DNA from: Candidatus Falkowbacteria bacterium | GTDB lineage: Bacteria > Patescibacteriota > Patescibacteriia > Patescibacteriales > GWE2-39-37 | Assembly: GCA_013336275.1 (NCBI GenBank) | Contig: JAAXUA010000005.1 | Span: 13,863-77,862 of the forward strand | Direction: 5' to 3' | DNA length: 64,000 nt | In this document: piece after piece, positions 1-64,000 of the stretch | Position numbering within the stretch: the first letter of the stretch is position 1 | How the letters are laid out: every line of letters starts with the position of its first letter | Translations under genes and position numbers: made by a program | The notes under the pieces: generated by a model | What the model saw: only the letters and a program-made list of their open reading frames with translations | Database searches by the model: none | Told to the model about the DNA's origin: nothing

Positions 1-1328
1 AAATCCGTTTCCAGTCTTGCTTTATCGAATTTATGGCTGCCATCGAAAAAGCCGATGATCTGTTCGACATTCTTGGCCGCGTTCTTGAGGCAGGAGGTGG
101 CGCCGGGTGACGGCGTAATGTTGAAGATGATGTTTTCTCCGGTTATCCCGATTTCGCCCATCATCAGTTTCCGGTTCTGGATATCGATAAGCTGCGGCCT
201 GATTCCAGCCTTGGTTTTCCCGTTTTTGAAGTCGGCATAAGTCAGGCCGGGAATTATTTTTTTGGCCAGCTTGGCGAAAGCGCGCGGCCCGAAATAGGGC
301 AATTCATAGACGAGGCTGCGGCAAAGAAAAGTGAAGAGGGTCGGCTCGAAGACGACCTTGAGCAAAGCGCGCAGCGAAGAGTAGCTGTCAGCAGACGAGC
401 TCAGGAAGTCGGTGAAGGTTCTGAGGCTGTTACGCTCGAGGAAAGGCATAATGTTGGCCGTCGGGCCGAAACGGGTATGGACGGAGTCGCCAAGATTCGG
501 GTCGCCGTGCACGGCGGCGAAGGGCAGCTTACCTGATTGCATGGTGTAGACCTTGCCCTTGAGGGTCTGCCGGTTGGAGGTGTAAAAATTGCCGCCGACG
601 GGCAAGATGGCGAATTCACGGCCGTATCCGAGCGACTTAGCGAACATCAGGCTGTGCGAGCACATAGCGACCACGACAGCCTCGGCTTCGATGCGCGCCT
701 TGTCCGTTGTAATGACATAGCCGCTGGGGGTTTTTTTGATGTTGGTTACCTTGGCGCCTAAGAAAAGTTCGGTCATCTGGCCGGCTTTGCAGCCTTCATT
801 AACAAGTGATTCGGCCAATTTGCCGAAATCGACCGTGTAGCCCTTGTCGGTATAGCAGGCGGCAAGAGTTTCATCGGCTTTGCGTCCGTTGACGATTTCC
901 GGTTCAAGCTTGGCGATTTCTTCACGGCCGATCAGGCGGGAATCGGGGAACAGCTCTTTGAAGCGCTCGTGGCGCTCAGCCAAAGCGGCCACCTCCTTTT
1001 CACCTACTGCCAAAGCCATCTTTTGCGACACCTCATAGATGCCGCGGCCGTCATTTCCCAAAGACAGAAGATAGGCCACGACCATTTCCGAAGCGGCTTT
1101 AGTGACGCGGGCTTTTTCCAAAGAGTAATTGGTCTCGATATCGCCGAAGTGGAGGGTCTGGCTGTTGTTGCTGCCGCGGGAATTGATCTGCCCGAGCTGC
1201 GGACATTTTTCAACCAAGCAGATCGAGCCGACGTCGGTGTACTTGGCTAGGGTGTAGAAGGTAGCTGCGCCGGAGATTCCGCCGCCCAGAACCGCCACCT
1301 TGAATTTTTTTCCTTCCGTTGATTCCAT
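1..1328 (-). CDS. mqo: malate:quinone oxidoreductase-like FAD-dependent oxidoreductase; 3' end runs off the left edge (absent from supplied ORF track)
   Basis: Own translation of the minus strand from ATG 1328..1326 stays open to base 1 (442 codons): MESTEGKKFKVAVLGGGISGAATFYTLAKY (GxGxxG), NNSQTLHFGDIETNY, LPVGGNFY, RFGPTANIMPFL, ITPSPGATSCL, in the motif order of the Mqo family. Confidence 0.75.
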   Translation of the reverse strand, partial: MESTEGKKFKVAVLGGGISGAATFYTLAKYTDVGSICLVEKCPQLGQINSRGSNNSQTLHFGDIETNYSLEKARVTKAASEMVVAYLLSLGNDGRGIYEVSQKMALAVGEKEVAALAERHERFKELFPDSRLIGREEIAKLEPEIVNGRKADETLAACYTDKGYTVDFGKLAESLVNEGCKAGQMTELFLGAKVTNIKKTPSGYVITTDKARIEAEAVVVAMCSHSLMFAKSLGYGREFAILPVGGNFYTSNRQTLKGKVYTMQSGKLPFAAVHGDPNLGDSVHTRFGPTANIMPFLERNSLRTFTDFLSSSADSYSSLRALLKVVFEPTLFTFLCRSLVYELPYFGPRAFAKLAKKIIPGLTYADFKNGKTKAGIRPQLIDIQNRKLMMGEIGITGENIIFNITPSPGATSCLKNAAKNVEQIIGFFDGSHKFDKARLETD

Positions 1329-1580
1329 GGATTTATTTTAAGGCATTATTATATAAAAAGCTGAAGTGTTTTCATATGGTCGGGAATTCATGTCCATTGA
1401 CCACAAAAAAACCGACTCGTTTTGAGCCGGTTTTGCTTCGAGGCGTCCGCTATTCAGCTTCGCTCAAACCAAAACCGACGGCAATCATTATTGCCGTTAT
1501 TATTATCATTATTCAGCTGTCGGAAATAGGACATTGACATATGACTATATGCTAGCAGGAAATGAAAGTTTGTTCAAGCG

Positions 1581-1608
1581 TAAAAAAAGGCACCCTTGCG
1601 AGTGCCTT
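1581..1608 (-). terminator. rho-independent terminator ending the hisS transcription unit
   Basis: 7-bp stem AAGGCAC (1587-1593)/GTGCCTT (1602-1608); on the minus strand it is followed by a T7 run (A-run 1582-1588). Confidence 0.7.
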
Positions 1609-1633
1609 GTCAGTTCAGAACAGTTGTGCGGAA

Positions 1634-1840
1634 TCAGGCCATTTCGGCGCTGATGACGAATTCCATGCGTTCGAAATCGGCGAGCGCGTGCGGAGTAAGG
1701 TTGTCCCTTTCCACATAAAGCTCGATTTCACCGTGGTTGCCGTCTACTGAAGACAGGGAGGCCGATTCGCCGAAAATGCTTCTGGCGGTCGCTTCCATCT
1801 CATCAGGGTCGTCGTTGTGGCGGATCAGAATCCTTGCCAT
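1634..1840 (-). CDS. small acidic hypothetical protein (68 aa) downstream of hisS
   Basis: ORF with GAGGAGGTG 4 nt upstream of the ATG on the minus strand; ends just before the terminator. Confidence 0.55.
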   Translation of the reverse strand: MARILIRHNDDPDEMEATARSIFGESASLSSVDGNHGEIELYVERDNLTPHALADFERMEFVISAEMA

Positions 1841-1869
1841 GGCGCACCTCCTCAGGGCTATGTGCGGTT

Positions 1870-3219
1870 TTACGACTTGAGCAAGGCGATGACAGCTTCC
1901 TGCGTCAGGGTTTGCTGTTCGCCGGTTTCGAGGTTCTTGACAGTCAGGTTCTTCTCTGCGAATTCGGTCTCGCCAGCGATGATGACGTACTGGAATTTCT
2001 TCTTGTTGGCGTATTTCATCTGCGCTTTGAGGGAGAGCGGTTCGAGGAAGATTTCAGTGTTGATGCCTTCTTGGCGGAGCGCGGTAGCGAGCTCCAGGTA
2101 ATCTGCTATCCTGTCCTGGTCCATCGTGGTGACGAGCACCTTGGCGACGGTCGCCGGTCCGGCAGTAAGGATATCAGCCTTCAGCAAGCGGTCGAGCAGC
2201 CTGGTCAGGCCGATCGAGATGCCGACGCCAGGGAGCTTCTTGTCGGTGAAGTGGCTGGCCAGGTTTTCGTAGCGTCCGCCGGAGCAGATGCTGCCGATTC
2301 CCGGGTGGTCCTTGAGTACCGTCTCATAAACGGTGCCGGTGTAGTAGCCGAGTCCGCGAGCGATGCGCAGGTCGATGACCAAGTAGTCATCGGGTACGCC
2401 GAAGCGTTTGACGTTCTCGTAGACGCTGCGCAGCTCGGTGACACCTTCGAGAAAAAGCGCGTTGGTTTCCATCCGTTCCAGCCGGTCCAAGAGCTCGTCG
2501 TTGCCGCAGTCGGAAGAGATGACGCTCATCAGCTCGCTGATGCGTTCAGGCGCCATGCCCGTAACATCCTCGATGCCGCTGACGACTCGTCCGGTGCCGA
2601 TCTTCTCCATCTTGTCGATGAGGGTGAGTACGGCTGCGATCTTGTCGTCCGAGATGCCGTAGTGCTGGCAAAGGCCTTGGAGGACCTTGCGGTTGTTCAG
2701 GCGGATGGCGAACTTGCCGATGTTGACCTCGCGGAAAACCTGGTAGATGATGCTGGGGATTTCCGCATCAGTCATGAGGCTCAGTTCACCGTCGCCGATA
2801 ACGTCGATGTCGCACTGGTAGAATTCCCGGAAACGGCCGGATTGCGGACGTTCGCCGCGCCAGACCTTCTGGATCTGGTAGCGGCGGAAAGGGAAGGCCA
2901 GTTCGTTGTAGTGCTGGGCGACGTAGCGGGCCAGCGGGACGGTAAGATCGAAATGCAGGGCAAAACCGGTTTCGGGAGATTCACCCTCTTCGGCCGAGAG
3001 ACGGCTTAAGGCGTAAATTTCCTTCTCGTCCCCGCCCTTCGAGGTCAGGGTCTCAGCCCTTTCGATGGCAGGGGTTTCGATCGGTACGAAGCCGAACTTC
3101 TCGTAGCTGGCCCGGATGATGTCAAGCAGCCTGTTTTCCAGGATCTTGACGCTGGGGAGCCACTCGGGGAAGCCGCTGATCGCTTGCGGCCTGACGATTT
3201 TTACTTCGGATGTTTTCAT
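1870..3219 (-). CDS. hisS: histidyl-tRNA synthetase
   Basis: 449 aa; class II aaRS/HisRS signatures FREFYQCDIDVIG, IARGLGYYTGTVYE, C-terminal anticodon-binding region; GGAG upstream of ATG. Confidence 0.95.
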   Translation of the reverse strand: MKTSEVKIVRPQAISGFPEWLPSVKILENRLLDIIRASYEKFGFVPIETPAIERAETLTSKGGDEKEIYALSRLSAEEGESPETGFALHFDLTVPLARYVAQHYNELAFPFRRYQIQKVWRGERPQSGRFREFYQCDIDVIGDGELSLMTDAEIPSIIYQVFREVNIGKFAIRLNNRKVLQGLCQHYGISDDKIAAVLTLIDKMEKIGTGRVVSGIEDVTGMAPERISELMSVISSDCGNDELLDRLERMETNALFLEGVTELRSVYENVKRFGVPDDYLVIDLRIARGLGYYTGTVYETVLKDHPGIGSICSGGRYENLASHFTDKKLPGVGISIGLTRLLDRLLKADILTAGPATVAKVLVTTMDQDRIADYLELATALRQEGINTEIFLEPLSLKAQMKYANKKKFQYVIIAGETEFAEKNLTVKNLETGEQQTLTQEAVIALLKS

Positions 3220-3248
3220 GCTTTTTCTCCTATGTGGTTTGTTGTTAA

Positions 3249-3956
3249 CTACAGTTTAGGGTAGTCGTCGAGGTTCAGCTTTTCGCGCATCAGGTCGGCG
3301 GCAGCATAGCCGGTAGAAACTTTGCCGAACGGCATGCAACGGGAACGTACTTCAGCTTTACCCCAGACGAAGGGCAAACCGTCGGCAACGCCGCCGGTGC
3401 CTGCTATGGGGATGATGTACTTGACCGTTTCGCCGCTCTTGATGATCGCCTCGTTGGTCTTGAGGATGTGGGCGGATTCGATCAGCGTGCCTGCACCTCC
3501 GCCATAGACTATGACGCCGTCGAGCAGGCTCGTGAACATCGGACTCTCGTCACCCCAACGGCTTTCGCCGACCAGCGGCTCAACGCAGATGGAGATATCG
3601 AGAAATTCGAGCGGCAACGCGTGTTTGCGGCCGACGAGCGGGTATATCCCGATCGTCTTGAGACCGAGTTCCTTCGCTTTGAGCGTCGCCGTCTTGGGTA
3701 CGCCCCATTTGGTTCCGCCGGTCAGGATAGCAATCTGGAAATTCTGCAGCTTCATCATGGCTTCGCCGATAATCCGCTCCTCCATCCGGCTGGCGAGTTC
3801 CTGGTACTGTTTCTGCAAGGGGTCATCCTGGGACAATCCTGCTATTTCCGCGTCTGCGCCGCCGGAAAAGGCGACAATCTTGTGCAAGCCGTTGTCTGAC
3901 ATGAATTTGCGGATCGCTCGGGAATAATCTTCTTTGCCGCTGACTACGATATGCAT
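3249..3956 (-). CDS. LOG/SLOG-family Rossmann-fold nucleotide-binding protein (lysine-decarboxylase-like family)
   Basis: Motifs ILTGGTKWGVP and VIVYGGGAGTLIE (PGGxGTxxE-type LOG motif). Start moved to internal ATG 3956 because AAGGAGGTG lies 4 nt upstream; the track ORF extends to 4040. Confidence 0.65.
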   Translation of the reverse strand: MHIVVSGKEDYSRAIRKFMSDNGLHKIVAFSGGADAEIAGLSQDDPLQKQYQELASRMEERIIGEAMMKLQNFQIAILTGGTKWGVPKTATLKAKELGLKTIGIYPLVGRKHALPLEFLDISICVEPLVGESRWGDESPMFTSLLDGVIVYGGGAGTLIESAHILKTNEAIIKSGETVKYIIPIAGTGGVADGLPFVWGKAEVRSRCMPFGKVSTGYAAADLMREKLNLDDYPKL

Positions 3957-4173
3957 GGCCCACCTCCTTTCGTTTGTCTGACTGTCAGTCTGCTTGGGGT
4001 TTTGAAAAGATCCTTTACAAAAATAAAGCTTGTAAATCATTTAATCTTGGCAGATATAGGCCTCGCTGTCAAGCTGGCTGCCCTAGACCGTTCAATGCCC
4101 CGAGAGGTTGACAAATACCCAGTAAATGTTATCTTATAAAAAATTCGCACTTTAGAAAAGGAGGAAGGGGAAG

Positions 4174-4719
4174 ATGGAGCAAAAATTGGAGATTCTCAGT
4201 TTGGCAGGAAATCAAGTGGACAACACGATTCTTGATAAATGCGCTAACCTGTATTGCGGCATCTGGAGGGAGCCGCCTTGGAACGAAGATTTCTGGAAAC
4301 CTCAGGAAGTGAAGCAGGATATAATCCGGGATTCAGCGAAAGAAGCCGGTGACTGCCTGATCGCCGTTATCGGCACGGACAGAGTGGCCGGCTTCACTTG
4401 GGGCTACATGGCGCCGGACAATTATCTGGACGAGATTTCAGGGTCCGACTATTTCACTTCCTCGGGAAAGTTCACCGAAACGACGTTCTATGTCGATGAG
4501 CTGGGAGTCGATGCCGGTTGCCGCGGCCACGGCGTAGGCAAGCGGTTGACGAGAGCTCTCATCGACCATGCCGCGATCAGCGGAGCACGTTCCTTGGTTT
4601 TGCGGACCGACGAAAAGGCCTTCGCTGCCAGGGCGCTTTACGCCAAGCTCGGCTTCGTCGAAATCCCGGTGCGCGATGCGAAGTACCCGACCAGGACGTA
4701 TTGGCATCTTGCAATTTAA
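4174..4719 (+). CDS. GNAT family N-acetyltransferase
   Basis: 181 aa; acetyl-CoA motif A VDELGVDAGCRGHGVGKRL; AGGAGGAAGGGG upstream of ATG. Confidence 0.8.
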   Translation: MEQKLEILSLAGNQVDNTILDKCANLYCGIWREPPWNEDFWKPQEVKQDIIRDSAKEAGDCLIAVIGTDRVAGFTWGYMAPDNYLDEISGSDYFTSSGKFTETTFYVDELGVDAGCRGHGVGKRLTRALIDHAAISGARSLVLRTDEKAFAARALYAKLGFVEIPVRDAKYPTRTYWHLAI

Positions 4720-4766
4720 TGCATATCAAATGGGTAGGCCTCGGCCTACCCATTCTCATATAAATT

Positions 4767-5486
4767 ATGGAAAGCAATAAAAAAAACAAAACATTGATTA
4801 TCGCCGCCACTCACGGAGATGAGAAGATCGGGTTGGAGGTGGCTAGCGAGCTGATGCGCAAAGGACTGTCAGGACAGTTCGATCTGGCGATCGGCAATCC
4901 TTTCGCCCTGGCTGCCGGCCGGCGCTTCATCGAGCGTGACCTTAATCGCGCCTATCCGGGGGATATCGGATCTAAGCTGCTAGAGGATGTCCTTGCCTGC
5001 AAGAATCTGGACGCCGCCCGAAGCTATCGGTATGTCATCGATCTGCACGAGGCGAGATGCGGCTCGGATAATTTCATTATCGCTCCACGCGAAGAATTGC
5101 CGAAAGAGTTTCCTTTAGAAATGATCGACCTCAGGACCGTGCTGTTGTGGCCGGAACCGAAAGGGCCGATGGCCAGCCTTCTCGAGAATGCGATAGAGCT
5201 GGAGTTCGGCATGCTGGGCAAGGATAGGAGTAAGGTCGTGGCCGAGGCAGTGGCAGTGTGCGAGAAGTTTTTCTCTGGCTTGGCTAGGTCTGAAGCCGTC
5301 GATAGCGAAACGAAGGATGTTTATGAAGTCTATGGCCATTTGCCCGCCGGAGAGCCTTTTGAAGGGCAGGGGTCAGTCTTGAAAGATTTCGAACTGGCGA
5401 AGATGGGGAGCGAAGAATTCTACCCCCTACTCGTCAACCAATATATTGAAGAGGGAATCAGCTGTTACAAGATGAGAAAAAAATAG
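4767..5486 (+). CDS. succinylglutamate desuccinylase/aspartoacylase (AstE/AspA, M14-like) family protein
   Basis: 239 aa; N-terminal AATHGDEKIG and ERDLNRAYPG motifs typical of the family. Confidence 0.65.
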   Translation: MESNKKNKTLIIAATHGDEKIGLEVASELMRKGLSGQFDLAIGNPFALAAGRRFIERDLNRAYPGDIGSKLLEDVLACKNLDAARSYRYVIDLHEARCGSDNFIIAPREELPKEFPLEMIDLRTVLLWPEPKGPMASLLENAIELEFGMLGKDRSKVVAEAVAVCEKFFSGLARSEAVDSETKDVYEVYGHLPAGEPFEGQGSVLKDFELAKMGSEEFYPLLVNQYIEEGISCYKMRKK

Positions 5487-5509
5487 CCGCATTTAGCGGC
5501 TGTTTTTTT
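5476..5509. terminator. bidirectional terminator between convergent genes
   Basis: AGCCGC (5485-5490)/GCGGCT (5496-5501) hairpin flanked by an A-run on the left and a T-run on the right; overlaps both stop codons. Confidence 0.6.
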
Positions 5510-6053
5510 CTCTGATGAGATCGATTATCTTTTCTACTGCCTCAGTCTCGTTGGCTGCTTCGGCTTTAAGCCTCTTCCGGTCATCGAAGAACTGCCCGGC
5601 CATCTTGTCTGCCCAGCCGCCGGTGCCTTCGATCACTACGATCGGTATGTCGAGCTGATAGGCGATCAGCATCTCGGTCATAGTGCCGGAGCCGCCGGAA
5701 ACGGCGATGATGCCGTCGCAGGAATTGACCAGGACGAATTCGCGGCCGCCGCCCCTTTCGAGACCGCTGGAGATTATGACGTCGGTATCGCCGGCTTCGT
5801 CCCAGATGTCCTTGCCTTTGCCATAAGTGACACCGACAGTCAGGCCGTCATGTTTCTTGGCCCCCCTGGCTGCAGCCGTCGAGAGGGAATCATAATCCTT
5901 CTCGGCACCATAAACCAGGATGTTGCCGCTTTTGGCCACGTCCTCGCCGATCCTCATGGCGATAGCCTCGAGCTTCTCGGAGTAATTCAGGTCGGCCGCC
6001 GAACCCATGACGCCGATTTGGAGTTTTCTATTTTTCATAAGCTTGTTATTCAT
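5493..6053 (-). CDS. TIGR00725-type LOG/SLOG family protein
   Basis: 186 aa; IGVMGSA N-terminal Rossmann strand and IAVSGGSGTMTE (GGxGTxxE) motif. Confidence 0.75.
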   Translation of the reverse strand: MNNKLMKNRKLQIGVMGSAADLNYSEKLEAIAMRIGEDVAKSGNILVYGAEKDYDSLSTAAARGAKKHDGLTVGVTYGKGKDIWDEAGDTDVIISSGLERGGGREFVLVNSCDGIIAVSGGSGTMTEMLIAYQLDIPIVVIEGTGGWADKMAGQFFDDRKRLKAEAANETEAVEKIIDLIREKNSR

Positions 6054-6255
6054 TAGCCTCTAAATAGTAGAACATTTCGCTGCAGTTTGTCCAATTTTCG
6101 GTTTCGGGCAATTTCAAAGGTCGAACAGGAGCTCAGGAGAAAAAAATTCTTGACAGCGCATTCGAATTGGCCTAATGTTATTCAGAATGGCTGAACATTA
6201 CAATACACCAAATATTTTGCTAATTTTGGCAAAATAAAAACGAAAGGAGCGAATC

Positions 6256-7272
6256 ATGAAGACACTGGCCCAAGCGAACGGCAGCGGAAATGCGAAGTCC
6301 TACATCATCACCTCGAGCCTGTTGAAGAAAATCAGGATCCTCAAGACCAGCCTCGGCCTCACCGTCTCGGATGGAGACAAGGCTTTCTGCGAGGAATCGC
6401 GTTGCGAAGTCGAGAAGTTCGTCAGCCGGTATTTTCCCGGAGCGAACATCTTCTTCGTCGACATGGATCAGCTCGGAGACGAAGTGTTCTCGAGCGCGGT
6501 CAAGGCCCATTCCGCTGTCAGGGGAGCGACGCTGCTCAGTACCTGTTCGGAATTCACCGAGCTTCACAAAGGCAAGAACCTCCAGATCAACCGGATTTTC
6601 GATTGTACCGGACAGAAGATCGGACTCGGACCCCGTCCGGGCTACCCCACCATCGACGAGCAGATCAAGCAGTTCATGGCATCGTTCCGCGGCGATCCGA
6701 TCGTGATCATCGAGGACGGATCCTTCACCGGAACCACTCTGGCCTTCATCATCAAGAAGTTCAGGGCGGCCGGCGCCAAGATCGATTCCATCATCCTCGG
6801 CTTCGCCTTCCCAAAAGCGATCGAGAACATCACCGAGGTCTACGACGGCAAGATCATCCAGATGCAGCAGATGGACAACATCATCGACTGGATGCCGGAT
6901 CATGATTTCTTCCCCTTCCTTCCGAACTGCGGCCGTGTCGTCGGCCACGCCTGGGGAGAACAGAACCTGCCGCTGTACGGACATGACGGGGCCGCCTTCT
7001 GCATCCCCTACATCATGCCTTTCGTCAACCGCGAAACCATGGAAGCCTGGACCGGCATCCCCAAGGTCTACTGCCAGGAATTTTCCGATTATTTCCTCAA
7101 GAAAGCGCTGCGCTTCTACGAAGGCGTTGAACGGGAGCTGGGAGAGCCTCTGACCATCAAGCATCTCGCCAACACCACGCCCAGGATCTGCACGCCGTTG
7201 AGCGTCAACCAAAAGACGCTGCCCGATGTCCACGCATCGGTAACCGAGTTCATTCGAGACTGTCTTCATTGA
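6256..7272 (+). CDS. phosphoribosyltransferase-domain protein of unknown specificity
   Basis: 338 aa; type I PRTase PRPP loop PIVIIEDGSFTGTTL; AAAGGAG upstream of ATG; the longer antisense ORF 6220..7299 is Asp/Gly/Arg-rich shadow. Confidence 0.65.
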   Translation: MKTLAQANGSGNAKSYIITSSLLKKIRILKTSLGLTVSDGDKAFCEESRCEVEKFVSRYFPGANIFFVDMDQLGDEVFSSAVKAHSAVRGATLLSTCSEFTELHKGKNLQINRIFDCTGQKIGLGPRPGYPTIDEQIKQFMASFRGDPIVIIEDGSFTGTTLAFIIKKFRAAGAKIDSIILGFAFPKAIENITEVYDGKIIQMQQMDNIIDWMPDHDFFPFLPNCGRVVGHAWGEQNLPLYGHDGAAFCIPYIMPFVNRETMEAWTGIPKVYCQEFSDYFLKKALRFYEGVERELGEPLTIKHLANTTPRICTPLSVNQKTLPDVHASVTEFIRDCLH

Positions 7273-7377
7273 CACTGATTTGCAGCTAATGCAATGCAAT
7301 TAGGCCCATACGCTAAGTATGGGCTTTTTGATAATTCCGTGATATCATCTTTTTAGCTAATATCGATAATATAACAT

Positions 7378-8508
7378 ATGAAATTTTCCAAGCGTTCGAC
7401 CCACCTGGTCTCATCTTCGCTGTATGTCTTTTTCCGCAAGGTCAAGGAACAAGAGGCGCTGGGCAAGAAGATAATCTCTTTGGGCGTCGGCGAACCGTAT
7501 CAGGACACGCCCGAGCCGATCAAAGAGGCTGGCATCGCCGCCATCAAAGCTAACAAGACCCGCTACAATACGGCGTCAGGCTCTATGGCTTTGCGCCAAG
7601 CCCTGGCCAAAAAATATGATGTTGCGCCCGAACAGGTGGCGCTGGCCTCCGGGGCTAAGCCGTTTCTCGGCTCGATCATGTGGTCAGTAATCGACGAGGG
7701 GGACATCATCTTCATGGCCGGACCGGTCTATCCGCCGTTCTTCCAGATCGCTGAATCGAACGGCGCCCGCGTCGTTTTGATCGACACGAAACCGAACGGC
7801 TTCAAGATGACCTTGGCGGCTCTGGAAAAGGCCTACCTGGACGCTGAGCTCAGCGGCCACGCCGCCCACATCCTGCTTAACTCACCCAACAATCCGACAG
7901 GCGTTGCCTACGATCGGGCGGAGCTGGAAAAGATCGTCAGCTTCTGCCGCGAGCGCAACATGACGATCATCTCCGACGAGTGCTATAACAATTTCAGCGC
8001 CGACCCGGATTTTACGGTCAGGCAGCTTGACGACCAGGCGATCATCATCAACTCTTTTTCCAAGACCTATGCCATGACCGGCTGGCGCTTGGGTTACGCT
8101 ATCATGCCCCAGGATTTGGCTGTCGTGGTTGGGCGCTATCTGGACAATTATCTCGGTTGCGCTTCGTCGATCGCCGATGCGGCCGCCATGACGGCGCTCG
8201 AGACGGAGCCGCTGGCTGACTTTACCGAACAGCGGGATATGATTCATACCTGGCTCGACAAGCACGGCATACCCTATGCTCCATCGACCGGCGGCATCTT
8301 CGTTTTTCCTGATTTTGCGCCCATCATGGCCAAGAAGGGCATCGCCGATTCGACCGGTCTGGCCTCCTATTTTTTGGAGCAGGCTGAGGTGGCCGCCACT
8401 CCAGGCTCTGCCTTCGGCGAGGCTTATGACACCCACTTGCGCCTGTCGTATTGTATCCGGCCTGAAGAGCTAAGATTAGCCTTAGAGAGGTTGGACGCGG
8501 TCATCTGA
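7378..8508 (+). CDS. class I/II pyridoxal-phosphate aminotransferase (aspartate/aromatic type)
   Basis: 376 aa; LNSPNNPTGVAY and NSFSKTYAMTGWRLGY (PLP-lysine motif). Confidence 0.9.
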   Translation: MKFSKRSTHLVSSSLYVFFRKVKEQEALGKKIISLGVGEPYQDTPEPIKEAGIAAIKANKTRYNTASGSMALRQALAKKYDVAPEQVALASGAKPFLGSIMWSVIDEGDIIFMAGPVYPPFFQIAESNGARVVLIDTKPNGFKMTLAALEKAYLDAELSGHAAHILLNSPNNPTGVAYDRAELEKIVSFCRERNMTIISDECYNNFSADPDFTVRQLDDQAIIINSFSKTYAMTGWRLGYAIMPQDLAVVVGRYLDNYLGCASSIADAAAMTALETEPLADFTEQRDMIHTWLDKHGIPYAPSTGGIFVFPDFAPIMAKKGIADSTGLASYFLEQAEVAATPGSAFGEAYDTHLRLSYCIRPEELRLALERLDAVI

Positions 8509-8566
8509 GCTTGAAGGGGCAGTTATAGATATTTTGGCTAATTTTAAATTCAATTTAACCAAAGAC

Positions 8567-8594
8567 TTGCAAATTTCTCAAAATATGCTATAGT
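8567..8594 (+). promoter_or_regulatory. sigma70-like promoter
   Basis: TTGCAA (8567-8572), 16-nt spacer, TATAGT (8589-8594). Confidence 0.5.
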
Positions 8595-8600
8595 TATCCA

Positions 8601-8764
8601 CATATGATTAAGACAGCACAAAAAACTAATTTCTGGTTTAGCTTCTATTTTATGAGCTCCCGGCGGAGATCAGTTTTTTGTGGTGTTTTGACTAAGTAGA
8701 AAGTTAAAGCTCATCACAGGGAAAACAAACTGACCTCCGGAAACGGAGGTCTTTTTGTTTTATC
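8601..8764 (+). ncRNA. candidate structured leader or small RNA (promoter-to-terminator unit, about 160 nt); also contains a near-leaderless 31-codon ORF 8604..8699
   Basis: Long stem between CAGCACAAAAAACTAAT and ATCAGTTTTTTGTGGTG; terminator GACCTCCG-GAAA-CGGAGGTC (8732-8751) followed by TTTTTGTTTT. Confidence 0.35.
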
Positions 8765-8814
8765 GGCGTTCTTTTTAAAAAAATACTTCGGGATAGATAT
8801 GAAAGGAGGATTGT

Positions 8815-9051
8815 ATGGCAATCTTGCAGGCGGCAGTTCAAAGCTACACGGATTATTCAAGTGATGTCCACGAATTGCTGCAGTTCTGGGTGCCGGGCTG
8901 CGGCCTTGATGGTGGCGGTCTGGACGAGGACGAATGTCCGAATTGCTTCGGCGGAAATATCGGGACGATTTTCAGCGAATCAGGCGCGCAGCTCCAGTGT
9001 ACTGGCTGCGGCGCAACAGGCGCGGTGTTCGCACCGACGACAGGGAGGTAA
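8815..9051 (+). CDS. zinc-ribbon microprotein (78 aa), paralog of 9194..9433
   Basis: AAGGAGG 5 nt upstream; CPNC...CTGC four-Cys motif; shares W..PG.G-CPxC-x3-IGT...CxxC..G pattern with the third gene. Confidence 0.6.
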   Translation: MAILQAAVQSYTDYSSDVHELLQFWVPGCGLDGGGLDEDECPNCFGGNIGTIFSESGAQLQCTGCGATGAVFAPTTGR

Positions 9052-9053
9052 CC

Positions 9054-9197
9054 ATGGAAAGGTTGGATAATGATCAGTTAAGGACGGTTATGGCCCTTAG
9101 TCTGGCTGGCGGCAATCGTTCTAAGGCTGCGCAAGCCGAAGCGATACTCATCATTCGTGAGCAAGATCAACAAGACCAGCAAGGAGGCGGCAAATGA
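9054..9197 (+). CDS. 47-aa hypothetical protein (MERLDNDQLRTVMALSLAGGNRSKAAQAEAILIIREQDQQDQQGGGK)
   Basis: GGGAGG 5 nt upstream of ATG 9054, 2 nt after the previous stop; its stop overlaps the next start (ATGA at 9194-9197). Confidence 0.45.
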   Translation: MERLDNDQLRTVMALSLAGGNRSKAAQAEAILIIREQDQQDQQGGGK

Positions 9198-9433
9198 AAG
9201 GTCCCTATTTCGTAACAAACCCTGGATTGATGCCGCCGGTTGCGCACATCGCAGCGATGCCCGTTCCGGAAAAGATGTTCGAGAACTGGCGCAGCTGGTC
9301 GCCTGGAGACGGCGTCTGTCCGGCGTGCAACGGCACCCATATCGGAACCGAAGAAGTTATCAGCGGTGATTTGCGAGGCGAACGTCTCAGATGCAAGGAC
9401 TGCAACGCAGTCGGCGGAGCGAGCGTTTTCTGA
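9194..9433 (+). CDS. zinc-ribbon microprotein (79 aa), paralog of 8815..9051
   Basis: GGAGG 6 nt upstream; CPAC...CKDC four-Cys motif. Confidence 0.6.
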   Translation: MKGPYFVTNPGLMPPVAHIAAMPVPEKMFENWRSWSPGDGVCPACNGTHIGTEEVISGDLRGERLRCKDCNAVGGASVF

Positions 9434-9446
9434 GCAAGCAACACAG

Positions 9447-9470
9447 GCGGGGCTGAACATTCAGCCCCGC
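9447..9470 (+). terminator. GC-rich hairpin after the microprotein operon
   Basis: GCGGGGCTGA-ACAT-TCAGCCCCGC, 10-bp perfect stem; no clear U-tract. Confidence 0.4.
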
Positions 9471-9540
9471 TCCAATTATCCAAAATAGATTTACATATGT
9501 TATGCTATTGCAGAGGGAGATTATTCGTGTATAAAATATT

Positions 9541-9795
9541 ATGAACAATGGACTGGAAGGCTGGCGCAAGGAAATCAACGAACTTGACCGCCAGCTGATC
9601 AGGACTCTGGAGGCACGCTTCCGGGTCGTTGAAAAGATCGCCGGCTACAAGCGGACCAATGGTTTACCGGTCCGCGACGAGAAGCGCGAGCAGGAACTGT
9701 TAGCCTTGCTGGCGGAAGACACCAGCCTAAGCCCGCAATTCTTAAGGGACTTGTACGCGGTCATCTTTGCTAACTCATATCTAATCGAACAATGA
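9541..9795 (+). CDS. chorismate mutase (AroQ class)
   Basis: 84 aa; WRKEINELDRQLIRTLEARFRVVEKIAGYK, typical AroQ helix pattern. Confidence 0.85.
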   Translation: MNNGLEGWRKEINELDRQLIRTLEARFRVVEKIAGYKRTNGLPVRDEKREQELLALLAEDTSLSPQFLRDLYAVIFANSYLIEQ

Positions 9796-10385
9796 ATATG
9801 TCAAAAATCACTATCGGCGTTTCGGGAGGGGTCGGCAGCTTCTCCGAAGAAGCGGCTAACTACCATTGCCAGAAGGAAGGCATCAAGGATTACGAATTGA
9901 AGTATTTGGTGAGCGTCGAGAACGTCTTATCCGCCTTGGATAAGGGCGAAATCGATGAGGGGGTTTTTCCGATAGAGAATTCTAATGGCGGCATCGTCAT
10001 TGAGGCGGTGTATGCCATGGCCAAACACCAGTTCCAGATCAAGAAGATGTTCGAGATCGATATCAGGCACAATCTCTTGGCCCGCCGCGGCCTGAACCCT
10101 GGGGATATCGCGGCCATCGCCTCGCATCAGCAGGCGCTGAAGCAGTGCCGCATGTACCTCAAGCGCAAGTGGCCGGAAGTCGAGCTGGTCGAGTACAAGG
10201 ACACGGCCGAGGCGGCGCGCGACATCGCAGAAGGGCGGCTGCCAGCCACGACGGCAGTAATCGCCAACCGCGTCTGCGCCGAGCTGTATGATCTGGAAAT
10301 CCTGGAAGAAGGCATCCAGGACCTGAAATTCAATTTTACGACGTTTATCGTCGCCACGACTGCGGGCGAGCAGTCGGCTCTCTGA
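9792..10385 (+). CDS. pheA: prephenate dehydratase (catalytic domain only, no ACT domain)
   Basis: 197 aa; GVGSFSEEAA, PIENSNGGIV, TTFIVAT motifs; ATGA overlap with chorismate mutase. Confidence 0.85.
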   Translation: MNMSKITIGVSGGVGSFSEEAANYHCQKEGIKDYELKYLVSVENVLSALDKGEIDEGVFPIENSNGGIVIEAVYAMAKHQFQIKKMFEIDIRHNLLARRGLNPGDIAAIASHQQALKQCRMYLKRKWPEVELVEYKDTAEAARDIAEGRLPATTAVIANRVCAELYDLEILEEGIQDLKFNFTTFIVATTAGEQSAL

Positions 10386-10463
10386 AGACCCCGCAAGGGG
10401 CGAAGAGAGCAGCAATAATCTATATTTTATAGACGAATCTGCGAACTTAATTATATAAAATAA

Positions 10464-11192
10464 ATGAAAAAAATAGCAATCATCGGCTTCGGGCGTTTCG
10501 GTGAGCTCTTAGCTGACATTTTGAAGAATCACGGACAAGTTCATATCATGAGCCAAAGCGGCCATTCCGGCGCCTTTCCGCTGATCGGCAAACAGCAGCT
10601 CGGGGAGATGGACTGGGTGATACCGGCCGTGCCGATCTCCGCACTGGAACAGACCTTGCAAGACATCGCTTCCGAGCTTAAGCCTGACGCCTTGGTGATG
10701 GACGTCTGCTCGGTCAAGGTGAAGCCGTGCGAATGGCTGTTCAAACATGTTCCGGCCGGAGTCGAGATTATCGGTTCACATCCCATGTTCGGGCCTGATA
10801 GCGCCAAGAACGGCCTCAAAGGTTTGCAAGTGGTCTTGTGCCCGTTGCGTGCCGCCGAGTCGACCGTCGAGGAGGTGCGTGAAGTGTTCAGAAAGCTGGA
10901 GTTGAAGATTATCGAAACGTCCGCCGACGAGCACGACCGCCAAGCTGCGAATTGTCTGGCCATGGTCCACTTTTTGGGCAGAGGCCTGGATGAGATGAAG
11001 TTGGAAAAGCAGGAGATAACCACCATGGGCTTCGAGCGCCTCTTGGCGGTCAACGAGACTGTCGCCAATGACACCTGGCAGCTGTTTTTGGACATGCAGT
11101 ATTATAATCCGTATGCTGCCGTCGCCCGCAAGGCGCTTGTGTCAGCGCTTGAAACTGTCGAGGCTCAAATTCTGGCGGACAAAAGGGAATAG
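10464..11192 (+). CDS. tyrA: prephenate dehydrogenase
   Basis: 242 aa; IAIIGFGRFG NAD fold, DVCSVK, GSHPMFGP motifs. Confidence 0.85.
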   Translation: MKKIAIIGFGRFGELLADILKNHGQVHIMSQSGHSGAFPLIGKQQLGEMDWVIPAVPISALEQTLQDIASELKPDALVMDVCSVKVKPCEWLFKHVPAGVEIIGSHPMFGPDSAKNGLKGLQVVLCPLRAAESTVEEVREVFRKLELKIIETSADEHDRQAANCLAMVHFLGRGLDEMKLEKQEITTMGFERLLAVNETVANDTWQLFLDMQYYNPYAAVARKALVSALETVEAQILADKRE

Positions 11193-11200
11193 TGATTTTC

Positions 11201-11229
11201 TTGCAATTATTTTTAGGCTTTGCTAAAGT
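11201..11229 (+). promoter_or_regulatory. sigma70-like promoter of the DUF62 leader
   Basis: TTGCAA (11201-11206), 17-nt spacer, TAAAGT (11224-11229). Confidence 0.45.
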
Positions 11230-11235
11230 AGCGCC

Positions 11236-11286
11236 ATGACAAAAACCTTACTGACAAATCCAGGCTTAATGATGATGCGCCCTTAG
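11236..11286 (+). CDS. candidate leaderless leader peptide MTKTLLTNPGLMMMRP (16 codons, three consecutive Met)
   Basis: ATG lies 7 nt after the -10 box, so it is predicted leaderless. ATGATGATG at 11269-11277; the stop TAG overlaps the loop/3' arm of the first terminator hairpin. Confidence 0.3.
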   Translation: MTKTLLTNPGLMMMRP

Positions 11287-11299
11287 GGCGCCGGTTTTT
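11277..11299 (+). terminator. terminator/attenuator hairpin 1
   Basis: GCGCCC (11277-11282)/GGGCGC (11286-11291) then T5 at 11295-11299. Confidence 0.5.
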
Positions 11300-11317
11300 G
11301 CTTGCTTTCGCTTTTCA

Positions 11318-11357
11318 AACCGGGCCATTCTTCTGAAGAACGGTCCGGTTTTTTTGT
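11318..11357 (+). terminator. terminator/attenuator hairpin 2
   Basis: About 14-bp stem AACCGGGCC.TTCTT/AAGAA.GGTCCGGTT followed by a T9 run. Confidence 0.65.
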
Positions 11358-11386
11358 TCTAAATTTTTTTGAGGCACTTGTGAATG

Positions 11387-11458
11387 GCCAAGCTTTTGGA
11401 ACTCGATTTTTGCTTAGATGGGTACATATGCGCAAAAATCGAGTTCCAAAAGCTTGGC
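11387..11458. repeat. perfect 27-bp inverted repeat with 18-nt spacer
   Basis: GCCAAGCTTTTGGAACTCGATTTTTGC (11387-11413) is the exact reverse complement of 11432-11458; ends 40 nt upstream of ATG 11499. Confidence 0.9.
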
Positions 11459-11498
11459 TGGCGCAATAATATATTATTTATTTTTTAAAGAAAAAATT

Positions 11499-12287
11499 AT
11501 GAATCTGACAATCATTAACGACTGCCGTGACGACAATGCCAAAGTCCGGCAACTGGCCCGGGCCAAGAGCCTGATCGGCCACGAGGCCGCATTCATCGGA
11601 GTAGCTAACGACCTGGAGGCAGCAGGCTGTATCATCGACGTGCTTGATGCTTATGGCGAGGCGGGCGGTACGATCATTGCCAACGTCGCGCCGCGCAACG
11701 GCGGAGGCAAGCGCTGGCCCAACGGTACGCCGTTCGCTTACGCTCGCATCGGCAACAGCCTGGTCGTGGCCTCGATCAGCGGGCTGACTTGGTCACTCGT
11801 CCGCAAGCTCGGGTTGGCCCGATCGATCGAGGTGATGGATATCCCGACCGTGCTCAAGGAATTGGCCGAGGCAGGCGTCCTGGATTCTGATCTGATCGAA
11901 CCGATTACCAAGAGCCAGTTCAGAAGTTATGAGTTCTTGCCCCGCGTCGCGGCCTTCTTGCTTTCCGGCGGTGCAGTTCCGAGCGAAACCGTCTCTCTCG
12001 ACGAATTGGATCAGGCGGAACCGGCTGTCTGGTGGGCGGATAATTTCGGCAACTGCAAAACCAGTTTACTGGCGCAAGAGGTTTCGTTTAAGGCAGGGAG
12101 CAGCGTAAGTACTATCTGGGGAGAATTGCCAGGGTATGAACGGCTCAAGGACGTGCCTGACGGCGAGCCGGCCATCATCATCGGCAGCTCCGGTTTCGGG
12201 TCAGCGCGCTTTCTTGAATTGGTTGTCCAAGGCGCAAGCGCGGCCCAGCATTTCGGGGTAAAAAGCGGCCAGAGCATCCTCGCCTAA
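11499..12287 (+). CDS. DUF62 / SAM hydroxide adenosyltransferase (chlorinase-fluorinase) family protein
   Basis: 262 aa from internal ATG 11499 (the track ORF starts at 11418 inside the inverted repeat); ANVAPRNGG, WWADNFGNCKTS (DxFGNxxT) and SSGFGSARFLELVVQGASAA C-terminal motifs. Confidence 0.7.
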   Translation: MNLTIINDCRDDNAKVRQLARAKSLIGHEAAFIGVANDLEAAGCIIDVLDAYGEAGGTIIANVAPRNGGGKRWPNGTPFAYARIGNSLVVASISGLTWSLVRKLGLARSIEVMDIPTVLKELAEAGVLDSDLIEPITKSQFRSYEFLPRVAAFLLSGGAVPSETVSLDELDQAEPAVWWADNFGNCKTSLLAQEVSFKAGSSVSTIWGELPGYERLKDVPDGEPAIIIGSSGFGSARFLELVVQGASAAQHFGVKSGQSILA

Positions 12288-12289
12288 TC

Positions 12290-12317
12290 TTGATTTTTGG
12301 CGGCTTAATGCTACAAT
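12290..12317 (+). promoter_or_regulatory. sigma70-like promoter
   Basis: TTGATT (12290-12295), 16-nt spacer, TACAAT (12312-12317). Confidence 0.5.
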
Positions 12318-12323
12318 ATAGGT

Positions 12324-12594
12324 GTAGGAAACAACGTTCTTACCAGAAAAGTTCCACCGAAGACTGATGCAAGTTTTGGATCAAACTATAAGACATTGGC
12401 AGGCCGTTTTAGTCCCGGGCTGAGGCTCGGTCTATAGGCCCACAAGGGTGAACTGGCGAGAGACGGATTGTTCAGAGGAATCCGAGTAATCCGTCACGAA
12501 CCAAATTTCGCTTCGAGCGGCTTGTCCGCACGGCGCGAAAACCTATTTCTCTCTTTAGCCAATTCTTGATCAGCCATTTGGTGGAACTTTTTTG
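12324..12594 (+). ncRNA. structured non-coding RNA of unknown class (about 270 nt)
   Basis: No ORF. Four nested helices: AAAGTTCCACC 12348-58/GGTGGAACTTT 12580-90, CTGAT 12364-68/ATCAG 12569-73, ATTGGC 12395-400/GCCAAT 12558-63, GCCGT 12403-07/ACGGC 12530-34. Inner 8-bp GACGGATT/AATCCGTC hairpin; terminal U-tract. Confidence 0.5.
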
Positions 12595-12606
12595 CATATG
12601 AAGATT

Positions 12607-12677
12607 CGGGGTATCGTATAGTGGCAGTACGCGTGGCTGGGGGTCATGTAGCTGCGGTTCGATTCCGCATACCCCGA
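12607..12677 (+). tRNA. tRNA-Pro (anticodon GGG)
   Basis: Cloverleaf folded by hand: acceptor CGGGGTA/TACCCCG, anticodon loop CTGGGGG, T-arm TGCGG-TTCGATT-CCGCA, discriminator A; CCA not encoded. Confidence 0.9.
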
Positions 12678-12688
12678 CAGGGAAATGT

Positions 12689-12719
12689 AAAAAAAACGGG
12701 TTTAGGGCCTGTTTTTTTT
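12689..12719. terminator. A/T-flanked hairpin after tRNA-Pro
   Basis: A8-CGGG...CCTG-T8 palindromic arrangement. Confidence 0.5.
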
Positions 12720-12814
12720 GTTAATATTGACAAAAGCATTTAAAAGTGGTATGGTCATTTTTCCGCTGTAAAGCAGGCTCATTCTAAAAACCACCCACCA
12801 AAGGAGGGCGTATT

Positions 12815-14047
12815 ATGAGAGGAAATAGCATCAAGAGATTGGTAGATATGCAGGGAGTTATCGCGATGGTGTTGGCTGGCGGTCGCGGTGAAAGGCTGAT
12901 GCCTTTGACGGCCGAAAGAGCCAAACCGTCGGTCCCGATAGCTGGCAAGTATCGGATCATCGATTTCATCATGAACTCGCTGGTCAATTCCGGATTGAAC
13001 GAAATCAGAGTCCTGATCCAGTTTAAGTCCCAGCCTCTGTACCGCCACATCACCGCCCTGTATCCGTCGGCCCCGATCCACAACCGTTTTATCGAACCGG
13101 TGCCGGCTCAGATGCGGGTCGGCCAAGGATGGTATTCCGGTACCGCAGATGCCGTATATCAGAACAGCTACATGCTGGAAGATTTCGGTTTCGAAGTAGC
13201 GGCCATATTCTCGGGTGACCACATCTTTGTCGTCGACGTCAGCCAGATGTACGAGTATCACTGCCATAAAGAGGCAGACTTCACCATCGCGGCGATACCG
13301 ACCCCGGTCGAACAAGCGGCCGGACAACTGGGCGTCATTGTCGTCGACGAGCAGGACCGGATCATCGGCTTCGATGAGAAGCCGGCCGTGCCCAAAGAGA
13401 TTCCTGGCAAACCGGGCTGGTGTTACGCCTCGATGGGCAACTATCTGGCGAACATCCCCATCCTTACCGAACTGTTGAAGGAAGACGCTCAAAACGAGGA
13501 ATCAAGCCATGATTTCGGCAGAGATGTCATTCCGATGATGCTCGACCGTGGCCTGGCTGTCTATGCTTATGATTTCCACACCAACAAGATCGCCGGTCAG
13601 GAGGAGCCTTACTGGCGCGACCTCGGAACGATCGCTTCGTACCACGCTGCCAACATGGATGTCTGCAGCGTCGATCCGGTTTTCAACCTGTACAACAGGA
13701 TGTGGCCCTTGCGTTCGCCGGCCGATAACTCGCCGCCCCACAAAGGCGGACTGGGCTCCCGGCTCGACAACTACCTCATCAGCGGCGGCTGCATCGTCAA
13801 CAAGTCGGAAATCTACAGTTCCGTACTGAGCCCGTTCGTCCGCGTCGAAGCCTCTCAAGTCATGGAGAGCGTCATCTTCTCTAATGTGAACATCGGTCCG
13901 GGATCCAGGCTCAAACGCTGCATCGTCGACAAGAACGTGCGCATCCCTCCGGGAACGATGATCGGCTTCAGCGCCGAAGAAGACTCCGCACGCGGCCTGG
14001 CTGTCGTTGACGGCATTACGGTCGTTCCCAAGAGCTTCCAATTCTGA
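12815..14047 (+). CDS. glgC: glucose-1-phosphate adenylyltransferase
   Basis: 410 aa; VLAGGRGERLMPLTAERAKPSVPIAGKYRIIDF N-terminal signature, left-handed beta-helix C-terminus; AAAGGAGGG upstream. Confidence 0.92.
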   Translation: MRGNSIKRLVDMQGVIAMVLAGGRGERLMPLTAERAKPSVPIAGKYRIIDFIMNSLVNSGLNEIRVLIQFKSQPLYRHITALYPSAPIHNRFIEPVPAQMRVGQGWYSGTADAVYQNSYMLEDFGFEVAAIFSGDHIFVVDVSQMYEYHCHKEADFTIAAIPTPVEQAAGQLGVIVVDEQDRIIGFDEKPAVPKEIPGKPGWCYASMGNYLANIPILTELLKEDAQNEESSHDFGRDVIPMMLDRGLAVYAYDFHTNKIAGQEEPYWRDLGTIASYHAANMDVCSVDPVFNLYNRMWPLRSPADNSPPHKGGLGSRLDNYLISGGCIVNKSEIYSSVLSPFVRVEASQVMESVIFSNVNIGPGSRLKRCIVDKNVRIPPGTMIGFSAEEDSARGLAVVDGITVVPKSFQF

Positions 14048-14069
14048 AATTAAATTTTCGCAACCCGAC

Positions 14070-14101
14070 GAGGGCACCTACGAGTGCCCTCATTTTTTTT
14101 G
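14070..14101 (+). terminator. rho-independent terminator of glgC
   Basis: GAGGGCAC (14070-77)/GTGCCCTC (14084-91) followed by a T9 run. Confidence 0.8.
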
Positions 14102-14120
14102 CCAAAACAAAACGCACGGG

Positions 14121-14285
14121 CTAGCCGTGCGCGAAGGCAGAGATGGCGAAATTAAAGATAGCGGTGAACGCTTGTTCGAGGAGCTTGAAGAAAAGAACAT
14201 GCTTGGCTCCTTGAAACATTACGAAACCGCCGAGCCCGACGAAGGCCATACACGAACACACTGGGAAAATCAACCGCTTATTCAT
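14121..14285 (-). CDS. 54-aa small membrane protein (below the track threshold)
   Basis: Own translation MNKRLIFPVCSCMAFVGLGGFVMFQGAKHVLFFKLLEQAFTAIFNFAISAFAHG; AAGGAGGT 6 nt upstream; followed by GCACGG/CCGTGC hairpin and a T-run on the minus strand. Confidence 0.5.
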   Translation of the reverse strand: MNKRLIFPVCSCMAFVGLGGFVMFQGAKHVLFFKLLEQAFTAIFNFAISAFAHG

Positions 14286-14317
14286 GGCTTGACCTCCTTG
14301 TCCGCTGCCTCGCAGCG

Positions 14318-14578
14318 TTAATCGTTAGCAGCCGGTTCTTTGTAGTATTGTTTCAAGGTTTCAATCAGTGCTTTCACCATGGTGATGTGCCTTTCTTCGT
14401 CGCTGGCGATATCGCGCAACAAGTCCTGGTCGTCCTGATCGGTCAAGAGTTCGGCGAGAAATTGGTAGGAATCGAGCGAGCGCTCTTCAGCAATCAAAGC
14501 CTGGTTCAGGTCAAACAAGGCGTCATCAAGATTCATATCGCAAGTGCGGGGTTTGAAGTCGGGTTGGTTAGACATCAT
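14318..14578 (-). CDS. half-ferritin/rubrerythrin-like two-helix protein (86 aa)
   Basis: ALIAEERSLDSYQFLAE ... IASDEERHITMVKAL gives an E-x29-ExxH diiron half-site pattern. Confidence 0.55.
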   Translation of the reverse strand: MMSNQPDFKPRTCDMNLDDALFDLNQALIAEERSLDSYQFLAELLTDQDDQDLLRDIASDEERHITMVKALIETLKQYYKEPAAND

Positions 14579-14840
14579 ATTTTTTGATTAATCCTTGTAC
14601 GGCCTCTTTGTGCCGTATCGATTCCTGCTGGATCTGGGTCAGAGCCTGGCGGAAGCCGGGACGCTTGTCTTCGGGCAGGCAACCGTCGATGCCGACATCA
14701 AGCAAAGTCAGGTAGAGCCCGATCATCTGGGATTCCATGACCTCATCTTGGCGCAGGCCCTCGATTATTTCCTTTAAAGATTCTTGTTTCATATGTTTGT
14801 TTAGTATGTTCATTATATCATCGAATGTTTTTTTTGCCAA
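14568..14840 (-). CDS. acidic helical protein (90 aa), degenerate paralog of the half-ferritin gene; start uncertain (TTG at 14840 or internal ATG)
   Basis: RQDEVMESQMIGLYLTLL ... IQQESIRHKEAVQGLI aligns with the downstream protein; 11-nt overlap with it. Confidence 0.45.
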   Translation of the reverse strand: MAKKTFDDIMNILNKHMKQESLKEIIEGLRQDEVMESQMIGLYLTLLDVGIDGCLPEDKRPGFRQALTQIQQESIRHKEAVQGLIKKYDV

Positions 14841-14853
14841 TTACAGCTGAATC

Positions 14854-14882
14854 TTGAATAATCGGCAGGGCAGGGGTAGAAT
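14854..14882 (+). promoter_or_regulatory. sigma70-like promoter of mscL
   Basis: TTGAAT, 17-nt spacer, TAGAAT. Confidence 0.5.
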
Positions 14883-14912
14883 ATAGGTATTAACCCAATA
14901 ACTTATAAGACT

Positions 14913-15254
14913 ATGCAAGAACTGAAAGATAAGATGATCAAGGAGCCGTTGGTCGGTTTCGTGCAATTCATCCGGGAGCAGGGAGTTGTCGGTCTGGCTA
15001 TCGGTTTCATTCTCGGCACCTCGATCAACAAGGTCGTGACCTCCTTGGTCAACGACATCATCCAGCCAGCAATCGGCTTGCTGTTCGGTTCGGGACAGGA
15101 ACTAGTCACGCTCAAGTTCAGGAATATAATGTATGGGCGATTCCTGGCCGGCTTGATCGATTTCGCTATCATCGCCGCCGTGGTCTACTTCGGCTTCAAG
15201 GGTATGAAGCTTGATCGCCTTGACCTCAAGAAGGAAGACCCGGCCAAGAAATAA
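14913..15254 (+). CDS. mscL: large-conductance mechanosensitive channel
   Basis: 113 aa; FIREQGVVGLAIGFILGTSINKVVTSLVNDIIQP, typical MscL TM1 region. Confidence 0.9.
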   Translation: MQELKDKMIKEPLVGFVQFIREQGVVGLAIGFILGTSINKVVTSLVNDIIQPAIGLLFGSGQELVTLKFRNIMYGRFLAGLIDFAIIAAVVYFGFKGMKLDRLDLKKEDPAKK

Positions 15255-15282
15255 AAAAAAGAGGGGCGCGGATGCGTCCCTC
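15253..15282 (-). terminator. terminator of the response-regulator gene (hairpin shared with the mscL 3' end)
   Basis: 9-bp stem GAGGGGCGC/GCGTCCCTC; followed by T8 on the minus strand. Confidence 0.6.
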
Positions 15283-15291
15283 GGGGAAACC

Positions 15292-15642
15292 TTACTTCAG
15301 TAGAGAATTTACGGCCGCGATCAAGTCGTGCGGCCTGAACGGCTTGGCCAGGTAGAGGCCGGCTTGACACCTTTCCCGAGTTTCGGGGTTGCCGGACATG
15401 GCCAGGATCTTGGCCTTCGGTTCGATCATCAGGATCGAAGAGATGACGGCCGGACCATCGACATTGGGCATTTCCATGTCTACGACTACCAGGTTAATGA
15501 TGCTGCGGTGGCTGAGCCAGATGTCGGTGCCTTGCTTGCCTCCGGACGCGGTCAGGACATTGAACCCCTCCCGCTCCAGGATATCTTTGGCAATCTGCAC
15601 GATGGACGGCTCGTTGTCTATAATCAGTATCGTTACACTCAT
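15292..15642 (-). CDS. single-domain (CheY-like) response regulator
   Basis: ILIIDNEP...VVVDMEMPNVDG...LAKPF receiver motifs. Start set to ATG 15642, 6 nt after AAGGAGG; the longer track ORF would overlap the rlmN promoter. Confidence 0.8.
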   Translation of the reverse strand: MSVTILIIDNEPSIVQIAKDILEREGFNVLTASGGKQGTDIWLSHRSIINLVVVDMEMPNVDGPAVISSILMIEPKAKILAMSGNPETRERCQAGLYLAKPFRPHDLIAAVNSLLK

Positions 15643-15695
15643 GTACATCCTCCTTGTTGTGGTTTCCTTTTTAAAATAGGCGTCCGAAGACGCAC

Positions 15696-15724
15696 TTGAC
15701 AATGAGCTGAGTTGTCAGTATAGT
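15696..15724 (+). promoter_or_regulatory. sigma70-like promoter of rlmN
   Basis: TTGACA, 17-nt spacer, TATAGT. Confidence 0.6.
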
Positions 15725-15896
15725 TACATTTCTAATGATTTGTCAATACCTATGAAAGCCGGAACCAGAAGCAAGGTCGGGAACCGGAAAAGCAACCCTT
15801 CTTATCGCACGCCTTCGCGTTGGCGGGCTTTGCCGGCTATCGACAAGAAAACCCTAACAAACAAACCGGCCGTCGCGCCTTTTCATAAACAAGAAA

Positions 15897-16937
15897 ATGA
15901 ATACAAAAAGACTAAATGAGATTTTGGCTGATCAGCCGAAATACCGCTGGCAGCAGGCTGAGCGGGCGATTTATGTCGATTTGGTGTCTGAGTGGTCCGA
16001 GGCTACGGTTCTGCCAGCGGCTTTGCGCCAGCAGTTGGCCGAGGAGTGTCCGCTTGCCATCGATGTGGAGGAGTCTGTTTCCGCTGACGGCAGCCAAAAG
16101 GCCCTAATCACATTGGAGGATGATTTGAAGATCGAGACCGTGCTCTTGAAGCACAAGGATGGCCGCCATACGGTCTGCGTCTCCTCGCAGGTCGGCTGCC
16201 CCTTGGGCTGCCTTTTCTGCGCGACCGGCCGCTTGGGTTATAAACGCAATCTGAGTGCTGAAGAGATCGTCGAACAGGTGCTATATTTCGCGCGCCAGCT
16301 CAAGAAGCAAGGCAAGCAGGTCACCAATGTGGTATTCATGGGGATGGGCGAGCCGCTTTTGAATTATGATAACGTCCTGTCGGCGATACGTACTTTGAAC
16401 CGTTTCGACGGCTTCAATCTTGGTGCCCGCCGCATGTCGATCTCGACGGCCGGCATTCCGAAGGGCATCCGGCAGCTTTCGCGCGAAGGTCTTGAAGTCA
16501 ATCTGGCCTTGTCGCTGCACGCGCCTAATAACGAGCTTCGGGGACAGATCATGCCGATCAGCAAAAACTATACCTTGACCCAGGTCATGACCGCCTTGGC
16601 CGAATACATCGAGGCGACCAATCGCCGCGTCATGTTCGAATACGTCATGATCAAGAATATCAATGACGCGCCAGAACACGCCAAGCAGCTGGTCAAACTG
16701 CTGTCCGGCTGGCTGGCCTTCGTCAACCTGATCAATTACAACGAAACCGAATTGTTCTACCCCTCGACCAAGGAACGTATCGATAAGTTCAAGAAGATAC
16801 TTGAAGACGGCCACATCACGGTGGTCCAAAGGCACGGCTTCGGCCAAGGCATCGATGCCGCCTGCGGACAATTGGCCGCTAAAAGGAAAGCGGCCAAGCC
16901 GCAAAAACGAAACAATACCGCCAAAGCCGGCCGCTAG
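15897..16937 (+). CDS. rlmN: 23S rRNA/tRNA adenine-C2 methyltransferase, radical SAM (RlmN/Cfr family)
   Basis: 346 aa; CVSSQVGCPLGCLFCATG radical-SAM cluster, MGMGEPLLN, SLHAPN motifs. Confidence 0.9.
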   Translation: MNTKRLNEILADQPKYRWQQAERAIYVDLVSEWSEATVLPAALRQQLAEECPLAIDVEESVSADGSQKALITLEDDLKIETVLLKHKDGRHTVCVSSQVGCPLGCLFCATGRLGYKRNLSAEEIVEQVLYFARQLKKQGKQVTNVVFMGMGEPLLNYDNVLSAIRTLNRFDGFNLGARRMSISTAGIPKGIRQLSREGLEVNLALSLHAPNNELRGQIMPISKNYTLTQVMTALAEYIEATNRRVMFEYVMIKNINDAPEHAKQLVKLLSGWLAFVNLINYNETELFYPSTKERIDKFKKILEDGHITVVQRHGFGQGIDAACGQLAAKRKAAKPQKRNNTAKAGR

Positions 16938-16954
16938 CCGGCTTTGTTTTTTTT
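16925..16954 (+). terminator. terminator of rlmN
   Basis: AGCCGGC/GCCGGCT hairpin followed by TTTGTTTTTTTT. Confidence 0.65.
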
Positions 16955-17000
16955 GCCGGTTTAGTGATATAATTCTTTTATCTAATAGTAAATAAAAAAA

Positions 17001-17942
17001 ATGAGTTTCAGTTTCTTTGTCATCATTTTGGGCTTGGTCGTCTTCGAAGTCATTTCCAGCATCGACAATGCCATCGTCAATGCCCACGTCCTGAAGACCT
17101 TGCCGGAAAAATATCGCAAGATTTTCCTTGTCTGGGGACTTTTGCTCGCCGTGTTTGTCGTACGCGGCGTCCTGCCATTCCTGATCGTCTGGATGGTCAA
17201 CCCGAGCCTGTCGGTTACCGAGGTCTTCGCCTTCGCCTTCTCCGGCGACCCGCAAATAACGGAGTATGTTGAAAAATCCAAGCCTATCCTGCTTTTGGGC
17301 GGCGGGGTCTATCTGTTTTTAGTCTTTTTGGCCTGGCTTTTCCTGGAAGAGAAGAAATACGCCTTTTTGGTCGAGCATTTCATTCATCGCCGCGGCGCTT
17401 GGTTCTATGCCATCTCCTCTATCGCCTTGACCACCATCACTTGGGTGGCCCTCAAGATCAATCCGATTCTGGCTTTATCCGCTTCGATAGGTGCAACAGC
17501 CTTCTTTATAACTGATGGATTCAAGAAGAATGCCGAAGAGCAGGAGAAGAAACTGCTTATAGATTCCAGCATGAGCGCCTGGTCGAAAATACTTTATTTG
17601 GAAGTTCTGGACGCCTCGTTCTCGATCGATGGCGTAGTCGGCGCTTTTGCCTTTACGGTTTCAGTGCCTTTGATACTGATCGGCAACGGCATTGGCGCAG
17701 TTATCGTCCGGGAATTCACCATCCGCGGCATCGATGTGATTTCCAAATTCGCCTACCTGAAGAACGGCGCCATGTATTCGATCGGTTTCTTGGGCGGCAT
17801 CATGATTTTGGAATCTTTGGGCAAGCATTTCCCGTTCTGGGTCGCGCCTCTGAACACTTTCCTCTTCCTGGGCCTATTTCTGTTCTTGTCCTATCGGGAA
17901 ATCCGGTTGGAAAAACTGGCTGAGCAAAAAGTTACAAACTAA
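17001..17942 (+). CDS. DUF475/TerC-like integral membrane protein
   Basis: 313 aa, multi-pass; duplicated EVISSIDNAIVNA and LDASFSIDGVVGAFA motifs. Confidence 0.7.
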   Translation: MSFSFFVIILGLVVFEVISSIDNAIVNAHVLKTLPEKYRKIFLVWGLLLAVFVVRGVLPFLIVWMVNPSLSVTEVFAFAFSGDPQITEYVEKSKPILLLGGGVYLFLVFLAWLFLEEKKYAFLVEHFIHRRGAWFYAISSIALTTITWVALKINPILALSASIGATAFFITDGFKKNAEEQEKKLLIDSSMSAWSKILYLEVLDASFSIDGVVGAFAFTVSVPLILIGNGIGAVIVREFTIRGIDVISKFAYLKNGAMYSIGFLGGIMILESLGKHFPFWVAPLNTFLFLGLFLFLSYREIRLEKLAEQKVTN

Positions 17943-17953
17943 ATATAGTCATT

Positions 17954-19786
17954 ATGACTTCGATTTTTCAAGGAGAAAGGGCAATCATCCGCATCGTGCT
18001 GATGGCATCAATCATTTTGGCTGGTCTTGGCTGGCAAACCGCGGCACAGGCCCAGGTAGCTTCGACTACCGCCGCATCATCGACCTCGCCAGCCAATTTT
18101 GCGCAGGTAGAGTCCAAGGCCTACGCGGCCACGGTCAAGATCAAGGTTTTCAATCTTAACGAAGATTTCGCCATGACCGAAATCGGTTCCGGTTCCGGCT
18201 TTTTCATTAATTCGACCGGGCTGGTGCTGACCAACTATCATGTGGTCACAAATGAAGATGAGTCATCAGGCATCGACCTTTCGGATCAGCCATTGGGTTA
18301 TCAGGTCTGCGTCACCAAGCAGACCAACCTCGAGCCCGAGTGCAACTATACGGCATCGGTCGTGGCTAAGGATCGGGATCTTGATGTCGCTTTGCTGCAG
18401 GTGAAGCCTACTCCCAAAATGAGCGAAATCACCTCTTTCCCTTATCTTGAAATCAACTCCAGCGATCAGACTTCGATCAATGATACGGTTATCGCTGTCG
18501 GCTATCCCGGCATCGGCAGCGAAACCATTACTATCACCAAGGGCATCGTCTCCGGAAAGACCTCGAAATATGATCGCCAGTGGCTGAAGACTGACGCCAT
18601 GATTTCTTTCGGCAATTCCGGCGGCGCCGCCATCGATAGCGCTGGACGCGTAGTCGGTATCACGACTCAGACGTATTCTGATTTCGTCGGGAGCATCGGC
18701 TACATCATGAGTACCGCGTCGTTCTACGGCTGGCTGCAGTCTCATCAGAACGACAAGCCGAAAGACAATCCGTTGTCGCAACGGGCCGGCGATTTCGCCT
18801 GGAAGTCAAAAATACTCTTAAGCAGCAACAAATATATCAGCTTGGATCCGCCATTCGAATTCTCGAAGCCCAAGGACTGGAAGTTCTTCTATAATGGAGA
18901 AGATGATGTCATGGTGCGCAAAGAAAAGGACCAGGATGGCGGCGCGGTGCGCGTCGTCTGGACCAGGTTGCCGTTCGTCCCATCGATCGCCGATCTGAGC
19001 ATCATTGCCAAGCAGCGATTGGATACGGATTTGCTCGATGTCAATTCCATTAAGGAAGCCGACGTCAAACGGGGCAAAACAGTTATCGGCAGGAAGTTCA
19101 CAGTCAATAGCCGCAGCTACCAAGGCAATAGCACAAGCAATACCTATCTGTTCGCGGCCAGCAATTACGTCGTAACCGTCGATTATAATTATGGCAAGAA
19201 CAACAAGGACAAGGCGGTCGTCGATTCGATTATTAACTCGTTCAATCTGCGCGGCGGCGCCAAACCGTTCCGTCCGTTGGCCAGCTATGATCACCGTTTT
19301 GCCGGTGTGCCGCGCCTGATCATGAAGGCTGGCGGCGATTGGCAGCTTCACGTCCTGAATTCCAAAGATCAGCCAATCCAGTTCTTCAACAAGAAGAACA
19401 AGCTGTATTCCGGAGAAATCTCCTTGCGAAAAATCAATCCTGAAGAAGAAGATATTTCCTTGGCTGCCTTGACTGAGAATAGCAAGAAAGAATTGGAAGA
19501 TGTGGTGCAGATGCTCAAGGTCAGGAGCGACATCCAGCTTATCAGCGAGGTCAAGGGTAATTTCAAGTTCAGCAAGGGGCTTTCGGGCATGGTTCGCCGC
19601 AAGATGATCCTATATAATAAGAAGAGCAGTCTGAAATATTATGTCGGCACGGTCGAATATATCAAGCCTATCGGCAGCGAATACGTCATGACCGCCTCGC
19701 TTAATATCGTCGAGACCGACAAGAAGAAGATCGATAAGATGATCATCGATTTCGAGAAGATGCTCTCTGGCCTGGCAATAAAATAA
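17954..19786 (+). CDS. secreted trypsin-like (S1C/HtrA-like) serine protease with an uncharacterised 330-aa C-terminal region
   Basis: Signal-peptide-like N-terminus; catalytic-triad contexts TNYHVV, DLDVALLQV, GNSGGAAID. Confidence 0.8.
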   Translation: MTSIFQGERAIIRIVLMASIILAGLGWQTAAQAQVASTTAASSTSPANFAQVESKAYAATVKIKVFNLNEDFAMTEIGSGSGFFINSTGLVLTNYHVVTNEDESSGIDLSDQPLGYQVCVTKQTNLEPECNYTASVVAKDRDLDVALLQVKPTPKMSEITSFPYLEINSSDQTSINDTVIAVGYPGIGSETITITKGIVSGKTSKYDRQWLKTDAMISFGNSGGAAIDSAGRVVGITTQTYSDFVGSIGYIMSTASFYGWLQSHQNDKPKDNPLSQRAGDFAWKSKILLSSNKYISLDPPFEFSKPKDWKFFYNGEDDVMVRKEKDQDGGAVRVVWTRLPFVPSIADLSIIAKQRLDTDLLDVNSIKEADVKRGKTVIGRKFTVNSRSYQGNSTSNTYLFAASNYVVTVDYNYGKNNKDKAVVDSIINSFNLRGGAKPFRPLASYDHRFAGVPRLIMKAGGDWQLHVLNSKDQPIQFFNKKNKLYSGEISLRKINPEEEDISLAALTENSKKELEDVVQMLKVRSDIQLISEVKGNFKFSKGLSGMVRRKMILYNKKSSLKYYVGTVEYIKPIGSEYVMTASLNIVETDKKKIDKMIIDFEKMLSGLAIK

Positions 19787-19823
19787 TTTCTCATAAGGGG
19801 CGCGCAAGCGCCCCTTCCTGCAT

Positions 19824-20678
19824 ATGGCAAACAAACCAAACATCGGCGCTCATGTCTCCGCGGCAGGCGGCCTGTATAATGCCTTCATCAATGCTGAGAG
19901 GATCGGCGCCGAATGCGTCCAGATTTTTGGCGGCTCGCCCAAGATGTGGCGAGCCAAACAGCCCGATGAAGCAGTTTTGAAAAAATATTTCGAGGCCCAG
20001 AAGCTGTCGAAAGTCGGCAACGTCTATCTGCACGCCAGCTATCTCGTAAATCTGGGCAGTGATAAGGACGCCAACAGGGAGCAGTCGGTCATGAGCTTGA
20101 TTGACCACTTGGCGATTGCCGACAAACTCAAAGCGCGAGGCCTGATCTTCCATCTCGGCTCCAGCATGTCAGGCACCAAGGAAGAGGCGATGAAATTCAC
20201 TATCGCTGGGATGAAATCGGTTCTCAAGGCCGTACCGGGAGAGTCCTGGCTGATTATGGAGAATTCAGCCGGCGGCGGACACAAGCTCGGGCGCGAGTTC
20301 TCTGAAGTCGGTGATATAATCAAGGCTGTCGGTTCGCCGAGAGTGAAAGTCTGCCTGGACACGGCCCACATCTTCGAAGCAGGCGGCATCGACGAGTATT
20401 CTAAGCCCAAGGTCAAGAAGCTGTTCGATGACTTCGATGAGCATATCGGTTTGGATAATCTGGTCGCCCTGCACATCAATGATTCCAAGACGCCCTTCGA
20501 CTCGCACAATGACCGTCATGAAAACATCGGCGCTGGGCATATCGGCTTGGACGGCTTCAAGAATCTGGCTGCGGACAAACGTCTGCATGGCAAGGATTGG
20601 TTGTTGGAAGTTCCGGGCATGGACAATATGGGCCCGGATAAGGAGAATATGGAAATAATCAGGAAGCTCTTCAGATAA
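19824..20678 (+). CDS. nfo: deoxyribonuclease IV (endonuclease IV)
   Basis: 284 aa; IGAHVSAAGG, HASYLVNL, ENSAGGG, CLDTAHIFEAG, LHINDSK motifs. Confidence 0.9.
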   Translation: MANKPNIGAHVSAAGGLYNAFINAERIGAECVQIFGGSPKMWRAKQPDEAVLKKYFEAQKLSKVGNVYLHASYLVNLGSDKDANREQSVMSLIDHLAIADKLKARGLIFHLGSSMSGTKEEAMKFTIAGMKSVLKAVPGESWLIMENSAGGGHKLGREFSEVGDIIKAVGSPRVKVCLDTAHIFEAGGIDEYSKPKVKKLFDDFDEHIGLDNLVALHINDSKTPFDSHNDRHENIGAGHIGLDGFKNLAADKRLHGKDWLLEVPGMDNMGPDKENMEIIRKLFR

Positions 20679-20684
20679 GATATC

Positions 20685-20713
20685 AAAAAGCCGCCCTTAG
20701 AGGGCGGCTTTTT
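20685..20713. terminator. bidirectional terminator between nfo and the DedA/PAP2 gene
   Basis: GATATCAAAAAGCCGCCC-TTAGA-GGGCGGCTTTTTGATATC, an 18-bp perfect inverted repeat with A/T runs on both sides. Confidence 0.8.
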
Positions 20714-20723
20714 GATATCTTGG

Positions 20724-22862
20724 TTATTTTTGTTCGGGTAGAGTTTTGGCATCGTACTTCACGTAAATCAAGCGGCCATCAGTCTGGAATGTCTTGATCC
20801 GGCTCAGCACCGAGGGCTTGATCCACTCGATGGGTCGGATCTCGGCAACAGGAACAGCGTACTCAAGCTCGGCTCTTAGCCAGTCTCTGGCCGTGTCGAT
20901 GTCGGGTTCGATCTGCTTGCCGAAGAGCCAAAAGTGGCGGGCCGTATCCTGGCTGACAGCGCCGATGAAGACTCGCTGCCCATCGGCATCAGCGATGTTA
21001 GTCTGCCAGAGCCTTAGTTGGAGCCGGGATTGCCTTCTCTTGCCGTCCAAGGGTTTTTCATATGCGATCACATTCGGTTCGCCGCCCCAGAAGCTGGGAT
21101 TTATCGGCGCCTTGCTGTAGTTGATCCGGCGGACCCAGGAGCCGAGCGACTTTTTCAGGGATTTGATGCCTAATTCATCGGCTTTGTACCAGCCAAGGCT
21201 GGCGAAGCTGGAATCGATGGCGCTGGCTGCGGGCGCGATGATCAGGAAGTTCATCGGCTGCTCGATCGTTCCATCGATAGTTTCGCTGAAACGGGGGAAA
21301 GAAGCGTCGGACAACGTCTGGAAGACATCGGCGCTCTTGATCGGCGGCAGCTTTTCGATAGCGCTGAAATTTATGCCGTAAAGATAGGATATGGTGGCGA
21401 TGGTATAGCTGATGATGGCAAGTGAAGCAAGGAAGTAACCGAAGTGCCACATCGGCTTGGCCAGGGGCTTGAAGTATTCGGTCGGACCGGATCGCCGCAG
21501 ATGCCATTCCGCTAAACCGATGCCGACCAGGAGCCACAGCAAGCCCAGAACGAAACCGCCAAGGACGTCGCTCAAGTAATGGACTCCCAGGAATAACCGG
21601 CTGAAGCCGATCAAGAATATCAGGATAAGCCAGCCGAAAGTCAGGTTAACGCGGCGTGACCAGGTCGACCGTCGCCAGGCCCAATACAGCAGGTAGCCGT
21701 AAAATGAGACCGACAGGGCGGCGTGGGCACTGGGGAAAGAGAAGCTGGCTTCTTCATAGACGCCGCCCAGGGGACGTGGGCGTTCAATGGTGATCTTGAT
21801 GATGAAAGAGAACAGTGCAGCGCCGCCGACCGACACCCAGAGTCCGGATAAGAAGCGTTTCTGGTTCAAACGCCACAGGAAAAGCGTCAAAAGCAAAGCG
21901 AAGATTATGATGATGCTGAACTTGGCTAAGACCGTTATGACCAGGAACGTCTCGACCAGGACAGGATGGCGGAAAGCGATCAGCATCGTCTCGAGCCATT
22001 GGTCGATGCGCGTGATCGGGTCAGAGTAGATGACATCTTCGACTAGGCCGCCCAAAAGCAGGGCGGTGTAGCCGCCGATCAGGGCCAGGATGGTCAAGGG
22101 AAACCCGGTGAATCTCTGTCGGGTGAGGCGGCGATGCAGGAAGCTGATGAGCTGGGGGTGTGATATCAAGAATTTTTCCAGACGAGGCCGATGCTGCAAA
22201 CGGTGGTAACGCGACTTGAGCAGGTCGTTAAAGGCCAGCCAGAATTGCTCGCCCTTCCTGATGAAGAGCCACTTGATCAGGTAGAACAGTCCGAAAAGAA
22301 TGGCCGCCACCAGAGTGAAGACTTCAAGACGGTTGAGCCAAATCTTAACCAACCCCAAGGCTTGGCCGAAAAAATAGCCGACCATGATATGGATTATGGT
22401 CCAAGAGATCGCGCTGAGAGCGTCTAGCACAAGAAAGCGTCGGAACGACATTTTGCCTAGGCCGGCGATAAAAGCGGTCATCGGACGGAGGAAGCCGATG
22501 AAGCGTCCGAAAAAGACGCTTTTGTTGCCGTGCTTGTCGAAGAAGGCTTGGCCTTTCTCGAGGTGGGCCTCTTTGAGCAAGCGATTCTCGTCGCTGAACA
22601 TGCCGCCGCCGCGCTGGCCGAGATAATAGCTCAAGCAGTCTCCCAGAACGAAGCCTATGGTCGCGAAGGCGATGATGTCGCCTAAGTGGAAGACGCCTTG
22701 GGCGGTCAAGGCTCCGATCAGGATGGCAACGACCGCACCAGGGATTATCAGCCCGATGAAGACGATCGATTCGGCGAAAAAAATCAGACCGACGATCCAG
22801 TAGCTAAGGTCGCCGATATTCTGTATGAATGAAGAGAATGAGTTGATTAGGTTTTCGATCAT
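20724..22862 (-). CDS. fusion membrane protein: DedA/SNARE-associated domain + PAP2 phosphatase + LssY-like C-terminal domain
   Basis: PAP2 motifs SFPSAHA and SRLFLGVHYLSDVLGG; N-terminal DedA-like TM region. Start uncertain: ATG 22862 or 22874 preferred because ATG 22946 abuts the rpmB terminator. Confidence 0.75.
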   Translation of the reverse strand: MIENLINSFSSFIQNIGDLSYWIVGLIFFAESIVFIGLIIPGAVVAILIGALTAQGVFHLGDIIAFATIGFVLGDCLSYYLGQRGGGMFSDENRLLKEAHLEKGQAFFDKHGNKSVFFGRFIGFLRPMTAFIAGLGKMSFRRFLVLDALSAISWTIIHIMVGYFFGQALGLVKIWLNRLEVFTLVAAILFGLFYLIKWLFIRKGEQFWLAFNDLLKSRYHRLQHRPRLEKFLISHPQLISFLHRRLTRQRFTGFPLTILALIGGYTALLLGGLVEDVIYSDPITRIDQWLETMLIAFRHPVLVETFLVITVLAKFSIIIIFALLLTLFLWRLNQKRFLSGLWVSVGGAALFSFIIKITIERPRPLGGVYEEASFSFPSAHAALSVSFYGYLLYWAWRRSTWSRRVNLTFGWLILIFLIGFSRLFLGVHYLSDVLGGFVLGLLWLLVGIGLAEWHLRRSGPTEYFKPLAKPMWHFGYFLASLAIISYTIATISYLYGINFSAIEKLPPIKSADVFQTLSDASFPRFSETIDGTIEQPMNFLIIAPAASAIDSSFASLGWYKADELGIKSLKKSLGSWVRRINYSKAPINPSFWGGEPNVIAYEKPLDGKRRQSRLQLRLWQTNIADADGQRVFIGAVSQDTARHFWLFGKQIEPDIDTARDWLRAELEYAVPVAEIRPIEWIKPSVLSRIKTFQTDGRLIYVKYDAKTLPEQK

Positions 22863-22946
22863 AATACCATCCATTATACTGCTAATCGGGGGAATAAAAA
22901 AGCCGAAGGTTTTTCGCGTAGCCGGCAATTCATGACCTTCGACCAT

Positions 22947-22971
22947 AAAAAAACCACCCCAACGGGTGGGG
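22947..22971 (-). terminator. terminator of rpmB
   Basis: CCCCACC-CGTT-GGTGGGG hairpin followed by T7 on the minus strand. Confidence 0.75.
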
Positions 22972-22988
22972 CGGTTCGGTAAAACAAT

Positions 22989-23168
22989 CTATTTTGCAGT
23001 GATTTTTGCCAGGGTCCTGATGCAGCTGGTGCAGATTTTCAGCTTTTCGCCGGCAATCTTTTTGCTTTGCAGGTTGATGTGCTGGCGCTTGATTGTCTTG
23101 ATGTTCGAGTGGGATCGGGAAGCGTCCTTGGTAGCGCCGCGTCCGCATGCATCACAACGTTTTGCCAT
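22989..23168 (-). CDS. rpmB: 50S ribosomal protein L28 (59 aa, below track threshold)
   Basis: Own translation MAKRCDACGRGATKDASRSHSNIKTIKRQHINLQSKKIAGEKLKICTSCIRTLAKITAK; SHSN-K-K/R signature of L28. Confidence 0.85.
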   Translation of the reverse strand: MAKRCDACGRGATKDASRSHSNIKTIKRQHINLQSKKIAGEKLKICTSCIRTLAKITAK

Positions 23169-23224
23169 ACTATTTCCTATCTAAAGATTATATTAAACAA
23201 TACACCCTATAATATCACAATCAT

Positions 23225-23253
23225 TTGCTTTTGGCAAGGGTAGTTGGTAGAAT
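23225..23253 (+). promoter_or_regulatory. sigma70-like promoter of the M50 protease gene
   Basis: TTGCTT, 17-nt spacer, TAGAAT. Confidence 0.45.
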
Positions 23254-23289
23254 GAAAGTCTGGATAATTTTTTTGATTAAACCATAATT

Positions 23290-23976
23290 ATGATAATCAC
23301 CCTATTTTTTATAGTCGCCTTGATATTTTCGGCCATCGTCCATGAGTATGCTCATGGCTGGGTGGCTCTGAAATTGGGCGATCATACAGCCGAAGACGCT
23401 GGCCGTCTAACTTTGAACCCGATACCGCATCTTGACCCTGTCGGATCTATTTTATTGCCAATGTTACTTCTTTTAAGTAAAACGGGGTTCTTTATCGCTT
23501 GGGCAAAGCCTGTTCCTTACAACCCCAATAACCTGCGCGACCAGAAATATGGCGACTTGAAGGTGGCCCTAGGTGGTCCGGGCAGCAATCTGGCCTTGGC
23601 CCTGTTTTTCGGCCTTTTGTCTAGGTTTTTGCCTCTGGCACAGCAATTGAAGCTAACTTTAGCCTCTGGAGTCTTGATGAGCGATGGCGATGCGGTATTA
23701 GGCTTGATGCAAGGACAGCCATTGGCCGCCATGTTCGTCATGTCGATCATCCTTTGTTTCGTTAATTTGGCATTGATGATATTCAATTTGATTCCGCTGC
23801 CCCCGCTGGACGGTTCAAAGGTAATCTTGCCTTTCCTGTCTTATCGCAATCAGATGCGCTACCATCAGTTAAGCGCATACGGGTTCCTTATTATATTAGT
23901 CCTTGCTTATCTCGGGGTATTCAGTCTGCTGACAATCCCTTTGACCTTGATTTTTTCCCTTATAACCGGGCTTTAG
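23290..23976 (+). CDS. site-2 protease family (M50) zinc metalloprotease
   Basis: 228 aa, polytopic; HEYAHGW (HExxH) in the first TM region, LIPLPPLDGSK second motif. Confidence 0.85.
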   Translation: MIITLFFIVALIFSAIVHEYAHGWVALKLGDHTAEDAGRLTLNPIPHLDPVGSILLPMLLLLSKTGFFIAWAKPVPYNPNNLRDQKYGDLKVALGGPGSNLALALFFGLLSRFLPLAQQLKLTLASGVLMSDGDAVLGLMQGQPLAAMFVMSIILCFVNLALMIFNLIPLPPLDGSKVILPFLSYRNQMRYHQLSAYGFLIILVLAYLGVFSLLTIPLTLIFSLITGL

Positions 23977-23991
23977 CGCCCATTTCGGCTG

Positions 23992-24020
23992 TTGACACAG
24001 CCTCTTAAAACTGCTACATT
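23992..24020 (+). promoter_or_regulatory. sigma70-like promoter of the str operon
   Basis: TTGACA, 17-nt spacer, TACATT; about 155-nt leader before rpsL. Confidence 0.6.
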
Positions 24021-24179
24021 ATTTAAGCAATAAAAATGCCCCAATTCTTTGGGGGATTTTAGTTTTTCGGAAAGTTGAGTCGTGCTGCACTCGACTGACC
24101 GACCTGACTCATCATCAATCCTGTGGCTAGGCTTGCGGGATGAGCGCTTTTGAAGCTAATATTAGAAATTTTTGTATTT

Positions 24180-24608
24180 ATGCCAACAATCAACCAATTA
24201 GTTCGCAAAGGGCGTATCAAGACCAAGACCAAGAGTAAGAGTCCAGCCCTGCAGTCCACTTTGGACACTCTGCACCGCAAGCGCACCATTCTGCCTGCCG
24301 GTGCCGCTTTCAAGCGCGGTGTTTGCTTGAAGGTTACCACTACCACTCCGAAAAAGCCTAACTCGGCTTTGCGTAAGATCGCTCGTGTCCGCCTGTCTAA
24401 CGGCATGGAAGTCACCTGCTATATTCCCGGCATGGGCCACAACTTGCAGGAGCATTCGGTCGTTCTGATCAAGGGCGGCAAGACCAAGGATCTGCCAGGC
24501 GTCCGCTACAAGATCGTGCGCGGCGTTTATGATACCCAGGGTGTTGCCAACCGCAGACAGTCCCGCTCCAGCTACGGCGCTAAGAAACCTAAGGCGGCCG
24601 CTAAATAA
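24180..24608 (+). CDS. rpsL: 30S ribosomal protein S12
   Basis: [12 protein letters not shown]...; start moved to ATG 24180 (the track ORF begins 30 nt upstream). Confidence 0.95.
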
Positions 24609-24628
24609 TCGCAAGTAATTAGAAATAT

Positions 24629-25096
24629 ATGAGAGGAAAACCAGCACCAAAACGCAAGATCGAAGGCGACATCCGCTATAACGATATCGACATCGCCAAG
24701 TTCATCAACTATATCATGAAGGATGGCAAGAAGACCGTTGCCCAGAAAGTCGTTTACTCCGCTTTTGATATCATCAAGGACAAGACCAACCAGGATCCGC
24801 GCCATGTCTTCAACAAAGCATTGAAGAATGTCGCACCTTTGCTCGAAGTCCGCGGCAAGCGCGTCGGCGGCGCCAACTATCAGGTTCCGCACCAGGTCCG
24901 TGGCGAACGTCGTTTCGTCTTAGCCTATCGTTGGATCATCGCTGCCGCCGCTGCACGCACCGGCAAGCCTATGGGTGAGAAATTGGCCGAAGAGCTGATG
25001 GCCGCCTTCCGCAACGAAGGCACTGCTATCAAGAAGCGCGACGATGTCCACCGCCAGGCCGAATCCAACAAGGCCTTCGCCCATTTTGCGCGCTAA
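24629..25096 (+). CDS. rpsG: 30S ribosomal protein S7
   Basis: 155 aa; GKKTVAQKVVYSAFDII, VEVRGKRVGGANYQVP. Confidence 0.95.
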   Translation: MRGKPAPKRKIEGDIRYNDIDIAKFINYIMKDGKKTVAQKVVYSAFDIIKDKTNQDPRHVFNKALKNVAPLLEVRGKRVGGANYQVPHQVRGERRFVLAYRWIIAAAAARTGKPMGEKLAEELMAAFRNEGTAIKKRDDVHRQAESNKAFAHFAR

Positions 25097-25132
25097 GACT
25101 CGAATTTTCACATTTAATCTTGAACTTATATT

Positions 25133-27211
25133 ATGCCCCGAGAATATTCACTCGAAAAGACCCGCAATATCGGCATTATCGCCCATATCGATGCCGGCAA
25201 GACGACCGTGACTGAACGCATCCTGTTCTTTACCGGCAAGAAGCACAAGATCGGCGAAGTGCATGAGGGAGCGGCCACCATGGACTGGATGGAACAGGAG
25301 CAAGAACGCGGAATCACCATTACTTCCGCCGCTACGACTTGTTTTTGGAACAACCATCGCATCAATATTATCGACACCCCGGGCCACGTGGACTTTACCG
25401 TTGAGGTAGAGCGCTCTTTGCGTGTCCTTGACGGCGGCGTCATGGTTTTCGACGGCGTTGCCGGCGTTGAGCCGCAATCCGAGACCGTCTGGCACCAGGC
25501 TGAGAAGTACAAGGTACCGCGCATCGCCTTCATCAACAAGATGGATCGTACCGGCGCCGATTTCTATAAGGATTTGGAGTCTATCCATACCCGCCTGACC
25601 AAGAACGCTTTTCCGATCCAGCTGCCAATCGGCGCTGAAGCGGATTTTTTAGGTATTATCGATCTGTTTGAACGCGAAGCTCACTTCTATCTCGACGAAC
25701 TCGGTACCAAGCACGAAGTCCGTGATATTCCTGAAGACATGAAGGAGAAGGTCGAGACTTTCCGCGCTCAGCTGGTTGAAGCGATCGTCGAGAATAACGA
25801 GACGCTGATGGAGAAATATCTGGCTGGCGAAGAGATCGAAGTGGCAGTCTTGAAAGCTGAATTGCGTAAGGCAGTCATCGCCAACAAGCTGCTGCCAGTG
25901 CTTTGCGGCTCAGCTTTGAAGAATAAGGGCGTCCAGTTCTTGCTCGATTCGATCGTTGAGTTATTGCCTAACCCGTTAGACATCCCGCCAATGATCGCTA
26001 CCGATCCTGAAGACGAAACCAAACAGATTACCGTACGCATTGCTGATGATGAGAATTTTTCAGCGTTGGCCTTTAAGATAGCTACCGATCCTTTTGTCGG
26101 CAAACTGTGCTTCATCCGCGTTTATTCAGGCGTCTTGACATCCGGTTCATATGTTTTGAACGTCTCCTCTGGCGAACGCGAGCGCATCGGCCGCATCGTC
26201 CGCATGCATGCCAATAGCCGTGAAGAGGTCAAAGAGGTTTACTCGGGTGAAATCGCCGCTGTTATCGGCTTGAAGGGAACTACTACCGGCAACACTTTGT
26301 GCGACCCTGAACATCCGGTCTTGCTCGAATCAATCACCTTTCCCGAGCCGGTTATCCAGATCGCAGTCGAGCCGAAGACCAAAGTCGACCAGGAAAAGAT
26401 GGGTATCGCTTTGTCCAAATTGGCCGAAGAAGATCCGACTTTCCGCGTCACTTCGAACGAAGAGACTAATCAGACTTTGATCGCCGGCATGGGTGAGCTG
26501 CACTTGGACATCATTATCGATCGTATGAGGCGCGAGTTCAACGTCGAAGCCAATATCGGCCAACCGCAGGTTGCCTATCGCGAAACCATCAAGACCAAGG
26601 CCGAGGCTGAAGGCAAATATGTCAAGCAGTCCGGCGGTCGCGGCCAATACGGCCATTGCTGGCTCCGCATCGAGCCGAATGAGCAGGGCAAGGGTTATGA
26701 ATTCAATGATGAGACTAAGGGCGGTTCGATTCCGCGTGAATATATCGCTCCGATCGGCAAGGGCGTCAAAGAAGCTCTGGGCCGCGGCGTTCTGGCCGGC
26801 TATCCGATGGTCGACATCAAAGCTACCGTTTTTGACGGTTCATACCACGAAGTCGACTCTAACGAAGCTGCCTTTAAGATCGCCGGTTCCATGGCATTCC
26901 AAGAGGCGGCCCGCAAGGCCAAGCCTGTCATCCTTGAGCCGATGATGAAAGTCGATGTCGTTACCCCGGAACAGTTCATGGGCGACGTGATCGGCGATCT
27001 GAACTCTAAGCGCGGCCAGATCGAAGAGATGGCTGACCAGGGTCAGGCCAAGGTGATTCACGCCAAGGTGCCTTTGGCCAACATGTTCGGCTATTCCACC
27101 AGCTTGCGCTCAATGACCCAAGGAAGAGCCAGCTATTCCATGGAATTCGCCTATTACACCGAGGTACCGAACAATGTCGCTGAGGAAATCATCGGCAAGA
27201 ACAAGAAATAG
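25133..27211 (+). CDS. fusA: elongation factor G
   Basis: 692 aa; [27 protein letters not shown] GTPase motifs. Confidence 0.97.
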
Positions 27212-27237
27212 CCTTAACTATTAATCACATAGCCCGT

Positions 27238-27642
27238 ATGTCCAACCAATTGGAAAAAGCCTTGGCACTATGCAAGAAGACCGGCGACCGGATTATCGTT
27301 TTCGAAAGTCCGCAGGCCGAAAACCCCTTCGTGCTGATGAACTTGACGGATTATGAGAAAATAGCTGTTTCTGGGAGCGAGGTCCGTGGCTTGACAGAAG
27401 CGGAGTTACTTGATAAGATAAATCGCGACATTGCGCTGTGGAAAAGCGAACAGGAGACCCTTGAATCGACCGACAGCGCAGTAGATTTTCTTGCTAGTAT
27501 TAAAGAAGATATGCCACTGAGTGATGAGTCGGCGACCCCCGAATCCAAGCGCTCCCAGTGGGCCATCAAAGACGAGGTTAAGAATGCGGCCGAAGAAGTG
27601 ATCGAAGAAGACCGCCAGTACCTCGAGACAGTCACTTATTAA
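27238..27642 (+). CDS. acidic hypothetical protein with Phd/YefM-antitoxin-like N-terminus, inserted between fusA and tuf
   Basis: 134 aa; GDRIIVFESPQAENPFVLMNLTDYEKI resembles the Phd/YefM core strand-helix; the rest is Glu/Asp/Ser-rich. Confidence 0.5.
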   Translation: MSNQLEKALALCKKTGDRIIVFESPQAENPFVLMNLTDYEKIAVSGSEVRGLTEAELLDKINRDIALWKSEQETLESTDSAVDFLASIKEDMPLSDESATPESKRSQWAIKDEVKNAAEEVIEEDRQYLETVTY

Positions 27643-27759
27643 ATCATTTATTAAATAACCTAATTAAACTAACGGCTGGTTGCCTCTATAATCAGTTGGG
27701 CTAATAACCTCCACACGTTCTTTCGTTTGGTGGGCCGTGTAAAAAAAGGAAAAAATAAT

Positions 27760-28947
27760 ATGGCAGAGAAATTCGAACGAACAAAGCCGCATGTCAACAT
27801 CGGCACCATCGGCCACGTTGACCACGGCAAGACCACTCTTACCGCAGCTATCCTCAGGGTTCTGAGCGACCGCGGTTTGACTGCTTCTGATCGCTCAGTC
27901 GACCAGATCGACTCAGCTCCGGAAGAGAAAGCTCGCGGTATCACCATCGCAACCGCCCACGTCGAATACGAATCGGAGAAGCGCCACTACGCTCATGTCG
28001 ATTGTCCTGGTCATGCTGACTACGTCAAGAACATGATTACCGGTGCTGCTCAGATGGACGGCGCTATCTTGGTTGTCGCTGCGACTGATGGCCCTATGCC
28101 TCAGACTCGCGAGCACATCCTTTTGGCTCGCCAGGTCGGCGTGCCTTACATCGTCGTCTTCTTGAACAAGTGCGACATGGTTGAGGACAAGGAATTGATC
28201 GACCTCGTCGAAGAGGAAGTCCGCGATCTCTTGAAGAAGTATGAATTCCCAGGCGACGCAACTCCGATCATCCGCGGTTCCGCTTTGCAGGCTTTGAACA
28301 ATCCTGCCGGCGAATACGGCGACAAGGTCATGGAACTGATCAAAGCTTGCGACGAATATATCCCAGAACCGATCCGCGATACCGATAAGCCTTTCTTGAT
28401 GCCTATCGAAGACATCTTCTCCATCGAAGGTCGCGGCACTGTTGTCACCGGCCGTATCGAGCGCGGTGTCATCAAGGTCAACGAAGAAGTCGAGATCGTC
28501 GGTTTGGGCGAGACCCGCAAGACCGTCGTTACTGGTATCGAAATGTTCAACAAGCAGTTGGACCAGGGTATGTCCGGCGATAACGCTGGCTTGCTCTTGC
28601 GCGGTACCAAGAAGGACGAAGTCGAGCGCGGCCAGGTATTGGCTAAGACCGGCACCGTTACTCCTCACTCCGAATTCGAAGCCGAGGTCGTCATTTTGAC
28701 CAAGGAAGAAGGCGGACGCCACAAGCCTTTCTTCAAGGGCTACAAGCCGCAGTTCTATATCCGCACCACTGACGTTACTGGTGAGGTCGAACTGCCAGCC
28801 GGCACTGAGATGGTTATGCCTGGCGATACCGTCAGCTTCACCGTCAAGCTGTTGACTGCTGTTGCACTCGAAGAGAAGATGCGTTTCGCTATCCGCGAAG
28901 GCGGTCGTACCGTCGGCGCTGGTGTCGTAACCAAGATTCTTAAATAG
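27760..28947 (+). CDS. tuf: elongation factor Tu
   Basis: [26 protein letters not shown]; start moved to ATG 27760. Confidence 0.97.
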
Positions 28948-29012
28948 CAGATTCATCCCTCGTCAAGAAATTGGCGAGGGTTAATCTATTATGTAAGTAA
29001 TTAAGCAATTTC

Positions 29013-29375
29013 ATGACCGAAGCAAAAGGAAAAACCGAAGCGAAAAAGGTTGCCGGCGGCAAGGAAGAATTCTCCCAGCGCATCCGGATCAAGATCAAGG
29101 CCTTTGATCATAAGATCATCGACCAATCGACCAAGACCATAATCGACACAGCTTTAAGGAGTGGTGCCAAGGTCTTCGGCCCGATCCCGTTGCCGACCGA
29201 GAAGAAGAAGTACACGGTTAACCGTTCCACCTTCGTGCACAAGGATGCTCGCGACCAGTTCGAGATGCGCATCCATAAGCGCATCGTGGATATCGTCGAG
29301 CCGTCTGCTCAGACCATCGAGGCGCTTTCTTCGTTGAGCTTGCCATCTGGCGTCGACGTGGAGATTAAGATGTAA
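29013..29375 (+). CDS. rpsJ: 30S ribosomal protein S10 (with about 20-aa Lys-rich N-terminal extension)
   Basis: [24 protein letters not shown]...[35 protein letters not shown]. Confidence 0.93.
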
Positions 29376-29515
29376 AACGAGATTGTCCTATCGCTCGAAA
29401 GGGCCACTGAGGACTGATGAGTAATCATCACCAAGATCTCAAAACAATCAGTAACGAACTCATGACGATCGACCCATCGTCACCTGCTTTATTTACCCGA
29501 ACTCAGATATCATAC

Positions 29516-29546
29516 AAAAACACCCGGCTTAACCCGGGTGTTTTTG
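29516..29546. terminator. bidirectional rho-independent terminator after rpsJ
   Basis: A5-CACCCGG (29521-27)/CCGGGTG (29334-40 offset: 29534-29540)-T5. Confidence 0.8.
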
Positions 29547-29598
29547 CTTTCAGGGCAAGAAGAAGCGCGCCGTTATCAGCGGCGCGCCTGGGGGATCG

Positions 29599-29772
29599 TC
29601 AGGCATAGATGTTTATCTTTGCCTTCGGTGCAGAGACTGTTAAAGGGGTGGGGTTTTTGAGGAGATATCTCCCCTGATTTCGTGTTGCCTCCAATTGAAT
29701 TTTTTGAAATTCTTCTCGGAAGCCGAGGTCGGTTAAAAAGTTGCTTTTTTGTTTTTTAGGTTTTGCCAACAT
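29599..29772 (-). CDS. 57-aa basic microprotein encoded antisense within the rpsJ-rplC gap
   Basis: Own translation MLAKPKKQKSNFLTDLGFREEFQKIQLEATRNQGRYLLKNPTPLTVSAPKAKINIYA; GGAGG 5 nt upstream; own consensus promoter; runs into the bidirectional terminator. Confidence 0.45.
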   Translation of the reverse strand: MLAKPKKQKSNFLTDLGFREEFQKIQLEATRNQGRYLLKNPTPLTVSAPKAKINIYA

Positions 29773-29807
29773 GGCAGCCTCCGGTTCGGTTGATTAAAAT
29801 ACTTAAT

Positions 29808-29836
29808 AATATAGCATAATTTGTTAAATTTGTCAA
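29808..29836 (-). promoter_or_regulatory. consensus sigma70 promoter (minus strand)
   Basis: TTGACA (complement of 29831-36), 17-nt spacer, TATATT (complement of 29808-13). Confidence 0.65.
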
Positions 29837-29928
29837 TGTATCTTGTGGTTATTTGAAGCCGGTTAGGGCGGCTTTTCTTGGTCCTTGCGGGCCCTTCTGG
29901 GCACTGGCAACACGCCCGTCGCAGAGCC

Positions 29929-29957
29929 TTGACATAGTGCTAGTTTTCGTGTAAGAT
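29929..29957 (+). promoter_or_regulatory. sigma70-like promoter of the rplC-led operon
   Basis: TTGACA (29929-34), 17-nt spacer, TAAGAT (29952-57); predicts a roughly 308-nt leader. Confidence 0.6.
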
Positions 29958-30144
29958 TTAATAGTTCGAAAGAAATATAAGTTTCCAACAAGCAATTTTA
30001 CACTTCTTTTATCTAAAGTTAGCTAAAAGAAAAGGTGAGAAAGCGACTCTGGAAATTGCAGGAGTAACATTCATAAATAAGCTACATAGTCACGGGATAA
30101 AAGTTCGAGCTCAAGAGGGCCTTAAGAACGATTATTTGTTTAGA

Positions 30145-30179
30145 CTGGTTTGTTTATGAACAAAGCAGTTTTTTATTTT
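30145..30179 (+). terminator. attenuator-like hairpin plus U-tract inside the rplC leader
   Basis: CTGGTTTGTT-TATG-AACAAAGCAG (9 of 10 bp) followed by TTTTTTATTTT, about 95 nt before the rplC ATG. Confidence 0.5.
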
Positions 30180-30271
30180 ATAAAGATATTATCGAATTCT
30201 CTGGATCCTTAAGGGGTCTGGCAGGCAAATGAGCCGATGGTTCCGCTTTGCTGGATTGAATTCAACAGATT

Positions 30272-31480
30272 ATGAAATTCGCATTAGCCAAGAAAGTTGA
30301 GATGACCCAGGTTTGGCGTAACGAGATCGCAATCCCCGTTACCAAGGTAAAACTCGAGCCAGGTTCAATCGTTCAGATCAAGACATCAGACCGCGACGGT
30401 TATGATGCTGTTGTCGTTGGTTTCGGTTCACGCCGCGCCAAGAATATCGCTAAGCCACAGCTCGGGCAGATGAAGGGCGTCGGCAATTTCCGTTATTTGA
30501 AAGAATTCCGTTATCGTTTGGATATCCGCACTAACGAGAAGGCTGAGTTTGCCGCTCTGACTCGCGGTTTGGCCATCGACCCAGCCACTTTCGAAGTCGG
30601 CGACATGGTCAAGGTCCAGGGTGACAGCAAGGGCAAGGGCTTCCAGGGTGGCGTCAAGCGCCATCGTTTTGCCGGCCATAAGACCACTCATGGTACCAAA
30701 GACCAGGTCCGTATGCCTGGCTCGATCGGCGCCGGTGAGCCGCAGCACGTTTTCAAAGGCACCCGCATGGCTGGCCGCATGGGCGGTGAGTCTGTTACCG
30801 TTTCGAATTTAGAGATTATCGATATCGACCTTGAAGAAGGCACTATGCTGGTCAAAGGCGCTTTGCCAGGCGCTCGCAACGGCGTTCTGACCATCGTCGG
30901 ACGCGGCGACCTCAAGACCAAGGCTGCAGCTGAAGCAAAAGCTGAAGAGAAGGTCGAAGAGGTGAAGCAGGAAGAAGCTAAGACCGAGGTCAAAGCTGAA
31001 GAGAAGGTTGAAGAAACCAAGGCAGAAGAGAAGACCGAGACTAAGGCTGAAACAAAGGCCGAAGAGAAGCCAGCTGCCGAAGTGAAAGAGGAGGCTAAGG
31101 TTGAAGAGAAGTCGGAAGAGAAAAAGGAAGAGCCTAAGCCAAAGACTGAAAAGAAAGCTGAAGAGAAGTTTGAAGATAGCTATATTGATAAGTTCAATCA
31201 CTTACCAGAAGCTGAACGTGAGAAATATTCACAGCCAGCCATCATGGATGCTTTGAACGAATTGGAAAGGCAATATAACATTGATTTGGTTCCTGTCTTG
31301 ACCAAGGTTGCAGTTGCCGAACTCAAGACCGAAGAGGTCGCCAAGTTCATCGAGACCGAATTCAAGCTTGAGACCGCCAAGGCTGAGGAAATCGCCAAGG
31401 CCATGCAAGATAAAATTTTTAACCTCGTTGCCGCCGCTCCGGCTGCCCCAACAGAGGCTCCAGTAACTAGCGAAAAATAA
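30272..31480 (+). CDS. rplC: 50S ribosomal protein L3 with about 190-aa C-terminal extension
   Basis: 402 aa; L3 core to about residue 212 (FQGGVKRHRFAGHKTTHGTKDQVRMPGSIGAG), then a Lys/Glu/Ala repeat tract and an extra C-terminal segment. Confidence 0.92.
   Translation: MKFALAKKVEMTQVWRNEIAIPVTKVKLEPGSIVQIKTSDRDGYDAVVVGFGSRRAKNIAKPQLGQMKGVGNFRYLKEFRYRLDIRTNEKAEFAALTRGLAIDPATFEVGDMVKVQGDSKGKGFQGGVKRHRFAGHKTTHGTKDQVRMPGSIGAGEPQHVFKGTRMAGRMGGESVTVSNLEIIDIDLEEGTMLVKGALPGARNGVLTIVGRGDLKTKAAAEAKAEEKVEEVKQEEAKTEVKAEEKVEETKAEEKTETKAETKAEEKPAAEVKEEAKVEEKSEEKKEEPKPKTEKKAEEKFEDSYIDKFNHLPEAEREKYSQPAIMDALNELERQYNIDLVPVLTKVAVAELKTEEVAKFIETEFKLETAKAEEIAKAMQDKIFNLVAAAPAAPTEAPVTSEK
30925..31180 (+). repeat. 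in-frame degenerate tandem repeats encoding KAEEK(V/F)E(E/D) units inside rplC
   Basis: AAAGCTGAAGAGAAGGT(C/T)GAAGA at 30938-60 and 30992-31014, AAAGCTGAAGAGAAGTTTGAAGA at 31154-76, plus more diverged copies between them. Confidence 0.8.
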
Positions 31481-31482
31481 CT

Positions 31483-32136
31483 ATGACTAAAGTTAAGTTG
31501 TACAATCAAAAAGCCGAGGCAATTGGCGAGCAGGAATTGAATGACCGTATTTTCGCTGTTGCTTTGAATGATGGCTTGGTCCATCAGGCAGTCGTTACCC
31601 AGCTGGCTAACGAACGACAGGTTTTGGCCCACACCAAAGGTCGCGCTGAAGTGCGCGGCGGCGGCAAGAAGCCATGGAAACAGAAGGGCACCGGACGCGC
31701 TCGCGCCGGTTCATCCCGTTCACCGATCTGGATCGGCGGCGGCGTGACCTTCGGTCCGTTGAACAATCGCAATTTCACAAAGAAGATCAACACGAAGATG
31801 AAGCAGCAGGCTTTATATATGGCTTTGACCGACAAGTTGGCTCACAATCAGCTGATGCTGCTTGATAAGGTCGAGTTCACCGAAATCAAGACCAAGGTTT
31901 TTAGTGAGATGCTTAAGGGTATCGAGACTAAGGTTTTGCCTCGCGAGGCTAAGACTAAGCGCAGCGCTTTGGTCGTATTAGCCGGCAAGGATGAAAATAC
32001 CAAGCTTTCTGGACGCAACCTGGCTGGCGTCGAGGTCATCAATCTGGACAACCTGAACATCGTCGATGTCCTGAAATACCGCGACCTGATCATGACCGTC
32101 GATGGTGTTAAAAAATTAGAAGCAAGATTAAAGTAA
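31483..32136 (+). CDS. rplD: 50S ribosomal protein L4
   Basis: 217 aa; RGGGKKPWKQKGTGRARAGSSRSPIW. Confidence 0.95.
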   Translation: MTKVKLYNQKAEAIGEQELNDRIFAVALNDGLVHQAVVTQLANERQVLAHTKGRAEVRGGGKKPWKQKGTGRARAGSSRSPIWIGGGVTFGPLNNRNFTKKINTKMKQQALYMALTDKLAHNQLMLLDKVEFTEIKTKVFSEMLKGIETKVLPREAKTKRSALVVLAGKDENTKLSGRNLAGVEVINLDNLNIVDVLKYRDLIMTVDGVKKLEARLK

Positions 32137-32140
32137 ATCT

Positions 32141-32608
32141 ATGGCAATATTTGGCAAAAAAGAAGAAACTGCAGCTGCCAGCAAGCCGGCCGCCAAGAAA
32201 TCGGCTGCCCCTAAGACTGCTAAGACTGCCGCTGCCAAGGCTCCAGCCGATTCCAGCATGAAGGATCTTTATTCGGAAGGCGGCAAGAAAGCGTCTGATA
32301 AGACCGAGAGCAAGCGCAAGTATGATCAGGCTTATCGCTGGATCGTCAAGCCGTTGGTTACTGAGAAGGCCAGCGTCCTGAACGCCTTGAACCAATATGT
32401 TTTCGCCGTTGCTAAGGATGCCAACAAGATCGAGGTGGCCAAGGCCATCGAGTCGATCTACGGAGTCAAGCCGGTTTCCGTAAACATGCTGCGTGTCTCT
32501 GGCAAGAACGTCCGCTTCGGACGCATCCAGGGCAAGCGCAAGGATTGGAAGAAGGCCGTCGTCACTCTGCCGGCCGGCAAGTCGATCAAAGTTTACGAAG
32601 GAGTTTAA
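32141..32608 (+). CDS. rplW: 50S ribosomal protein L23 with about 55-aa Ala/Lys-rich N-terminal extension
   Basis: L23 core IVKPLVTEKASVLNALNQYVFAVAKDANKIEVAKAIE in the C-terminal 100 aa. Confidence 0.92.
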   Translation: MAIFGKKEETAAASKPAAKKSAAPKTAKTAAAKAPADSSMKDLYSEGGKKASDKTESKRKYDQAYRWIVKPLVTEKASVLNALNQYVFAVAKDANKIEVAKAIESIYGVKPVSVNMLRVSGKNVRFGRIQGKRKDWKKAVVTLPAGKSIKVYEGV

Positions 32609-32634
32609 TAGAAAGTAATTCGCATTGAGCATAT

Positions 32635-33474
32635 ATGGCTATTATCAAAGTAAAACCTACAACCAATGGACGGCGCGGAATGAGTTTTGATGATTTTTCA
32701 GACATCACCAAACGCGAACCGGAAAAGGCATTGGTCATCGTAAAAAAGCGCTGCTCTGGCCGCAATAACCAGGGTAAGATCACTGTCCGCCATCGCGGCG
32801 GCGGTTCTAAGCGCGGCATCCGCATCATCGATTTCAAGCGTGACAAGTTCGGCATTCCGGGCAAGGTCGCAGCTATCGAGTACGATCCGAATCGCGGAGC
32901 CCGTTTAGCTTTGATTAATTATGCCGATGGCGCGAAGCGTTATATCGTCGCTCCTGTCGACTTGAATGTCGGCGCAGCCATTATGAGCTCACAAGAGCAG
33001 ATCGAGATCCTTCCAGGAAACGCGATGCCGGTCAAGTTCATCCCAGCCGGTGTCATGATTTACAATATCGAGTTACAGCCTGGCCAGGGCGGCAAGATCG
33101 CCCGCGGTGCCGGTGTCGGAGTCCGCGTGATGGGCGTCGAGGGCAATTTCGCCCAGATCAAGATGCCATCCGGCGAAATCCGCCTGATCAAGAAAGAATG
33201 CTTGTGCTCTATCGGCCAAGTCTCCAATCCTGACCATTCGAAGATCAATGTCGGCAAGGCCGGACGCAGCCGCCGTATGGGCATCCGTCCTACCGTCCGC
33301 GGTACGGCCATGAATCCGAATGATCATCCACATGGCGGCGGCGAAGGCAACCAGCCGATCGGTTTGAAGCATCCGAAGACCAAGTGGGGCAAGCACGCTT
33401 TGGGCGTCAAGACTCGCAGGAGCAAGAAGTCCTCGAGCAAGCTGATCATCCAGAGGCGCAAAAAGAACAAGTAA
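32635..33474 (+). CDS. rplB: 50S ribosomal protein L2
   Basis: 279 aa; [31 protein letters not shown]. Confidence 0.97.
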
Positions 33475-33491
33475 TTCAACATTCCAATATT

Positions 33492-33779
33492 ATGTCGAGA
33501 AGTTTAAAAAAAGGTCCATACGTTAATGAGCGCATCGTAAAGAAGGTGCTGAACCTGAAGCCAGGCGATAAGACTGTGATCAAGGTTTGGGATCGCGCTG
33601 CCACCATCACCCCGGAAATGGTAGGATTCACATTCGGCGTCCACAACGGCCGCCAGCACACTCCGGTTTATGTGGTTGAGAACATGGTCGGCCACAAGCT
33701 GGGAGAATTCTCTCCGACCAGGAAGTTCGTCAGCCATGGCGGCAAGATGGCCAAAGATCAGGCCAAAGGCAAGAAGTAA
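33492..33779 (+). CDS. rpsS: 30S ribosomal protein S19
   Basis: [10 protein letters not shown]...[11 protein letters not shown]; start moved to ATG 33492. Confidence 0.95.
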
Positions 33780-33812
33780 GCATTTAACTAAACTTGGACA
33801 TTAGGTAATCAT

Positions 33813-34391
33813 ATGGAAATTACAGCCAAAGCAAAACATATTCACATGTCAGCACGCAAGGTCCGCCTGGTGGTTGATGTGGTGCGCGGCAATAAGGTTG
33901 ATCAGGCTTTAGCACAGTTGCAGTTCATCAATAAGCTTGCTACCAAACCGGTCGCCAAGCTGATCAATTCGGCTATCGCCAACGCGGAACACAACTTCAA
34001 TCTGGATCGCACCAACCTGTTCGTCAAGACCATCCGCGTCGATGAAGGCGTGACCATGAAGCGCTGGATGCCTAAGGCTCATGGACGCGCTACCCCGATC
34101 CGCAAGCGCTCCAGCCACATCATCGTGACTCTGGCTGAAATCAAAGATAGCGGCAGCCTGAAGGCTCGCGAGCAGAAGATCGAGGCTCCGATCAAACTCG
34201 GCACTAAGCCGACCGAAGAAGAGGGAGTCAAGGTCAAGAAGACTGACAAATCAAATGTACCGACCGAGACTGCTGATGAGAAGGGCGCCAAGGTCAATGA
34301 CCCGCGCTATACCGGACGCAGCGGACACGCTAAAGTCGAAGGCGGCAGCAAAGGCTTCGTCGGCAAGATGTTTCAGCGCAAGAGCGGCTAA
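33813..34391 (+). CDS. rplV: 50S ribosomal protein L22 with about 80-aa C-terminal extension
   Basis: SARKVRLVVDVVRGNKVDQALAQLQF...RWMPKAHGRATPIRKRSSHI. Confidence 0.93.
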   Translation: MEITAKAKHIHMSARKVRLVVDVVRGNKVDQALAQLQFINKLATKPVAKLINSAIANAEHNFNLDRTNLFVKTIRVDEGVTMKRWMPKAHGRATPIRKRSSHIIVTLAEIKDSGSLKAREQKIEAPIKLGTKPTEEEGVKVKKTDKSNVPTETADEKGAKVNDPRYTGRSGHAKVEGGSKGFVGKMFQRKSG

Positions 34392-34418
34392 TATTTTGAG
34401 AATAACTAATAAGATACT

Positions 34419-35111
34419 ATGGGACAAAAAGTCAATCCAAAAATTTTCCGAATCGGCATTACTAGAACCTGGGATTCGAAGTGGTTTGCTCAAGGCAAGG
34501 CCTATGCAAGCAATTTGGAACAGGATACCAAAGTGCGCAGGTATTTGATCAAGGAATTGCGCGAAGCCGGTGTCGATCGCGTAGAAGTCGAACGGAATCA
34601 TAAGAAGATTTCTGTCGGCATCTTTACTGCTAAGCCGGGACTGATTATCGGCCGCGGTGGCGCAGGTGCGGAAGATTTGAAGAAGAAGATCCACACCAAG
34701 TTTTTGAAAAATTATAAGATTTCCGACATTACTTTGAATATCACCGAAGTTGATCGTCCGAATCTGTCAGCCCAAATCCTGGCCCAGTCGATGGCTTTGG
34801 AAATCGAGAAGCGCATGCCTTTCCGCCGCGTCATGAAGCAGGCTATCAACCGCGTCGAGCGGGCCGGAGCCTTGGGCGTCAAAGTCGGCATCAAGGGTCG
34901 TCTGAACGGTGCGGAAATCGCCCGTAGCGAAGTCCTGACTTCCGGTTCGATCCCGCTGCACACCATGCGCGCAGACATCGATTACGCTCTGACCACTGCC
35001 GCCACCACCTACGGCGCTATCGGCATCAAAGTCTGGGTCTACAAAGGCGAAGTATTCGGCGGTGCCCAGTCCAAGAAGGGCGAAGTCATCAGAGAAAGGT
35101 CTAAAAAGTAA
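34419..35111 (+). CDS. rpsC: 30S ribosomal protein S3
   Basis: MGQKVNPKIFRIGITRTWDSKWF; KH and S3-C domains. Confidence 0.97.
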   Translation: MGQKVNPKIFRIGITRTWDSKWFAQGKAYASNLEQDTKVRRYLIKELREAGVDRVEVERNHKKISVGIFTAKPGLIIGRGGAGAEDLKKKIHTKFLKNYKISDITLNITEVDRPNLSAQILAQSMALEIEKRMPFRRVMKQAINRVERAGALGVKVGIKGRLNGAEIARSEVLTSGSIPLHTMRADIDYALTTAATTYGAIGIKVWVYKGEVFGGAQSKKGEVIRERSKK

Positions 35112-35140
35112 TTTTTGTATAATAGTTTGAAGAAAATACT

Positions 35141-35548
35141 ATGTTAATGCCCAAGAAAACTAAATGGCGCAAATCACATAAAGGCAGCCGCGGAGGCAAG
35201 GCTACTCGCATGATCGATGTCAGTTTCGGCGAGTTCGGCTTGCAGAGCACTGAGAACTGCTGGGTTACCGCCCGTCAGATTGAAGCTACCCGCCGTGTCT
35301 TGACCCGCTACTTGAAAAAGGGCGGCAAGCTCTGGATCCGCGTTTTCCCGCACAAGCCGGTCACTCAGAAGTCAGGCGAAGTGCCTATGGGTAAAGGTAA
35401 GGGTTCAGTCGATCATTATGTGGCAGTCGTCAAGCCAGGCATGGTCTTGTTCGAAATCGAAGGTATTACCGCTGAATTGGCACGCGAGGCGATAACTTTG
35501 GCCGGCCACAAGCTGCCGGTGAAGTCTAAGTTCGTAACTAAGCACTAA
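35141..35548 (+). CDS. rplP: 50S ribosomal protein L16
   Basis: [15 protein letters not shown]...[13 protein letters not shown]. Confidence 0.96.
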
Positions 35549-35552
35549 GAAT

Positions 35553-35753
35553 ATGGAACTAAAAGAGTTAAAAACCAAGAGTGAAGCGGAATTGCACCGT
35601 TCGTTGGCCGAATCACGGGAGAAGTTGCGCGATCTGCGCTTCAAGGACGCTTCACGACAGCTGAAGGATGTGCGCGAAATCAGGGAAGTGAAAAAGCTAA
35701 TTGCCCAGATTTTAACTCTGCTCCATCTGCCGAAGCAGTCGAGTGATCAATAA
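35553..35753 (+). CDS. rpmC: 50S ribosomal protein L29
   Basis: 66 aa; ELKTKSEAELHRSLAESREKLRDLRF. Confidence 0.9.
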   Translation: MELKELKTKSEAELHRSLAESREKLRDLRFKDASRQLKDVREIREVKKLIAQILTLLHLPKQSSDQ

Positions 35754-35771
35754 TCCAATCATTAGATAACT

Positions 35772-36044
35772 ATGACTAAAGAAGTTATTAAAACTGAAAA
35801 TACAGCCGCCGCCCCGATCCACCGCAAATTCAGCGGCGTGGTCATGAGCGACAAGATGGATAAGACCATCACCGTCAAAGTCGAGCAGGTGAAGATCCAC
35901 CCCAAGTACAAGAAGCGCTATACCGTCAGCACCAAATATAAAGTTCATGACGAGAAGAACCAGTATAAGGTAGGGGATAAGGTCAATTTCGTCGAATGCC
36001 GCCCTTTGTCTCGCGACAAGCGCTGGCGCGTAGTTAACGCCTAA
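35772..36044 (+). CDS. rpsQ: 30S ribosomal protein S17
   Basis: [29 protein letters not shown]...[15 protein letters not shown]. Confidence 0.95.
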
Positions 36045-36065
36045 GAAATATTTGAGAACAATCAT

Positions 36066-36437
36066 ATGATACAGATGGGAACACGTTTATTAGTAGCCGA
36101 CAACAGCGGAGCCAAGAGGGTCCAGTGCATTAAGGTGCTCGGCGCGACCAAGAAGCGCTATGCCCGCATCGCTGAAATCATCACCGTTGCAGTCAAGGAA
36201 GCGGCACCGCACATGTCGATCAAGAAGGGTGATGTAGCTCACGCCGTGATTGTTCGCGTCAAGAAAGAGATCAGGCGCAACGACGGGACCTATATCCGCT
36301 TCAGCGAGAACGCTTGCGTCATTATCGATAAGAACAAGAAGGAACCGAAGGCCACCCGCGTGTTCGGTCCGATCGCCCGCGAAGTGCGCAAGGCAGGCTA
36401 TCAGAAGATCGCCTCGCTCGCTCCTGAGGTGCTATAA
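36066..36437 (+). CDS. rplN: 50S ribosomal protein L14
   Basis: [26 protein letters not shown]. Confidence 0.97.
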
Positions 36438-36458
36438 CTAAAACATTGGACAGCGTAT

Positions 36459-36785
36459 ATGAAAATCAAGAAAAACGACAAAGTAATGATCCTGGCCGGC
36501 AAGGATAACGGCAAGACCGGCAAGGTCCTGCAGGTATTCCCGGTAAGGCAGCGCGTCAGCGTTGAAGGCTTGAATCTTTTGATCAAGCATTTGCGCCCAC
36601 GTCGCGAAGGCGAGAAAGGCCAGCGCATCGAGTTTCCAGCCCCATTGAACATGTCCAATGTCATGCTGGTCTGCACCAAGTGCGGCAAGCCGACCCGAGT
36701 CGCCTATAAGGTCACCGAAGGCGCTGATGGCGCCAAGAAGACCAAGGTGCGAGTATGTAAGAAATGTAAACAAGTGATCGATTAA
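36459..36785 (+). CDS. rplX: 50S ribosomal protein L24
   Basis: MKIKKNDKVMILAGKDNGKTGKVLQV (KOW motif). Confidence 0.94.
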   Translation: MKIKKNDKVMILAGKDNGKTGKVLQVFPVRQRVSVEGLNLLIKHLRPRREGEKGQRIEFPAPLNMSNVMLVCTKCGKPTRVAYKVTEGADGAKKTKVRVCKKCKQVID

Positions 36786-36789
36786 CCAT

Positions 36790-37335
36790 ATGAGATTACA
36801 AGAGCGATACAAAAAGGAAATATTGCCTAGCCTCCAGAAGGAATTCGGCATCAAGAACATCTTGGCAACACCGCGCTTAGTGAAGGTAGTGTTGAACGTC
36901 GGTGTCGGCCGCCAGACCAAGGAGCAGGCTTTCGTCGATAACGTCGAGAAGACCCTGACCAGGATCACTGGCCAGAAGCCGGTCAAGACCAAGGCCAGGA
37001 AGTCGATTGCTTCTTTCAAGGTCCGTGAGGGCCAGATCATCGGCCTCAAGGTGACTTTGCGCGGCCAGCGGATGTATGACTTCCTCGAGAAGCTGGTATC
37101 CGTGTCTTTCCCGCGCATCCGCGACTTCCGCGGCATCTCTGACAAGATGGTCGACAAGCAGGGCAATATGACCATCGGCTTCAAAGAGCACACGGCTTTC
37201 CCGGAAGTCAGAGCTGAAGATATCGACAATGTCCATGGCCTGGAGATCTGCATCGACACTACCGCCGAGAACCGCGAGACCGGTTTGGCCCTGTTCCGAG
37301 CGTTGGGTTTTCCTTTTAAGACCGAAGAAAAATAA
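36790..37335 (+). CDS. rplE: 50S ribosomal protein L5
   Basis: RLQERYKKEILPSLQKEF...PRLVKVVLNVGVG...FPRIRDFRG. Confidence 0.96.
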   Translation: MRLQERYKKEILPSLQKEFGIKNILATPRLVKVVLNVGVGRQTKEQAFVDNVEKTLTRITGQKPVKTKARKSIASFKVREGQIIGLKVTLRGQRMYDFLEKLVSVSFPRIRDFRGISDKMVDKQGNMTIGFKEHTAFPEVRAEDIDNVHGLEICIDTTAENRETGLALFRALGFPFKTEEK

Positions 37336-37348
37336 TTGATCAAAGAAT

Positions 37349-37534
37349 ATGGCGACTAAAGCACAAATCGCAAAGTCTAACAGAAAGCCGAAATTTAGCA
37401 CCAGGGTTGTCCGTCGTTGCTGGCGATGTGGTCGAAACCATGGGTACATCCGTGATTTCAACCTCTGCCGCATCTGTTTTCGCGAACTAGCCACTGCTGG
37501 CGAACTTCCAGGGGTGACGAAATCAAGCTGGTAA
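37349..37534 (+). CDS. rpsZ: 30S ribosomal protein S14, zinc-binding type Z
   Basis: 61 aa; [23 protein letters not shown] (CxxC...CxxC). Confidence 0.94.
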
Positions 37535-37571
37535 TCATTCGTTTACATAACATTTTTTAAGTAGCAATATT

Positions 37572-37985
37572 ATGATGGATCCTATTGCGGACATGCTAAC
37601 AAGGATAAGAAATGCTTCAGCTATCAGAAAGCCAGAGGTTGTTTTACCCATGAGCAAGATCAAGTTCAACATTGGAAAGATATTACAGAAAGAAGGCTGG
37701 GTTGAACGCACCGAGGTAATCAAGGCTGATGGCCAGAAAAACCAAGGCGGAGCTTTTGATCAGCTGAAGATCGTCCTGAAGTATAAGTCGGACGGCAAAT
37801 CAGCTATCAGCTCGATCAAGCGCATCAGCAAGCCTAGCTTGCGCGTTTATGTCACCAAAGAAGAGCTGCCACGCGTCTTGAATAACCTCGGCATCGCTAT
37901 CATCTCCACTTCCAAGGGGCTGATGACGAACAAAGAGGCTCGCAAGAACGGCATGGGCGGCGAAGTTGTCTGTGAAATTTATTAA
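37572..37985 (+). CDS. rpsH: 30S ribosomal protein S8
   Basis: MMDPIADMLTRIRNA. Confidence 0.96.
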   Translation: MMDPIADMLTRIRNASAIRKPEVVLPMSKIKFNIGKILQKEGWVERTEVIKADGQKNQGGAFDQLKIVLKYKSDGKSAISSIKRISKPSLRVYVTKEELPRVLNNLGIAIISTSKGLMTNKEARKNGMGGEVVCEIY

Positions 37986-38008
37986 TCACCTAAAGTTACG
38001 ATAAACAT

Positions 38009-38557
38009 ATGTCGAGAATCGGCAAATTACCAATCAGCTTACCGACAGGCACTTCCGCCAGGATGGACGGAGAATTTTTGGTCGTCAAAGGACCTAAGGG
38101 CGAGCTTCGCGAAAAGATCCATCCTTTGGCCTTAGTCGAGCTGGCTGAGCAGGAAATCAAAGTGAACGTGGCTAAGCCGGACGTCAAGAAAGAGCGCGCC
38201 ATCTGGGGACTGTTCCGCACTTTGATCAATAATATGGTAATCGGTGTCAATCAGGGTTACGAAAAGAAGTTGGAAATCAATGGTGTCGGTTATCGCGCCG
38301 CAGTCGCAGGCAACAAGTTGACCTTGAACGTGGGTTTCTCCCATCCGGTAGATTTCACTCTGCCAGAAGGCGTAGTTGCAGCAGTCGCAGCCAACGTGAT
38401 CACCTTGAACAGCATTGATAAATACCTTTTGGGCGAAACCGCTGCTCAGATCCGCAAAGTCAGGAAGCCTGAACCTTACAAAGGCAAGGGCATCAAATAT
38501 TCCGATGAAGTTATCCGACGCAAGGCCGGCAAGACCGCGGCTAAGGGCGGCAAATAA
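38009..38557 (+). CDS. rplF: 50S ribosomal protein L6
   Basis: MSRIGKLPISLPTG...GVGYRA. Confidence 0.96.
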   Translation: MSRIGKLPISLPTGTSARMDGEFLVVKGPKGELREKIHPLALVELAEQEIKVNVAKPDVKKERAIWGLFRTLINNMVIGVNQGYEKKLEINGVGYRAAVAGNKLTLNVGFSHPVDFTLPEGVVAAVAANVITLNSIDKYLLGETAAQIRKVRKPEPYKGKGIKYSDEVIRRKAGKTAAKGGK

Positions 38558-38579
38558 ATTTAGATAATATATCTCGCAT

Positions 38580-38939
38580 ATGAATCAGACTAAAGAGAAA
38601 ACATTGAAACGAGACCGCCGCCGGGCCAAGATCAGGTCCAAGGTGGAGGGTGCCGCTGCTTGTCCGCGCTTGAGCGTTTTCCGCTCGAATAAGGGCATGT
38701 TCATCCAGTTGATCGATGACCAGGCTGGCAAGACCATCGTTAGCGCTAACGCCACCGAGCTCAAGAAGGAGAAGGAAGGCGGCAAAGTCGGCGTAGGTTT
38801 CGGCCTCGGCAAGCTGATCGCTGAAAAGGCCAAGAAGGCCGGCATTACGGCTGTGGTTTTCGATCGCGGCGGTTACCAGTATCATGGACGCGTCAAAGCG
38901 GTTGCTGACGGTGCTCGCGAAGGCGGACTAGTGTTTTAA
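38580..38939 (+). CDS. rplR: 50S ribosomal protein L18
   Basis: [18 protein letters not shown]...[26 protein letters not shown]. Confidence 0.95.
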
Positions 38940-38955
38940 CTTATCACTATAAACA

Positions 38956-39606
38956 TTGGAAAATATGACAGAACCAGTCAAAAAAGAACAAACAAAGCCA
39001 GCTGATAATAGGCCAGCCGGCGCAGCTAACCGCCCAGTCAGGAAAGATGCCCGCGGCGGCGGAGCTCGTCGTCCGATGAATCGCGGCCGTCGTGAGGAAA
39101 TCATCGAGGAATTCGAGCAGAAGATAGTCGATTTGGCCCGCGTTACCCGCGTTATGGCCGGCGGCAAGAGAATGCGTTTCCGAGCTTGTGTGGTTGTCGG
39201 CAACAAGAAGGGCAAAGTCGGCATCGGTTTGGCCAAAGGCCTCGATGTGACTGCAGCTATTTCCAAGGCAGCGACCCAGGCCAAGAAGAATCTGGTCGAA
39301 GTGCCGATTGTCAACGACACCATCCCTCATGCCATCACTCATAAGCTGGGTGCAGCCGAAATCCTGTTCAAGCCGGCTTCTAAAGGCCGCGGTATCATTG
39401 CTGGCGGCGCTGTCCGCATGGTTTTGGAGCTTTCCGGCATCAAGAACATCACTTGTAAGACTTTGGGCACTAGCAACAAGGTGAATAACGCCAAGTGCGT
39501 TTCCGATGCCTTGGCCAATTTGAAGAAACCGGCCAAAAAGGCTAAAATTGAAATGAAGAAGGAGGCTGTTCCGGTCACTGAAGCCGTAGCCGAATCTGCT
39601 AAATAG
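38956..39606 (+). CDS. rpsE: 30S ribosomal protein S5 with about 50-aa basic N-terminal extension
   Basis: VDLARVTRVMAGGKRMRFRACVVVGNKKGKVGIGLAKG. Confidence 0.95.
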   Translation: MENMTEPVKKEQTKPADNRPAGAANRPVRKDARGGGARRPMNRGRREEIIEEFEQKIVDLARVTRVMAGGKRMRFRACVVVGNKKGKVGIGLAKGLDVTAAISKAATQAKKNLVEVPIVNDTIPHAITHKLGAAEILFKPASKGRGIIAGGAVRMVLELSGIKNITCKTLGTSNKVNNAKCVSDALANLKKPAKKAKIEMKKEAVPVTEAVAESAK

Positions 39607-39633
39607 TTTTTAACACATTGAATTTGATATCGT

Positions 39634-40077
39634 ATGTTGAGTTTAAGCAATTTGAAGCCGAATAAGGGCGCAACCAAGAAGCGCAAACGCGTCGGACGCG
39701 GTAACGCCTCCGGACACGGCACCTATAGTACTCGCGGTCTGAAGGGTCAGAAATCCCGTTCGGGCGTTTCCGGCCTGAAGAGGCTCGGCATGAAGCCGAT
39801 GCTTTTGAACCTGCCTAAGAAGCGCGGCTTTACTTCGCTTCAGGACAAGGATCAGGTCGTCAATCTGACGGCCATCAACCGCCACTTCAAAGAAGGCGGC
39901 AAGGTAACCCCTAACACCCTCCTCAAGGCGGGCCTGATTGAGAATGCAAGCAAATCTGTCAAAATTTTGGGACAGGGCCAGCTTTCCCTTAAAAATCTGG
40001 AGTTAGTGAACCTGAAAGTCAGCGCGACCGCTAAAGCGCAACTAGAAAAGCTTGGCGGCAAGGTTATTACCAAATAG
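39634..40077 (+). CDS. rplO: 50S ribosomal protein L15 (directly after S5; no L30 gene)
   Basis: LSNLKPNKGATKKRKRVGRGNASGHGTYSTRGLKGQKSRSG. Confidence 0.95.
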   Translation: MLSLSNLKPNKGATKKRKRVGRGNASGHGTYSTRGLKGQKSRSGVSGLKRLGMKPMLLNLPKKRGFTSLQDKDQVVNLTAINRHFKEGGKVTPNTLLKAGLIENASKSVKILGQGQLSLKNLELVNLKVSATAKAQLEKLGGKVITK

Positions 40078-40091
40078 CACCACTCATCCAT

Positions 40092-41360
40092 ATGAATAAG
40101 CTTATCCAAATTTGGAAGGCCAGAGACTTGAGGAACAACATCCTTTATGTTTTGGGCATGTTGGTCATATTCCGCATGGCTGCCCACGTTCCAGTTCCGG
40201 GAGTCGATGTCAAGGAATTGCAGGCATTCATGAATTCGAACCAGATTCTCGGTCTCATGAATCTCTTTTCCGGCGGCGGCATGGAGAACTTCTCCGTCAT
40301 CATGATGAGCGTCGGTCCGTACATCACCGCTTCGATCATCTTCCAGCTTTTGGGCATGATCATTCCTTCTTTGGAAGAAATGAACAAGGAAGAGGCGGGA
40401 CGGCAGAAAATCAATATGTGGACCCGCTGGCTGACCGTACCGATGGCTGTTCTACAGGGCTATGGCATGATCACTATCTTGCGCCAGTCTAACCGCGATA
40501 TCATCACCGCAACCAATCCTTTCGATATTTTCGTCATGCTGCTCACTATCACCGCCGGCACCGTCTTCGTGATGTGGCTCGGTGAGCTGATCAGCGAAAA
40601 GAAGGTTGGCAACGGAATTTCCTTGATCATCTTCGCTGGCATCGTCGCCCGCATCCCGGTCTCTTTGCAGCAGATCATGGTCAATTTCGACCAGTCGCAG
40701 CTGTTCACCTTGCTGTGGTTCCTGGCTATCGCCATAACCACCATTATCGGTGTTGTCATCATCAGCGAGGGCCAGCGCAACGTGCCGGTGCAATACGCCA
40801 AGCAGATGCGAGGTAACCGGATGTTCGGCGGTTCGACCAGCCACTTGCCTTTGCGAGTGAACATGGCCGGCGTCATCCCGATCATCTTCGCTGTTTCAGT
40901 CGTGCTGTTCCCGCCGATGGTCGCCCAGTTCTTCATCCAGGCCAAGACCCAGTTCATCGCCAACGCAGCCCAGTGGGTCTATCAGATATTCCAGAACCAG
41001 CTGTTCTATGCCGTAATCTATTTCATTCTGGTCTTCGCCTTCACTTTCTTTTATACCGAAGTCGTTTTTCATCCGAGCCAGATCGCTGAGAATTTGCAGA
41101 AGCAAGGCGGCTTCATTCCTGGCATCCGCCCGGGACGTCCGACTGCCGAGTATCTCGCTCAGACTACCTATAAGATCATCCTGGCTGGCGCTCTATTCTT
41201 GAGCATCATCGCCATTCTGCCTTTGATCATGCGCTACTTTACCAATATCCAGTCATTGGCCATCGGCGGCACCAGCTTGCTGATCGTCGTATCGGTCGTT
41301 ATCGAGACGGTCAAGCAGATCGAGTCGCAGCTGACCATGCGCGAATACGAAGGAGTTTAA
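40092..41360 (+). CDS. secY: preprotein translocase subunit SecY
   Basis: 422 aa, 10 TM-like segments; LRNNILYVLGMLVIFRMAAHVPVPGV, GISLIIFAGI. Confidence 0.96.
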   Translation: MNKLIQIWKARDLRNNILYVLGMLVIFRMAAHVPVPGVDVKELQAFMNSNQILGLMNLFSGGGMENFSVIMMSVGPYITASIIFQLLGMIIPSLEEMNKEEAGRQKINMWTRWLTVPMAVLQGYGMITILRQSNRDIITATNPFDIFVMLLTITAGTVFVMWLGELISEKKVGNGISLIIFAGIVARIPVSLQQIMVNFDQSQLFTLLWFLAIAITTIIGVVIISEGQRNVPVQYAKQMRGNRMFGGSTSHLPLRVNMAGVIPIIFAVSVVLFPPMVAQFFIQAKTQFIANAAQWVYQIFQNQLFYAVIYFILVFAFTFFYTEVVFHPSQIAENLQKQGGFIPGIRPGRPTAEYLAQTTYKIILAGALFLSIIAILPLIMRYFTNIQSLAIGGTSLLIVVSVVIETVKQIESQLTMREYEGV

Positions 41361-41372
41361 CCCCATCGCATA

Positions 41373-41414
41373 AAAAGCCGCCTTCCTTTCTTTAGGGGGC
41401 GGCTTTTGTTTTTT
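41373..41414 (+). terminator. rho-independent terminator after secY
   Basis: AAAAGCCGCC (41373-82)/GGCGGCTTTT (41398-407) followed by a T-rich run. Confidence 0.75.
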
Positions 41415-41459
41415 GCTAAGTTAAGTTATAATATAGGTATTCATTAGTAAATTTCCACT

Positions 41460-42074
41460 ATGTTTGGCTCTTCACCTCTGCGCAACCGGCCGACAACGAA
41501 CAATCCGAACAAGCCCTGGACCTCGACTTATCTTTCAAAGAATCTCCAAGGCAAGGAATTCGTAGGCCATTCAGCCTTCAAGCGTTTTCGCGAGCAGATC
41601 GGAAAATTCACCGGCACCAACAAGCTGGCCAACACCGGCGCTGTGAAACAGTTCATCAAGCAGAATTTCAGCGGCAAAAAGGCATATCAGGTCAATGATT
41701 TCTTGAAATTAAGATTGAAGATGAATGAAGCCCAGCGTGAAAAAGTGATTGGGGAGATCAGCCCATCGGGCGGCTTGACCAAGGAGCAGCAGCGCACAGA
41801 GGAGCGGCTTGGCAAAGTGCGGCAAAAGGACAATATCTACGAAGCCCAGAAAATGGCGAACAGCCATTTGGCCAAGAGCGAGACCACCCACATAATGGCC
41901 GGACAATCGGCTAATGTGACCACCGGTTTCGCTGGCAAGGGAACCGGACCGCAGAAGTCGGGTTTCGCCAGCGGCCCTGCCGGCAATGTCGCGCCTCTTA
42001 CCCGCACTGATGGCGGAGTCGCCAGTGGCGGCCAGTCCAACAGCACCCCCTCAAGGCCTTATTTCCAACCTTAA
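41460..42074 (+). CDS. hypothetical protein (204 aa) inserted between secY and adk
   Basis: Only long ORF in the gap; Lys-rich centre, Gly/Ser/Thr/Asn-rich C-terminus; no recognisable motif. Confidence 0.5.
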   Translation: MFGSSPLRNRPTTNNPNKPWTSTYLSKNLQGKEFVGHSAFKRFREQIGKFTGTNKLANTGAVKQFIKQNFSGKKAYQVNDFLKLRLKMNEAQREKVIGEISPSGGLTKEQQRTEERLGKVRQKDNIYEAQKMANSHLAKSETTHIMAGQSANVTTGFAGKGTGPQKSGFASGPAGNVAPLTRTDGGVASGGQSNSTPSRPYFQP

Positions 42075-42083
42075 ATAATATCA

Positions 42084-42743
42084 ATGCAAAAGAAATATTT
42101 CATCGTTTTCGGACCTCCCGGATCAGGCAAGGGAACCCAGGTCAAACTGCTTGCCGAACGCCTCAACTTGCCGGCCATCTCGACCGGCGATTTGTTGCGC
42201 ACGGAGATAGATAGAGGCACGCCGATCGGGCTGTCAGTCAAGGCGCTCCTGGCTAAAGGCAGGCTGGTTTCCGACGAGATCGTCGGTGAACTCTTGCTGA
42301 AACGCCTGCGCCGGAAGGATACGGCAGCCGGTGTCATCTTCGACGGTTATCCTCGGCGACTGAGCCAGCAGGAATTCCTGCTCGGCCATTTGTCAACCAA
42401 GAAACCTGAGCCATCGATCGTGCCTTTGCTGATCGACGTCAGTGACGAAGAGGTGGTGCGGCGCATTAGCGGACGGCGCGCTTGCTTGTGCGGCGCCGTC
42501 TATCATGTCGCCAGCAAGCCTCCCAAAGAAGATGGCAAATGTGACCGCTGCGCCGGCAAGCTGTTCATTCGCGACGATGACAAGCCGTCCGTAGTCAAAT
42601 CACGCCTTCGCACCTATCACAAGGAAAGCGCCAAGATCCTTTCTTATTGGCGCAAGCAGGGATTCTTGATCGAGATCAACGGCGAGCAACCGATTAAGAA
42701 AGTCGATGGCGAGTTGATGCGCAAACTGAAGAAATATATATGA
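42084..42743 (+). CDS. adk: adenylate kinase (zinc-lid type)
   Basis: FIVFGPPGSGKGTQ P-loop; lid CLCGAVYH...CDRCAGKL. Confidence 0.95.
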   Translation: MQKKYFIVFGPPGSGKGTQVKLLAERLNLPAISTGDLLRTEIDRGTPIGLSVKALLAKGRLVSDEIVGELLLKRLRRKDTAAGVIFDGYPRRLSQQEFLLGHLSTKKPEPSIVPLLIDVSDEEVVRRISGRRACLCGAVYHVASKPPKEDGKCDRCAGKLFIRDDDKPSVVKSRLRTYHKESAKILSYWRKQGFLIEINGEQPIKKVDGELMRKLKKYI

Positions 42744-43516
42744 TTATCATAAAAACCGAAGCTGAAATCGCCAAGATAGGCGAAGGTGGCAAGATCTTGT
42801 CACTCATTCTAAAGAAGGTTGCAGAATCAGCTAAGCCCGGAACTACCACGGCCGAGTTGGAGAAGCTGGCCTGCGAGTTGATCGATCAGGCCGGAGGCCG
42901 CCCAGCATTCAAAGGTTACTGTCCCGTGCCGCAAGGAAGGCCCTATCCCACAGCCTTGTGCATTTCCATCAATCATCAGGTCGTCCACGCCCCGGCTTTG
43001 CCGGCGCGCGCTATTTTCGATGGCGACATCGTCAGTATCGACATCGGCATGGAATATCCGGCTCGGAACGGTTACTTTACAGACATGGCGGTGACATTCG
43101 GCGTGGGCAAGATCGGTGCTAGGGCGCAGAAATTGATCGAAGCGACCAAGCAATCGCTCGAGCTGGCAATCAAGAAGGTGAAGCCAGGCGCCAGTATCTA
43201 CGACATCGGACGGGCAGTAGAAGACTATGTGGTTTCGCAAGGTTTTTCCGTGGTGCGCGACTTGGTAGGGCATGGCGTAGGCAAGGCGGTGCACGAAGAG
43301 CCTCAGATCCCTAATTTTCCGATCGAGGCCAACAAACGCATTCTGCTCAAGCCGGGCATGGTAATCGCGATCGAACCGATGGTCAACATGGGCCGGCATG
43401 AGGTCGTGACCGGTCCCGACGGCATGAGCATCGACACTGCTGATGAAAGTCTGTCGGCCCACTTCGAACATACCGTTGCCGTCACCAAGACAGGCAATCT
43501 GGTTCTGACAAGATAA
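42740..43516 (+). CDS. map: type I methionine aminopeptidase
   Basis: 258 aa; DIVSIDIG, HGVGKAVHEEP, IEPMVN, HFEHTV metal-ligand contexts. Confidence 0.95.
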   Translation: MIIIKTEAEIAKIGEGGKILSLILKKVAESAKPGTTTAELEKLACELIDQAGGRPAFKGYCPVPQGRPYPTALCISINHQVVHAPALPARAIFDGDIVSIDIGMEYPARNGYFTDMAVTFGVGKIGARAQKLIEATKQSLELAIKKVKPGASIYDIGRAVEDYVVSQGFSVVRDLVGHGVGKAVHEEPQIPNFPIEANKRILLKPGMVIAIEPMVNMGRHEVVTGPDGMSIDTADESLSAHFEHTVAVTKTGNLVLTR

Positions 43517-43528
43517 TTATTATCGAAT

Positions 43529-43909
43529 ATGGAAAGGTATTTAGGTATCGATTACGGCACGAAAAGGATCGGCTTGGCATTGGGTGACAGCCTGACTAAG
43601 CTCGCCACTCCTTTCAAAGTCGTAAGCACTCTGGCTGACATAGTTGCGGTGATCAAGGAAGAGGATATCGAACATCTGGTGGTGGGGCTTCCTTTGACTA
43701 TGCGCAAGGAAAAAGGAGAGATGCATGAAAAGGTTCAAGAATTCATTTCTGATCTGTCTGACTTGACCGGCTTGCCGATCGAGCAGGTCGATGAAAGGCT
43801 TTCCAGCAAGGCTGGCGATGCGCTAGTCGGCGGCAAGAAGGATAAAGCGCCGCGAGACGCGATTGCGGCGATGCTGATTTTACAAAGTTTTTTCGACAAA
43901 CATGCCTGA
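43529..43909 (+). CDS. ruvX: YqgF/RuvX family Holliday-junction-resolvase-like nuclease
   Basis: 126 aa; LGIDYGTKRIGLALGD, VVGLPLTM, DERLSS. Confidence 0.88.
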   Translation: MERYLGIDYGTKRIGLALGDSLTKLATPFKVVSTLADIVAVIKEEDIEHLVVGLPLTMRKEKGEMHEKVQEFISDLSDLTGLPIEQVDERLSSKAGDALVGGKKDKAPRDAIAAMLILQSFFDKHA

Positions 43910-44126
43910 TTTCGCAAAGTATCTATTGATCATAGCTTTGGTCGCGTTTGCAGCAGCAGCCATCTATTTTCTGCTGATAGGAATGAAGCTGTCGGCTTGC
44001 ATCGATAAGGTTGACGGTTCGGGAAAGTGCCAGACAATCGTCTGCCGCGGCTGGGCCTATGTCGGTCGGGATGGATTGTCATGTTTCGGCAAGATAAAAT
44101 CAATCAATGATTCTGGACAAAAATGA
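43902..44126 (+). CDS. small Cys-rich membrane-anchored hypothetical protein (74 aa)
   Basis: N-terminal TM helix; overlaps ruvX by 8 nt and recO by 4 nt (translational coupling). Confidence 0.5.
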   Translation: MPDFAKYLLIIALVAFAAAAIYFLLIGMKLSACIDKVDGSGKCQTIVCRGWAYVGRDGLSCFGKIKSINDSGQK

Positions 44127-44830
44127 TCGAAGAGACTTACCGCATCAAGGCTATCGTCCTGAAGCGCCAACCATTCCGCGAACATGACCTTCTGATTACG
44201 GCTTACAGCCCGGAAAAAGGGAAGCAGGCGCTGATTGCACGAGGGGCTAGGAAATTCCGCTCAAAAATAGCGGCTCATGTCGAGCCGTTTTGTTTTATCG
44301 ATTGCATGGTGGTCAGGGGCAAGACTCATGACTATATGGGCAGTGCTCTGAGCAGCAATTGCCTGGTCGGGATAAAATCCGATTTTGACAGGGTTGAGGC
44401 GGCGAGTCGGGTGTGCCGATTTTTTGATAAGACTATAAAGGAGGGGCAGCCAGACATCACGCTTTTTGTCGAGCTGCGCGACATCTTGGCTTTGATTGAC
44501 GGCGTCCAGCATGCCGAGGACGCCGCCCTCTGGGCCGATCTGTCGATTTTCCGGCTGCTTTCCCGGACCGGATACGAGCCGGATTTGCATAGGTGCGTTT
44601 TTTGCGGGTCTAAACCGGATGCCGAGGGCATCATGTTGGACCAGGCGAAAAATGGCATAGTCTGTCAGCGGTGCGCTGGCCAGGCCAAGGGCTTGACAAT
44701 ATCTGAAAATGCTGTTAAATTGCTAAGATTAGCCAATGAACTGGAAATCAGCCGATTCCGCAACTTAAAAGTTGACCGGAGTCTGGCATTAGAAATATCG
44801 CTCATTACAACACGGCTCATGGAGCAGTGA
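44123..44830 (+). CDS. recO: DNA repair protein RecO
   Basis: 235 aa; KAIVLKRQPFREHDLLITAYSPEKGKQALIARGARK OB fold, CxxC...CxxC zinc motif (CVFCG...CQRCAG). Confidence 0.88.
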   Translation: MIEETYRIKAIVLKRQPFREHDLLITAYSPEKGKQALIARGARKFRSKIAAHVEPFCFIDCMVVRGKTHDYMGSALSSNCLVGIKSDFDRVEAASRVCRFFDKTIKEGQPDITLFVELRDILALIDGVQHAEDAALWADLSIFRLLSRTGYEPDLHRCVFCGSKPDAEGIMLDQAKNGIVCQRCAGQAKGLTISENAVKLLRLANELEISRFRNLKVDRSLALEISLITTRLMEQ

Positions 44831-44858
44831 AACTAACACTGAAAGGAGGTGTTGCAAG

Positions 44859-45122
44859 ATGGTGATGTCTGACGGTTGGTCCAATGATAACCCTGAAGTG
44901 GTAGGTCCGTTCAATGTCTTCATGGCAGACGGTGGCAATTATCTCGATATCGCGACTTTCAAGGAAGCGACAAAGAAGGCTGACGAGCAGCCTGGCTCGA
45001 AAGTCGGCGGCCGCGGTGGAGGCGTCGTGTATGTGTCACAGGCACCACAGACCGCCGTACCTTTGCGCAGGCGAGGTGCGGGAGAGCAGCAGCGGGAAAA
45101 GCGCAGTTCTGATCTGATCTGA
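44859..45122 (+). CDS. hypothetical protein (87 aa)
   Basis: AAAGGAGGTG upstream of ATG; no recognisable motif. Confidence 0.5.
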   Translation: MVMSDGWSNDNPEVVGPFNVFMADGGNYLDIATFKEATKKADEQPGSKVGGRGGGVVYVSQAPQTAVPLRRRGAGEQQREKRSSDLI

Positions 45123-45169
45123 AGCAAGACGCCGTTTCGGCAGGAAAATTTATTTTGGAGGTATGACCT

Positions 45170-45754
45170 ATGGCTCGCAGAGTTTCATCGCCAATGCTCC
45201 AATTGAGCAGAGGCCAGGTCAAGTTTTTCGGTGAAGAGGGCTTCGGTTACGTGGTTGAGGAACATCCGAAGAAGAAAAGGGAAGTATTTTTCCGCTCCAA
45301 GCATTTTGCCGGTCCGGTCGAGCGCCATCTGGGCAAACTCGATTTCGACCTGGCAAGCCGCTTGCCGTACCGGATGGATTTCCGTCCGCCAACCCGCAGT
45401 GACGAACTGGTATATCTGACCATGTGGACCGACCGCGGTCCTATGGCCAAATACTGGGGCTTCGCTGCCGACTGGGAAAAGGCAAGCCGCCGCATTTCCA
45501 TGCGCTTATCACCCGATTCCGTCTTAGTCCGGGTCAAGCAAGTCATTCCCGAAAGAGGAATTGCGGCACCGCAAATCGTTTGGGAGGGTGAGCTCGATAA
45601 GTTCATGTTCAAGCTCGAACACGGGTTCGCCTCTACTCTCAATCAGACCGCTGTCATCGAGCAGTGTCGGGCAACCGGCTGGATGGCCATCGAGGACCCC
45701 TCGACCTGGCATCCGCAGTGTCTGAAACTTCCGCTGGAACGGAGGCAGACATGA
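45170..45754 (+). CDS. hypothetical protein (194 aa) with a cold-shock-domain-like N-terminus
   Basis: GQVKFFGEEGFGYVVEE...EVFFRSKHF resembles the CSD RNP motifs; TGGAGG upstream. Confidence 0.55.
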   Translation: MARRVSSPMLQLSRGQVKFFGEEGFGYVVEEHPKKKREVFFRSKHFAGPVERHLGKLDFDLASRLPYRMDFRPPTRSDELVYLTMWTDRGPMAKYWGFAADWEKASRRISMRLSPDSVLVRVKQVIPERGIAAPQIVWEGELDKFMFKLEHGFASTLNQTAVIEQCRATGWMAIEDPSTWHPQCLKLPLERRQT

Positions 45755-45876
45755 GCACTCCGAAGCAAGTTTTGAAAAAAACTCCCGAAATAGCGCTTGA
45801 GGCGTTCAAGGAGTTCTTCGCCCCGCTAGTTCAGCTGGGCCAGTTTATCAAAAAGAGGCTGAAAAAGGCAGCCTGA
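45751..45876 (+). CDS. 41-aa hypothetical protein (MSTPKQVLKKTPEIALEAFKEFFAPLVQLGQFIKKRLKKAA)
   Basis: ATGA start/stop overlap with the previous gene at 45751-45754; ends just before the terminator. Confidence 0.4.
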   Translation: MSTPKQVLKKTPEIALEAFKEFFAPLVQLGQFIKKRLKKAA

Positions 45877-45893
45877 TGGGCCCCTGGTCCGAC

Positions 45894-45920
45894 GCCGCAT
45901 GGAAACATGCGGCTTTTTTT
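45894..45920 (+). terminator. rho-independent terminator
   Basis: GCCGCATG-GAAA-CATGCGGC followed by T7. Confidence 0.8.
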
Positions 45921-46524
45921 ACGGAAGAAATATTTGCTCACAGAACTTCATGATGCGTTTCCGCGGGTCAATGAATTCGGAGATGATCGATGGCTGCTCG
46001 AACAGTGATGGCTGCTCAAGATAAATTAGGAATATTTTGAGAAAAAAGGTGTGGGAAATGAATAGGGTATCGTTCGTCTCTTGCCGCATATGGGCGAGCA
46101 GTTGGTCGCAACGCGCTTTGATTTCGTTTCTTGATTCAAGAAGCGAATCGCTGATAAAACCATCGATGAAACCTTGGCGTACGGCATCGCTGCCTCGCTG
46201 GGCGTAGTCTTCTTCGGAGCAGACGGTGGCGACATCGAAGCGTATCTCGCGGAGCAGGGAGGAGGCAGTAACTGAAGCCTTGTTGTTGACGATCTTTTGG
46301 CGCACAAGGAAGTCAGCGGTCTGTTTCGTGCGCAGAAGGTCTGAACAGAAAACCGCAGCAACGTCATGGAGCCGGTCGATGCCTGGCTTGTCGAGGCAGG
46401 CGCTGACCTTAGCTTCGTCCAGTGGCGGATCGTATTCTTGGCGCGTCAAAGCCGCTACGCTAGCGTACTTGGTTTTTCCGGATATTTGCGGGTCGTAAGG
46501 CCCGGTTTTCATGAGTATGATCAT
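45919..46524 (-). CDS. histidine-phosphatase (PGM/SixA-like) superfamily protein lacking the N-terminal RHG motif
   Basis: 201 aa; VFCSDLLRTKQTADFL and LFISHTFFLK resemble the family's SSxLxRAxQTA and SHG segments; the N-terminus reads ILMKTGPYD where RHG is expected. Confidence 0.5.
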   Translation of the reverse strand: MIILMKTGPYDPQISGKTKYASVAALTRQEYDPPLDEAKVSACLDKPGIDRLHDVAAVFCSDLLRTKQTADFLVRQKIVNNKASVTASSLLREIRFDVATVCSEEDYAQRGSDAVRQGFIDGFISDSLLESRNEIKARCDQLLAHMRQETNDTLFISHTFFLKIFLIYLEQPSLFEQPSIISEFIDPRKRIMKFCEQIFLP

Positions 46525-46570
46525 AATAAAGGGGAGAGGCGCTGCCGCTGTCAGCAGCGCCTCTCTAAAA

Positions 46571-47374
46571 TCAATACCACGAATCGTCGATCACGCCTAG
46601 GGGGAATTTTTGCGCGTTTTCCAGGTGGCCGCATCCAGGCACGAACCTTGAGAGGAAGAAATTCTGCAGGTTGGGCGTGAAATGGTTGATGACCACCAAG
46701 TTATGATCGGCGAACAGCTTGCGCAGCAGGCTGCCGTGGGTAACGTAAAGACTCATGCCATGGGCCGCCGCCTGGGCCGACTCCTCGGCAGTCAATCGGC
46801 GGCCGCGGAATTTAGCAGCCAGATTCTGCCGCATGGCGCAGAAAGCGTCGAATTTGCCGCTGAAAGCCCGATTGTGCTTGGCTTCGTGGAGGATGCGCTC
46901 GGCAACTTCTTCTTGGACCTCAAGATACGGGATGTTCTGTTCGGTGTACCAGCTGGAAAAGGTTTTGACTTCGCCCAAAGAGCCTATCTGCTCCTTTATG
47001 GCTTTGGCCGAAGCTTCGCAGCGTCCGATGTAGTCGTCCTTCGAAGCGGCGACCCGGAGATAGAACTCCTTTTGCTGGCTGGTGAGCTCCGGCAGGTCGG
47101 CTACTAGGATCAGCCAGCGGGTCGCGATTTCTTGACCGTTAAGACCGCTGATCAGATCGGGGACGCGCCGGAGGTGCGATGCGGCGGTCAGGCTGGCACC
47201 GCGCCCCAGTTCGCCCCTGAAGGTGTACTTGCCATCTTCGTGAGGGTAGTCCGGGCAGACAGTCGATAAGATAACGGCTTGGCCTTGGATGCGCTTGACC
47301 TTGCGTTGGTCGCTGCGGGAAAAGTGGACATCGGTTCCGTGGAAGGGTCGGTAGTCTTTGCTGTTGAATGGCAT
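46571..47374 (-). CDS. uncharacterised 267-aa protein, first gene of a T-box-controlled operon
   Basis: AAAGGAG 6 nt upstream of ATG 47374, immediately downstream of the minus-strand T-box terminator; no motif I can recognise. Confidence 0.75.
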   Translation of the reverse strand: MPFNSKDYRPFHGTDVHFSRSDQRKVKRIQGQAVILSTVCPDYPHEDGKYTFRGELGRGASLTAASHLRRVPDLISGLNGQEIATRWLILVADLPELTSQQKEFYLRVAASKDDYIGRCEASAKAIKEQIGSLGEVKTFSSWYTEQNIPYLEVQEEVAERILHEAKHNRAFSGKFDAFCAMRQNLAAKFRGRRLTAEESAQAAAHGMSLYVTHGSLLRKLFADHNLVVINHFTPNLQNFFLSRFVPGCGHLENAQKFPLGVIDDSWY

Positions 47375-47399
47375 GGTCGTCTCCTTTTTGAATGAGCGA

Positions 47400-47693
47400 T
47401 AAAAAAATAAAACTCCCCATCCCTTCGTACGACAAAAAATCGTACGAAAGGACGAAGAGTCTTCTTCGCGGTACCACCTTTCTTTCAGAAATAAAAAACT
47501 GCCACGGAATGTGCCAGCAAATGATTCCTGCTCATCGACTCCGCTTGCGCGACATCGATTAGCCCATGGTTACGGGGGCAGCCGGATTTCCACTAGCGCA
47601 GAAATCATCCCCTCCCTTGCGGGAGAAAATCAGACCCAGCCCCTCGGGAAGCCCCAAGGGATCTGATTTATGGATTTTGCGGTTGTTAATGAT
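47400..47693 (-). promoter_or_regulatory. T-box riboswitch leader (minus strand)
   Basis: Canonical antiterminator GAAAGG-[TGGTACC bulge]-GCGAAGA-AGAC-TCTTCGT-CCTTTC (47482 down to 47446). Competing 21-bp terminator ACTCTTCGTCCTTTCGTACGA/TCGTACGAAGGGATGGGGAGT (47460-40/47432-12) followed by TTTATTTTTTT. Confidence 0.85.
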
Positions 47694-47699
47694 GGGATA

Positions 47700-47728
47700 A
47701 ATATAGCTCAAAATGGCTAAAATGTCAA
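47700..47728 (-). promoter_or_regulatory. consensus sigma70 promoter (minus strand)
   Basis: TTGACA (complement of 47723-28), 17-nt spacer, TATATT (complement of 47700-05). Confidence 0.7.
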
Positions 47729-47731
47729 CTA

Positions 47732-47760
47732 TTGACTAATTTTAGCAATCATAGTATATT
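47732..47760 (+). promoter_or_regulatory. near-consensus sigma70 promoter (plus strand)
   Basis: TTGACT (47732-37), 17-nt spacer, TATATT (47755-60); -35 boxes of the two divergent promoters are 3 bp apart. Confidence 0.7.
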
Positions 47761-47766
47761 CTATCT

Positions 47767-48036
47767 ATCCTTAAAATCGAATCAAAACCATCAGTCCCCC
47801 TACGCCACAGGCTGCGGAGGATAAAACCTTGGCCAACACCAGGGGAGGTGCGGGAAGAAAGTCAGCCTGGCTGATCACTAGAACCCGTCGTAAGCTTGCG
47901 TTAAGAGCATAATTAAGTGTTTGTTTGCCTTTGGCGGGTCCGCCCCAGGCGGATAAAAACTAAGGTGGTACCACGAGAATCCTCGTCCTTAGATATGGCA
48001 TTTTGCCGTATTTAGAGACGAGGTTTTTTATTTTTA
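47767..48036 (+). promoter_or_regulatory. T-box riboswitch leader (plus strand)
   Basis: CTAAGG (47960-65)-[TGGTACC 47966-72]-ACGAG-AATC-CTCGT-CCTTAG (47987-92) antiterminator. Competing terminator CCTCGTC (47981-87)/GACGAGG (48017-23) followed by TTTTTTATTTTT. Confidence 0.85.
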
Positions 48037-48043
48037 AAACCCT

Positions 48044-48457
48044 ATGACCGATTACATCGTAATATCCAAATTCAGGAACAAACAGCAGACGGATCTTCTG
48101 GTTGCAGAGTTGGCCAAGCGAGGGAAGACTTGCTATAACCATTGCGACATCCCGGCTGACCCTGATAATCCTCATGATCATCCGGAAAAGCAGATGGAGA
48201 AGTTCGAATCGGTTTCCGATTTCTTCAATGACAAGCACTATCGGTATGTCTTTGAAGAAGATTTGCGAGGGCTCAGGGGCGCAGGTAAAGTCATCGCACT
48301 TTTCCCGGCCGGCAACTCAGTCCACGTCGAAGCGGGAATCGCCTACGGCTTGGGCAAGCCGCTGATCCTGATCGGCGAATTGGAAAAGCCGGAGACGCTT
48401 TACCTGATATTTCAGGAGCGGTACAAGACCATCGAGGATTTTTTAGAAACTATATAA
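48044..48457 (+). CDS. nucleoside 2-deoxyribosyltransferase-like (NDT/Rcl fold) protein
   Basis: 137 aa; C-terminal ALFPAGNSVHVEAGIAYGLGKPLILIG matches the NDT-family catalytic-Glu segment. Confidence 0.6.
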   Translation: MTDYIVISKFRNKQQTDLLVAELAKRGKTCYNHCDIPADPDNPHDHPEKQMEKFESVSDFFNDKHYRYVFEEDLRGLRGAGKVIALFPAGNSVHVEAGIAYGLGKPLILIGELEKPETLYLIFQERYKTIEDFLETI

Positions 48458-48469
48458 TAATTCAAAACT

Positions 48470-50284
48470 ATGTTGCGAACACACACATGCGGCGAATTGA
48501 CGAAGGCGCTGGCCGGGCAAGAGGTCGAGCTCTCCGGCTGGGTCGCTAAGCGCCGCGACCACGGCGGCATCATCTTTATCGATCTGCGCGACCGTTACGG
48601 CATCACTCAGCTGACCTTCGATGAGAAGTTCGGCGCCGAGGCTTACCAGGCGGCTGACCGCCTGCGCAGCGAATGGGTCATCCACATCAAGGGCAAAGTG
48701 GCTGCCCGTCCTGATGAGATGGTCAACGACAAGCTTCCGACCGGCACGATCGAAGTCGAAGTCTCGACGCTCGAAGTCCTGTCCGAATCCAAGCCTCTGC
48801 CATTCGAGCTCGACGACGAGAAGGCGAAAGACGTCAAGGAATCGATGCGCCTGAAATATCGTTTCCTCGATCTGCGCCGCCCGAAGCTGCAGGAGGTCCT
48901 GATGAAGCGCAACGAGGTTATCCGCCACGTGCGCGATTATTTCAAACAGCTCAACTTCGTCGAGGTGCAGACACCGATCCTGGCTAACTCCTCGCCCGAA
49001 GGCGCACGCGACTATCTGGTCCCGTCACGCCTCTATCCGGGCAAATTCTACGCTTTGCCCCAGGCGCCGCAGCAATTCAAGCAGCTCTTGATGGTCGGCG
49101 GTTTCGACCGCTACTTCCAGATCGCTCCTTGCTTCCGCGATGAGGATCCGCGCAATGACCGCCACCCTGGCGACTTCTACCAGATCGATTTGGAGATGAG
49201 CTTCGTCGAGCAGGAGGATATCTGGAACACCGTCGAGCCGCTGATGATCGAGCTGACTGAGAAGTTCGGCAACAAGGAAGTCATCCAGAAACCGTTTCCG
49301 CGCTATACCTGGCACGAAGTCATGACCAAATACGGCATCGACAAGCCTGATTTGCGCTTCGACTTCGAGATCAAGCCGGTTAGCCGGCTGGTAGCTGGCT
49401 GCGGTTTCTCGGTCTTTGCCGATGCCGTCGCGACCGGCGGCGTAGTGCATGCCTTGAAGATCGACGGCGGCGCCAAGTTCTCCCGCAAGGAGATCGATGA
49501 GATGACCGAAATCGCTAGAAGCAAAGGCGCCAAAGGCCTGGCCTACATTTCCTGGAAAGAAGACGAGGGCCTGGTCTCGCCGATCATCAAATTCTTGGGT
49601 GACGAGCTAACCAAACAGGTTATGGATGAGGTCGGGGCCAAACAGGGCGATATCGTCTTCTTCGGCGCTGATACTTGGAAGACCGTCTGCGCCGCCCTCG
49701 GCGCGGTCCGCAACGATTGCGGCAGCCGCCTGGGCCTCAAGGATAATACCAAGGCCGCCTGGTGCTGGGTCAAGGATTTCCCGATGTATGATTACTCTGA
49801 TATAGAGGACGGCCGCGTCGATTTCGGCCATAACCCGTTCTCGATGCCTCAGGGCGGCATGCAGGCCCTGCTCGAACAGAACCCGTTGGAAATCCTGGCC
49901 TATCAATATGACCTAGTCTGCAACGGCTATGAGATCTCTTCCGGTGCGATCCGCAACCATCGTCCAGACATCATGTACAAAGCCTTCGAGTTGGCCGGCT
50001 ACACCAAGGATGACGTGGACAAGCGCTTCGGCGGCATGATCCGCGCCTTCGAATACGGTGCACCGCCTCACGGCGGCATCGCTCCGGGCATCGACCGCCT
50101 GATGATGGTGCTGTTCGACCTCGATTCAATCCGCGATATCTACGCCTTTCCGAAGGACGGCCAGGCCCGCGATGCCATGATGGACTCGCCGAGCGAGGTG
50201 ACTGAGAGACAGCTCAAGGAACTGCATATCAAATTGAACATCCCGCCGAAATTGGCTGACAAGATATACGACAAAGGCGAATAG
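48470..50284 (+). CDS. aspS: aspartyl-tRNA synthetase (bacterial type with insertion domain)
   Basis: 604 aa; MLRTHTCGEL, FIDLRDRYG, QSPQ-like LPQAPQQFKQLLMVGG, FRDEDPRNDRHPGDFYQID, GGIAPGIDRL class II motifs. Confidence 0.96.
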   Translation: MLRTHTCGELTKALAGQEVELSGWVAKRRDHGGIIFIDLRDRYGITQLTFDEKFGAEAYQAADRLRSEWVIHIKGKVAARPDEMVNDKLPTGTIEVEVSTLEVLSESKPLPFELDDEKAKDVKESMRLKYRFLDLRRPKLQEVLMKRNEVIRHVRDYFKQLNFVEVQTPILANSSPEGARDYLVPSRLYPGKFYALPQAPQQFKQLLMVGGFDRYFQIAPCFRDEDPRNDRHPGDFYQIDLEMSFVEQEDIWNTVEPLMIELTEKFGNKEVIQKPFPRYTWHEVMTKYGIDKPDLRFDFEIKPVSRLVAGCGFSVFADAVATGGVVHALKIDGGAKFSRKEIDEMTEIARSKGAKGLAYISWKEDEGLVSPIIKFLGDELTKQVMDEVGAKQGDIVFFGADTWKTVCAALGAVRNDCGSRLGLKDNTKAAWCWVKDFPMYDYSDIEDGRVDFGHNPFSMPQGGMQALLEQNPLEILAYQYDLVCNGYEISSGAIRNHRPDIMYKAFELAGYTKDDVDKRFGGMIRAFEYGAPPHGGIAPGIDRLMMVLFDLDSIRDIYAFPKDGQARDAMMDSPSEVTERQLKELHIKLNIPPKLADKIYDKGE

Positions 50285-50302
50285 CTCGCAAAAACAAAAA
50301 GG

Positions 50303-50334
50303 GACTGCTGGGGTTTAATCCAGCAGTCTTTTTT
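50303..50334 (+). terminator. terminator of aspS
   Basis: GACTGCTGG/CCAGCAGTC 9-bp stem followed by T6. Confidence 0.75.
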
Positions 50335-50551
50335 GTTCAAGCTCGAGATCGAGCTTGAGGAGTTGTCGTTTTTGCTCTGGGGTGAGCTTGATTCTTTTGT
50401 AGACTGATAACTCAATCTCAAGTTCTTTTCGGGAATCAAGCCGATCCTGGAGCGGGTTTTCTTTGGGGGGAAGGAGAATGTGAGAGGTGGCGGTGGCCGA
50501 GGGGAAGGTCGAAATAAATGCGACGAAGACGGCGGTGATCAGGATTTTCAT
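50315..50551 (-). CDS. small secreted protein (78 aa) with a Spy/CpxP-like LTPEQ motif
   Basis: Signal-peptide-like N-terminus MKILITAVFVAFISTFPSATA; KLTPEQKRQLLKLDLELEQ; AAGGAG upstream; own consensus promoter. Confidence 0.5.
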   Translation of the reverse strand: MKILITAVFVAFISTFPSATATSHILLPPKENPLQDRLDSRKELEIELSVYKRIKLTPEQKRQLLKLDLELEQKRLLD

Positions 50552-50593
50552 AATCCTTTTCTCCTTTCTTGGTAAGGTTCATTTAAACAATCA

Positions 50594-50622
50594 AATATAC
50601 CATAGATTGGTATATTTGTCAA
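50594..50622 (-). promoter_or_regulatory. consensus sigma70 promoter containing a 9-bp inverted repeat
   Basis: TTGACA, 17-nt spacer, TATATT on the minus strand; AATATACCA/TGGTATATT palindrome spans the spacer and -10. Confidence 0.6.
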
Positions 50623-50761
50623 TAGTAATGTCTGTTCGCCTCCCGTTTTATTCATAAAATCTTAATGAATTGTTGCAAAAGTTAGCCAAAGTGGTATGTT
50701 ATTAATATAGGTTAACAAATAAGCCGAATCCGGCCACACATGGCCGAACGGCAACAAATTT

Positions 50762-51718
50762 ATGGAACAGCCAATCATGGCTCGCGAAGCCAACAATGCG
50801 GCTAAATTCGCCTTCCTGTATCTCTTGTCTCTGGTCTCGCTGGTGTTCGTCAGTACCTCTGTCGGCATGGTAATCTTCCAGATAATCAACAAGTTCATCA
50901 CCGACCCGATACATACCGAAGCCTTCGAGCAGGGGGCGCTGAAATACGCCGTAGCTGCCTTGATCATCGCTAGCCCGATCTATTTCCTGACTGTCCGCCA
51001 CATCAACCAGAGCCTGGTCTCAGGCAAATTGGAAATGCAAGCGGCTATCAGGCGCTGGCTGACCTACCTCATCCTCCTGATCGTTTCAGTGGTCATGATC
51101 GGCTGGCTGATCGGCACCTTGACCAGTTACATGAACGGCGATCTGACAGCGAAGTTCGGTCTCAAGGCCTTGGCATCGTTGCTGATTGCCGGAGTAATCG
51201 GCGGATACTATTGGTATGATATTCGAAGAGAGAAAGTAGAGTCAGATGATAAGACGGCGATGTGGTACGGCTATTCGAGTAGCGCCCTAGTGGTCGTCGC
51301 ATTGGTATTAGCCATTATTTATGCCGGTTCGCCCGGTGAAGCCCGTGACCGGCGTACCGATGAGCTGCTTCTGGGCCGCTTTGACGTCATTGATAGCGCC
51401 ATCAACTCGTATTATATGGAAAACGGCAAGATGCCGTCGGATCTGGATACGCTAGTCAAAGAGAAGCGGATTACTGACGAAAAACAGCTCACCGACCCGG
51501 TCAGCGGCGAGAAGATAGTCTATAAGCCGGGCAAAGACAAGCTGTATGAGCTCTGCGCCACCTTCAGGCGTGGGAATAAGGAAGAAGATCTGAATCGGTA
51601 TTATTCCTCCCGTTGGCCGCATGACGCTGGAAATCAGTGCCTTACTCAGCGCCTCTCGGCCCTGCCTGATGGCAAGACAATAGTTCCGGCTGAGCCGAAA
51701 CCGGCCCCGGTGAGATAG
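50762..51718 (+). CDS. integral membrane protein (DUF5671-like N-terminal region)
   Basis: 318 aa; about five TM helices, AAKFAFLYLLSLVSLVFVSTSVGMVIFQIINKF start typical of this family; soluble C-terminal tail. Confidence 0.6.
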   Translation: MEQPIMAREANNAAKFAFLYLLSLVSLVFVSTSVGMVIFQIINKFITDPIHTEAFEQGALKYAVAALIIASPIYFLTVRHINQSLVSGKLEMQAAIRRWLTYLILLIVSVVMIGWLIGTLTSYMNGDLTAKFGLKALASLLIAGVIGGYYWYDIRREKVESDDKTAMWYGYSSSALVVVALVLAIIYAGSPGEARDRRTDELLLGRFDVIDSAINSYYMENGKMPSDLDTLVKEKRITDEKQLTDPVSGEKIVYKPGKDKLYELCATFRRGNKEEDLNRYYSSRWPHDAGNQCLTQRLSALPDGKTIVPAEPKPAPVR

Positions 51719-51747
51719 TTGACAAATCGCGAAAAAGCCATTAAAAT
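51719..51747 (+). promoter_or_regulatory. sigma70-like promoter of the pyr cluster leader
   Basis: TTGACA, 17-nt spacer, TAAAAT; followed by three hairpins (51757-87, 51788-812, 51817-34) before ATG 51905. Confidence 0.55.
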
Positions 51748-51904
51748 AAGCAAAAATCCAAGGTAAATCGCTTGGGTTTTTGTTTTTGGTCGAGGAACAT
51801 AAATTCCCGACCATACAAAAAGCCTTTGGCTTTTATATGTCCTTTTTATCATAAACGCAATCAAGAAGCTGATAAAAATCCACCGCATCGACAAGGAGAC
51901 CGGA

Positions 51905-52741
51905 ATGAAGAAGGAAGGGGACCCGAGGAAGACCAAGGTAGAGTTGTTTCCAGAACCGAAGGATCGGATCATTTTCGCTTTGAACACTTCAGATTTCGTC
52001 CGCGCGCAGTGCCTGGTATCGCTCCTCTCGAGCCATGTCGGGTATTTCAAGTTCGGACCGGAATTGGCTAGCGCGATGCTGGCCAGCCTGCTGTGCTCGT
52101 CGGACAGTGCCGCCGCCGACAATATGCGGAAGGTACGCGCAATATTCAACGAAGCCAAGGACCGGATATTCTGGGATGGCCGGCTGGCAGGCATTGCCAG
52201 CACGATCGGCTCGACGACCAAGACCCTGTCCGACATGGGAGTCTGCATGCTCAGCGTGCAGGCCAAACAAGGGATGAGGTCAATTTCGGCCGCCAGCGAG
52301 AACAAAGGCAAGAGCCTGTTGTTCGCTGCTACGCCACGTTCGTCGGTCGACCATGAGGAATGCCGAGCGAATTGCCTGGTCACCAGCAAGCAAGAGGTCC
52401 GGCTGATCGAGATGATCAGAGACAAGGGTGTCGACGGCATCATTTGCTCGTCTCACGAGACCGCTGCCATCCGAGCCTGCTTGCCGGAAGCATGCGTCGC
52501 GACCCGCGACGTGCGTCCGCTCTGGGTGCCGGTCAGTAACCGCAGCAAGGTCATTACCCCGCACCAAGCCATCATGGCTGGCGCCGACGCCGTAATCATC
52601 GGCAAGCCGATCAGCCAACCGCCGGTTTCAGTCGGCGACCCGACTAGGGCCGCGGACCGGATCATCGAAGAAATCAAACAAGCGTTGCTTGAGCGTCAAA
52701 AACTTTTGGAATTGAACGGAGGTGAAACGGAGGCAGCTTGA
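51905..52741 (+). CDS. orotidine-5'-phosphate decarboxylase family paralog with substituted catalytic motif
   Basis: 278 aa; RIIFALN, GYFKFGPEL, IICSSHE, AVIIGKPI align with PyrF, but the DxKxxD motif reads WDGRLAGI (Lys to Arg, second Asp to Gly). Confidence 0.6.
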   Translation: MKKEGDPRKTKVELFPEPKDRIIFALNTSDFVRAQCLVSLLSSHVGYFKFGPELASAMLASLLCSSDSAAADNMRKVRAIFNEAKDRIFWDGRLAGIASTIGSTTKTLSDMGVCMLSVQAKQGMRSISAASENKGKSLLFAATPRSSVDHEECRANCLVTSKQEVRLIEMIRDKGVDGIICSSHETAAIRACLPEACVATRDVRPLWVPVSNRSKVITPHQAIMAGADAVIIGKPISQPPVSVGDPTRAADRIIEEIKQALLERQKLLELNGGETEAA

Positions 52742-52793
52742 TTAATCACGCAGCAGATTGGAGATGGAAATAACGCCAAAAGGGGGCAACTGT

Positions 52794-53537
52794 ATGAACC
52801 AGACGGAACTGTTGGACGAAGCGAGAAAGAAGATTATCGTAGCAATGGACGTACCGGACATTTTTGCGGCACATCGGGTCGCAAGACCGCTAGCTCCGCA
52901 TGTCGGCATGTTCAAGATCGGCAAGCAACTCTTCACCGCTTGCGGACCGGAAGTTATCAAGCTGATCAAAGGTATGGGCGGGGAAGTCTTCCTCGATCTC
53001 AAGTACCACGACATCCCCAACACTGTCGCCATGGCAGGGCTCGAAGCAGCCAGGCTCGGCGTCAAGATGTTCAACCTGCACGCCCTGGGCGGTCCGGAGA
53101 TGATGGAAACGACCATGAAGGCTCTGCGCGCCGAGTATCCCGACCCGGAGAATCGTCCCAAAGTCCTGGCCGTCACCATCCTCACCTCTTCTAATCAGGA
53201 AACGCTCAAAGCTGTCGGCATCGACCTCCCGGTAAAAGAGATGGTCGTCAAGCTGGCCAAGCTGGCCCAGGCCTGCGGCGTCGATGGCGTCGTCTGTTCG
53301 CCTCAGGAAATCGAGCTGATCCGCGAAGCCTGCGGTCCTGATTTCCTGATCGTCACGCCGGGCATCCGTCCGGCCGACGCTAAAGCCGACGACCAGAAGC
53401 GCATCGCCACCCCGGGAGCAGCCGTAGCAGCCGGATCCAACTATTTGGTCATCGGCCGCCCGATCATCGAGCAGCCCGACCCCGTAGCCGCCGCACAGGC
53501 CATAACGGAAGAGATCGTCCAGGTATTGCAGCAGTAA
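52794..53537 (+). CDS. pyrF: orotidine-5'-phosphate decarboxylase
   Basis: KIIVAMDV, MFKIGKQLF, FLDLKYHDIPNTV, YLVIGRPI canonical motifs. Start set to ATG 52794 (AAGGGGG upstream); the track ORF starts at 52758. Confidence 0.9.
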   Translation: MNQTELLDEARKKIIVAMDVPDIFAAHRVARPLAPHVGMFKIGKQLFTACGPEVIKLIKGMGGEVFLDLKYHDIPNTVAMAGLEAARLGVKMFNLHALGGPEMMETTMKALRAEYPDPENRPKVLAVTILTSSNQETLKAVGIDLPVKEMVVKLAKLAQACGVDGVVCSPQEIELIREACGPDFLIVTPGIRPADAKADDQKRIATPGAAVAAGSNYLVIGRPIIEQPDPVAAAQAITEEIVQVLQQ

Positions 53538-53605
53538 TCAGTATTTACGAAACATTTCAGGTAAAAGGCAAACCATCAACCACGCAGCAGAAAAAGGAGG
53601 TACGC

Positions 53606-54397
53606 ATGAGCGCAAGCGGATCAGCAGGGGGTAAGGGGCAAGTGCAATTGCTGAAAAGAAAGATCCGTCCTGAGATAGTTGAAGGACTGGACAACACGCT
53701 TAAGCGTTGTGGCGGTTTCTATGAGACGCCGAAAGACGCGGAAGGCAAGCGGCTCGGACCGTTGGTCGGCTACGCCGGCAAGTATGATGTCGGCGACGGA
53801 TCGCAAGCGCATTATGTCGGCGAAATATTCTTCAACTGCGCCAAGCTCGAGCAGTGGCCGTTCATTCTGGACGAATACGCCGAAAAGCTGCGCCGTCTCC
53901 AACTCACCGGAGTTAACGGCTATCATAGCTTTCCCATATTTCTTGGCATGCCTATGGGCGGCATCACCTTTGCACAGGCTCTGGCCCGCGCCGACTCGTA
54001 CGCCCGAGCCATCTACGCCGAGAAGAAGGTGATTGAAGCGGAGACCGCGACCCAGCGCGAGCAAAGCATCCTGGTCTTCGACAGACACACGCCTGAGCCG
54101 GGCGACCATGTCATCATTACCGAAGACGTGGTCAACAACTTTTCGACCACCAGCAAGGCGATCAAGCTCATCCTCGATGCACAGGCAGTCCCGATTGCCA
54201 TCGCTTGCATCAAGAACCGGTCTGAATTGACGGAGTATGAGTATGAGGGAATCAGACTGCCAGTTCTGTCGTTTGACCATTCGCCGGCCAAGCAGTATCG
54301 TCAGGACGACCCTTACGTCGCGGCCGACATCGCTGCGGGAAACATCGTCTGGAAACCCAAGAACAGCTGGGAAAAAATCGAACCTTTTATACAGTAA
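53606..54397 (+). CDS. orotate phosphoribosyltransferase-like type I PRTase (atypically long)
   Basis: 263 aa; PRPP loop HVIITEDVVNNFSTTSKAI; AAGGAGG upstream; genomic context next to pyrF. Confidence 0.6.
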   Translation: MSASGSAGGKGQVQLLKRKIRPEIVEGLDNTLKRCGGFYETPKDAEGKRLGPLVGYAGKYDVGDGSQAHYVGEIFFNCAKLEQWPFILDEYAEKLRRLQLTGVNGYHSFPIFLGMPMGGITFAQALARADSYARAIYAEKKVIEAETATQREQSILVFDRHTPEPGDHVIITEDVVNNFSTTSKAIKLILDAQAVPIAIACIKNRSELTEYEYEGIRLPVLSFDHSPAKQYRQDDPYVAADIAAGNIVWKPKNSWEKIEPFIQ

Positions 54398-54531
54398 TCA
54401 TACCGATGATACTGTCCGGGGGATGCGCGCGCATCCCCCTTTTTTATTTTGCCAGAAGCCGGAAAGTCAGTTATAATAAGGTCAATTAGGCTTTATTTAT
54501 TAAAAATCGACCATTGTTCGGTTATAAATGT

Positions 54532-55185
54532 ATGGTTAAAAAACCAGTAGCTAAGAAAAATAGCGAAAAAAAGCCAAAAAAAGTCAAGAAAGCCCTGCCG
54601 ATTTCCCCCAAGATCATCGCCTATCTGGAAAAGGCCGGCGTGCCCCATGAGGTAATCGCGCACAAGACCGTTTATACGGCTTTTGACGCGGCCCAGACCC
54701 TTAGGCGCAAGCTTTCGGAGATTGCCAAGTCGCTTCTGGTCAAGGCGGACCAGGATTATTTCGTCGTCATCTTGCCGGCTGATCACAACCTGGATATCAA
54801 GAAGCTCCAGGCCGCGATCGGCAAGCAGACCAAAAAGGTTATCAAGGTCATTAAGATTCCGGGTGAAGATATCGTAGAACAGATTACCAAGACCAAGAAC
54901 CAGGCCCTGACCGCCTTCGGCGGCTTGCACAATCTGCCAGTCATTATCGATGAGAATTTGGCCAAGGCCAAGAAGGCGATCTTTTCGGCCGGCAATTCCA
55001 ACCATTCGATCGAAGCGGCAGTCAAGGATTTCATCAAGGCCGAGCAGGCGGCTGTCGCCAAGTTCGGCGTGAAGCGCGTCATCAAAAAGGTAAAGAAGGC
55101 CGTTGCTAAGCCGAAAGCTAAGCCGGCGGTGAAGAAGGTCGCGGCCAAGAAGGCTGTCGCGAAGAAGCCGGCTAAGAAAAAATAA
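54532..55185 (+). CDS. YbaK/ProX-type aminoacyl-tRNA deacylase domain protein with Lys/Ala-rich N- and C-terminal tails
   Basis: Core HKTVYTAFDAAQTL...IAKSLLVKAD...FVVILPADHNLDIKKL...SAGNSNHSI. Tails KKPVAKKNSEKKPKKVKK and KKAVAKPKAKPAVKKVAAKKAVAKKPAKKK; first in-frame ATG is 54532. Confidence 0.7.
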   Translation: MVKKPVAKKNSEKKPKKVKKALPISPKIIAYLEKAGVPHEVIAHKTVYTAFDAAQTLRRKLSEIAKSLLVKADQDYFVVILPADHNLDIKKLQAAIGKQTKKVIKVIKIPGEDIVEQITKTKNQALTAFGGLHNLPVIIDENLAKAKKAIFSAGNSNHSIEAAVKDFIKAEQAAVAKFGVKRVIKKVKKAVAKPKAKPAVKKVAAKKAVAKKPAKKK

Positions 55186-55203
55186 ACCGATCGCACATAG
55201 CCA

Positions 55204-55908
55204 ATGATCATAAAGCTTGAAAAATTCGAGGGCCCGTTGTCTCTCCTCTATCAATTGATCGAGAAGGAAGAGCTAGACATCACCCAGGTCAGCCTGGCCA
55301 AGGTGGCGGACCAGTACATGTTCTACATCAAGGCGATGTCCGAGGCCAATCCCGAGGAGATGGCTGATTTTTTGGTGGTCGCGGCGCGGCTACTCTTGAT
55401 CAAGTCCAAAGCGTTGCTGCCTTATCTATATCCGGAAGAGGAAGAGGAAATCGCCGAGCTCGAACATCAGCTCAAGATGTACCAGGAGTTCTTGGAGGCG
55501 ACCAAGGTGATTTCTGCCATGATCGGCAAAAAGCATTTCATGTTCGCTCGCCCATTCAACCGTAAGGCCGCCCTGTACGTCGATAACCAATTCTCGCCGC
55601 CGAAAAATCTGGTCAAAAGCCTGATCGCTACCGTCTTTGAGGAGTTGCTGACGCGCATCAAGCCGGCAGAAACGGCGCTTGAAGAGAAAATTTTGGAACG
55701 AAAAATCAATATCGAAGAGAAGATACTCCTAATTGAGCAGCGTTTGCTTGAGCGCATGAAGGTCGGGTTCAACCAACTGATCGCGGAGGCCGAGAACAAG
55801 ACCGAAATCATCGTCTCTTTCCTGGCTATGCTCGAGCTGGTGCGCATGCGGCAGATCGACGTCAATCAGGACGAGATGTTCGGCGATATCGAAATCAGCA
55901 AGTTATAA
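55204..55908 (+). CDS. scpA: segregation and condensation protein A
   Basis: KLEKFEGPLSLLYQLIEKEELDITQVSLAKVADQY. Confidence 0.88.
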   Translation: MIIKLEKFEGPLSLLYQLIEKEELDITQVSLAKVADQYMFYIKAMSEANPEEMADFLVVAARLLLIKSKALLPYLYPEEEEEIAELEHQLKMYQEFLEATKVISAMIGKKHFMFARPFNRKAALYVDNQFSPPKNLVKSLIATVFEELLTRIKPAETALEEKILERKINIEEKILLIEQRLLERMKVGFNQLIAEAENKTEIIVSFLAMLELVRMRQIDVNQDEMFGDIEISKL

Positions 55909-55920
55909 TTAAATTAGCAT

Positions 55921-56472
55921 ATGGATAACCTTAAGTCGCAAATAGAATCGCTGTTATTCATCTCCGCCAAGGCGATGACACTGAAGACGATTGCGGATCT
56001 GACCGGCACCCAGCCGAAAGAGGTGGAAAAAGCCGGCGAAGAGATGATCGAGCAGTACAAGCAGTCGGGCAGCGGCATGCAGATCATTCGCAATGGCAAC
56101 AGCTTGCAGATGGTCAGTGCGCCGGAGAATGCCAAACTGATCCAGGATTTCATCAAGGACGAGACGACCGGCGAGCTGTCGCGGCCGAGCTTGGAGACTT
56201 TGACGATCATCGCCTATCGCGGTCCGATATCCAAGCTGGACATCGACCGCATCCGCGGCATCAACTGCAGCCTGATCCTGCGCAATCTTCTCCTGCGCGG
56301 CCTGATCGAGAGCAAGCACGACAAGACCAAGGACGACGCCTATTTCTCGGTCACTTTCGATTTTATCCGCTTTTTGGGCCTGAATGACGTGAAAGAATTG
56401 CCTGATTACGAGCGTTTGCATAAGGATGATACGATTGATCGCATGTTGGAGCAGCCGGAGGTCGCAGTATAA
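55921..56472 (+). CDS. scpB: segregation and condensation protein B
   Basis: IESLLFISAKAMTLKTIADLTG; LSRPSLETLTIIAYRGPISKLDIDRIRG. Confidence 0.88.
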   Translation: MDNLKSQIESLLFISAKAMTLKTIADLTGTQPKEVEKAGEEMIEQYKQSGSGMQIIRNGNSLQMVSAPENAKLIQDFIKDETTGELSRPSLETLTIIAYRGPISKLDIDRIRGINCSLILRNLLLRGLIESKHDKTKDDAYFSVTFDFIRFLGLNDVKELPDYERLHKDDTIDRMLEQPEVAV

Positions 56473-56487
56473 ACAAGACGTTCAATT

Positions 56488-57516
56488 ATGTTTTTAGCCA
56501 GTCTTCTAGGGGGAGTGATCTCCTCCATATTTTTCTTAAACATCAGCTTGAGTGTTCCTGATTGGCACATGCCGCAGGAGCCGATTTTGCCATGGGTCAA
56601 AAAGGAGCGCATCGACCAGGCCATACATTGGTCGACTGAATTGCTGGTCGGCCGCACGGCCTTGGCCTTGATCGGCCATCGGCAGATGCTCCGTCTCACC
56701 AATAACGGCTTGCCGATCGCTGGTCTGCGGATGCCGGTCCGACGCGATGCCAGTTCGACCGATCCCTTAGTCAATGCATCATCAAGCATCGTCCTTGACG
56801 GCATGAACGAGATGGTGCTTTTCGCCAAGAACGAGAAGGCGGTCTGGCCGATTGCCAGCATCACCAAGCTTGTTACGGCCATGGTTTTTCTGGATCATAA
56901 TCCCGGATGGGACAAGGTCTATGAGATGCGCCCGAGCGATCGGCGCGATGGCGGCAAGATCTATCTGTTCAACGGAGACCAGGTTAAGGTCAAGGATCTT
57001 TTCTATCTGAGCTTGGTCGCCTCAGGCAATAGTGAAACGGTGGCTTTGGCAAATTCGACAGGCCTGACGACTGAGGAGTTCGTAGCCAAGATGAACGAGA
57101 AGATGCGCGACCTGGGATTGAACCAGAGTTCGTTCGCCGACGTTGTCGGTTTGTCTGACCAGAACGTCTCGAATGCCCAGGAGGTGGCGCTGATCGCCAA
57201 GACAGCTTTGGCTCAAAAGGAGATCAAGGATGCGACCCTGACCGACAGCTATCGCACCAAGACTTTGGCAGGCAAGGAGGTTTTTGCGCAGAGCACGGAT
57301 AAGCTCCTTGATGATGAGTTCAGTGACGGCATTACTCTTCTAGGCGGCAAGACCGGGCACATCATCAAGGCAGGGTATTGCTTCGTGGGAATATTCGCTA
57401 ATTCTAGCCGTAATCCAGTCATCTCGGTAATTCTTGGCAGCCCTAGCGATGCCTCGCGCTTTCATGAAGCTTACCGTCTGGCTGACTGGACCTATCGGAA
57501 TTATCGCTGGCAATAG
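56488..57516 (+). CDS. D-alanyl-D-alanine carboxypeptidase (S11, PBP5-like)
   Basis: SxxK ASITK, SxN SGNSE, KTG GGKTGH motifs; N-terminal TM anchor. Confidence 0.85.
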   Translation: MFLASLLGGVISSIFFLNISLSVPDWHMPQEPILPWVKKERIDQAIHWSTELLVGRTALALIGHRQMLRLTNNGLPIAGLRMPVRRDASSTDPLVNASSSIVLDGMNEMVLFAKNEKAVWPIASITKLVTAMVFLDHNPGWDKVYEMRPSDRRDGGKIYLFNGDQVKVKDLFYLSLVASGNSETVALANSTGLTTEEFVAKMNEKMRDLGLNQSSFADVVGLSDQNVSNAQEVALIAKTALAQKEIKDATLTDSYRTKTLAGKEVFAQSTDKLLDDEFSDGITLLGGKTGHIIKAGYCFVGIFANSSRNPVISVILGSPSDASRFHEAYRLADWTYRNYRWQ

Positions 57517-57564
57517 CGGCTAAGCGTGCTATAATATATATGATTAATTTTTTAATGAAATATC

Positions 57565-58356
57565 ATGGAAAAAGATAACAAGGGGCGATCCAAGGTCGTC
57601 GTGGCCAACTGGAAGATGAAGCTCGGACTCAAGGAAAGCGTCGAATTGGCCAAAGAGATGAAAGAGCTATTCACGGATTTCAAGAAGGCGCGAGTCGGCG
57701 TTTGTCCTAATTTCTTATCCATCAAAGATGTCAAAGAGGTCTTGAAAGATACCCCGATTGCGGTCGGCGCCCAAGATATTTTCTGGGAAGACCGCGGTGC
57801 CTATACCGGCGAGGTCTCGGCCAGCATGCTCATCGAGGCCGGCTGCGAATACGTGATCATCGGACACTCGGAAAGGCGCAAGTATATGTTAGAGAACTAC
57901 GAGATGATCCACCAGAAGCTCAAGGCGGTTTTGAATACCGACGGCCTGACACCGATCGTCTGTTTGGGCGAGAGCGAGGATGAGCGCAAGACCGATCGCC
58001 GCGATTTCGTCTTGGTACACCAGTTGCAGCAGTCGCTTGGCGGCATTAACCTTTTGGAAAATCAGCGCATCATCGTCGCTTACGAACCGATCTGGGCGAT
58101 CGGTTCCGGCATCGCCATCGAACCGGAAGAGGCAGTTTATGCCCACAAGATCATCAAGCTGACACTGAACGACATGTTCGGCCCGCAAGTCTCGAGCAAC
58201 AATTTCCAAATCATTTACGGCGGCAGCATCTCGAGCAAGAACGTTAAGGACTTCGTCAATCTCGAGAATATCGACGGCCTTTTGGTCGGCGGCGCCAGTC
58301 TCGACGCCAAGGAGTTCCACAAGGTGGCCAAGGCCATGCTGACCTGCTGCTCATAA
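57565..58356 (+). CDS. tpiA: triosephosphate isomerase
   Basis: VVANWKMK, IIGHSERR, AYEPIWAIGSG, GGASL motifs. Confidence 0.95.
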   Translation: MEKDNKGRSKVVVANWKMKLGLKESVELAKEMKELFTDFKKARVGVCPNFLSIKDVKEVLKDTPIAVGAQDIFWEDRGAYTGEVSASMLIEAGCEYVIIGHSERRKYMLENYEMIHQKLKAVLNTDGLTPIVCLGESEDERKTDRRDFVLVHQLQQSLGGINLLENQRIIVAYEPIWAIGSGIAIEPEEAVYAHKIIKLTLNDMFGPQVSSNNFQIIYGGSISSKNVKDFVNLENIDGLLVGGASLDAKEFHKVAKAMLTCCS

Positions 58357-58377
58357 TTAACCATCAAAGAATAACCC

Positions 58378-59244
58378 ATGCTAGTCCACATCAAGAACAT
58401 AGTTGAAGATGCCCGCAAGAAGGGCTACGCGGTCGGATCGTTCAATATCCACAACGTCGAGACGGCGCTGGGCGTCGCTCATGCCGCGCAGAACAACTGC
58501 TCGCCGGCCATTATCCAAGTCTCGGAAAGCACGATCAAATATCTGGGCCTGAAGCCGGTGACCCATATCGTGTCTACTGTGGCCAAGAATATCGCGCCAG
58601 ACATGCCGATCGCCCTGCATCTAGATCACGGCAAGAGTTTCGCCTCGGTCGTCGAGTGCATCAATGCCGGTTTCAGCTCGGTCCATATCGACGCCTCTGA
58701 CCTGCCCATCGATGAGAATATCGCCCTGACCAAGCAGGTGGTCGAATTCGGCCATAGCAAGGGCGTGTGGGTCCAAGGTGAGGTCGGAGCTATGGTGGGA
58801 GGTCATGGCAGCGTTGGCGGCGAAATCGATATTCCCAAGGCCAAGCTCGAGGACGTAATCCGTTTCGCTGAGGAGACGGGGGTCGACACCATCGCTGCCG
58901 CCATCGGTACGGCCCACGGCGCTTACACTAACGAAGCTATAGATTTCGAGCTCTTGCGTAAAATCAAGGAAAAGGTTAAGATACCTTTCATTCTTCATGG
59001 CGGGTCAGGGAATGACGACAACGAGATGCGCCAGGCCATCAAGGGCGGAGTCGATGTCATCAATATCGGCACCGACATCAAAGTGGCATTCTGCCGCACT
59101 CTGATCAAGAACTGCAAAGACAACCCTGACGAGACTGATCCGCGTAACCTGCTGTCACCGACAATCGCGGCTGTCGAAGCCGTGGTGGCGGAAAAAATGA
59201 AGGTCTTCGGCTGCGCGTTCTGCATCCCCAAGCCGAAAAAATAA
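58378..59244 (+). CDS. fba: class II fructose-bisphosphate aldolase
   Basis: GYAVGSFNIHNVE, ALHLDHG, GTAHGAY, LHGGSG motifs. Confidence 0.92.
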   Translation: MLVHIKNIVEDARKKGYAVGSFNIHNVETALGVAHAAQNNCSPAIIQVSESTIKYLGLKPVTHIVSTVAKNIAPDMPIALHLDHGKSFASVVECINAGFSSVHIDASDLPIDENIALTKQVVEFGHSKGVWVQGEVGAMVGGHGSVGGEIDIPKAKLEDVIRFAEETGVDTIAAAIGTAHGAYTNEAIDFELLRKIKEKVKIPFILHGGSGNDDNEMRQAIKGGVDVINIGTDIKVAFCRTLIKNCKDNPDETDPRNLLSPTIAAVEAVVAEKMKVFGCAFCIPKPKK

Positions 59245-59251
59245 ATAAACT

Positions 59252-60124
59252 ATGTACGATATTATCCCTCTAATCTTAATGTTGGTCAGTTTCGGCGTGA
59301 TGGCAGTCATTGCCATCAGAAAATTTCCGGCACTGGCCAGTCTTGACGTCGAAAATATTCCGGCTGAAAAAGAAGCCCGCTTCAAGGAGCGGATTTTAAG
59401 CAACCGCCTGAAGCGTAACGTCTTGCGCTGGTATGCCAAGGTCGCCCGTTTCACCCGGCCGGTTTTCGGCTGGCTATCGGAAGTCCTGAAGTCGCTCTAC
59501 GCCAAGCTCCACGACCTTAAGGAGAAATATCGGACCGAACAGCCCTCCACTCCCGAAGACGCAGAAAAGCGCATCGCGGCCTTGTATGAGGAGTCAGAAG
59601 AGCTGCGCCGCCAGGAGGATTACGGGCCGGCCGAAAAGAAATTGATTGAGATTATCAGCATCGACAGTAAGAATATCAAGGCCTTTAAGGCGCTCGGCCA
59701 TCTGTATGTCGAGCGCAAGGACCTGGAAGAGGCCAAACAGACCTTCGAGCACATCTTGAAGCTGAAGGCTGACGACGAAGAAGCCTATGAAGACCTGGCC
59801 TTGGTGGCCCAGGCCTCGGGCAACCTCGAGCTGGCCAAATCCGACTATCTCCGCTCGCTCGAGATCAATAACCAGAGGGCCCAGACCTACTACCATCTGG
59901 CCTTGGTTTATGAAGAGACTGGCGATATGTTCAGCGCGGCGGACAATATGAAACTGGCTTTGAAGCTTGAGCCTAATAATCCCCGTTATCTTGACACTAC
60001 GCTAAGAATCAGTATAATAATAAAGGATAAAGTTTTGGCGCTGGAAGCTTATGACCGGTTCCTTAAGGTCAACCCGGAAAACCAGAAATTAAGCGAATTT
60101 AAGCGACAAATTGACGAAATTTAG
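59252..60124 (+). CDS. membrane-anchored tetratricopeptide-repeat protein
   Basis: N-terminal TM helix; repeated A..Y..LG/A...P TPR-like 34-mers (AFKALGHLYVERKDLEEAKQTFEHILKLKADDEEAY...). Confidence 0.7.
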   Translation: MYDIIPLILMLVSFGVMAVIAIRKFPALASLDVENIPAEKEARFKERILSNRLKRNVLRWYAKVARFTRPVFGWLSEVLKSLYAKLHDLKEKYRTEQPSTPEDAEKRIAALYEESEELRRQEDYGPAEKKLIEIISIDSKNIKAFKALGHLYVERKDLEEAKQTFEHILKLKADDEEAYEDLALVAQASGNLELAKSDYLRSLEINNQRAQTYYHLALVYEETGDMFSAADNMKLALKLEPNNPRYLDTTLRISIIIKDKVLALEAYDRFLKVNPENQKLSEFKRQIDEI

Positions 60125-60214
60125 CTTATTGCTAGATAACTATACAAAAAGCCTTTGGCTTTTTTATATTTGAAAAGTTCACTGCCGTCCGTGGCCTAGG
60201 CTAGGGACAAATTT

Positions 60215-60286
<72 letters not shown>

Positions 60287-60302
60287 CACGTTATTTAAAT
60301 TT

Positions 60303-60385
60303 GGGTCGATACCAAAGCGGTCAACTGGGGCAGACTGTAAATCTGCTGGCTTTCGCCTTCGCATGTTCGAATCATGCTCGGCCCA
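60303..60385 (+). tRNA. tRNA-Tyr (anticodon GTA, long variable arm)
   Basis: Acceptor GGGTCGA/TCGGCCC, anticodon arm GCAGA-CTGTAAA-TCTGC, 14-nt variable arm, T-arm GCATG-TTCGAAT-CATGC. Confidence 0.9.
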
Positions 60386-60471
60386 CCGAAACAGTCTTTG
60401 CTTGCTTGCGCCTACCTTCGGCTGAAATGCCGGCAACCGAGCGGACTGCATATTAAATCGAAACAACGCAT

Positions 60472-60627
60472 ATGAGCCAAGATAACATGATCAAGCTGGA
60501 GTGCACCGAGTGCAAGACGATCAATTATTTTTCTCGGAAAAATAAGAAGACTCTGAAGACGCGCTTGGAAATGAACAAGTTCTGCAAGCACTGTGGCAAG
60601 CACACCGGCCACAAAGAAACCAAATAA
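60472..60627 (+). CDS. rpmG: 50S ribosomal protein L33 (51 aa, below track threshold; may start at the second ATG 60487)
   Basis: Own translation [51 protein letters not shown] (CxxC...CxxC L33 pattern). Confidence 0.88.
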
Positions 60628-60639
60628 AAGAAATTTGCT

Positions 60640-60672
60640 CAGAGCTCAAAATTATTTTTGAGCTCTGATTTT
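60640..60672 (+). terminator. hairpin plus short T-run after rpmG
   Basis: CAGAGCTCAAAA/TTTTGAGCTCTG 12-bp perfect stem, then ATTTT. Confidence 0.6.
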
Positions 60673-60743
60673 GCGGGGTTAGTATAATGGTAGTACGTGG
60701 GTCTCCAAAACCTATGGCGAGGGTTCGATTCCTTCACCCCGTG
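60673..60743 (+). tRNA. tRNA-Trp (anticodon CCA)
   Basis: Acceptor GCGGGGT/ACCCCGT (G1-U72), anticodon arm TGGGT-CTCCAAA-ACCTA, T-arm GAGGG-TTCGATT-CCTTC, discriminator G. Confidence 0.9.
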
Positions 60744-60746
60744 CAA

Positions 60747-60782
60747 ATAAAAAACAAGGCTAAAATTAGCCTTGTTTTTTTG
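60747..60782 (+). terminator. rho-independent terminator after tRNA-Trp
   Basis: AAAAAACAAGGCTA-AAAT-TAGCCTTGTTTTTTT. Confidence 0.8.
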
Positions 60783-60823
60783 TTAATATGCTCTTAATAT
60801 AATTGGATGTATAATAATATTAT

Positions 60824-61765
60824 ATGTTAAGATCAGAAACTTATATACTAAAGGATAAAATAAATGTTGGTATATCGGCCTGTAATTTTGGTGCCTTGGT
60901 TCGGTATAATCGAAAAGGCTGGGATAGACTTGAGTCTTTGGGTCGGGAAAAGGATGCTTTTATTTGGACGCCCGTCTGTCCTGAGGTGATGAGCGGTTTA
61001 GGAGTGCCGAGACATCCTATGAAACTGGTTGATGGTAATGGTGATGATTTTTGGCAGGGTAAGTCCAGAATGAAAAATAAAAAAGGTGAAAATATCTCAA
61101 ATCTGATCAAGGAGGGAGCACTGGCTGCTCTTGGGAATATCCAAAGAGCCAATGTCGAGGCTTTTGTTTTTATGGATGGCTCACCGAGTTGCGGTGTATA
61201 TCGCACATCGCTCAAGAATGCTAGGCTGGGTAAGCCACCGGGAATATTTGGTTCATTGCTTTTGAAAGAGCAATTATTTCTCATACCGTCGCTTGACCTC
61301 GACAGTCCGTTGAAATGGTGGGATTGGCGTAGAAGACTGCATGCCTTTGTTTGGCTCAAAAGAGAGAATGTGGAAAATAAAAATAAATTGACTGATATTT
61401 GGCATAATTATAAGTTTCTTTGTCAGGAGATCTCTAGGGTGCGCGCCGACAAACTTGGTCACCAGATTGCTGAAATTTCTCAAAAATCTACAGTCACGGA
61501 GCTTGAGGTTATCAAATCAGAGGTTCTGGAAATACTGCGTCTACCTTCAAGCATTAATCGCATCAAAGCGATGGCTGAAAAACAAATGGGCTTTTATTGT
61601 AAGCATTTAGGAGTTTGTTATGTGGAAAAACTGCCATCAGTTGATTCGGCTAAGCAGAAGTTTTTTGAAAAATTAATTGAGCTTGAAAAAATTGCTCTTA
61701 AAAACAATATTAATTACGGATTTGTCCCAGTAATATATCGGGACGAATCCAGACAAACTATATGA
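60824..61765 (+). CDS. DUF523 (TudS-like Fe-S) + DUF1722 (YbgA) fusion protein
   Basis: 313 aa; VGISACNFGALVRYN...PVCPEVMSGLGVPRHP...DGSPSCG DUF523 Cys pattern, then a helical YbgA-like C-terminal half. Confidence 0.65.
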   Translation: MLRSETYILKDKINVGISACNFGALVRYNRKGWDRLESLGREKDAFIWTPVCPEVMSGLGVPRHPMKLVDGNGDDFWQGKSRMKNKKGENISNLIKEGALAALGNIQRANVEAFVFMDGSPSCGVYRTSLKNARLGKPPGIFGSLLLKEQLFLIPSLDLDSPLKWWDWRRRLHAFVWLKRENVENKNKLTDIWHNYKFLCQEISRVRADKLGHQIAEISQKSTVTELEVIKSEVLEILRLPSSINRIKAMAEKQMGFYCKHLGVCYVEKLPSVDSAKQKFFEKLIELEKIALKNNINYGFVPVIYRDESRQTI

Positions 61766-62172
61766 ATATTTTAAATTTTGCCAAGCTTTACTTTGTTGCT
61801 GTCCCGATTTTCTTTGCTCTTGATATGCTTTGGCTGGTGGTTATTGCCAAGGATACCTATCAGAAATATATGGGCCACCTAATGAAGCCGATGCCGAACT
61901 GGCCAGTGGCCATTCTTTTTTACTTATTATTTTTGGTCGGTCTGATTATTTTTGCCATTTATCCAGCGGTGCGTGAAAACTCTTGGACATATGCCTTGCT
62001 GTACGGTGCCATGTTTGGTTTTTTTACCTATATGACCTTTGACTTGACCAGCCTTGCCGTGCTTAAGGATTATTCCTGGCAGATTACCATTATTGATATT
62101 ATCTGGGGCATCGTCTTGTCTTCAACTGTTTCTGTCGCCACGTTTTTTATTGGTAGAAATTTTTTTAACTAA
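61762..62172 (+). CDS. DUF2177 family membrane protein
   Basis: 136 aa, four TM helices; FFALDMLWLVVIAKDTYQKYMGHLM start typical of DUF2177; ATGA overlap with the previous gene. Confidence 0.6.
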   Translation: MNILNFAKLYFVAVPIFFALDMLWLVVIAKDTYQKYMGHLMKPMPNWPVAILFYLLFLVGLIIFAIYPAVRENSWTYALLYGAMFGFFTYMTFDLTSLAVLKDYSWQITIIDIIWGIVLSSTVSVATFFIGRNFFN

Positions 62173-62179
62173 TAATTAT

Positions 62180-62947
62180 ATGACAATTCTCTATACTCAA
62201 GTTGTCGCCCTCATAGTATTCATGAATCTTTGGTTCTTGTATGCAGCGATAAAAAGCAGGAACGATGTGGCTGATGTAGCTTGGGGTCTCGGCTTCGTTT
62301 TGTTGGCATTGATAGGCGCCTTGATGAATCCTAGCACAAAAAATATCTTCTTGTTTTTGTTGGTTGCAATTTGGGGATTTCGGTTGGCTTATCATATTGG
62401 CACTAGATTTTTAAAAAGTGACAAGGAGGATAGTCGATATCAGAAAATGCGAGAAGGCTGGAGCGGTTCCGGGATAGTCAATTCATGGTACCGAATATTC
62501 ATGGTGCAGGGCGGGTTACTGCTGTTAGTTGGGGCGAGTATTTTGGCTGTGAGCAGTTCTCCGGCTAGTAGTTTTAGTTTAGTAAACATTTTAGGTGTGC
62601 TGATTTGGTTATTCGGCATAGTTTTTGAGACTATTGGCGATCGGCAACTTAAATCATTTCTGAGTAAAGAAGAAAACAGGGGACATATCATGAAAACCGG
62701 ACTCTGGCGCTATACTCGCCATCCAAACTACTTTGGTGAAGCAACTTTGTGGTGGGGAATCTGGTTCATTACTTTTGGTACACAATTTTTTTGGCTAGGC
62801 CTTGTTGGACCAATTACCATAACCATACTCTTGCGGTTTGTCTCCGGTGTGCCATTGGCCGAGAAACGATATACTGATAACCAGGAGTTTATTGAGTATG
62901 CCAAAAAAACTCCAGCGATGGTGCCTAATTTTTTTATAAAGCAGTAA
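62180..62947 (+). CDS. DUF1295 / steroid-5-alpha-reductase-like membrane protein
   Basis: 255 aa from ATG 62180; RNDVADVAWGLGFV, TGLWRYTRHPNYFGE motifs. Confidence 0.65.
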   Translation: MTILYTQVVALIVFMNLWFLYAAIKSRNDVADVAWGLGFVLLALIGALMNPSTKNIFLFLLVAIWGFRLAYHIGTRFLKSDKEDSRYQKMREGWSGSGIVNSWYRIFMVQGGLLLLVGASILAVSSSPASSFSLVNILGVLIWLFGIVFETIGDRQLKSFLSKEENRGHIMKTGLWRYTRHPNYFGEATLWWGIWFITFGTQFFWLGLVGPITITILLRFVSGVPLAEKRYTDNQEFIEYAKKTPAMVPNFFIKQ

Positions 62948-62978
62948 TTAAGTATGATTCTAAAATCAACGTAAATAC

Positions 62979-63668
62979 ATGACCACAGACAAGAGCCAAA
63001 ATGAAGAAATTATTAATCTCAGTAATATATCGAAATCTTTTTTTGAGAACGGAAAGGAAATTAGTATCCTAAAAGATTTGAACTTGACGGTCAGGAGGGG
63101 TGAGAAGATTGGCATTATCGGTCCCTCAGGATCTGGTAAATCGACCATTCTCTCAATCATGGCTGGATTGGACAGGCCGGATGCTGGTGAGGTTATCGTT
63201 AATTCAAAAAATTTGAATAATTTGTCAGAGGTTGACTTGGCTAAATTTAGAAATCAGGATATCGGCATTATTTTTCAGTCCTTCGAACTAATTTTGCCTT
63301 TCACAGTAAAAGAAAATGTCGCGGCTCCACAAGAAATTAGCGGGGCTAGTGATAATGATTTTATTCTATCTCTCTTGGAAAGTGTTAAATTATCACAAAA
63401 AACCAATAGTGGAGTTAATAACCTTTCAGGTGGGGAAAAACAACGTACGGCTATCGCCAGAAGTTTGTCCAATAAACCGGAGATTATACTCGCGGACGAA
63501 CCAACTGGGTCTCTAGATAGAATCACCGGCAAGAGTGTTCTGGATCTCTTAATAAACCTAACCGAGGAGGAAAACAAGGTTCTAATAATAATTACTCATG
63601 ATGAAGAGATAGCCAAGAAAATGGACAGGGTGTATGTACTAAAGGACAGAAAGCTGATTTTGATTTAG
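62979..63668 (+). CDS. ABC transporter ATP-binding protein (MacB/LolD/FtsE type)
   Basis: Walker A GPSGSGKST, signature LSGGEKQR, Walker B IILADEPTGSLD. Confidence 0.92.
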   Translation: MTTDKSQNEEIINLSNISKSFFENGKEISILKDLNLTVRRGEKIGIIGPSGSGKSTILSIMAGLDRPDAGEVIVNSKNLNNLSEVDLAKFRNQDIGIIFQSFELILPFTVKENVAAPQEISGASDNDFILSLLESVKLSQKTNSGVNNLSGGEKQRTAIARSLSNKPEIILADEPTGSLDRITGKSVLDLLINLTEEENKVLIIITHDEEIAKKMDRVYVLKDRKLILI

Positions 63669-63669
63669 T

Positions 63670-64000
63670 ATGATATTCAAATATTCACGAAAAATTTTAT
63701 ACAAAGAGAAGGAGAAGTTTTTCTTGCCTTTTATTTCCATCCTACTTACATCAAGCGTGGTGGTTTTGTCATATTTTTTGATATCATCAACCTCGGCGTA
63801 TCTGTCAGCTAGGGACAAGGAGTTTATCGGTGGTGACGTCGCCATAGAATCAAGTAAAATTTTTGATATCAGTACTTATTTATCTGAAAACAAAATAAAA
63901 AAAATTACTAAGCAGATTAATTTTCAGGGCCTGATATCAAGCAAGGAAAATGCCACGGGGGTTGATTTTACGTTTGTTGATCAAAACTTTCCCTTGTATG
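63670..64000 (+). CDS. FtsX/MacB-like ABC permease, 3' end off the right edge (absent from supplied ORF track)
   Basis: Own translation from ATG 63670 stays open to the window end: MIFKYSRKILYKEKEKFFLPFISILLTSSVVVLSYFL...; starts 2 nt after the ATPase stop; N-terminal TM plus periplasmic-domain layout. Confidence 0.6.
   Translation, partial: MIFKYSRKILYKEKEKFFLPFISILLTSSVVVLSYFLISSTSAYLSARDKEFIGGDVAIESSKIFDISTYLSENKIKKITKQINFQGLISSKENATGVDFTFVDQNFPLY

Follow-up and report, generated by a model that had tools for sequence, protein, structure and literature searches.

A coupled microprotein operon behind a predicted aromatic leader-peptide attenuator in Candidatus Falkowbacteria

Three adjoining small genes of Candidatus Falkowbacteria, referred to here as A, B and C, most likely constitute a microprotein operon that is induced by aromatic starvation, because they are preceded by a predicted attenuator that carries a run of aromatic codons and that is used elsewhere in front of prephenate dehydratase (PDT) and DAHP synthase genes. 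On balance, we favor the explanation that the three genes form a translationally coupled operon under the control of this attenuator, with a role when aromatic amino acids run short. The genes were studied in a window of 64,000 nucleotides (the whole stretch of DNA that was analyzed), and all features described below lie on its + strand. Homologous and related loci are designated L001, L002 and so on.

Leader-peptide attenuation is textbook biology in Proteobacteria. Members of the candidate phyla radiation are thought to be poor in biosynthesis, and little is known of their regulation; a full-text literature search found no paper describing this mechanism for that radiation, for Patescibacteria or for Parcubacteria. 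Judged by its sequence, the attenuator RNA described in this work is new, widespread, very well conserved and absent from Rfam. It indicates that the first regulated products of an attenuator can be microproteins of unassigned role and not enzymes. Additionally, it provides a precise hypothesis for the timing of A, B and C, which would be made when aromatic aminoacyl-tRNA is short, and it turns three orphan “hypothetical proteins” into candidate regulators with a defined inducing signal.

Three coupled genes for small proteins

Gene A (8815-9051) encodes a 78-aa four-Cys zinc-ribbon protein, listed by NCBI as hypothetical protein HGA34_04550, gene B (9054-9197) encodes a small protein of 47 aa, and gene C (9194-9433) encodes another four-Cys zinc-ribbon protein of 79 aa. 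Each gene is preceded by an SD-like site: AAGGAGG at 8803-8809, located 5 nt 5' of the ATG of gene A; GGGAGG at 9043-9048, with a spacing of 5 nt, for gene B; and AAGGAGG at 9181-9187, with a spacing of 6 nt, for gene C. The DNA carrying the last of these sites also encodes the C-terminal QGG of the B protein. The stop codon of A and the start codon of B are separated by 2 nt, while B and C overlap by ATGA. A preliminary description of this DNA had listed the same three ORFs, SD sites and spacings, and a check of the sequence agrees with it. The three genes are translationally coupled, as was also proposed there: the 2-nt gap, the ATGA overlap and the gene order are preserved in three further sequenced loci (L001-L003), where A, B and C occur together in the same order, and the ATGA overlap is preserved in L004 and L005 as well.

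Directly 3' of gene C, a GC-rich hairpin (9446-9471; -22.9 kcal/mol, z = -5.0) is predicted, which lacks a U-tract in the window genome. A hairpin of different sequence is found at the same place in L001-L005. The element may mark where transcription of A-B-C ends, or it may serve in processing or stability. It is followed by a possible promoter of the chorismate mutase operon (9479-9506; TCCAAA, 16 nt, TGtTATGCT), which was read by eye; this block is conserved in L001-L003 and stays below the threshold of the promoter scan on the + strand. Further 3' lie the genes for chorismate mutase (CM; 9541-9795, Pfam CM_2), PDT without an ACT domain (9792-10385, Pfam PDT) and prephenate dehydrogenase (PDH; 10464-11192, Pfam PDH_N). 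The hairpin after C and the promoter-like block before the chorismate mutase gene suggest that A-B-C is a separate unit, so the attenuator may not control the enzymes CM, PDT and PDH in the window. Read-through from the attenuator into CM is possible and would be compatible with the main explanation. The GC content of the A-B-C locus is 0.52-0.56 and that of the flanking coding sequence 0.55-0.62, with lower values only in AT-rich intergenic spacers; the GC-rich island seen in the preliminary description is therefore rejected.

Evidence for coding comes from several sides. The dN/dS values amount to 0.14-0.19 for gene A, 0.07-0.15 for gene B and 0.18-0.27 for gene C, at a synonymous divergence of 0.3-0.8 per site, and can be compared with 0.05-0.22 in the neighboring genes. 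The homologous loci preserve the start codons, the SD sites and the overlaps between genes, and homologues with both the Cys pattern and the synteny were found, the distant ones being 38-44% identical. It might be supposed that the ORFs are not genes at all and that these 620 nt form an extended 5' UTR, with the chorismate mutase operon under direct attenuator control, as the position of the attenuator 5' of CM-PDT-PDH and the hairpin without a U-tract after C would allow. Such purifying selection, together with the conserved starts, SD sites and overlaps, the invariant Cys residues and the distant homologues, refutes this supposition as a statement on coding, and we give it practically no credence. 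A, B and C are almost certainly real protein-coding genes.

Genes A and C encode paralogous C4 zinc-ribbon proteins, as judged from their sequences (BLASTP E 2e-5, 33% identity); profile-profile comparison of the two families gives a probability of 95.6% and an E of 1.3e-8, which confirms the relationship first noticed in the preliminary description. The A protein follows the pattern W-x-P-G ... E-C-P-x-C-F-G-G-N-I-x-T ... C-x-x-C-G-x-x-G, and the C protein the pattern F-x-x-W-x-x-W ... C-P-x-C ... C-x-x-C. Their Cys residues (C41, C44, C62 and C65 in A; C42, C45, C67 and C70 in C) form two CxxC knuckles each and are invariant among homologues, while the fifth Cys of A, in a PGC motif, is variable; zinc would be bound through these Cys residues. 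The conserved part of the B protein is L-x(3)-L-A-G-G-N-x(2)-K-A-x-Q-A. A small third protein between the two ribbons stands as described, but the Gln/Asp-rich character attributed to it does not, since the tail is not conserved.

The architecture had not been recognized as any described system. In database searches, A, B and C stay below the curated cut-offs of every Pfam and NCBIfam model, and PADLOC gives no match for any of them. Nothing significant was obtained for C in a sequence profile search of the PDB or with Foldseek against the PDB. In the AF2 model of C, residues 40-79 form a three-stranded sheet (strands 50-57, 60-67 and 72-78) with a pLDDT of 72-86; the model of A has the same strand pattern, but its pLDDT of 44 makes it unusable. 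The best Foldseek matches of C, all weak, are Pol I subunit A12.2 and NrdR (E about 0.6-0.7), and sub-threshold profile matches were obtained to S27e, Elf1 and transposase zinc ribbons. As these best matches are nucleic-acid-associated, and as the stretch between C and CM contains both a hairpin and a sequence block that are conserved, A and C could be nucleic-acid-binding zinc ribbons that regulate expression in a feed-forward loop on the Phe/Tyr operon, with the C-CM hairpin or promoter block, the leader RNA or a tRNA as candidate targets. We consider this quite unlikely: all the fold and profile matches are non-significant, neither A nor C is notably basic, and zinc ribbons are equally often protein-protein modules.

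A predicted attenuator in front of gene A

The 5' neighbor of the operon is a class I/II aminotransferase gene (7378-8508; Pfam Aminotran_1_2, E 3e-55), which adjoins the cassette in L001 and L003 too. A predicted leader-peptide attenuator directly 5' of gene A had been overlooked in the preliminary description. It begins with a promoter-like site found by a consensus scan (8567-8594; TTGCAA, 16 nt, TATAGT, with TG 5' of the -10 hexamer), which is near-invariant in four loci and is a consensus match only; in the wider leader family, TATAAT-TATCCACAG is found at the promoter position. The leader ORF of 31 codons (8604-8699; MIKTAQKTNFWFSFYFMSSRRRSVFCGVLTK, beginning with MIKTAQKTNFWFSFYF..., stop codon at 8697-8699) is probably leaderless or nearly so, because its ATG lies 10 nt 3' of the -10 hexamer. 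It shows zero synonymous change, compared with a pS of 0.5-0.8 in the neighboring genes. Codons 10-16 encode the run F-W-F-S-F-Y-F (8631-8651), which is the proposed ribosome stall site.

Three RNA segments and a terminator can be delineated by folding. Segment 1 (8608-8635) is the 5' strand of the leader hairpin in the MFE fold (z = -5.9) and would keep segment 2 paired as long as no ribosome stalls. Segment 2 (8664-8691) is an alternative partner of segment 1 or segment 3, and its 5' part (GGAGATCAG) is a mimic of the terminator's 3' arm. Segment 3 (8700-8739), the antiterminator partner of segment 2 in constrained folding, includes a near-invariant CTCAY..AGGGAAAAC motif and the 5' arm of the terminator, and the antiterminator hairpin reaches -29.2 kcal/mol when segment 1 is kept from pairing in the fold of the nascent RNA. 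The putative intrinsic terminator (8722-8761) consists of the stem GACCTCCG / CGGAGGTC at 8732-8751 followed by TTTTTGTTTT at 8752-8761; an A-tract at 8722-8729, before the stem, is able to pair with the T-run. In the leader, every Rfam family stays below its gathering score, and no second copy of the aromatic leader was found within the 64-kb window.

The leader belongs to a larger family. Its RNA core is present in at least 39 loci, and a DNA pattern made from the core gave 34 further loci. The scaffold is long and highly conserved, with the motifs TTTTTTGTGGTGTTTT and CTCACTAGGGAAAAC, and the aromatic run varies on it, from FWFSFYF in the window to YFYFSFSFWF in L004 and YWFFNSFF in L005; such a run is present in 26 of the 28 unique full-length leaders. 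The distance from the ATG to segment 2 is 64, 67, 70, 73 or 76 nt, and these values are all congruent modulo 3 in each of 25 unique sequences. Aromatic residues account for 57% of the variable part when it is read in the leader frame, and for 15% and 26% in the two alternative frames. The reading frame is thus preserved despite insertions and deletions, which shows selection on the frame of the leader ORF.

The predicted structures are similarly conserved. Folding z-scores of the leaders range from -5.9 to -6.5, and compensatory changes are seen at 10 of the 32 consensus pairs. The helix core of segment 1 is part of the RNAalifold consensus, with one covarying pair (CG 15, UA 7, UG 4), and in the terminator stem covariation across the family is seen at four of six pairs. 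Constrained folds were made for six loci from three lineages; with segment 1 masked, the nascent RNA takes up the antiterminator as its MFE structure in all of them, and the antiterminator architecture is common to the window and L001-L005. Duplexes between the 5' part of segment 2 and the 5' arm of the terminator average -15.8 kcal/mol for cognate pairs and -12.9 kcal/mol for non-cognate ones.

Taken as predictions, these elements make it very probable that A, B and C are under the control of a leader-peptide transcription attenuator, which should sense aromatic aminoacyl-tRNA (Phe, Tyr or Trp). In the proposed mechanism, RNA would be transcribed from the promoter-like site at 8567-8594, and the 31-codon ORF with its FWFSFYF run would be translated. 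When charged Phe-, Tyr- and Trp-tRNAs are plentiful, the ribosome would reach the stop codon at 8697-8699 and cover segment 2, the terminator (8732-8761) would form, and transcription would stop. When charged aromatic tRNA is scarce, the ribosome would stall in the run and segment 2 would be freed from segment 1; it could then pair with segment 3, which contains the 5' arm of the terminator, and RNA polymerase would enter A-B-C. The A, B and C proteins would be made together and probably form a complex; as small subunits with a regulatory or adaptor role, they would help the cell respond to a shortage of aromatic amino acids.

Genomic context of the cassette and its candidate role

An exhaustive profile search with the C family over 1.84 billion cluster representatives returned only two credible distant homologues, in L004 and L005, both directly 5' of CM/PDT/PDH or PDT/PDH genes and behind an aromatic leader. 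In a species-representative genome collection, a scan with the C alignment found one genome only. A metagenome scan with the A alignment gave no match, and a word-indexed search with A alone returned only A itself. B has a homologue in L005, which adjoins that of C, and another in L013, with an unrelated small ORF on either side. Zinc ribbons of the A/C type and the B+C pair were found only beside CM/PDT/PDH, in three divergent lineages. The aromatic-amino-acid genes around the cassette had been called unrelated to it in the preliminary description; its place 5' of CM/PDT/PDH in three lineages and behind an aromatic attenuator contradicts this and ties the cassette to aromatic amino-acid status.

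Several further candidate relationships were rejected. For the 103-aa A homologue of L004, a fusion of B to its N-terminus (a “Rosetta stone”) had been considered, and hhalign gives no similarity; the 99-aa product of the first gene of the L005 cassette, considered as a divergent A, shows none either. The two small ORFs around the B homologue of L013 are not an A/C-like paralogous pair (BLASTP E 1.7), and no similarity was found between the second of them and the 99-aa protein of L005. Helical microproteins of L022, L026, L030 and L035, which were judged B-like by eye, gave an HMM E of 0.3 or worse.

The other genes behind the aromatic leader can be divided into enzymes and orphans. The leader lies directly 5' of a PDT gene with an ACT domain in L010 and L018, and directly 5' of a DAHP synthase gene in L011/L014, L012 and L031, while in L019 an ORF of 107 aa lies between the leader and DAHP synthase. 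In many other loci, the genes behind the leader encode orphan microproteins that are unrelated, and the available sequence contains no aromatic gene. Besides the aromatic version of the scaffold, versions with Leu, Ile, Val and Asn/Asp codons were seen; small orphan ORFs follow those rich in Val, Ile or Leu, and one of these ORFs encodes a 61-aa CxxC..CxxC protein. A tRNA-Pro(GGG) gene, located at 12607-12678 in the window, is the conserved 3' anchor of this slot for leader and cargo, and it lies 3' of the leader on the same strand in 19 of the 22 related loci scanned. The aromatic leader stays beside tRNA-Pro(GGG) also in loci whose available sequence shows no aromatic gene.

Since the leader drives unrelated orphan microproteins elsewhere, its cargo need not act on Phe/Tyr enzymes. 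It could be argued that A, B and C are effectors of amino-acid starvation that have no connection with these enzymes, that leader-peptide attenuators are general amino-acid sensors in this lineage, and that whatever lies between the leader and tRNA-Pro(GGG) is variable cargo; such cargo might target, for example, translation, uptake, proteolysis, growth arrest or host interaction. This is suggested by the several unrelated microprotein families behind the same leader, by the lack of a visible aromatic gene between the leader and tRNA-Pro in most of those loci, and by the small ORFs, one of them CxxC..CxxC, behind the Val-, Ile- and Leu-rich leaders. However, many of these loci lie on short contigs, which may simply not extend as far as an aromatic gene, and the confinement of the A/C ribbons and the B+C pair to the CM/PDT/PDH neighborhood argues for a specific link to the Phe/Tyr pathway. 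We regard an unrelated, variable cargo as rather unlikely.

The likeliest targets of A-B-C would be the adjacent enzymes of the Phe/Tyr branch, because PDT lacks the ACT domain in all cassette-bearing lineages. The window, L004 and L005, in which genes of the B or C type are present, have PDT without ACT, whereas L010 and L018, in which they are absent, have PDT with ACT; this correlation is one of three lineages against two. That the A, B and C proteins are regulatory subunits linked to the Phe/Tyr branch is a proposal drawn from genomic context only, and as a specific function we hold it to be doubtful.

In a broader and tentative reading, somewhat short of an even chance, A-B-C belongs to a so far undescribed layer of regulation in Patescibacteria-like bacteria, where leader-peptide attenuators with a shared scaffold and differing codons sense individual amino acids and switch on orphan microproteins. 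These microproteins, several of them zinc ribbons, would be amino-acid-specific starvation effectors that act besides or instead of biosynthetic enzymes. If such cassettes prove to be general, they would constitute a new class of such effectors in reduced genomes.

Comparison with known regulatory systems

A leader peptide is also included in the operon leader of anti-TRAP. In Bacillus subtilis, anti-TRAP (RtpA/YczA) is a small zinc-binding protein that is upregulated by uncharged tRNA-Trp (PMC11255114) and that regulates an aromatic amino-acid pathway at the protein level (PMC11255114, PMC4027176). The likeness of A and C to it is one of analogy, as small Cys proteins, presumably zinc-binding, that are linked to an aromatic pathway. 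A closer relationship, in which A and/or C would be a divergent anti-TRAP acting as an antagonist of a TRAP-like protein, could be read into their small size, their Cys residues, their position 3' of an attenuator whose codon run is aromatic, and weak matches of A to Pfam Anti-TRAP (PF15777; 13.7 bits, E 0.066) and NCBIfam RtpA (NF058604; 12.3 bits). These scores are far under the cut-offs of 32 and 65 bits, C has no match to either model, and the DnaJ-like CxxCxGxG motif is only partial. Moreover, the window carries three genes, two paralogues and a small third protein, which adjoin Phe/Tyr and not Trp genes; its sensing element is a pure leader-peptide attenuator, with no T-box according to Rfam, and no TRAP (MtrB) gene was noticed among the annotated ORFs. 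This relationship is disfavored and very improbable.

Stand-alone C4 zinc ribbons, such as those of TFIIS/A12.2, the N-terminal domain of NrdR and S27e, share two CxxC knuckles with A and C and, going by the model of C, perhaps the three-stranded sheet. The similarity is sub-threshold, with S27e at 20.7 bits against a cut-off of 24.5 (PF01667) and 18.1 bits against 70 (NCBIfam), and with a Foldseek E of 0.6 or worse; the N-terminal F-x-x-W-x-x-W / W-x-P-G segment is specific to the A/C family.

For the attenuator, the closest counterparts are the pheL-pheA and pheST leaders of Gammaproteobacteria, which contain a Phe-codon ORF, alternative 1:2, 2:3 and 3:4 hairpins and an intrinsic terminator, and which control Phe biosynthesis genes (PMC3082878). 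Similar to the Phe_leader family (RF01859), the window has a short aromatic-codon ORF, alternative hairpins and a predicted intrinsic terminator. In contrast, its leader represents a different sequence family (24 bits, E 0.23, against a gathering threshold of 55 bits), has a mixed F/Y/W run and a much longer, highly conserved scaffold, and comes from a genome assigned by NCBI to Candidatus Falkowbacteria, of the Patescibacteria group; the first genes regulated would be those of microproteins, not enzymes.

A further system for comparison is trpL of Sinorhizobium meliloti, a ribosome-dependent attenuator whose released RNA, the trans-acting sRNA rnTrpL, and leader peptide, peTrpL, have roles of their own (PMC7298713, PMC7968998). 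It is unrelated to the leader of the window in both sequence and lineage. By analogy, a function of the released leader RNA or peptide in its own right is a possible explanation for a leader that is conserved far more strongly than its cargo and that persists in loci without an aromatic gene.

Three small genes behind an aromatic leader peptide

Comparison with related loci on other contigs (L001-L042) identifies the A-B-C operon as the predicted cargo, that is, the genes behind the leader, of a new and widespread aromatic leader-peptide attenuator. Gene A (8815-9051, + strand, 78 aa) is separated by 2 nt from gene B (9054-9197, +, 47 aa), which is joined by an ATGA overlap to gene C (9194-9433, +, 79 aa). 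Shine-Dalgarno (SD)-like sites lie 5-6 nt before each ATG (AAGGAGG at 8803-8809 for A, GGGAGG at 9043-9048 for B, and AAGGAGG at 9181-9187 for C). The three ORFs, with their SD sites, gap, and overlap, are thus present in the window as the preliminary description had it, and the paralogy proposed there for the zinc ribbons A and C is borne out by pairwise alignment (33% identity, E 2e-5) and by hhalign comparison of family profiles (95.6% probability, E 1.3e-8). The claimed GC enrichment of the locus over its surroundings does not hold: GC content is 0.52-0.56 at the locus and 0.55-0.62 in the flanking genes, and the sole regions below the locus level are AT-rich intergenic spacers. By the Nei-Gojobori method, dN/dS is 0.14-0.19 in A, 0.07-0.15 in B, and 0.18-0.27 in C, with 0.05 for the neighbouring aminotransferase, 0.11 for chorismate mutase (CM), and 0.22 for prephenate dehydratase (PDT); the L001-L002 pair is unsaturated for this estimate (dS 0.40-0.56). 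These ratios, together with the conservation among relatives of the 2-nt A-B spacing, the ATGA overlap, the SD sites, and all four Cys, lead us to judge from sequence that A, B, and C are real genes under purifying selection. The preliminary description, which had staked its case on homologues sharing the Cys pattern or synteny and on purifying selection, therefore gains from the conserved relatives and from dN/dS alike. Its observations were mostly right, and for the proteins its verdict of an unrecognised architecture still applies; what it overlooked is the attenuator in the leader.

Between the aminotransferase gene and A lie, in order, a promoter-like site, a 31-codon ORF, a long hairpin, and a terminator, all on the + strand. 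The promoter-like site was found by consensus scan (TTGCAA-16-TATAGT with TG upstream, 8567-8594), and the leader ORF (8604-8699) encodes MIKTAQKTNFWFSFYFMSSRRRSVFCGVLTK. In the long hairpin (folding z = -5.9), segment 1 of the leader RNA (8608-8635) pairs with segment 2 (8664-8691). Terminator scan and folding place the terminator, GACCTCCG-gaaa-CGGAGGTC then TTTTTGTTTT, after the leader ORF. Promoter scanning turned up no promoter-like site downstream of the terminator and before A. The stretch bounded by the -35 hexamer and the T-run is near-identical in the window and L001-L003, where flanking genes have pS 0.5-0.8, and the leader ORF shows zero synonymous changes among them. The leaders of L004 and L005 have another sequence and the same architecture, with the peptides MSKTIQKTYFYFSFSFWFTQRPVFCGVFD and MRQITQNMYWFFNSFFMKKLVLCVS, respectively. 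When segment 1 was masked, mimicking a stalled ribosome, and the terminator 3' arm was omitted, the minimum-energy fold in every lineage was one long hairpin of segment 2 and segment 3 (8700-8739 in the window), including the terminator 5' arm, at -26 to -32 kcal/mol. The leader is predicted to fold by the 1:2 / 2:3 / 3:4 scheme that typifies leader-peptide attenuation.

In the window (8598-8606), L004, L016, and L017, the leader ATG lies only 10-12 nt past the -10 hexamer, so that translation of the peptide would start on a leaderless or near-leaderless mRNA. Other members of the leader family carry an extra 30-nt hairpin and an AU-rich stretch, with no SD site.

The leader family, its cargo and its chromosomal slot

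A DNA pattern from the conserved core (TTTTTTGTGGTGTTTT ... CTCAY ... AGGGAAAAC) matched 34 further metagenome loci, L009-L042. Of 28 unique full-length copies, 26 encode M-x-K-T-I-Q-K-T, an F/Y/W-rich stretch, R-R-A-V-F-C-G-V-L-T, and a stop, in that order. Segment 2 lies 64, 67, 70, 73, or 76 nt from the ATG, five spacings that are all congruent modulo 3 (25/25 unique sequences). Read in frame, the variable stretch is 57% aromatic (F 116, Y 34, W 17), against 15% and 26% in the two alternative frames. This spacing and the in-frame aromatic excess are direct evidence that the leader ORF is translated and that its aromatic codons are the selected feature. RNAalifold recovered helix 1:2, a small middle hairpin, and the terminator, with compensatory changes in 10 of 32 pairs. 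Covariation also links the terminator 5' arm to the 5' portion of segment 2, cognate duplexes having a mean of -15.8 kcal/mol versus -12.9 kcal/mol for non-cognate ones; in the most divergent leaders, the cognate arm is within the best 0-5%. The family covariance model (R1) gives 155 bits to the window leader and 28.7 bits (E 3e-4) to that of L005, which was outside the training set. Rfam contained no matching family, the best being Phe_leader with 24 bits versus a gathering score of 55. Two copies have the RNA core without the aromatic ORF, in L027 (3735-3902, +; 139 bits with R1) and in L042 (9126-9276, -; 72 bits). L042 has as cargo a 444-aa protein and, after it, a CTP-synthase-like gene.

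The leader is directly followed by PDT with its regulatory ACT domain in L010 (437-1309) and L018 (162-995), and by DAHP synthase in L011/L014, L012, and L031, while L019 has a 107-aa ORF in between. These genes behind it fix the element's predicted identity as an attenuator of the aromatic pathway. Most other loci have, behind the leader, 1-3 small ORFs from several unrelated orphan families, including a second zinc-ribbon family, a small family common to L026, L028, and L031, assorted small proteins, and one DsrC-like protein. In L015, a SLOG-like 154-aa protein (132-593, -) comes after a 47-aa zinc-ribbon ORF behind the aromatic leader; SLOG cluster-4 family proteins also lie upstream in the window (3249-4040 and 5493-6053, both -).

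A tRNA-Pro(GGG) gene stands behind leader and cargo, on the same strand, both in the window (12607-12678, +) and in 19 of the 22 related loci scanned: L003 (8807-8878), L010, L013, L017-L019, L021-L023, L028, L029, L031-L033, L035, L036, L038, L039, and L041. Upstream, L014, L019, L022, L024, L029, L031, L033, L036, and L041 share a metallo-beta-lactamase/ComEC-like gene, a response-regulator receiver of ~125 aa, and NDK or a 358-aa protein before the leader, except that in L029 the lactamase-like gene is absent from the stretch seen and LeuA stands between NDK and the leader. The upstream genes of the window differ from this set. The picture that emerges is a conserved chromosomal slot, "leader - variable cargo - tRNA-Pro", of highly variable content.

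Non-aromatic attenuators gave weaker covariance-model matches on the same scaffold, with regulatory codons read by eye. Val-rich (L009, 1146-1290), Ile-rich (L019, 3185-3040, -), and Leu-rich (L035, 2809-2950) leaders precede a 119-aa orphan ORF, an orphan ORF of ~105 aa, and a 61-aa CxxC..CxxC protein, respectively. Another Leu-rich leader (L029, 9669-9540, -) and a Val-, Ile- or Leu-rich one (L006, 3290-3410) have LeuA downstream. Just upstream of LeuA's Leu/Ile/Val-type leader, L005-L007 carry another three-small-ORF operon (2580-3219; 67 aa and Lys-rich, 66 aa with CxxC..CxxC, and 75-86 aa) with a terminator at its end. The window itself has a second attenuator, an Asn/Asp-rich leader (1405-1575, -) whose ORF MSMSYFRQLNNDNNNGNNDCRRFWFERS (~1540-1454) was read by eye and whose terminator is CCGGCTC-aaaac-GAGTCGG-TTTTTTT (~1432-1405, -). 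Downstream of it, an FAD-binding oxidoreductase gene begins at 1328 (-) and extends beyond the edge of the window. The same arrangement occurs in L005 (MQVISLNINNNDNGNDNYRRF), whose oxidoreductase, the one of the two compared with Pfam, matches DAO and Mqo. Because the Val, Ile, Leu, and Asn/Asp leaders share a scaffold, these genomes appear to make wide use of leader-peptide attenuation. Behind such attenuators, orphan microproteins recur as cargo.

Reach and boundaries of the A-B-C unit

In a word-indexed search of 5.8 billion clusters, A recovered itself alone and C recovered two relatives at ~71% identity; the A alignment as query added two A relatives. The NCBI entry for A, HGA34_04550, is annotated as a hypothetical protein and comes from a MAG carrying the label Candidatus Falkowbacteria, a phylum assigned by NCBI taxonomy to the Patescibacteria/Parcubacteria group. 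The contigs of these relatives, namely L001, L002, L003, and one further contig represented without its DNA, have in common the layout aminotransferase, leader, A, B, C, CM, PDT, and prephenate dehydrogenase (PDH). An exhaustive HMMER search of 1.84 billion cluster representatives with the C profile yielded only two credible distant homologues, P0007 (80 aa, E 5.5e-12) and P0009 (59 aa, E 4.6e-5); the two remaining matches, long repeat proteins, were set aside. P0007, in L004, sits right behind a 103-aa A homologue (ATGA overlap) and right before CM-PDT-PDH-aminotransferase. P0009 is found in L005-L007, one of which is GCA_037146995.1 ("MAG: bacterium isolate ELA025"), where it is preceded by an unrelated ORF of 99 aa and a B homologue of 60 aa (ATGA overlap) and has PDT-PDH directly downstream. 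When one genome per GTDB species was scanned, that MAG was the only carrier. From the exhaustive search, the species-wide scan, and these contexts, we conclude that the A/C zinc ribbons are, as presently sampled, a very rare family, evidently tied in every lineage to the same spot before the Phe/Tyr branch genes. An extra B homologue in L013 is flanked by two unrelated small ORFs and again ends in an ATGA overlap. Elsewhere in the window, a motif scan found two ORFs with CxxC..CxxC pairs (36459-36785 and 37349-37534), by eye resembling a C-terminally extended ribosomal protein L24 and a zinc-type S14.

After C, a hairpin (9446-9471; -22.9 kcal/mol, z = -5.0) without a U-tract in the window genome is present at the same position in all lineages, with differing sequence, and is followed by a conserved block like an extended -10 promoter. 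Because both precede CM, A-B-C may be a separate attenuator-controlled unit, with CM-PDT-PDH under its own promoter; read-through into CM-PDT-PDH is possible. Mini-ORFs overlap the CM ATG with their TGA in the window (GTG TAT AAA ATA TTA TGA, 9528-9545) and in L002 (~985-999) and L003 (~4488-4502; both ATG ACA ATA GCA TGA), and CM may be translationally coupled to such a 4-5-codon upstream ORF.

Possible roles of A, B and C

All three proteins stay below the cut-offs of every Pfam and NCBIfam model, PADLOC gave no match, and the C profile found nothing significant among PDB sequences. In the AF2 model of C, residues 40-79 form a three-stranded zinc ribbon (pLDDT 72-86), and the N-terminal half with the invariant F-x-x-W-x-x-W has lower confidence; the model of A was unusable. 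Foldseek against PDB returned insignificant matches only, to zinc ribbons of Pol I subunit A12.2 and NrdR. One rival reading makes A/B/C a nucleic-acid-binding regulator. In all three cassette-bearing lineages, where B/C-type microproteins are present, PDT is 189-197 aa long and lacks ACT (window 9792-10385, with PDH downstream at 10464-11192; L004 4666-5256; L005 10236-10805), whereas ACT is present in both lineages with the leader straight before PDT and no microproteins, a correlation of three lineages versus two. Judging from genomic context, our best guess is that A, B, and C might be co-produced and mutually interacting and that, in aromatic amino-acid shortage, the Phe/Tyr branch would use them as small subunits with a regulatory or adaptor role, a proposal that we hold with low confidence. 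The other rival sees in them a starvation effector independent of the pathway.

A has a weak match to Anti-TRAP, a small zinc-binding protein that is upregulated as uncharged tRNA-Trp accumulates and that targets a regulator of Trp synthesis (PMC11255114, PMC4027176). The scores of A (Anti-TRAP 13.7 bits versus a cut-off of 32; RtpA 12.3 versus 65) are too low to place it in that family; despite these sub-cut-off scores, we consider the analogy real. The attenuation mechanism is already known, while an attenuator with orphan zinc-ribbon microproteins as its immediate cargo is new.

Follow-up and report, generated by a model that had tools for sequence, protein, structure and literature searches.

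The window (the whole 64-kb stretch of DNA analyzed here) was found to carry, between the stop codon of tyrA (11192) and a gene for a 262 aa protein (11499–12287, plus strand), a very short Met-rich ORF followed by a series of hairpins, which raises the question of whether this interval controls the downstream gene or simply terminates transcription of the upstream one. From its anatomy and from comparison with related loci, the interval is very likely a ribosome-mediated leader-peptide transcription attenuator, predicted to sense methionine via Met-tRNA and to control the downstream gene, whose product is a divergent DUF62 (SAM hydroxide adenosyltransferase-like) protein and a putative SAM-cleaving enzyme. 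An earlier note on this DNA had described a promoter, an ORF, a run of Met codons and hairpins here, all of which were recovered in place, and had read them as ribosome-mediated attenuation; that reading gains support from conservation in both close and distant loci.

The leader ORF (MTKTLLTNPGLMMMRP with its stop codon; 11236–11286, plus strand) consists of 16 codons, beginning with ATG at 11236 and ending with TAG at 11284–11286. It includes, as had been described, three consecutive Met codons (11269–11277, plus strand), the proposed regulatory codons, which are invariant in the close clade and are followed by only two residues. No Shine-Dalgarno sequence precedes its ATG. Immediately upstream is a promoter-like site consisting of a -35-like hexamer TTGCAA (11201–11206, plus strand), a spacer of 17 nt and an extended -10 element TGcTAAAGT (11221–11229, plus strand; TG at 11221–11222, TAAAGT at 11224–11229), with 6 nt (agcgcc) between TAAAGT and the ATG. 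The TTGCAA-17-TAAAGT site put forward in the earlier note is thus present, with the addition of the extended -10, and is conserved in three close relatives (L002, L004, and L005), where the -35-like hexamer is kept as TTGCAA or TTGCAT despite a differing upstream gene. The site scored 8 of 12, under the scan threshold of 9, and the case for its reality is made by its conservation and TGn extension and not by the scan score. Transcription is predicted to start at the A of ATG 11236, i.e., the leader ORF would be leaderless. We know of no demonstration of leaderless translation in Patescibacteria.

Folding of the 264-nt leader was far more stable than that of shuffled sequences (z = -9.0). Hairpin 1 (11277–11291, plus strand) is formed by GCGCCC (11277–11282), a TTA loop and GGGCGC (11286–11291), and is followed by CGG and a T5 tract (11295–11299), this being the sole terminator-like site called by the scan. 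The stop codon overlaps it as previously noted, with TAG 11284–11286 running from the loop into the first base of the 3' arm. The hairpin alone has a folding energy of -11.2 kcal/mol, while the duplex of its two strands, segments 1 and 2, reaches -13.7 kcal/mol and beats shuffled sequences (p = 0.02 in the window). Hairpin 2 (segments 3 and 4; 11317–11355, plus strand), the second and stronger terminator of the earlier note, is an intrinsic terminator found as an inverted repeat with arms of 17 nt (11317–11333 and 11335–11351; 88% complementary), a T7 tract at 11349–11355 and a folding energy of -19.6 kcal/mol, and is kept in L002, L004, and L005.

The two hairpins had been taken for tandem terminators. 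Rather than a terminator in its own right, hairpin 1 is better taken as the 1:2 pause or anti-antiterminator element in an attenuator of four segments, because its 3' half together with the T-run (11286–11298) is a near copy of the 3' arm of the terminator and pairs with 11317–11327. This stretch, segment 2 (GGGCGCCGGTTTT; 11286–11298, plus strand), would be the 5' strand of an antiterminator, and its mimicry of the terminator's 3' arm is also visible as a direct repeat of CCGGTTTTT at 11291 and 11345. Its partner, segment 3 (AAACCGGGCCA; 11317–11327, plus strand), is common to antiterminator and terminator. The 2:3 duplex was calculated at -16.1 kcal/mol against a shuffle mean of -9.9 kcal/mol (p = 0.015), and when the leader was folded with a ribosome masking the Met codons and segment 4 not yet made, the antiterminator formed at -16.5 kcal/mol. 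With the ribosome placed at the stop codon, a structure of only -3.4 kcal/mol was obtained. In full-length minimum-free-energy folds the terminator persists whichever masked state is modeled, so the argument for a switch is the usual one from kinetics and co-transcriptional folding. A further pairing, P0, was identified in ribosome-free RNA both as an inverted repeat and in minimum-free-energy folds, its 5' strand CAAAAACC (11240–11247, plus strand) pairing with 11293–11300; as read from the sequences of L004 and L005, it survives their changes via G-U wobbles.

Judging from this anatomy and from the comparison below, transcription would begin with the A of ATG 11236 or directly beside it, giving a leader mRNA without a 5' UTR on which the ribosome would load at the 5' AUG, and a pause of RNA polymerase at hairpin 1 and its U-run may give the ribosome time to draw level. 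When charged elongator tRNA-Met is scarce, the ribosome would stall with codons 12–14 (11269–11277) in its A site, covering segment 1 (11277–11282) and leaving segment 2 (11286–11298) free to pair with segment 3 (11317–11327) before segment 4 is made. The terminator could then not form, and transcription would run through a third hairpin into the gene. When Met-tRNA is plentiful, a ribosome at TAG 11284–11286 would mask segment 2, the 3:4 hairpin would form and transcription would stop at the T7 tract. If no ribosome is present, P0 (11240–11247 with 11293–11300) and hairpin 1 would sequester segment 2, again leading to termination. The trp, his and phe leader attenuators follow the same logic.

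The ORF, promoter and both hairpins are conserved as a unit in the three close relatives. The leader frame is open in all of them, and at five of its ten variable sites the change is synonymous, in the third codon position. Upstream of the unit in L004 and L005 lies, instead of tyrA, an aminotransferase gene with a terminator of its own. A scan of metagenomes for the pattern ATGATGATGCG-N7-11-CGCCGGTTTT returned 14 loci and no new close relatives for covariation analysis; 13 of these loci are chance matches in coding regions of high-GC organisms, and the other (L099) is of the L002 type. When a profile of the window-type core element was searched with nhmmer against all 85 loci, matches were found in the close clade only, and more distant leaders were therefore sought by their features rather than by sequence.

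The distant set comprised 79 orthologous loci (44–57% protein identity). A Met-rich mini-ORF (16–30 codons, 3–9 Met) lies just upstream of the gene in 28 of these, plus L015; the two control sets yielded 1/79 (Fisher p about 7e-9) and 2/77 (p about 7e-8). The check proposed in the earlier note, conservation of the mini-ORF, its Met run and the hairpins, thus gave retention in L002, L004, and L005 and Met-rich analogues in 28–29 of the 79 distant loci. These mini-ORFs look unrelated in sequence to that of the window; they are apparently leaderless and are followed by a terminator. Clustering at 70% identity sorts the 32 leaders into 20 groups, and Met makes up 22% of their residues. The sequence ATGATGATG occurs within 400 nt upstream of the gene in 21 of the 79 loci, against an expectation of about 0.0015 per locus, and not one other small ORF with four Met in seven codons was found among 4110 in 422 kb of these loci (both strands). 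At loci where the Met cluster is interrupted, the ATGATG offsets all differ by multiples of 3. Chance is ruled out by these comparative statistics. About 60% of the orthologous loci are without a leader.

The remaining anatomy of the distant leaders follows that of the window. In 16 of 31 leaders the gap between the end of a TANNNT hexamer and the ATG is exactly 6 nt (11 of the 16 with a TGn extension), and in 20 of the 31 it is 6–8 nt. Of 33 leaders examined, 32 had a hairpin with a T-run (ambiguous in one of the 32, L049). The antiterminator duplex beats shuffled sequences (p ≤ 0.05) in 24 of 31 loci, with an energy comparable to that of the terminator; significance here refers to the shuffle control, as the cross-locus control means are invalid (empty zone at L049) and confounded by shared GCCTTC-type arms. 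The 1:2 pairing is clear in the window clade, but overall it was stronger than in shuffled sequences at only 7 of 31 loci. The median distance from the last Met codon to the start of segment 2 is 14 nt (range 10–25) and that from the end of segment 2 to the stop codon is 5 nt (range -17 to +14), and the spacing of the leaders matches trp-type attenuation. Between the end of the terminator and the gene there is a median of 32 nt, too little in most loci to accommodate a separate promoter. In the window this gap is 150 nt and holds the third hairpin and an AT-rich stretch, and a second promoter may be located there. The neighbors upstream of the distant leader loci are many different genes on either strand. 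No conserved operon partners were found downstream of the gene; most loci are monocistronic, the methionyl-tRNA synthetase (MetRS) gene of L049 being the single case of its kind. The L049 leader has eight Met codons besides the initiator, six in a row and two further on, and the DUF62-like gene behind it is followed after 27 nt by MetRS. It appears from these sequences that one design, namely a leaderless ORF with a Met cluster and a near-stop segment mimicking the 3' arm of the terminator, recurs at the orthologous gene in many Parcubacteria-type lineages.

The gene itself has no Shine-Dalgarno sequence upstream. Its assignment to DUF62 in the earlier note stands on the C-terminal domain and the overall fold, while the N-terminal domain escaped Pfam. 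Pfam identified only the C-terminal SAM_HAT_C in the window protein (E = 1.4e-7); all 22 family members carry the same domain (best E = 7e-10), and SAM_HAT_N was found in none of them, even at E ≤ 10. The NCBIfam (R)-SAM hydrolase model gave 19.7 bits, far below its 350-bit cut-off. An AlphaFold2 model (pLDDT 93, pTM 0.91) was used to search the PDB with Foldseek, in which the top 11 hits all belonged to the DUF62/SalL family (E 3.5e-11 to 1.2e-8; TM-score 0.60–0.68; full-length match). The modeled protein is of the two-domain fold of PH0463/SalL and, like the DUF62 and SalL/FlA halogenase structures (PDB 2wr8, 1wu8, 2zbv, 6ryz, and 22uy), has it over the full length, with the C-terminal D-x-F-G-N region of DUF62/SalL enzymes also present. 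Unlike them, it is a divergent member, at 15–19% identity. That the window enzyme releases Met from SAM is something we infer, since identity is this low, the N-terminal domain is unrecognized by Pfam and archaeal homologs favor the inactive (R)-SAM epimer (bioRxiv 10.1101/2025.08.29.672840). As its fold is that of enzymes which split SAM to adenosine and L-methionine, an enzyme induced in Met shortage would reclaim methionine from SAM.

Among the alternatives to a Met-codon attenuator, the one that survives best, and still a very unlikely one, is that the mini-ORF is translated into a Met-rich peptide which is itself active when nascent or released, either as a SAM or methionine arrest peptide or as a functional (e.g., metal-binding) peptide. 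Arrest peptides that sense amino acids or SAM exist, such as TnaC (Trp) and plant CGS1 (SAM), and a loosely conserved "MMM-x-MM-T...(E/R/G)G" is seen in many of the leaders. Plant CGS1 is among the cases cited in PMC5587730. However, the leaders show no conservation outside the Met cluster and vary in length from 16 to 30 codons, and the window peptide has no more than two residues after its Met run. The weakly conserved C-terminal residues coincide with nucleotides of segments 1 and 2, and RNA pairing would thus explain their conservation. The geometry of terminator and antiterminator fits stalling at the level of codons.

It is more improbable again that the interval encodes a non-coding RNA (riboswitch or small RNA) in which the AUG repeats act as RNA and not as codons, for instance through base pairing to the two AUC codons for Ile near the gene's start or as a binding site for a ligand or a protein. 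Met/SAM genes are often controlled by SAM-sensing riboswitches, the leader is highly structured, as its z-score indicates, and TTAATGAT (11266–11273) is perfectly complementary to ATCATTAA (11511–11518), which lies within the conserved IIND codons. The pairing variant was rejected, as ATCAT* usage is 19% with a leader and 56% without one, the opposite of what it predicts. Against a non-coding element in general, the AUG triplets always keep one frame, opened by an ATG 6 nt after the -10 hexamer; the number of AUGs and their interruptions vary as in leader peptides; and no conserved aptamer-like structure was found around the AUG run. Rfam likewise offered no match, even at E ≤ 10, beyond generic hairpin hits to miRNA models. 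At the gathering score only four tRNAs were detected in the 64-kb window, and at E ≤ 10 no leader, riboswitch or T-box family was found in 11150–11560, where hairpins 2 and 3 gave weak sub-threshold hits, mostly to miRNA models with a few sRNA, snoRNA and lncRNA models, and one weak sRNA-model hit covered 11203–11348 (E = 3.5; 11.7 bits against a 100-bit cut-off).

Hardly credible, and by all appearances already contradicted by the comparative data, is the alternative raised in the earlier note itself, that the hairpins are simply terminators of the upstream tyrA operon and the mini-ORF a chance reading frame: the promoter-like site does score only 8/12 and there is no other terminator between the tyrA stop (11192) and hairpin 1, but L004 and L005 keep promoter, ORF and both hairpins behind a different gene with its own terminator, 28–29 distant loci combine a Met-rich ORF and a terminator with the same gene and varied neighbors on either strand, and small ORFs with four Met in seven codons occur nowhere else in 422 kb. 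It fails as a sole explanation; part of it is retained, as hairpin 2, with no other terminator in between, probably also ends tyrA read-through transcripts in this genome.

The Met-codon attenuator proposed here resembles the trpL, hisL, pheL, thrL, leuL and ilvL leaders of Proteobacteria in having a short ORF with clustered codons for one amino acid, an intrinsic terminator before the structural gene, a 2:3 antiterminator that a ribosome stalled on the regulatory codons would leave free and one at the stop codon would mask, and, clearly so in the window clade, a 1:2 hairpin immediately behind those codons. Unlike these systems, it would sense methionine, its ORF is apparently leaderless and not led by a Shine-Dalgarno sequence, its host belongs to the Patescibacteria (CPR), and its target is a single catabolic or salvage-type enzyme rather than a biosynthetic operon. 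It gave no sequence or covariance-model match to the Rfam Trp, His, Leu and Thr leaders. SAM riboswitches (SAM-I to SAM-VI and SAM/SAH) and Met T-boxes are similar in that a cis-acting 5' leader ties Met or SAM status to terminator read-through; these sense SAM or uncharged tRNA-Met by RNA without translation, whereas the proposed sensor here is the translating ribosome, and no match to SAM riboswitch or T-box families was found in Rfam.

A further parallel is the polycysteine "Cys ribulon" of mycobacteria, outlined in the preprint of Canestrari et al. (bioRxiv 10.1101/834739) as a leaderless short ORF with a 5' AUG that forms the first cistron and in which ribosomes stalled at the Cys codons increase the expression of genes for cysteine metabolism that follow. 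As presented there, the output is translational, with stalled ribosomes blocking a structure that sequesters the downstream ribosome-binding site (bioRxiv 10.1101/834739). Going by that outline, the two systems share a leaderless ORF (predicted here from promoter geometry) with a codon run for one sulfur amino acid. They differ in that the output structure here is a hairpin and U-tract terminator with a competing antiterminator, and in amino acid, phylum and target gene.

No methionine-specific leader peptide was found in Rfam or in the searched literature, nor was this element in Patescibacteria. The element is probably the first methionine-specific leader-peptide attenuator, representing an old and widespread leaderless Met-codon sensor that Parcubacteria-type Patescibacteria would reserve for a divergent DUF62-like enzyme. 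Attenuation by ribosomes is textbook knowledge, and methionine is usually sensed by SAM riboswitches, T-boxes or MetJ-type repressors. An attenuator based on Met codons is unusual because initiation itself needs methionine; Met shortage also limits the charging of initiator tRNA, which could blunt the response and is a common argument why Met attenuators are unlikely. The existence of one would constrain how such switches can work. If the reading is true, these reduced-genome, probably Met-auxotrophic organisms would reclaim methionine from SAM when Met-tRNA is short, and the element would be the first hint from regulation as to what this DUF62 branch does physiologically. A methionine-shortage signal would thereby be tied to a large divergent branch of the DUF62/SAM-hydrolase fold, pointing to recovery of Met from SAM. 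Patescibacteria are uncultured or hard to grow, and to our knowledge almost nothing is known of their gene regulation; the element would offer them a concrete, sequence-defined cis-regulatory device, and indirect evidence of both leaderless translation and transcription-translation coupling. The leaders are currently unannotated, and the feature criteria used here could serve to annotate them.

The interval 11201–11498 also holds a third and much longer hairpin, which was not mentioned in the earlier note. Hairpin 3 (11387–11458, plus strand) has arms of 34 nt each (11387–11420 and 11425–11458) and would lie in the 5' UTR of read-through transcripts. Its apical loop is conserved (GCTTAGAyGrGTACrTATGCGC), and compensatory changes were observed at eight of its pairs, from three sequences only. 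It is missing from L005, confined to the close clade and single-copy in the window; no Rfam family or viral match was found for it, and the distant loci have no comparable long hairpin between terminator and gene.

No further targets of a Met leader were found in the 64-kb window or in the 422 kb of related loci. On both strands of the window, two small ORFs (8–45 codons) have at least three Met in seven codons, one being the leader ORF and the other lying at 41168–41230 on the minus strand.

The interval 11201-11498 of the window is flanked by a short prephenate dehydrogenase gene (tyrA, 10464-11192; Pfam PDH_N) and by the DUF62-like gene, which starts at 11499 and encodes 262 aa. The elements placed here by the earlier note, namely the promoter, ATG 11236, the 16-codon ORF, its Met run and both hairpins, were all found on the plus strand by base-by-base reading. 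The promoter-like site consists of TTGCAA (11201-11206), a 17-nt spacer and an extended -10 TGcTAAAGT (11221-11229), with six bases before ATG 11236; its score was 8/12 and it was hence unlisted by the promoter scan. The leader ORF, MTKTLLTNPGLMMMRP, has its Met codons at 11269-11277, ends with TAG at 11284-11286 and has no Shine-Dalgarno sequence before ATG 11236 in the window. Hairpin 1 (GCGCCC 11277-11282, loop TTA, GGGCGC 11286-11291) is followed by CGG and T5 (11295-11299), and hairpin 2, the terminator (arms 11317-11333 and 11335-11351; -19.6 kcal/mol), carries T7 at 11349-11355. The same interval contains a far longer inverted repeat missing from the earlier note, hairpin 3 (arms 11387-11420 and 11425-11458).

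Homologs of the downstream protein number in the hundreds, nearly all from Patescibacteria. The close relatives (loci L002, L004 and L005) were taken from contigs encoding proteins 88% and 82% identical to that of the window, and they keep the promoter-like site (TTGCAT, 16-nt spacer, TGtTAAGCT, 6 nt, ATG), the leader ORF (MTKTLPTNSGLMMMRP, MTKSLQTNSGLMMMRP, MIKTLQTNPALMMMRP) and both hairpins 1 and 2, with a T-run of only four T after hairpin 1 in L004. The unit follows tyrA in L002, as in the window, and an aminotransferase gene having its own hairpin and T-run terminator in L004 and L005; as it is kept despite the different upstream gene, it belongs to the downstream gene and not to tyrA. 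Five of the ten variable positions of the leader ORF are synonymous third-position changes, a pattern which, in four sequences, is suggestive but not decisive.

A profile of the window-type element had no match outside the close clade, and 80 genome loci with orthologs were therefore inspected directly, one of which (L006) is the L002 contig while the other 79 encode proteins of 44-57% identity. In 21 of these 79, ATGATGATG occurs in the 400 nt preceding the gene (~0.0015 expected per locus), contained in ORFs of 16-30 codons such as MNVKAQIEMMMAMMTLKNEGTFSYI, MSTKTATMMMRMMTSTQEGGFSFR, MFNMDNKNSMMMMMMRMMNLFHVG and MRDTFAVMMMSMMMAGRLGPVRSRA. Under a neutral criterion (ATG ORF, 8-45 codons, three or more Met within any seven codons), a leader was present upstream in 28/79 loci, plus L015, compared with 1/79 for the reverse complement of the upstream regions and 2/77 for regions downstream of the gene (Fisher p ~7e-9 and ~7e-8, respectively). 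Together with all three close relatives, these loci bear out the conservation of mini-ORF and Met run upstream of DUF62 orthologs on which the earlier proposal of methionine attenuation had been made to depend. Clustering at 70% identity divides the 32 leaders into 20 groups; Met makes up 22% of the non-initiator residues of these leaders. No other small ORF with four Met in seven codons was found among 4110 small ORFs on both strands of 422 kb of loci; in the window, two small ORFs have at least three Met in seven codons, the leader ORF and 41168-41230 (minus strand). Where the Met clusters are interrupted, the ATGATG offsets differ without exception by multiples of three, as expected of codons and not of an RNA motif. 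Loci with no Met leader are largely of Microgenomates type, with the gene close behind another gene or behind tRNA genes.

Behind the ORF, a GC hairpin with T-run was found in 32 of 33 leaders examined (the call for the Parcubacteria locus L049 being ambiguous); the remaining locus, L026, had no terminator after the leader ORF under the criteria used. From terminator end to start codon the median distance is 32 nt (minimum 11), so that most loci have no room for a separate promoter and transcription of the gene has to pass the terminator. Between Met cluster and terminator lies a segment mimicking the terminator 3' arm (GAAGGCGGTTTTTC vs GAAGGCCGTTTTTC in locus L079), which can thus pair with the terminator 5' arm. 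In trp-type terms this would be segment 2, with 1:2 as anti-antiterminator, 2:3 as antiterminator and 3:4 as terminator (hairpin 2 in the window). The antiterminator duplex is better than 200 shuffles (p <= 0.05) in 24/31 loci and similar in energy to the terminator; the 1:2 hairpin is significant in only 7/31. Counted from the first base of the final Met codon, the median distance to the start of segment 2 is 14 nt (range 10-25), which would put that start just outside the footprint of a ribosome stalled at this codon; the end of segment 2 precedes the stop codon by a median of 5 nt (range -17 to +14), a position that a terminating ribosome would cover. As judged from sequence, this spacing would be that of a trp-type design, and the mechanism proposed for the Met leader is the same as in the trp, his and phe leader attenuators.

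It is conceivable that the leader instead encodes a ligand-sensing arrest peptide or functional micropeptide, but the peptide is unconserved beyond the Met cluster, and its weak C-terminal pattern overlaps segments 1 and 2. A non-coding RNA in which the AUG repeats are not read as codons is disfavoured: the Met run is complementary to Ile-Ile codons of the gene (an inverted repeat), but the frame and periodicity of the Met codons speak against this reading and no Rfam family model matched the leader. Pairing of the Met run with the Ile-Ile codons was considered and rejected (ATCAT* in 19% of leader-bearing loci vs 56% of those lacking a leader). The alternative in the earlier note, that the hairpins are simply tyrA terminators, here taken together with a chance mini-ORF, is excluded by the retention of the unit behind a different, separately terminated gene and by the excess of Met-rich ORFs over controls in distant loci, although hairpin 2 probably also halts tyrA read-through in the window.

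The window leader is a compact variant of the proposed attenuator. Its CCGGTTTTT in segment 2 (11291-11299) is a direct repeat of the terminator 3' arm (11345-11353). In masked folds of RNA only up to 11336, a ribosome on the Met codons leaves 11286-11298 paired with 11317-11327 (-16.5 kcal/mol), and a ribosome at the stop codon leaves only -3.4 kcal/mol of structure, so little that the terminator is free to form. Stalling on the Met codons would thereby let segment 2 pair with segment 3 and block the terminator, and a ribosome reaching the stop codon would mask segment 2 and allow the terminator to form. With no ribosome, CAAAAACC (11240-11247) pairs with GGTTTTTG (11293-11300) around hairpin 1 in the full-length RNA, a pairing which, in our reading of the alignments, the changes in L004 and L005 retain via G-U wobbles. 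In equilibrium folds of the whole leader the terminator persists in every state, and the switch would be a kinetic one, as in classical attenuators. Of the tandem terminators described previously, hairpin 2 stands, whereas these folds and pairings favour reading hairpin 1 and the T-run behind it as the 1:2 anti-antiterminator, possibly also a pause site, over a first terminator.

The start of each leader was taken as the first in-frame ATG, set solely by the frame of the Met run. A TANNNT hexamer lies exactly 6 nt before this ATG in 16/31 leaders (11 of the 16 with a TGn extension) and 6-8 nt before it in 20/31, the remaining offsets being scattered. This promoter geometry supports transcription starting on or beside the A of the ATG, as had been suggested for the window. 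A leaderless start and the sensing of a sulfur amino acid, as predicted for the Met leader, are also features of the mycobacterial polycysteine short ORFs, which are reported to work at the level of translation, by exposing a masked ribosome-binding site (bioRxiv 10.1101/834739). No methionine leader peptide or description of this element was found in the literature searched, coverage of which was incomplete, and an earlier description is possible. The DUF62-like gene itself has no Shine-Dalgarno sequence (11480-11501, AAAGAAAAAATTATG), and a strong one (12795-12817, AAAGGAGGGCGTATTATG) precedes the following protein gene, which is glgC-like and starts at 12815, indicating that initiation signals are heterogeneous in this genome.

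Pfam SAM_HAT_C was detected in 22/22 members of the family and the Pfam N-terminal domain in none of the 22, and the score for the NCBIfam (R)-SAM hydrolase model was far below cut-off. An AlphaFold2 model (pLDDT 93) matched PH0463, TM-family DUF62 proteins, MJ1651 and SalL over the whole fold, the top 11 PDB hits all being of the DUF62/SalL family (TM-scores 0.60-0.68, 15-19% identity). Characterised members convert SAM to adenosine (or 5'-halo-adenosine) and L-methionine. Archaeal members prefer the inactive (R)-SAM epimer (bioRxiv 10.1101/2025.08.29.672840). On the modelled fold, methionine release by this branch is putative; the proposed Met-sensing leader gives it independent circumstantial support, as does, also circumstantially, the methionyl-tRNA synthetase gene (Pfam tRNA-synt_1g, E = 1e-96) that in L049 follows the DUF62-like gene after 27 nt. 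The leader with the most consecutive Met codons, MFNMDNKNSMMMMMMRMMNLFHVG, precedes the gene in L049, an arrangement which suggests that some lineages may have a broader Met-responsive unit. In another locus, L046, a 143-aa ORF 4 nt downstream of the gene joins a TatD N-terminal fragment to a tRNA-ligase anticodon-binding domain; it could be what is left of a metG-tatD neighbourhood, or a mis-assembly of one.

Hairpin 3 (11387-11458, flanks 11378-11468, plus strand) is situated after the terminator of the proposed attenuator and before the start of the gene, and is single-copy within the window. Its 34-nt arms diverge among the window, L002 and L004 yet remain complementary (8 compensated pairs, three sequences), and its apical loop is conserved (GCTTAGAyGrGTACrTATGCGC). 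It is absent from L005 and had no match in Rfam or viral contigs. As it has no T-run it is not a terminator; in the read-through mRNA it may have a role in processing or stability, or serve as a protein-binding site. The AT-rich 11460-11498 could also contain a second promoter.

Beyond the gene, a promoter-like TTGATT-16-TGcTACAAT (12290-12317, plus strand) is followed by ~280 nt with no plausible ORF, within 12290-12600 and ending just before tRNA-Pro(GGG) (12607-12678). This stretch folds far better than shuffles (z = -6.0), had no Rfam match even at E <= 1, and could be a structured RNA that the annotation lacks. Two small plus-strand ORFs of the window, of 78 and 79 aa (8815-9051 and 9194-9433), with the aminotransferase gene on one side and the chorismate mutase gene on the other, carry paired CxxC motifs (CPNC...CTGC and CPAC...CKDC) and, by sequence, resemble a pair of paralogous zinc-ribbon mini-proteins; small ORFs like these were called at the equivalent place in L001, L002 and L004.

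Follow-up and report, generated by a model that had tools for sequence, protein, structure and literature searches.

Bacterial structured RNAs longer than 200 nt that combine multi-way junctions with invariant junction nucleotides are rare, and those described in the past proved to be ribozymes, ribonucleoprotein scaffolds or large self-assembling RNAs. A typical 6S RNA measures roughly 160-200 nt. The GOLLD and ROOL RNAs run to 500-800 nt, are typically borne by prophages, and are widely scattered, often beside tRNA genes. Tandem precursors of an RNA and a tRNA that are matured by RNase P are known both from eukaryotes (MALAT1-mascRNA) and from bacteria (4.5S RNA and the spacers of tRNA operons). 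The Patescibacteria have minimal genomes and, to our knowledge, almost no characterised non-coding RNAs.

The window considered here is a 64,000-nt stretch of DNA from Candidatus Falkowbacteria bacterium. Between positions 12290 and 12594 of its plus strand lie a promoter, a structured RNA, and a U6 tract abutting the helix that closes the ends of that RNA. On balance, and judging from sequence, we think it rather probable that window positions 12324-12594 (+), about 270 nt, are a genuine non-coding RNA gene of an undescribed family, which in its relatives spans about 230-300 nt. The RNA is "categorically new" only in the sense that no known family fits it, and we infer the ends, stability and abundance of its transcript from the same kind of evidence. 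The features of the locus are as follows.

12290-12317 (+): RNA promoter; -35 TTGATT at 12290-95, 16-nt spacer, TG-extended -10 TACAAT at 12312-17, found by consensus scan
12324-12343 (+): 5' hairpin of 7 bp with loop ACAACG; predicted transcript start; window's clade only
12344-12373 (+): P1 5' strand; A-tract, GUUCCACC, GACUGAU, a bulged G and CAAG; pairs with 12565-12594
12374-12400 (+): conserved 5' block; UUUUGGAUCAAAC, a variable 8-nt linker and AUUGGC; the strongest 5' conservation
12402-12440 (+): P3 hairpin domain; GGCC/GGCC, UAG/CUA and distal stem CCGGGC-UGAG-GCUCGG; contains AGTCCCGGGCT
12443-12449 (+): 5' strand of helix PX, CAAGGGU; overlaps AAGGGTGAA
12454-12503 (+): P4 arm; UGG...CCA base and GACGGAUU/AAUCCGUC hairpin; lineage-specific sequence
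12506-12540 (+): P5 arm, UUUCGC...GCGAAA; abuts the 3' strand of PX
12541-12564 (+): 3' strand of PX (ACCUAUU), linker UCUCUCUUUA and conserved GCCAAUU
12565-12594 (+): P1 3' strand, ending in U6 at 12588-93
12595-12606 (+): spacer between RNA and tRNA; 12 nt, too short for a promoter
12607-12678 (+): tRNA-Pro(GGG), CCA not encoded; found by ARAGORN and Rfam

Relatives, promoter and reading frames

Eight distinct homologues were found, distributed over three lineages of Falkowbacteria-like Patescibacteria: the window's clade (the window itself, L001, L004, L005, L017 and L006), L019, and L022, which equals L023. Members of the window's clade share 84-91% identity in the RNA, as against 68-79% in the flanking PDT, PDH, DUF62 and GlgC genes. 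Since the RNA is under stronger constraint than the neighbouring enzymes, and the genomes of Patescibacteria are minimal, it likely does something that the cell needs. An nhmmer profile built from the window's clade only recovered L022 with E=2.5e-15 and L019 with E=4.3e-5 and 0.004. The same profile, run over 280 kb of related loci, gave no further homologue, its other forward match being the chance 18-mer locus L011 (E=0.014).

The known distribution is narrow, comprising these three lineages from a handful of metagenomes. A metagenome search with CCTATTTCTCTCTTTAGCCAA returned L001-like copies only, that block being specific to the window's clade. Scans of IMG/VR with four patterns (the 18-mer, the hairpin motif, a two-anchor pattern and the 17-mer core) yielded only chance matches inside coding regions, and BLAST against phages and plasmids yielded no match. 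Two DUF62 loci (L002 and L003, 46-51% identical) are without the RNA, and at four loci sharing the PDH neighbour (L018, L020, L021 and L024) neither tRNA-Pro nor the RNA lies within reach. Synteny around GlgC led to L006 and otherwise to short contigs; the GlgC gene looks horizontally acquired, because its next relatives are non-CPR.

The RNA appears to have a sigma-70-type promoter of its own. The preliminary description had recognised TTGATT-16-TACAAT at 12290-12317, where a consensus scan agrees with it, and every other sequence feature that it named was likewise found in place. TTGATT-16-TAnAAT recurs at the equivalent site in L001, L004, L005, L006 and L017 as well as in the distant L019, and in L006 it stands directly 3' of the terminator of the upstream gene. 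The locus had also been described as free of ORFs; indeed, overlap is limited to a 33-aa TTG ORF on the plus strand and a 41-aa ORF on the minus strand.

Predicted fold and covariation

The minimum free energy of the window's RNA is -101 kcal/mol, compared with -74 +/- 4.8 for dinucleotide shuffles (z = -5.6, with 0 of 200 shuffles as good), and the z-scores across the three lineages are -5.6, -6.2 and -7.6. The preliminary description had looked to homologous regions for covariation, and such regions exist and carry compensatory changes. Counted over four effectively independent lineages, 15 base-pair positions are changed on both sides: 7 of 18 in the outer part of P1, 2 of 7 in its inner part, 5 of 6 in the distal stem of P3 and 1 of 7 in PX. 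Canonical cells make up 88-98% over these four elements. When 3' strands are swapped between lineages, the pairs formed fall from 23/24 to at most 16/24 in P3 and from 65/71 to at most 58/70 in P1. The RNA is assigned to the plus strand because many G-U pairs are conserved, together with the promoter and the U-tract.

The closing helix had originally been put at 11 bp. The strands on which that proposal rested are there, AAAGTTCCACC (12348-58) being the exact reverse complement of GGTGGAACTTT (12580-90), but the helix extends to about 30 bp (12344-12373 with 12565-12594). P1 measures 27-30 bp in all three lineages; its outer 18 bp are canonical in 96% of cells, and pairing is kept at the inner positions that change on both sides. 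Such paired ends would protect the RNA from exonucleases. Ahead of P1, RNAalifold pairs columns 6-12 with 19-25 to form the 5' hairpin, in which L006 changes an A-U pair to C-G and a G-U pair to A-U; the hairpin has no equivalent in L019 or L022.

The interior combines strictly conserved single strands with helices that change freely. CAAGUUUUGGRUCAAAC and AUUGGC are identical in 8/8 sequences except for one A/G position, and on the 3' side GCCAATTCTTG is identical in all homologues; the pyrimidine linker UCUCUCUUUA is conserved within the window's clade only. These blocks allow two registers, models A and B: the 3' block UUAGCCAAU can pair either with UUGG (+CAAAC) or with AUUGGC, and covariation does not discriminate between them. 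The distal stem of P3 is canonical in 98% of cells. Helix PX is formed by the invariant CAAGGG with ACCU(A)UU at 12541-47. Its GGGU/ACCU becomes GGGG/CCCC in L022 (U-A to G-C, G-U to G-C, and a C/U mismatch to C-G), pairing is kept at the one position changed on both sides, and the unconstrained MFE structure of L022 predicts the helix. The motif AAGGGTGAA, earlier likened to a conserved region of RNase P, is present at 12444-52, but its conservation across lineages is confined to the core CAAGGG, apparently one strand of PX.

The two arms beyond PX have unrelated sequence and different length between lineages. Every lineage has a hairpin at the P4 site, those of L019 and L022 being unrelated in sequence, and the base pair adjoining UGG/CCA is U-A in L001 and C-G in L006. 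The 8-bp internal hairpin of the preliminary description falls within this arm, where GACGGATT (12462-69) does pair with AATCCGTC (12488-95). In L006 the outer and the inner stem of P5 each show double changes from G-C to A-U, and hairpins of different sequence take the place of P5 in L019 and L022.

Taken as a model, the fold is a rod whose ends are closed by the roughly 30-bp P1, which continues into an irregular, strictly conserved segment (CAAG-UUUUGGAUCAAAC...AUUGGC opposite UUAGCCAAUU-CUUG) and then into a head that branches into hairpin P3 and helix PX (CAAGGGU/ACCU-A-UU), the latter bearing the variable arms P4 and P5. The central junction of the model (model A or B with helix PX) draws on the changes of one lineage only. 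Sequence in the predicted junctions and internal loops is conserved while the predicted helices covary.

This pattern bears on the idea that there is no RNA gene at all, but a MITE-like element or inverted-repeat remnant at a tRNA integration hot spot, or chance structure. The terminal inverted repeat does resemble the ends of a MITE, but the pattern of change is the reverse, the ends covarying freely and the interior being invariant. There are integration scars at several loci, on the 3' side of tRNA-Pro, but the element itself is 5' of the tRNA. It keeps its promoter and U-tract, and it occupies the same position in three lineages with a divergence that tracks the neighbouring genes. Tandem repeats do lie just upstream in L022/L023; the element itself occurs once in the 64-kb window and once in each locus, a count that covers loci rather than whole genomes. 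Such matches as arose from phage, plasmid and IMG/VR sequences are chance ones within coding regions. We regard this explanation as extremely improbable.

The 3' end and the tRNA-Pro(GGG) neighbour

In every locus for which the relevant DNA is available, tRNA-Pro(GGG) lies directly 3' of the RNA on the same strand. The upstream protein genes vary (DUF62, a 118-aa ORF, PDH, threonine dehydratase, and an aminotransferase with repeats). The preliminary description had taken the DUF62 gene as one border of the homologous regions, but this gene does not belong to the unit, being absent beside the RNA in L006, L017, L019 and L022; what stays constant beside the RNA is tRNA-Pro(GGG). Both stand in a conserved chromosomal backbone, PDT-PDH...tRNA-Pro...MscL-radical SAM-TerC. 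The surrounding genes are ordinary ones of metabolism and the membrane, with no RNA-binding, Ro/TROVE, RT, Cas or integrase gene nearby.

The spacer between RNA and tRNA measures 10-13 nt across the window's clade, as against 28 nt in L019, and the scan finds in it no promoter able to serve the tRNA, which would therefore be read through from the promoter of the RNA. L022 has a spacer of about 70 nt with TTGATT-17-TATTAT. All three lineages have a U6-7 tract directly after P1. The transcript had been proposed to end there at a terminator, and T6 is indeed present at 12588-12593, but the intrinsic-terminator scan calls none in the window; the U-tract there is preceded by a long-range helix and not by a local hairpin. 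The scan does find a local terminator in L022, in which the 3' strand of P1 also forms a local hairpin. The U-tract is read as a possible terminator because it follows P1 in every lineage and because L022 pairs a local terminator with a separate tRNA promoter.

The 3' end probably arises by one or the other of two routes. Transcription may terminate at the U6-7 tract directly after P1. In the window's clade and L019 the polymerase may instead read through, and the transcript would then be cut by RNase P at the 5' end of the tRNA and trimmed as far as the helix. In that case the RNA and tRNA-Pro(GGG) would form a dicistronic unit.

The same arrangement can be read in another way, with the RNA as a 5' leader or attenuator that acts in cis on tRNA-Pro(GGG) and serves to regulate or aid the making of that tRNA, in which P1 and the U-tract act as a (conditional) terminator and the leader is discarded after cleavage by RNase P. 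The invariable position directly 5' of the tRNA, the 10-28 nt spacers without a usable promoter in the window's clade and L019, and the U-tract after P1 in all lineages are what such a leader would show. In L022/L023, however, the tRNA is some 70 nt away with its own promoter, and the RNA, there apparently ending in a canonical terminator, is still conserved. Moreover, a P1 of about 30 bp closing 230 nt would be far too stable and long-range for a terminator that depends on a ligand or signal. A switch between the two registers, with GCCAAU paired to UUGG or to AUUGGC, is conceivable, but no anti-terminator pairing is kept across lineages; an alternative helix, GAUCAA/UUGAUC, was dropped, as it is not maintained in L022. 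Nor do the T-box and leader models of Rfam match. A leader function is, in our judgement, rather unlikely.

The gene is better explained as encoding a stable RNA that would act in trans, most probably as a protein scaffold or recognition surface, and not as the leader of an mRNA. Its fixed partnership with tRNA-Pro(GGG) offers an experimental handle, through processing of the precursor and co-expression. Other ideas on function were considered and set aside. A role as a CsrA sponge through GGA loops was judged by eye, and the GGA of the conserved block is lost in L019. The P4 hairpin was compared with a repeat module 3' of tRNA-Pro; the score of 27 in L001 equalled the best of 500 shuffles, other loci lay at the null mean, and the resemblance is probably chance. 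Sites complementary to the conserved block number 16 within the window, against 22 expected.

A more specific proposal is that the RNA is the RNA subunit, or the catalytic RNA, of a Patescibacteria-specific machine for tRNA or ribosome biogenesis, acting perhaps as a U3-like chaperone of the 16S 5' end or as a new ribozyme. The invariant UUGGAUCAAAC block is complementary to GUUUGAUCC, which we take to be the near-universal 5' end of 16S rRNA (27F primer site). If this were so, the pairing with tRNA-Pro(GGG), the two-junction fold and the invariant UUGGAUCAAAC block would be functional and not incidental. We consider the proposal a long shot.

Comparison with described RNAs

The preliminary description placed the RNA in no known class and named Rfam as the check. 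In Rfam 15 the RNA of the window, of L019 and of L022 gives no match, either at gathering score or at E<=10, apart from weak and unrelated ones (snoRNA, SL2, leaders), none of them common to two lineages. Its negative findings on SRP, tmRNA and T-box RNAs agree with the later searches: for SRP, whose conserved helix 8 carries a GNAR tetraloop, there is no Rfam match, and P4, the one hairpin in which GGAA occurs, is confined to the window's clade; for tmRNA, ARAGORN finds none and Rfam has no match; for the T-box, RF00230 gives no match at E<=10. The T-box-like features do not persist either, UGGUGGAAC being the outer strand of P1, replaced in L019 and L022, and the CCC beside P3 not being conserved. 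Group I introns are frequent in the tRNA genes of Patescibacteria (PMC13011429). RF00028 gives no match here, the tRNA-Pro downstream is uninterrupted where such an intron would split its host gene, and the element is preceded by a promoter of its own. Our search of the literature on RNase P RNA, 6S RNA and structured RNAs in Patescibacteria/CPR brought up nothing relevant beyond that study of tRNA group I introns (PMC13011429).

RNase P RNA (RF00010/RF00011) resembles the RNA in its paired, P1-like ends, in literal strings like CR-I (AGUCC-GGGCU) and J11/12 (AAGGGUGAA), and in that the locus adjoins an RNase P substrate. The lead towards RNase P or a divergent housekeeping RNA had rested in part on AGTCCCGGGCT at 12411-21. 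This string is the distal stem of P3, and its counterparts are AGUUUUUGGAC in L006, AAUUUACCUUG in L019 and AAGUUGAACCG in L022, so fully replaced, with pairing preserved, that the resemblance must be spurious. No model of RNase P RNA, bacterial A/B or archaeal including type T, matches at E<=10, and what looks like CR-I is a stem of variable sequence. In RNase P RNA the P4 pseudoknot joins a strand after P3, formed by the universally conserved CR-I, to one just 5' of the 3' strand of P1. Here the helices that have support are all nested, as the preliminary description had held when it saw no room for the P4 pseudoknot, and nothing lies between the GCCAAUU-CUUG strand and the 3' strand of P1. 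Unlike RNase P RNA, this RNA of about 250 nt lacks landmarks of the specificity and catalytic domains.

Among the universal housekeeping RNAs, of which the present RNA might be an extremely diverged example, 6S (SsrS, RF00013), a rod with paired ends that binds the sigma-70 RNA polymerase holoenzyme and templates product RNA, is the sole candidate not firmly excluded. The two share a promoter of their own, here a strong one, a long and slightly irregular closing stem with small bulges, and conserved non-helical nucleotides a few tens of nucleotides from the end; in the present RNA they stand some 30-55 nt in from the 5' end of the rod. Two further points favour this reading: covariance models are known to miss the 6S RNAs of divergent phyla, and the rest of the 64-kb window has no gene for 6S, RNase P, SRP or tmRNA, although the latter says little for a genome of about 1 Mb. 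That said, a search at E<=10 with the 6S, 6S-like, RNase P, SRP and tmRNA models was empty in all three lineages, and ARAGORN reported no tmRNA. The 6S rod is unbranched and ends in a single terminal stem, whereas here the distal half is branched (P3, PX, P4 and P5) in every lineage, in single-sequence as in consensus folds, with two three-way junctions in the head. Nor does the conserved irregular region form the two-sided central bubble, and at about 230-300 nt the RNA is longer than a typical 6S. The sequence resembling RNase P is not conserved, and the RNA occurs in three narrow lineages and not phylum-wide. An origin in 6S or another housekeeping RNA is accordingly improbable.

The likeness to tandems of the MALAT1-mascRNA type is confined to the way of working: a tRNA or tRNA-like element comes immediately after a structured RNA, a cut by RNase P would make the 3' end of that RNA, and a U-rich tail is paired to an upstream A-tract. 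There is no homology of sequence or structure, the processing would here be a matter of inference, and in L022 the two genes are apparently separate transcription units. With GOLLD and ROOL the RNA shares a complex multi-junction fold, conserved junction nucleotides and a place beside a tRNA gene, but it is about 250 nt long, stands in a conserved chromosomal backbone and has no Rfam match. As for independent sRNA genes in general, the locus has what characterises them, namely a promoter, conserved sequence and covarying structure, with ORFs of 33 and 41 aa only.

An RNA gene upstream of tRNA-Pro(GGG)

The candidate non-coding RNA gene occupies about 270 nt of the window (12324-12594, +), where it is present in a single copy. 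The preliminary description had reported a promoter, a perfect closing helix followed by a U-tract and an internal 8-bp hairpin in a region devoid of open reading frames. These observations stand: a consensus scan finds the promoter, both pairings are present, and the only overlapping frames encode 33 aa (TTG start) and 41 aa (minus strand).

Features of the RNA gene in the window
12290-12317, +, promoter TTGATT-16-TACAAT with a TG-extended -10 (consensus scan and sequence)
12348-58 and 12580-90, +, core strands of the closing helix P1, AAAGTTCCACC and GGTGGAACTTT, exact reverse complements
12411-21 and 12444-52, +, two strings quoted earlier as RNase P-like, both present in the sequence
12462-69 and 12488-95, +, internal hairpin GACGGATT / AATCCGTC, paired in the sequence
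12588-93, +, T6 tract at the RNA 3' end
12607-12678, +, tRNA-Pro(GGG) (Rfam, ARAGORN)

A terminator scan of the window called no intrinsic terminator at the RNA 3' end, because what precedes the U-tract is no local hairpin but a helix between distant strands. The window transcript folds at -101 kcal/mol, against -74 +/- 4.8 in shuffled controls (z = -5.6), and 0 of 200 shuffles fold as well; the distant homologues L019 and L022 reach z = -6.2 and -7.6. Since the minus strand of the window is likewise well folded (z = -4.8), the strand is assigned from the promoter, the U-tract and the numerous G-U pairs.

Conservation and shared architecture

Homologue retrieval guided by neighbour genes yielded copies in the loci of the window's clade (L001, L004, L005, L006 and L017), near-duplicates of L001 (L009 and L010) and two divergent lineages, L019 and L022/L023, reached through more distant prephenate dehydrogenase neighbours. 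RNA identity inside the clade is 84-91%, against 68-79% for the DNA of the prephenate dehydratase, prephenate dehydrogenase, DUF62 and GlgC genes. An nhmmer profile of this clade only was run over loci of related organisms totalling 280 kb. It recovered L022 (E = 2.5e-15), both ends of L019 (4.3e-5 and 0.004) and no other homologue, the sole extra forward match being a chance 18-mer in locus L011 (E = 0.014).

One architecture is common to all lineages in consensus and single-sequence folds. Covariation was counted manually, helix by helix; with about four independent lineages, the values below are counts, not probabilities.

Shared elements, with canonical cells and positions changed on both sides
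P1: closes the 5' and 3' ends, 27-30 bp, 3' strand passing directly into U6-7; outer part 96%, 7 of 18; inner part 91%, 2 of 7
Conserved segment, 5' side: UUUUGGRUCAAAC, 7-8 variable nt, AUUGGC
Conserved segment, 3' side: UU(A)GCCAAUU
P3: hairpin, first element of the head, after the conserved segment; distal stem 98%, 5 of 6
PX: CAAGGGU with ACCU-A-UU, enclosing arms P4 and P5; 88%, 1 of 7

The homologous intergenic regions thus hold a conserved RNA whose helices carry both-sided changes. Native 3' strands give 23/24 pairs in P3 and 65/71 in P1; strands exchanged between lineages give no more than 16/24 and 58/70. PX, predicted by the unconstrained MFE of L022, changes there from GGGU/ACCU to GGGG/CCCC, with G-U becoming G-C and a C/U mismatch becoming C-G. 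P4 and P5 differ in sequence from lineage to lineage, yet every lineage has a hairpin at both positions, and more double changes occur inside the window's clade in P5 and a clade-specific 5' hairpin.

The A-rich 5' end of P1 pairs with part of the U6-7 tract, and P1 extends via CAAG/CUUG into the best-conserved segment of the RNA. Two registers can be drawn here: AUUGGC with GCCAAU, leaving a 21-nt bulge (model A), or UUGG with CCAA across a tandem U-U, then CAAAC with GUUAG (model B). Pairing evidence cannot choose between them because the nucleotides are invariant; one-sided changes in L019 and L022 slightly favour model B. Reverse-complementing the invariant GGAUCAAAC (window 12376-12386) gives GUUUGAUCC, the conserved and nearly universal sequence at the 5' end of bacterial 16S rRNA (27F primer site). 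Pairing between the complementary UUGGAUCAAAC and GUUUGAUCC would span only 9-10 nt and was noticed post hoc; an A-to-G change in L019 would be compatible with a wobble pair. The window shows no enrichment of sites complementary to the conserved block, with 16 counted and 22 expected.

Gene neighbourhood and the link to the tRNA

In the window the RNA lies between a DUF62-type SAM hydroxide adenosyltransferase gene and a GlgC-type nucleotidyltransferase gene, with prephenate dehydratase and dehydrogenase farther upstream and MscL, a radical-SAM protein, TerC, a protease and an AP endonuclease farther downstream. No RNA-binding, Ro, RT, Cas or integrase genes lie near it. Public records place under Candidatus Falkowbacteria (Patescibacteria) proteins that show 100% identity across the whole of their annotated, slightly shorter length. 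The GlgC-like gene (12815-14047) has immediate-clade homologues at 62-85% identity; the next listed, at 50-58%, are mostly unnamed, and the few with names include Geobacteraceae, cyanobacterial and also Patescibacteria proteins, a mixture that may point to glgC having been acquired horizontally. Other RNA genes detected in the window are limited to a cluster of tRNA-Thr(GGU), tRNA-Tyr(GUA) and tRNA-Trp(CCA) at 60215-60744.

The interval from the DUF62 gene to tRNA-Pro, earlier proposed for comparison, does not hold across loci. The 5' gene may be DUF62, a 118-aa ORF, prephenate dehydrogenase itself, threonine dehydratase, or an aminotransferase with tandem repeats, and only tRNA-Pro(GGG), directly downstream on the same strand, is constant; the unit is therefore the RNA plus tRNA-Pro.

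In the window's clade and L019 the spacer to the tRNA is 10-28 nt and holds no usable promoter, so the tRNA would have to arise by read-through. This arrangement would suit a cis-acting leader or attenuator of the tRNA, a reading we consider unlikely. In L022/L023 the tRNA lies about 70 nt beyond the RNA with its own TTGATT-17-TATTAT promoter, and the P1 3' strand also makes a local hairpin scored by the scan as an intrinsic terminator; the RNA is thus kept even when transcriptionally apart from the tRNA, and this speaks most strongly for an independent function over a leader role. Each outer P1 strand in this lineage is self-complementary (L022:12689-12710), so the 3' strand can fold as a local canonical terminator instead of the long-range helix, which could be a conformational alternative or coincidence. 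A tandem repeat (161-bp period, 2.5 copies, 98% match, internal hairpins; L023:2740-3142 and L022:~12070-12330) adjoins the promoter region on its upstream side.

Many loci carry, downstream of tRNA-Pro(GGG), a terminator hairpin and then at least one ~22-nt duplicate of the tRNA 3' end (TTCGATTCCCGGCAGCCYGACA): L001:4199-4325, L009:1270-1395, L017:1447-1600, L008:1-290, L019:12432-12505, and L004/L005. These duplicates resemble scars left by integrative elements at their attachment sites. L019 has the L001-type repeat despite a differing tRNA 3' end of its own, and the window has no such duplicate downstream of tRNA-Pro. At L008:150-285 and L017:1495-1595, tRNA-Pro-like fragments have T-arm halves split by a ~95-nt insert (…GCTGCGG[CAGAAGAGAATCC…GGGGTAA]TTCCGCATACCCCGACA). 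At that length the insert cannot be a group I intron; it may have been left behind by an integrase crossover. In the window's clade the P4 hairpin (CGGATTGTTCAGAGGAATCCGAGTA, window 12462-12497) resembles a hairpin (CGGATGGCAGAGAATCCGATGTA, L001:4254-4277) of the repeat module downstream of tRNA-Pro; the likeness is probably chance, because the best of 500 shuffles scores just as high and other loci do not reproduce it.

That the RNA is itself a mobile or accidental element is very improbable. A MITE is contradicted by its single copy, covarying termini and invariant interior, and by its place 5' of the tRNA, whereas the scars sit 3'; phage, plasmid and IMG/VR searches gave at most chance matches inside coding regions.

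Possible function and comparison with known RNA families

The RNA gene is conserved and has its own promoter; its fold covaries, each lineage places a U-tract after P1, and tRNA-Pro(GGG) lies downstream. Some transcripts would end at the U-tract; the remainder would be RNA-tRNA precursors, cut by RNase P at the tRNA 5' end to leave a short tail that would be trimmed back to P1. The paired ends may confer stability, and the invariant irregular segment and junction nucleotides may form a surface that binds a partner, most likely a protein. An RNA gene with a stable trans-acting role and this dual route to its 3' end is, on balance, the reading we favour. Almost no non-coding RNAs are known to have been characterised in the Patescibacteria, a minimal-genome phylum. 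The known range of the RNA is three narrow lineages from a few metagenomes. A two-junction RNA of about 250 nt under tighter constraint than neighbouring enzymes merits a wider survey.

The RNA is new at the family level, because no known family fits. In Rfam release 15 the window, L019 and L022 copies are unmatched at the gathering score and at E <= 10, and the weak chance matches differ from lineage to lineage. The suggested resemblance to RNase P RNA does not survive comparison: the CR-I look-alike AGTCCCGGGCT forms the distal stem of P3, where L006, L019 and L022 have unrelated sequence with pairing kept, and the P4-type pseudoknot is absent, as the topology had implied. The preliminary description also rightly saw no SRP, tmRNA or T-box signature: SRP features are lacking, tmRNA fails in ARAGORN, and the T-box-like string UGGUGGAAC lacks conservation and is only the outer strand of P1. 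Patescibacteria tRNA genes often contain group I introns (PMC13011429); here the tRNA is intact and no intron model matches. In the whole 64-kb window Rfam and ARAGORN detected no rRNA, RNase P, SRP, 6S or tmRNA genes. A diverged 6S-like housekeeping RNA is quite improbable, 6S RNA being an unbranched rod with a two-sided bubble whereas the RNA described here has a branched head.
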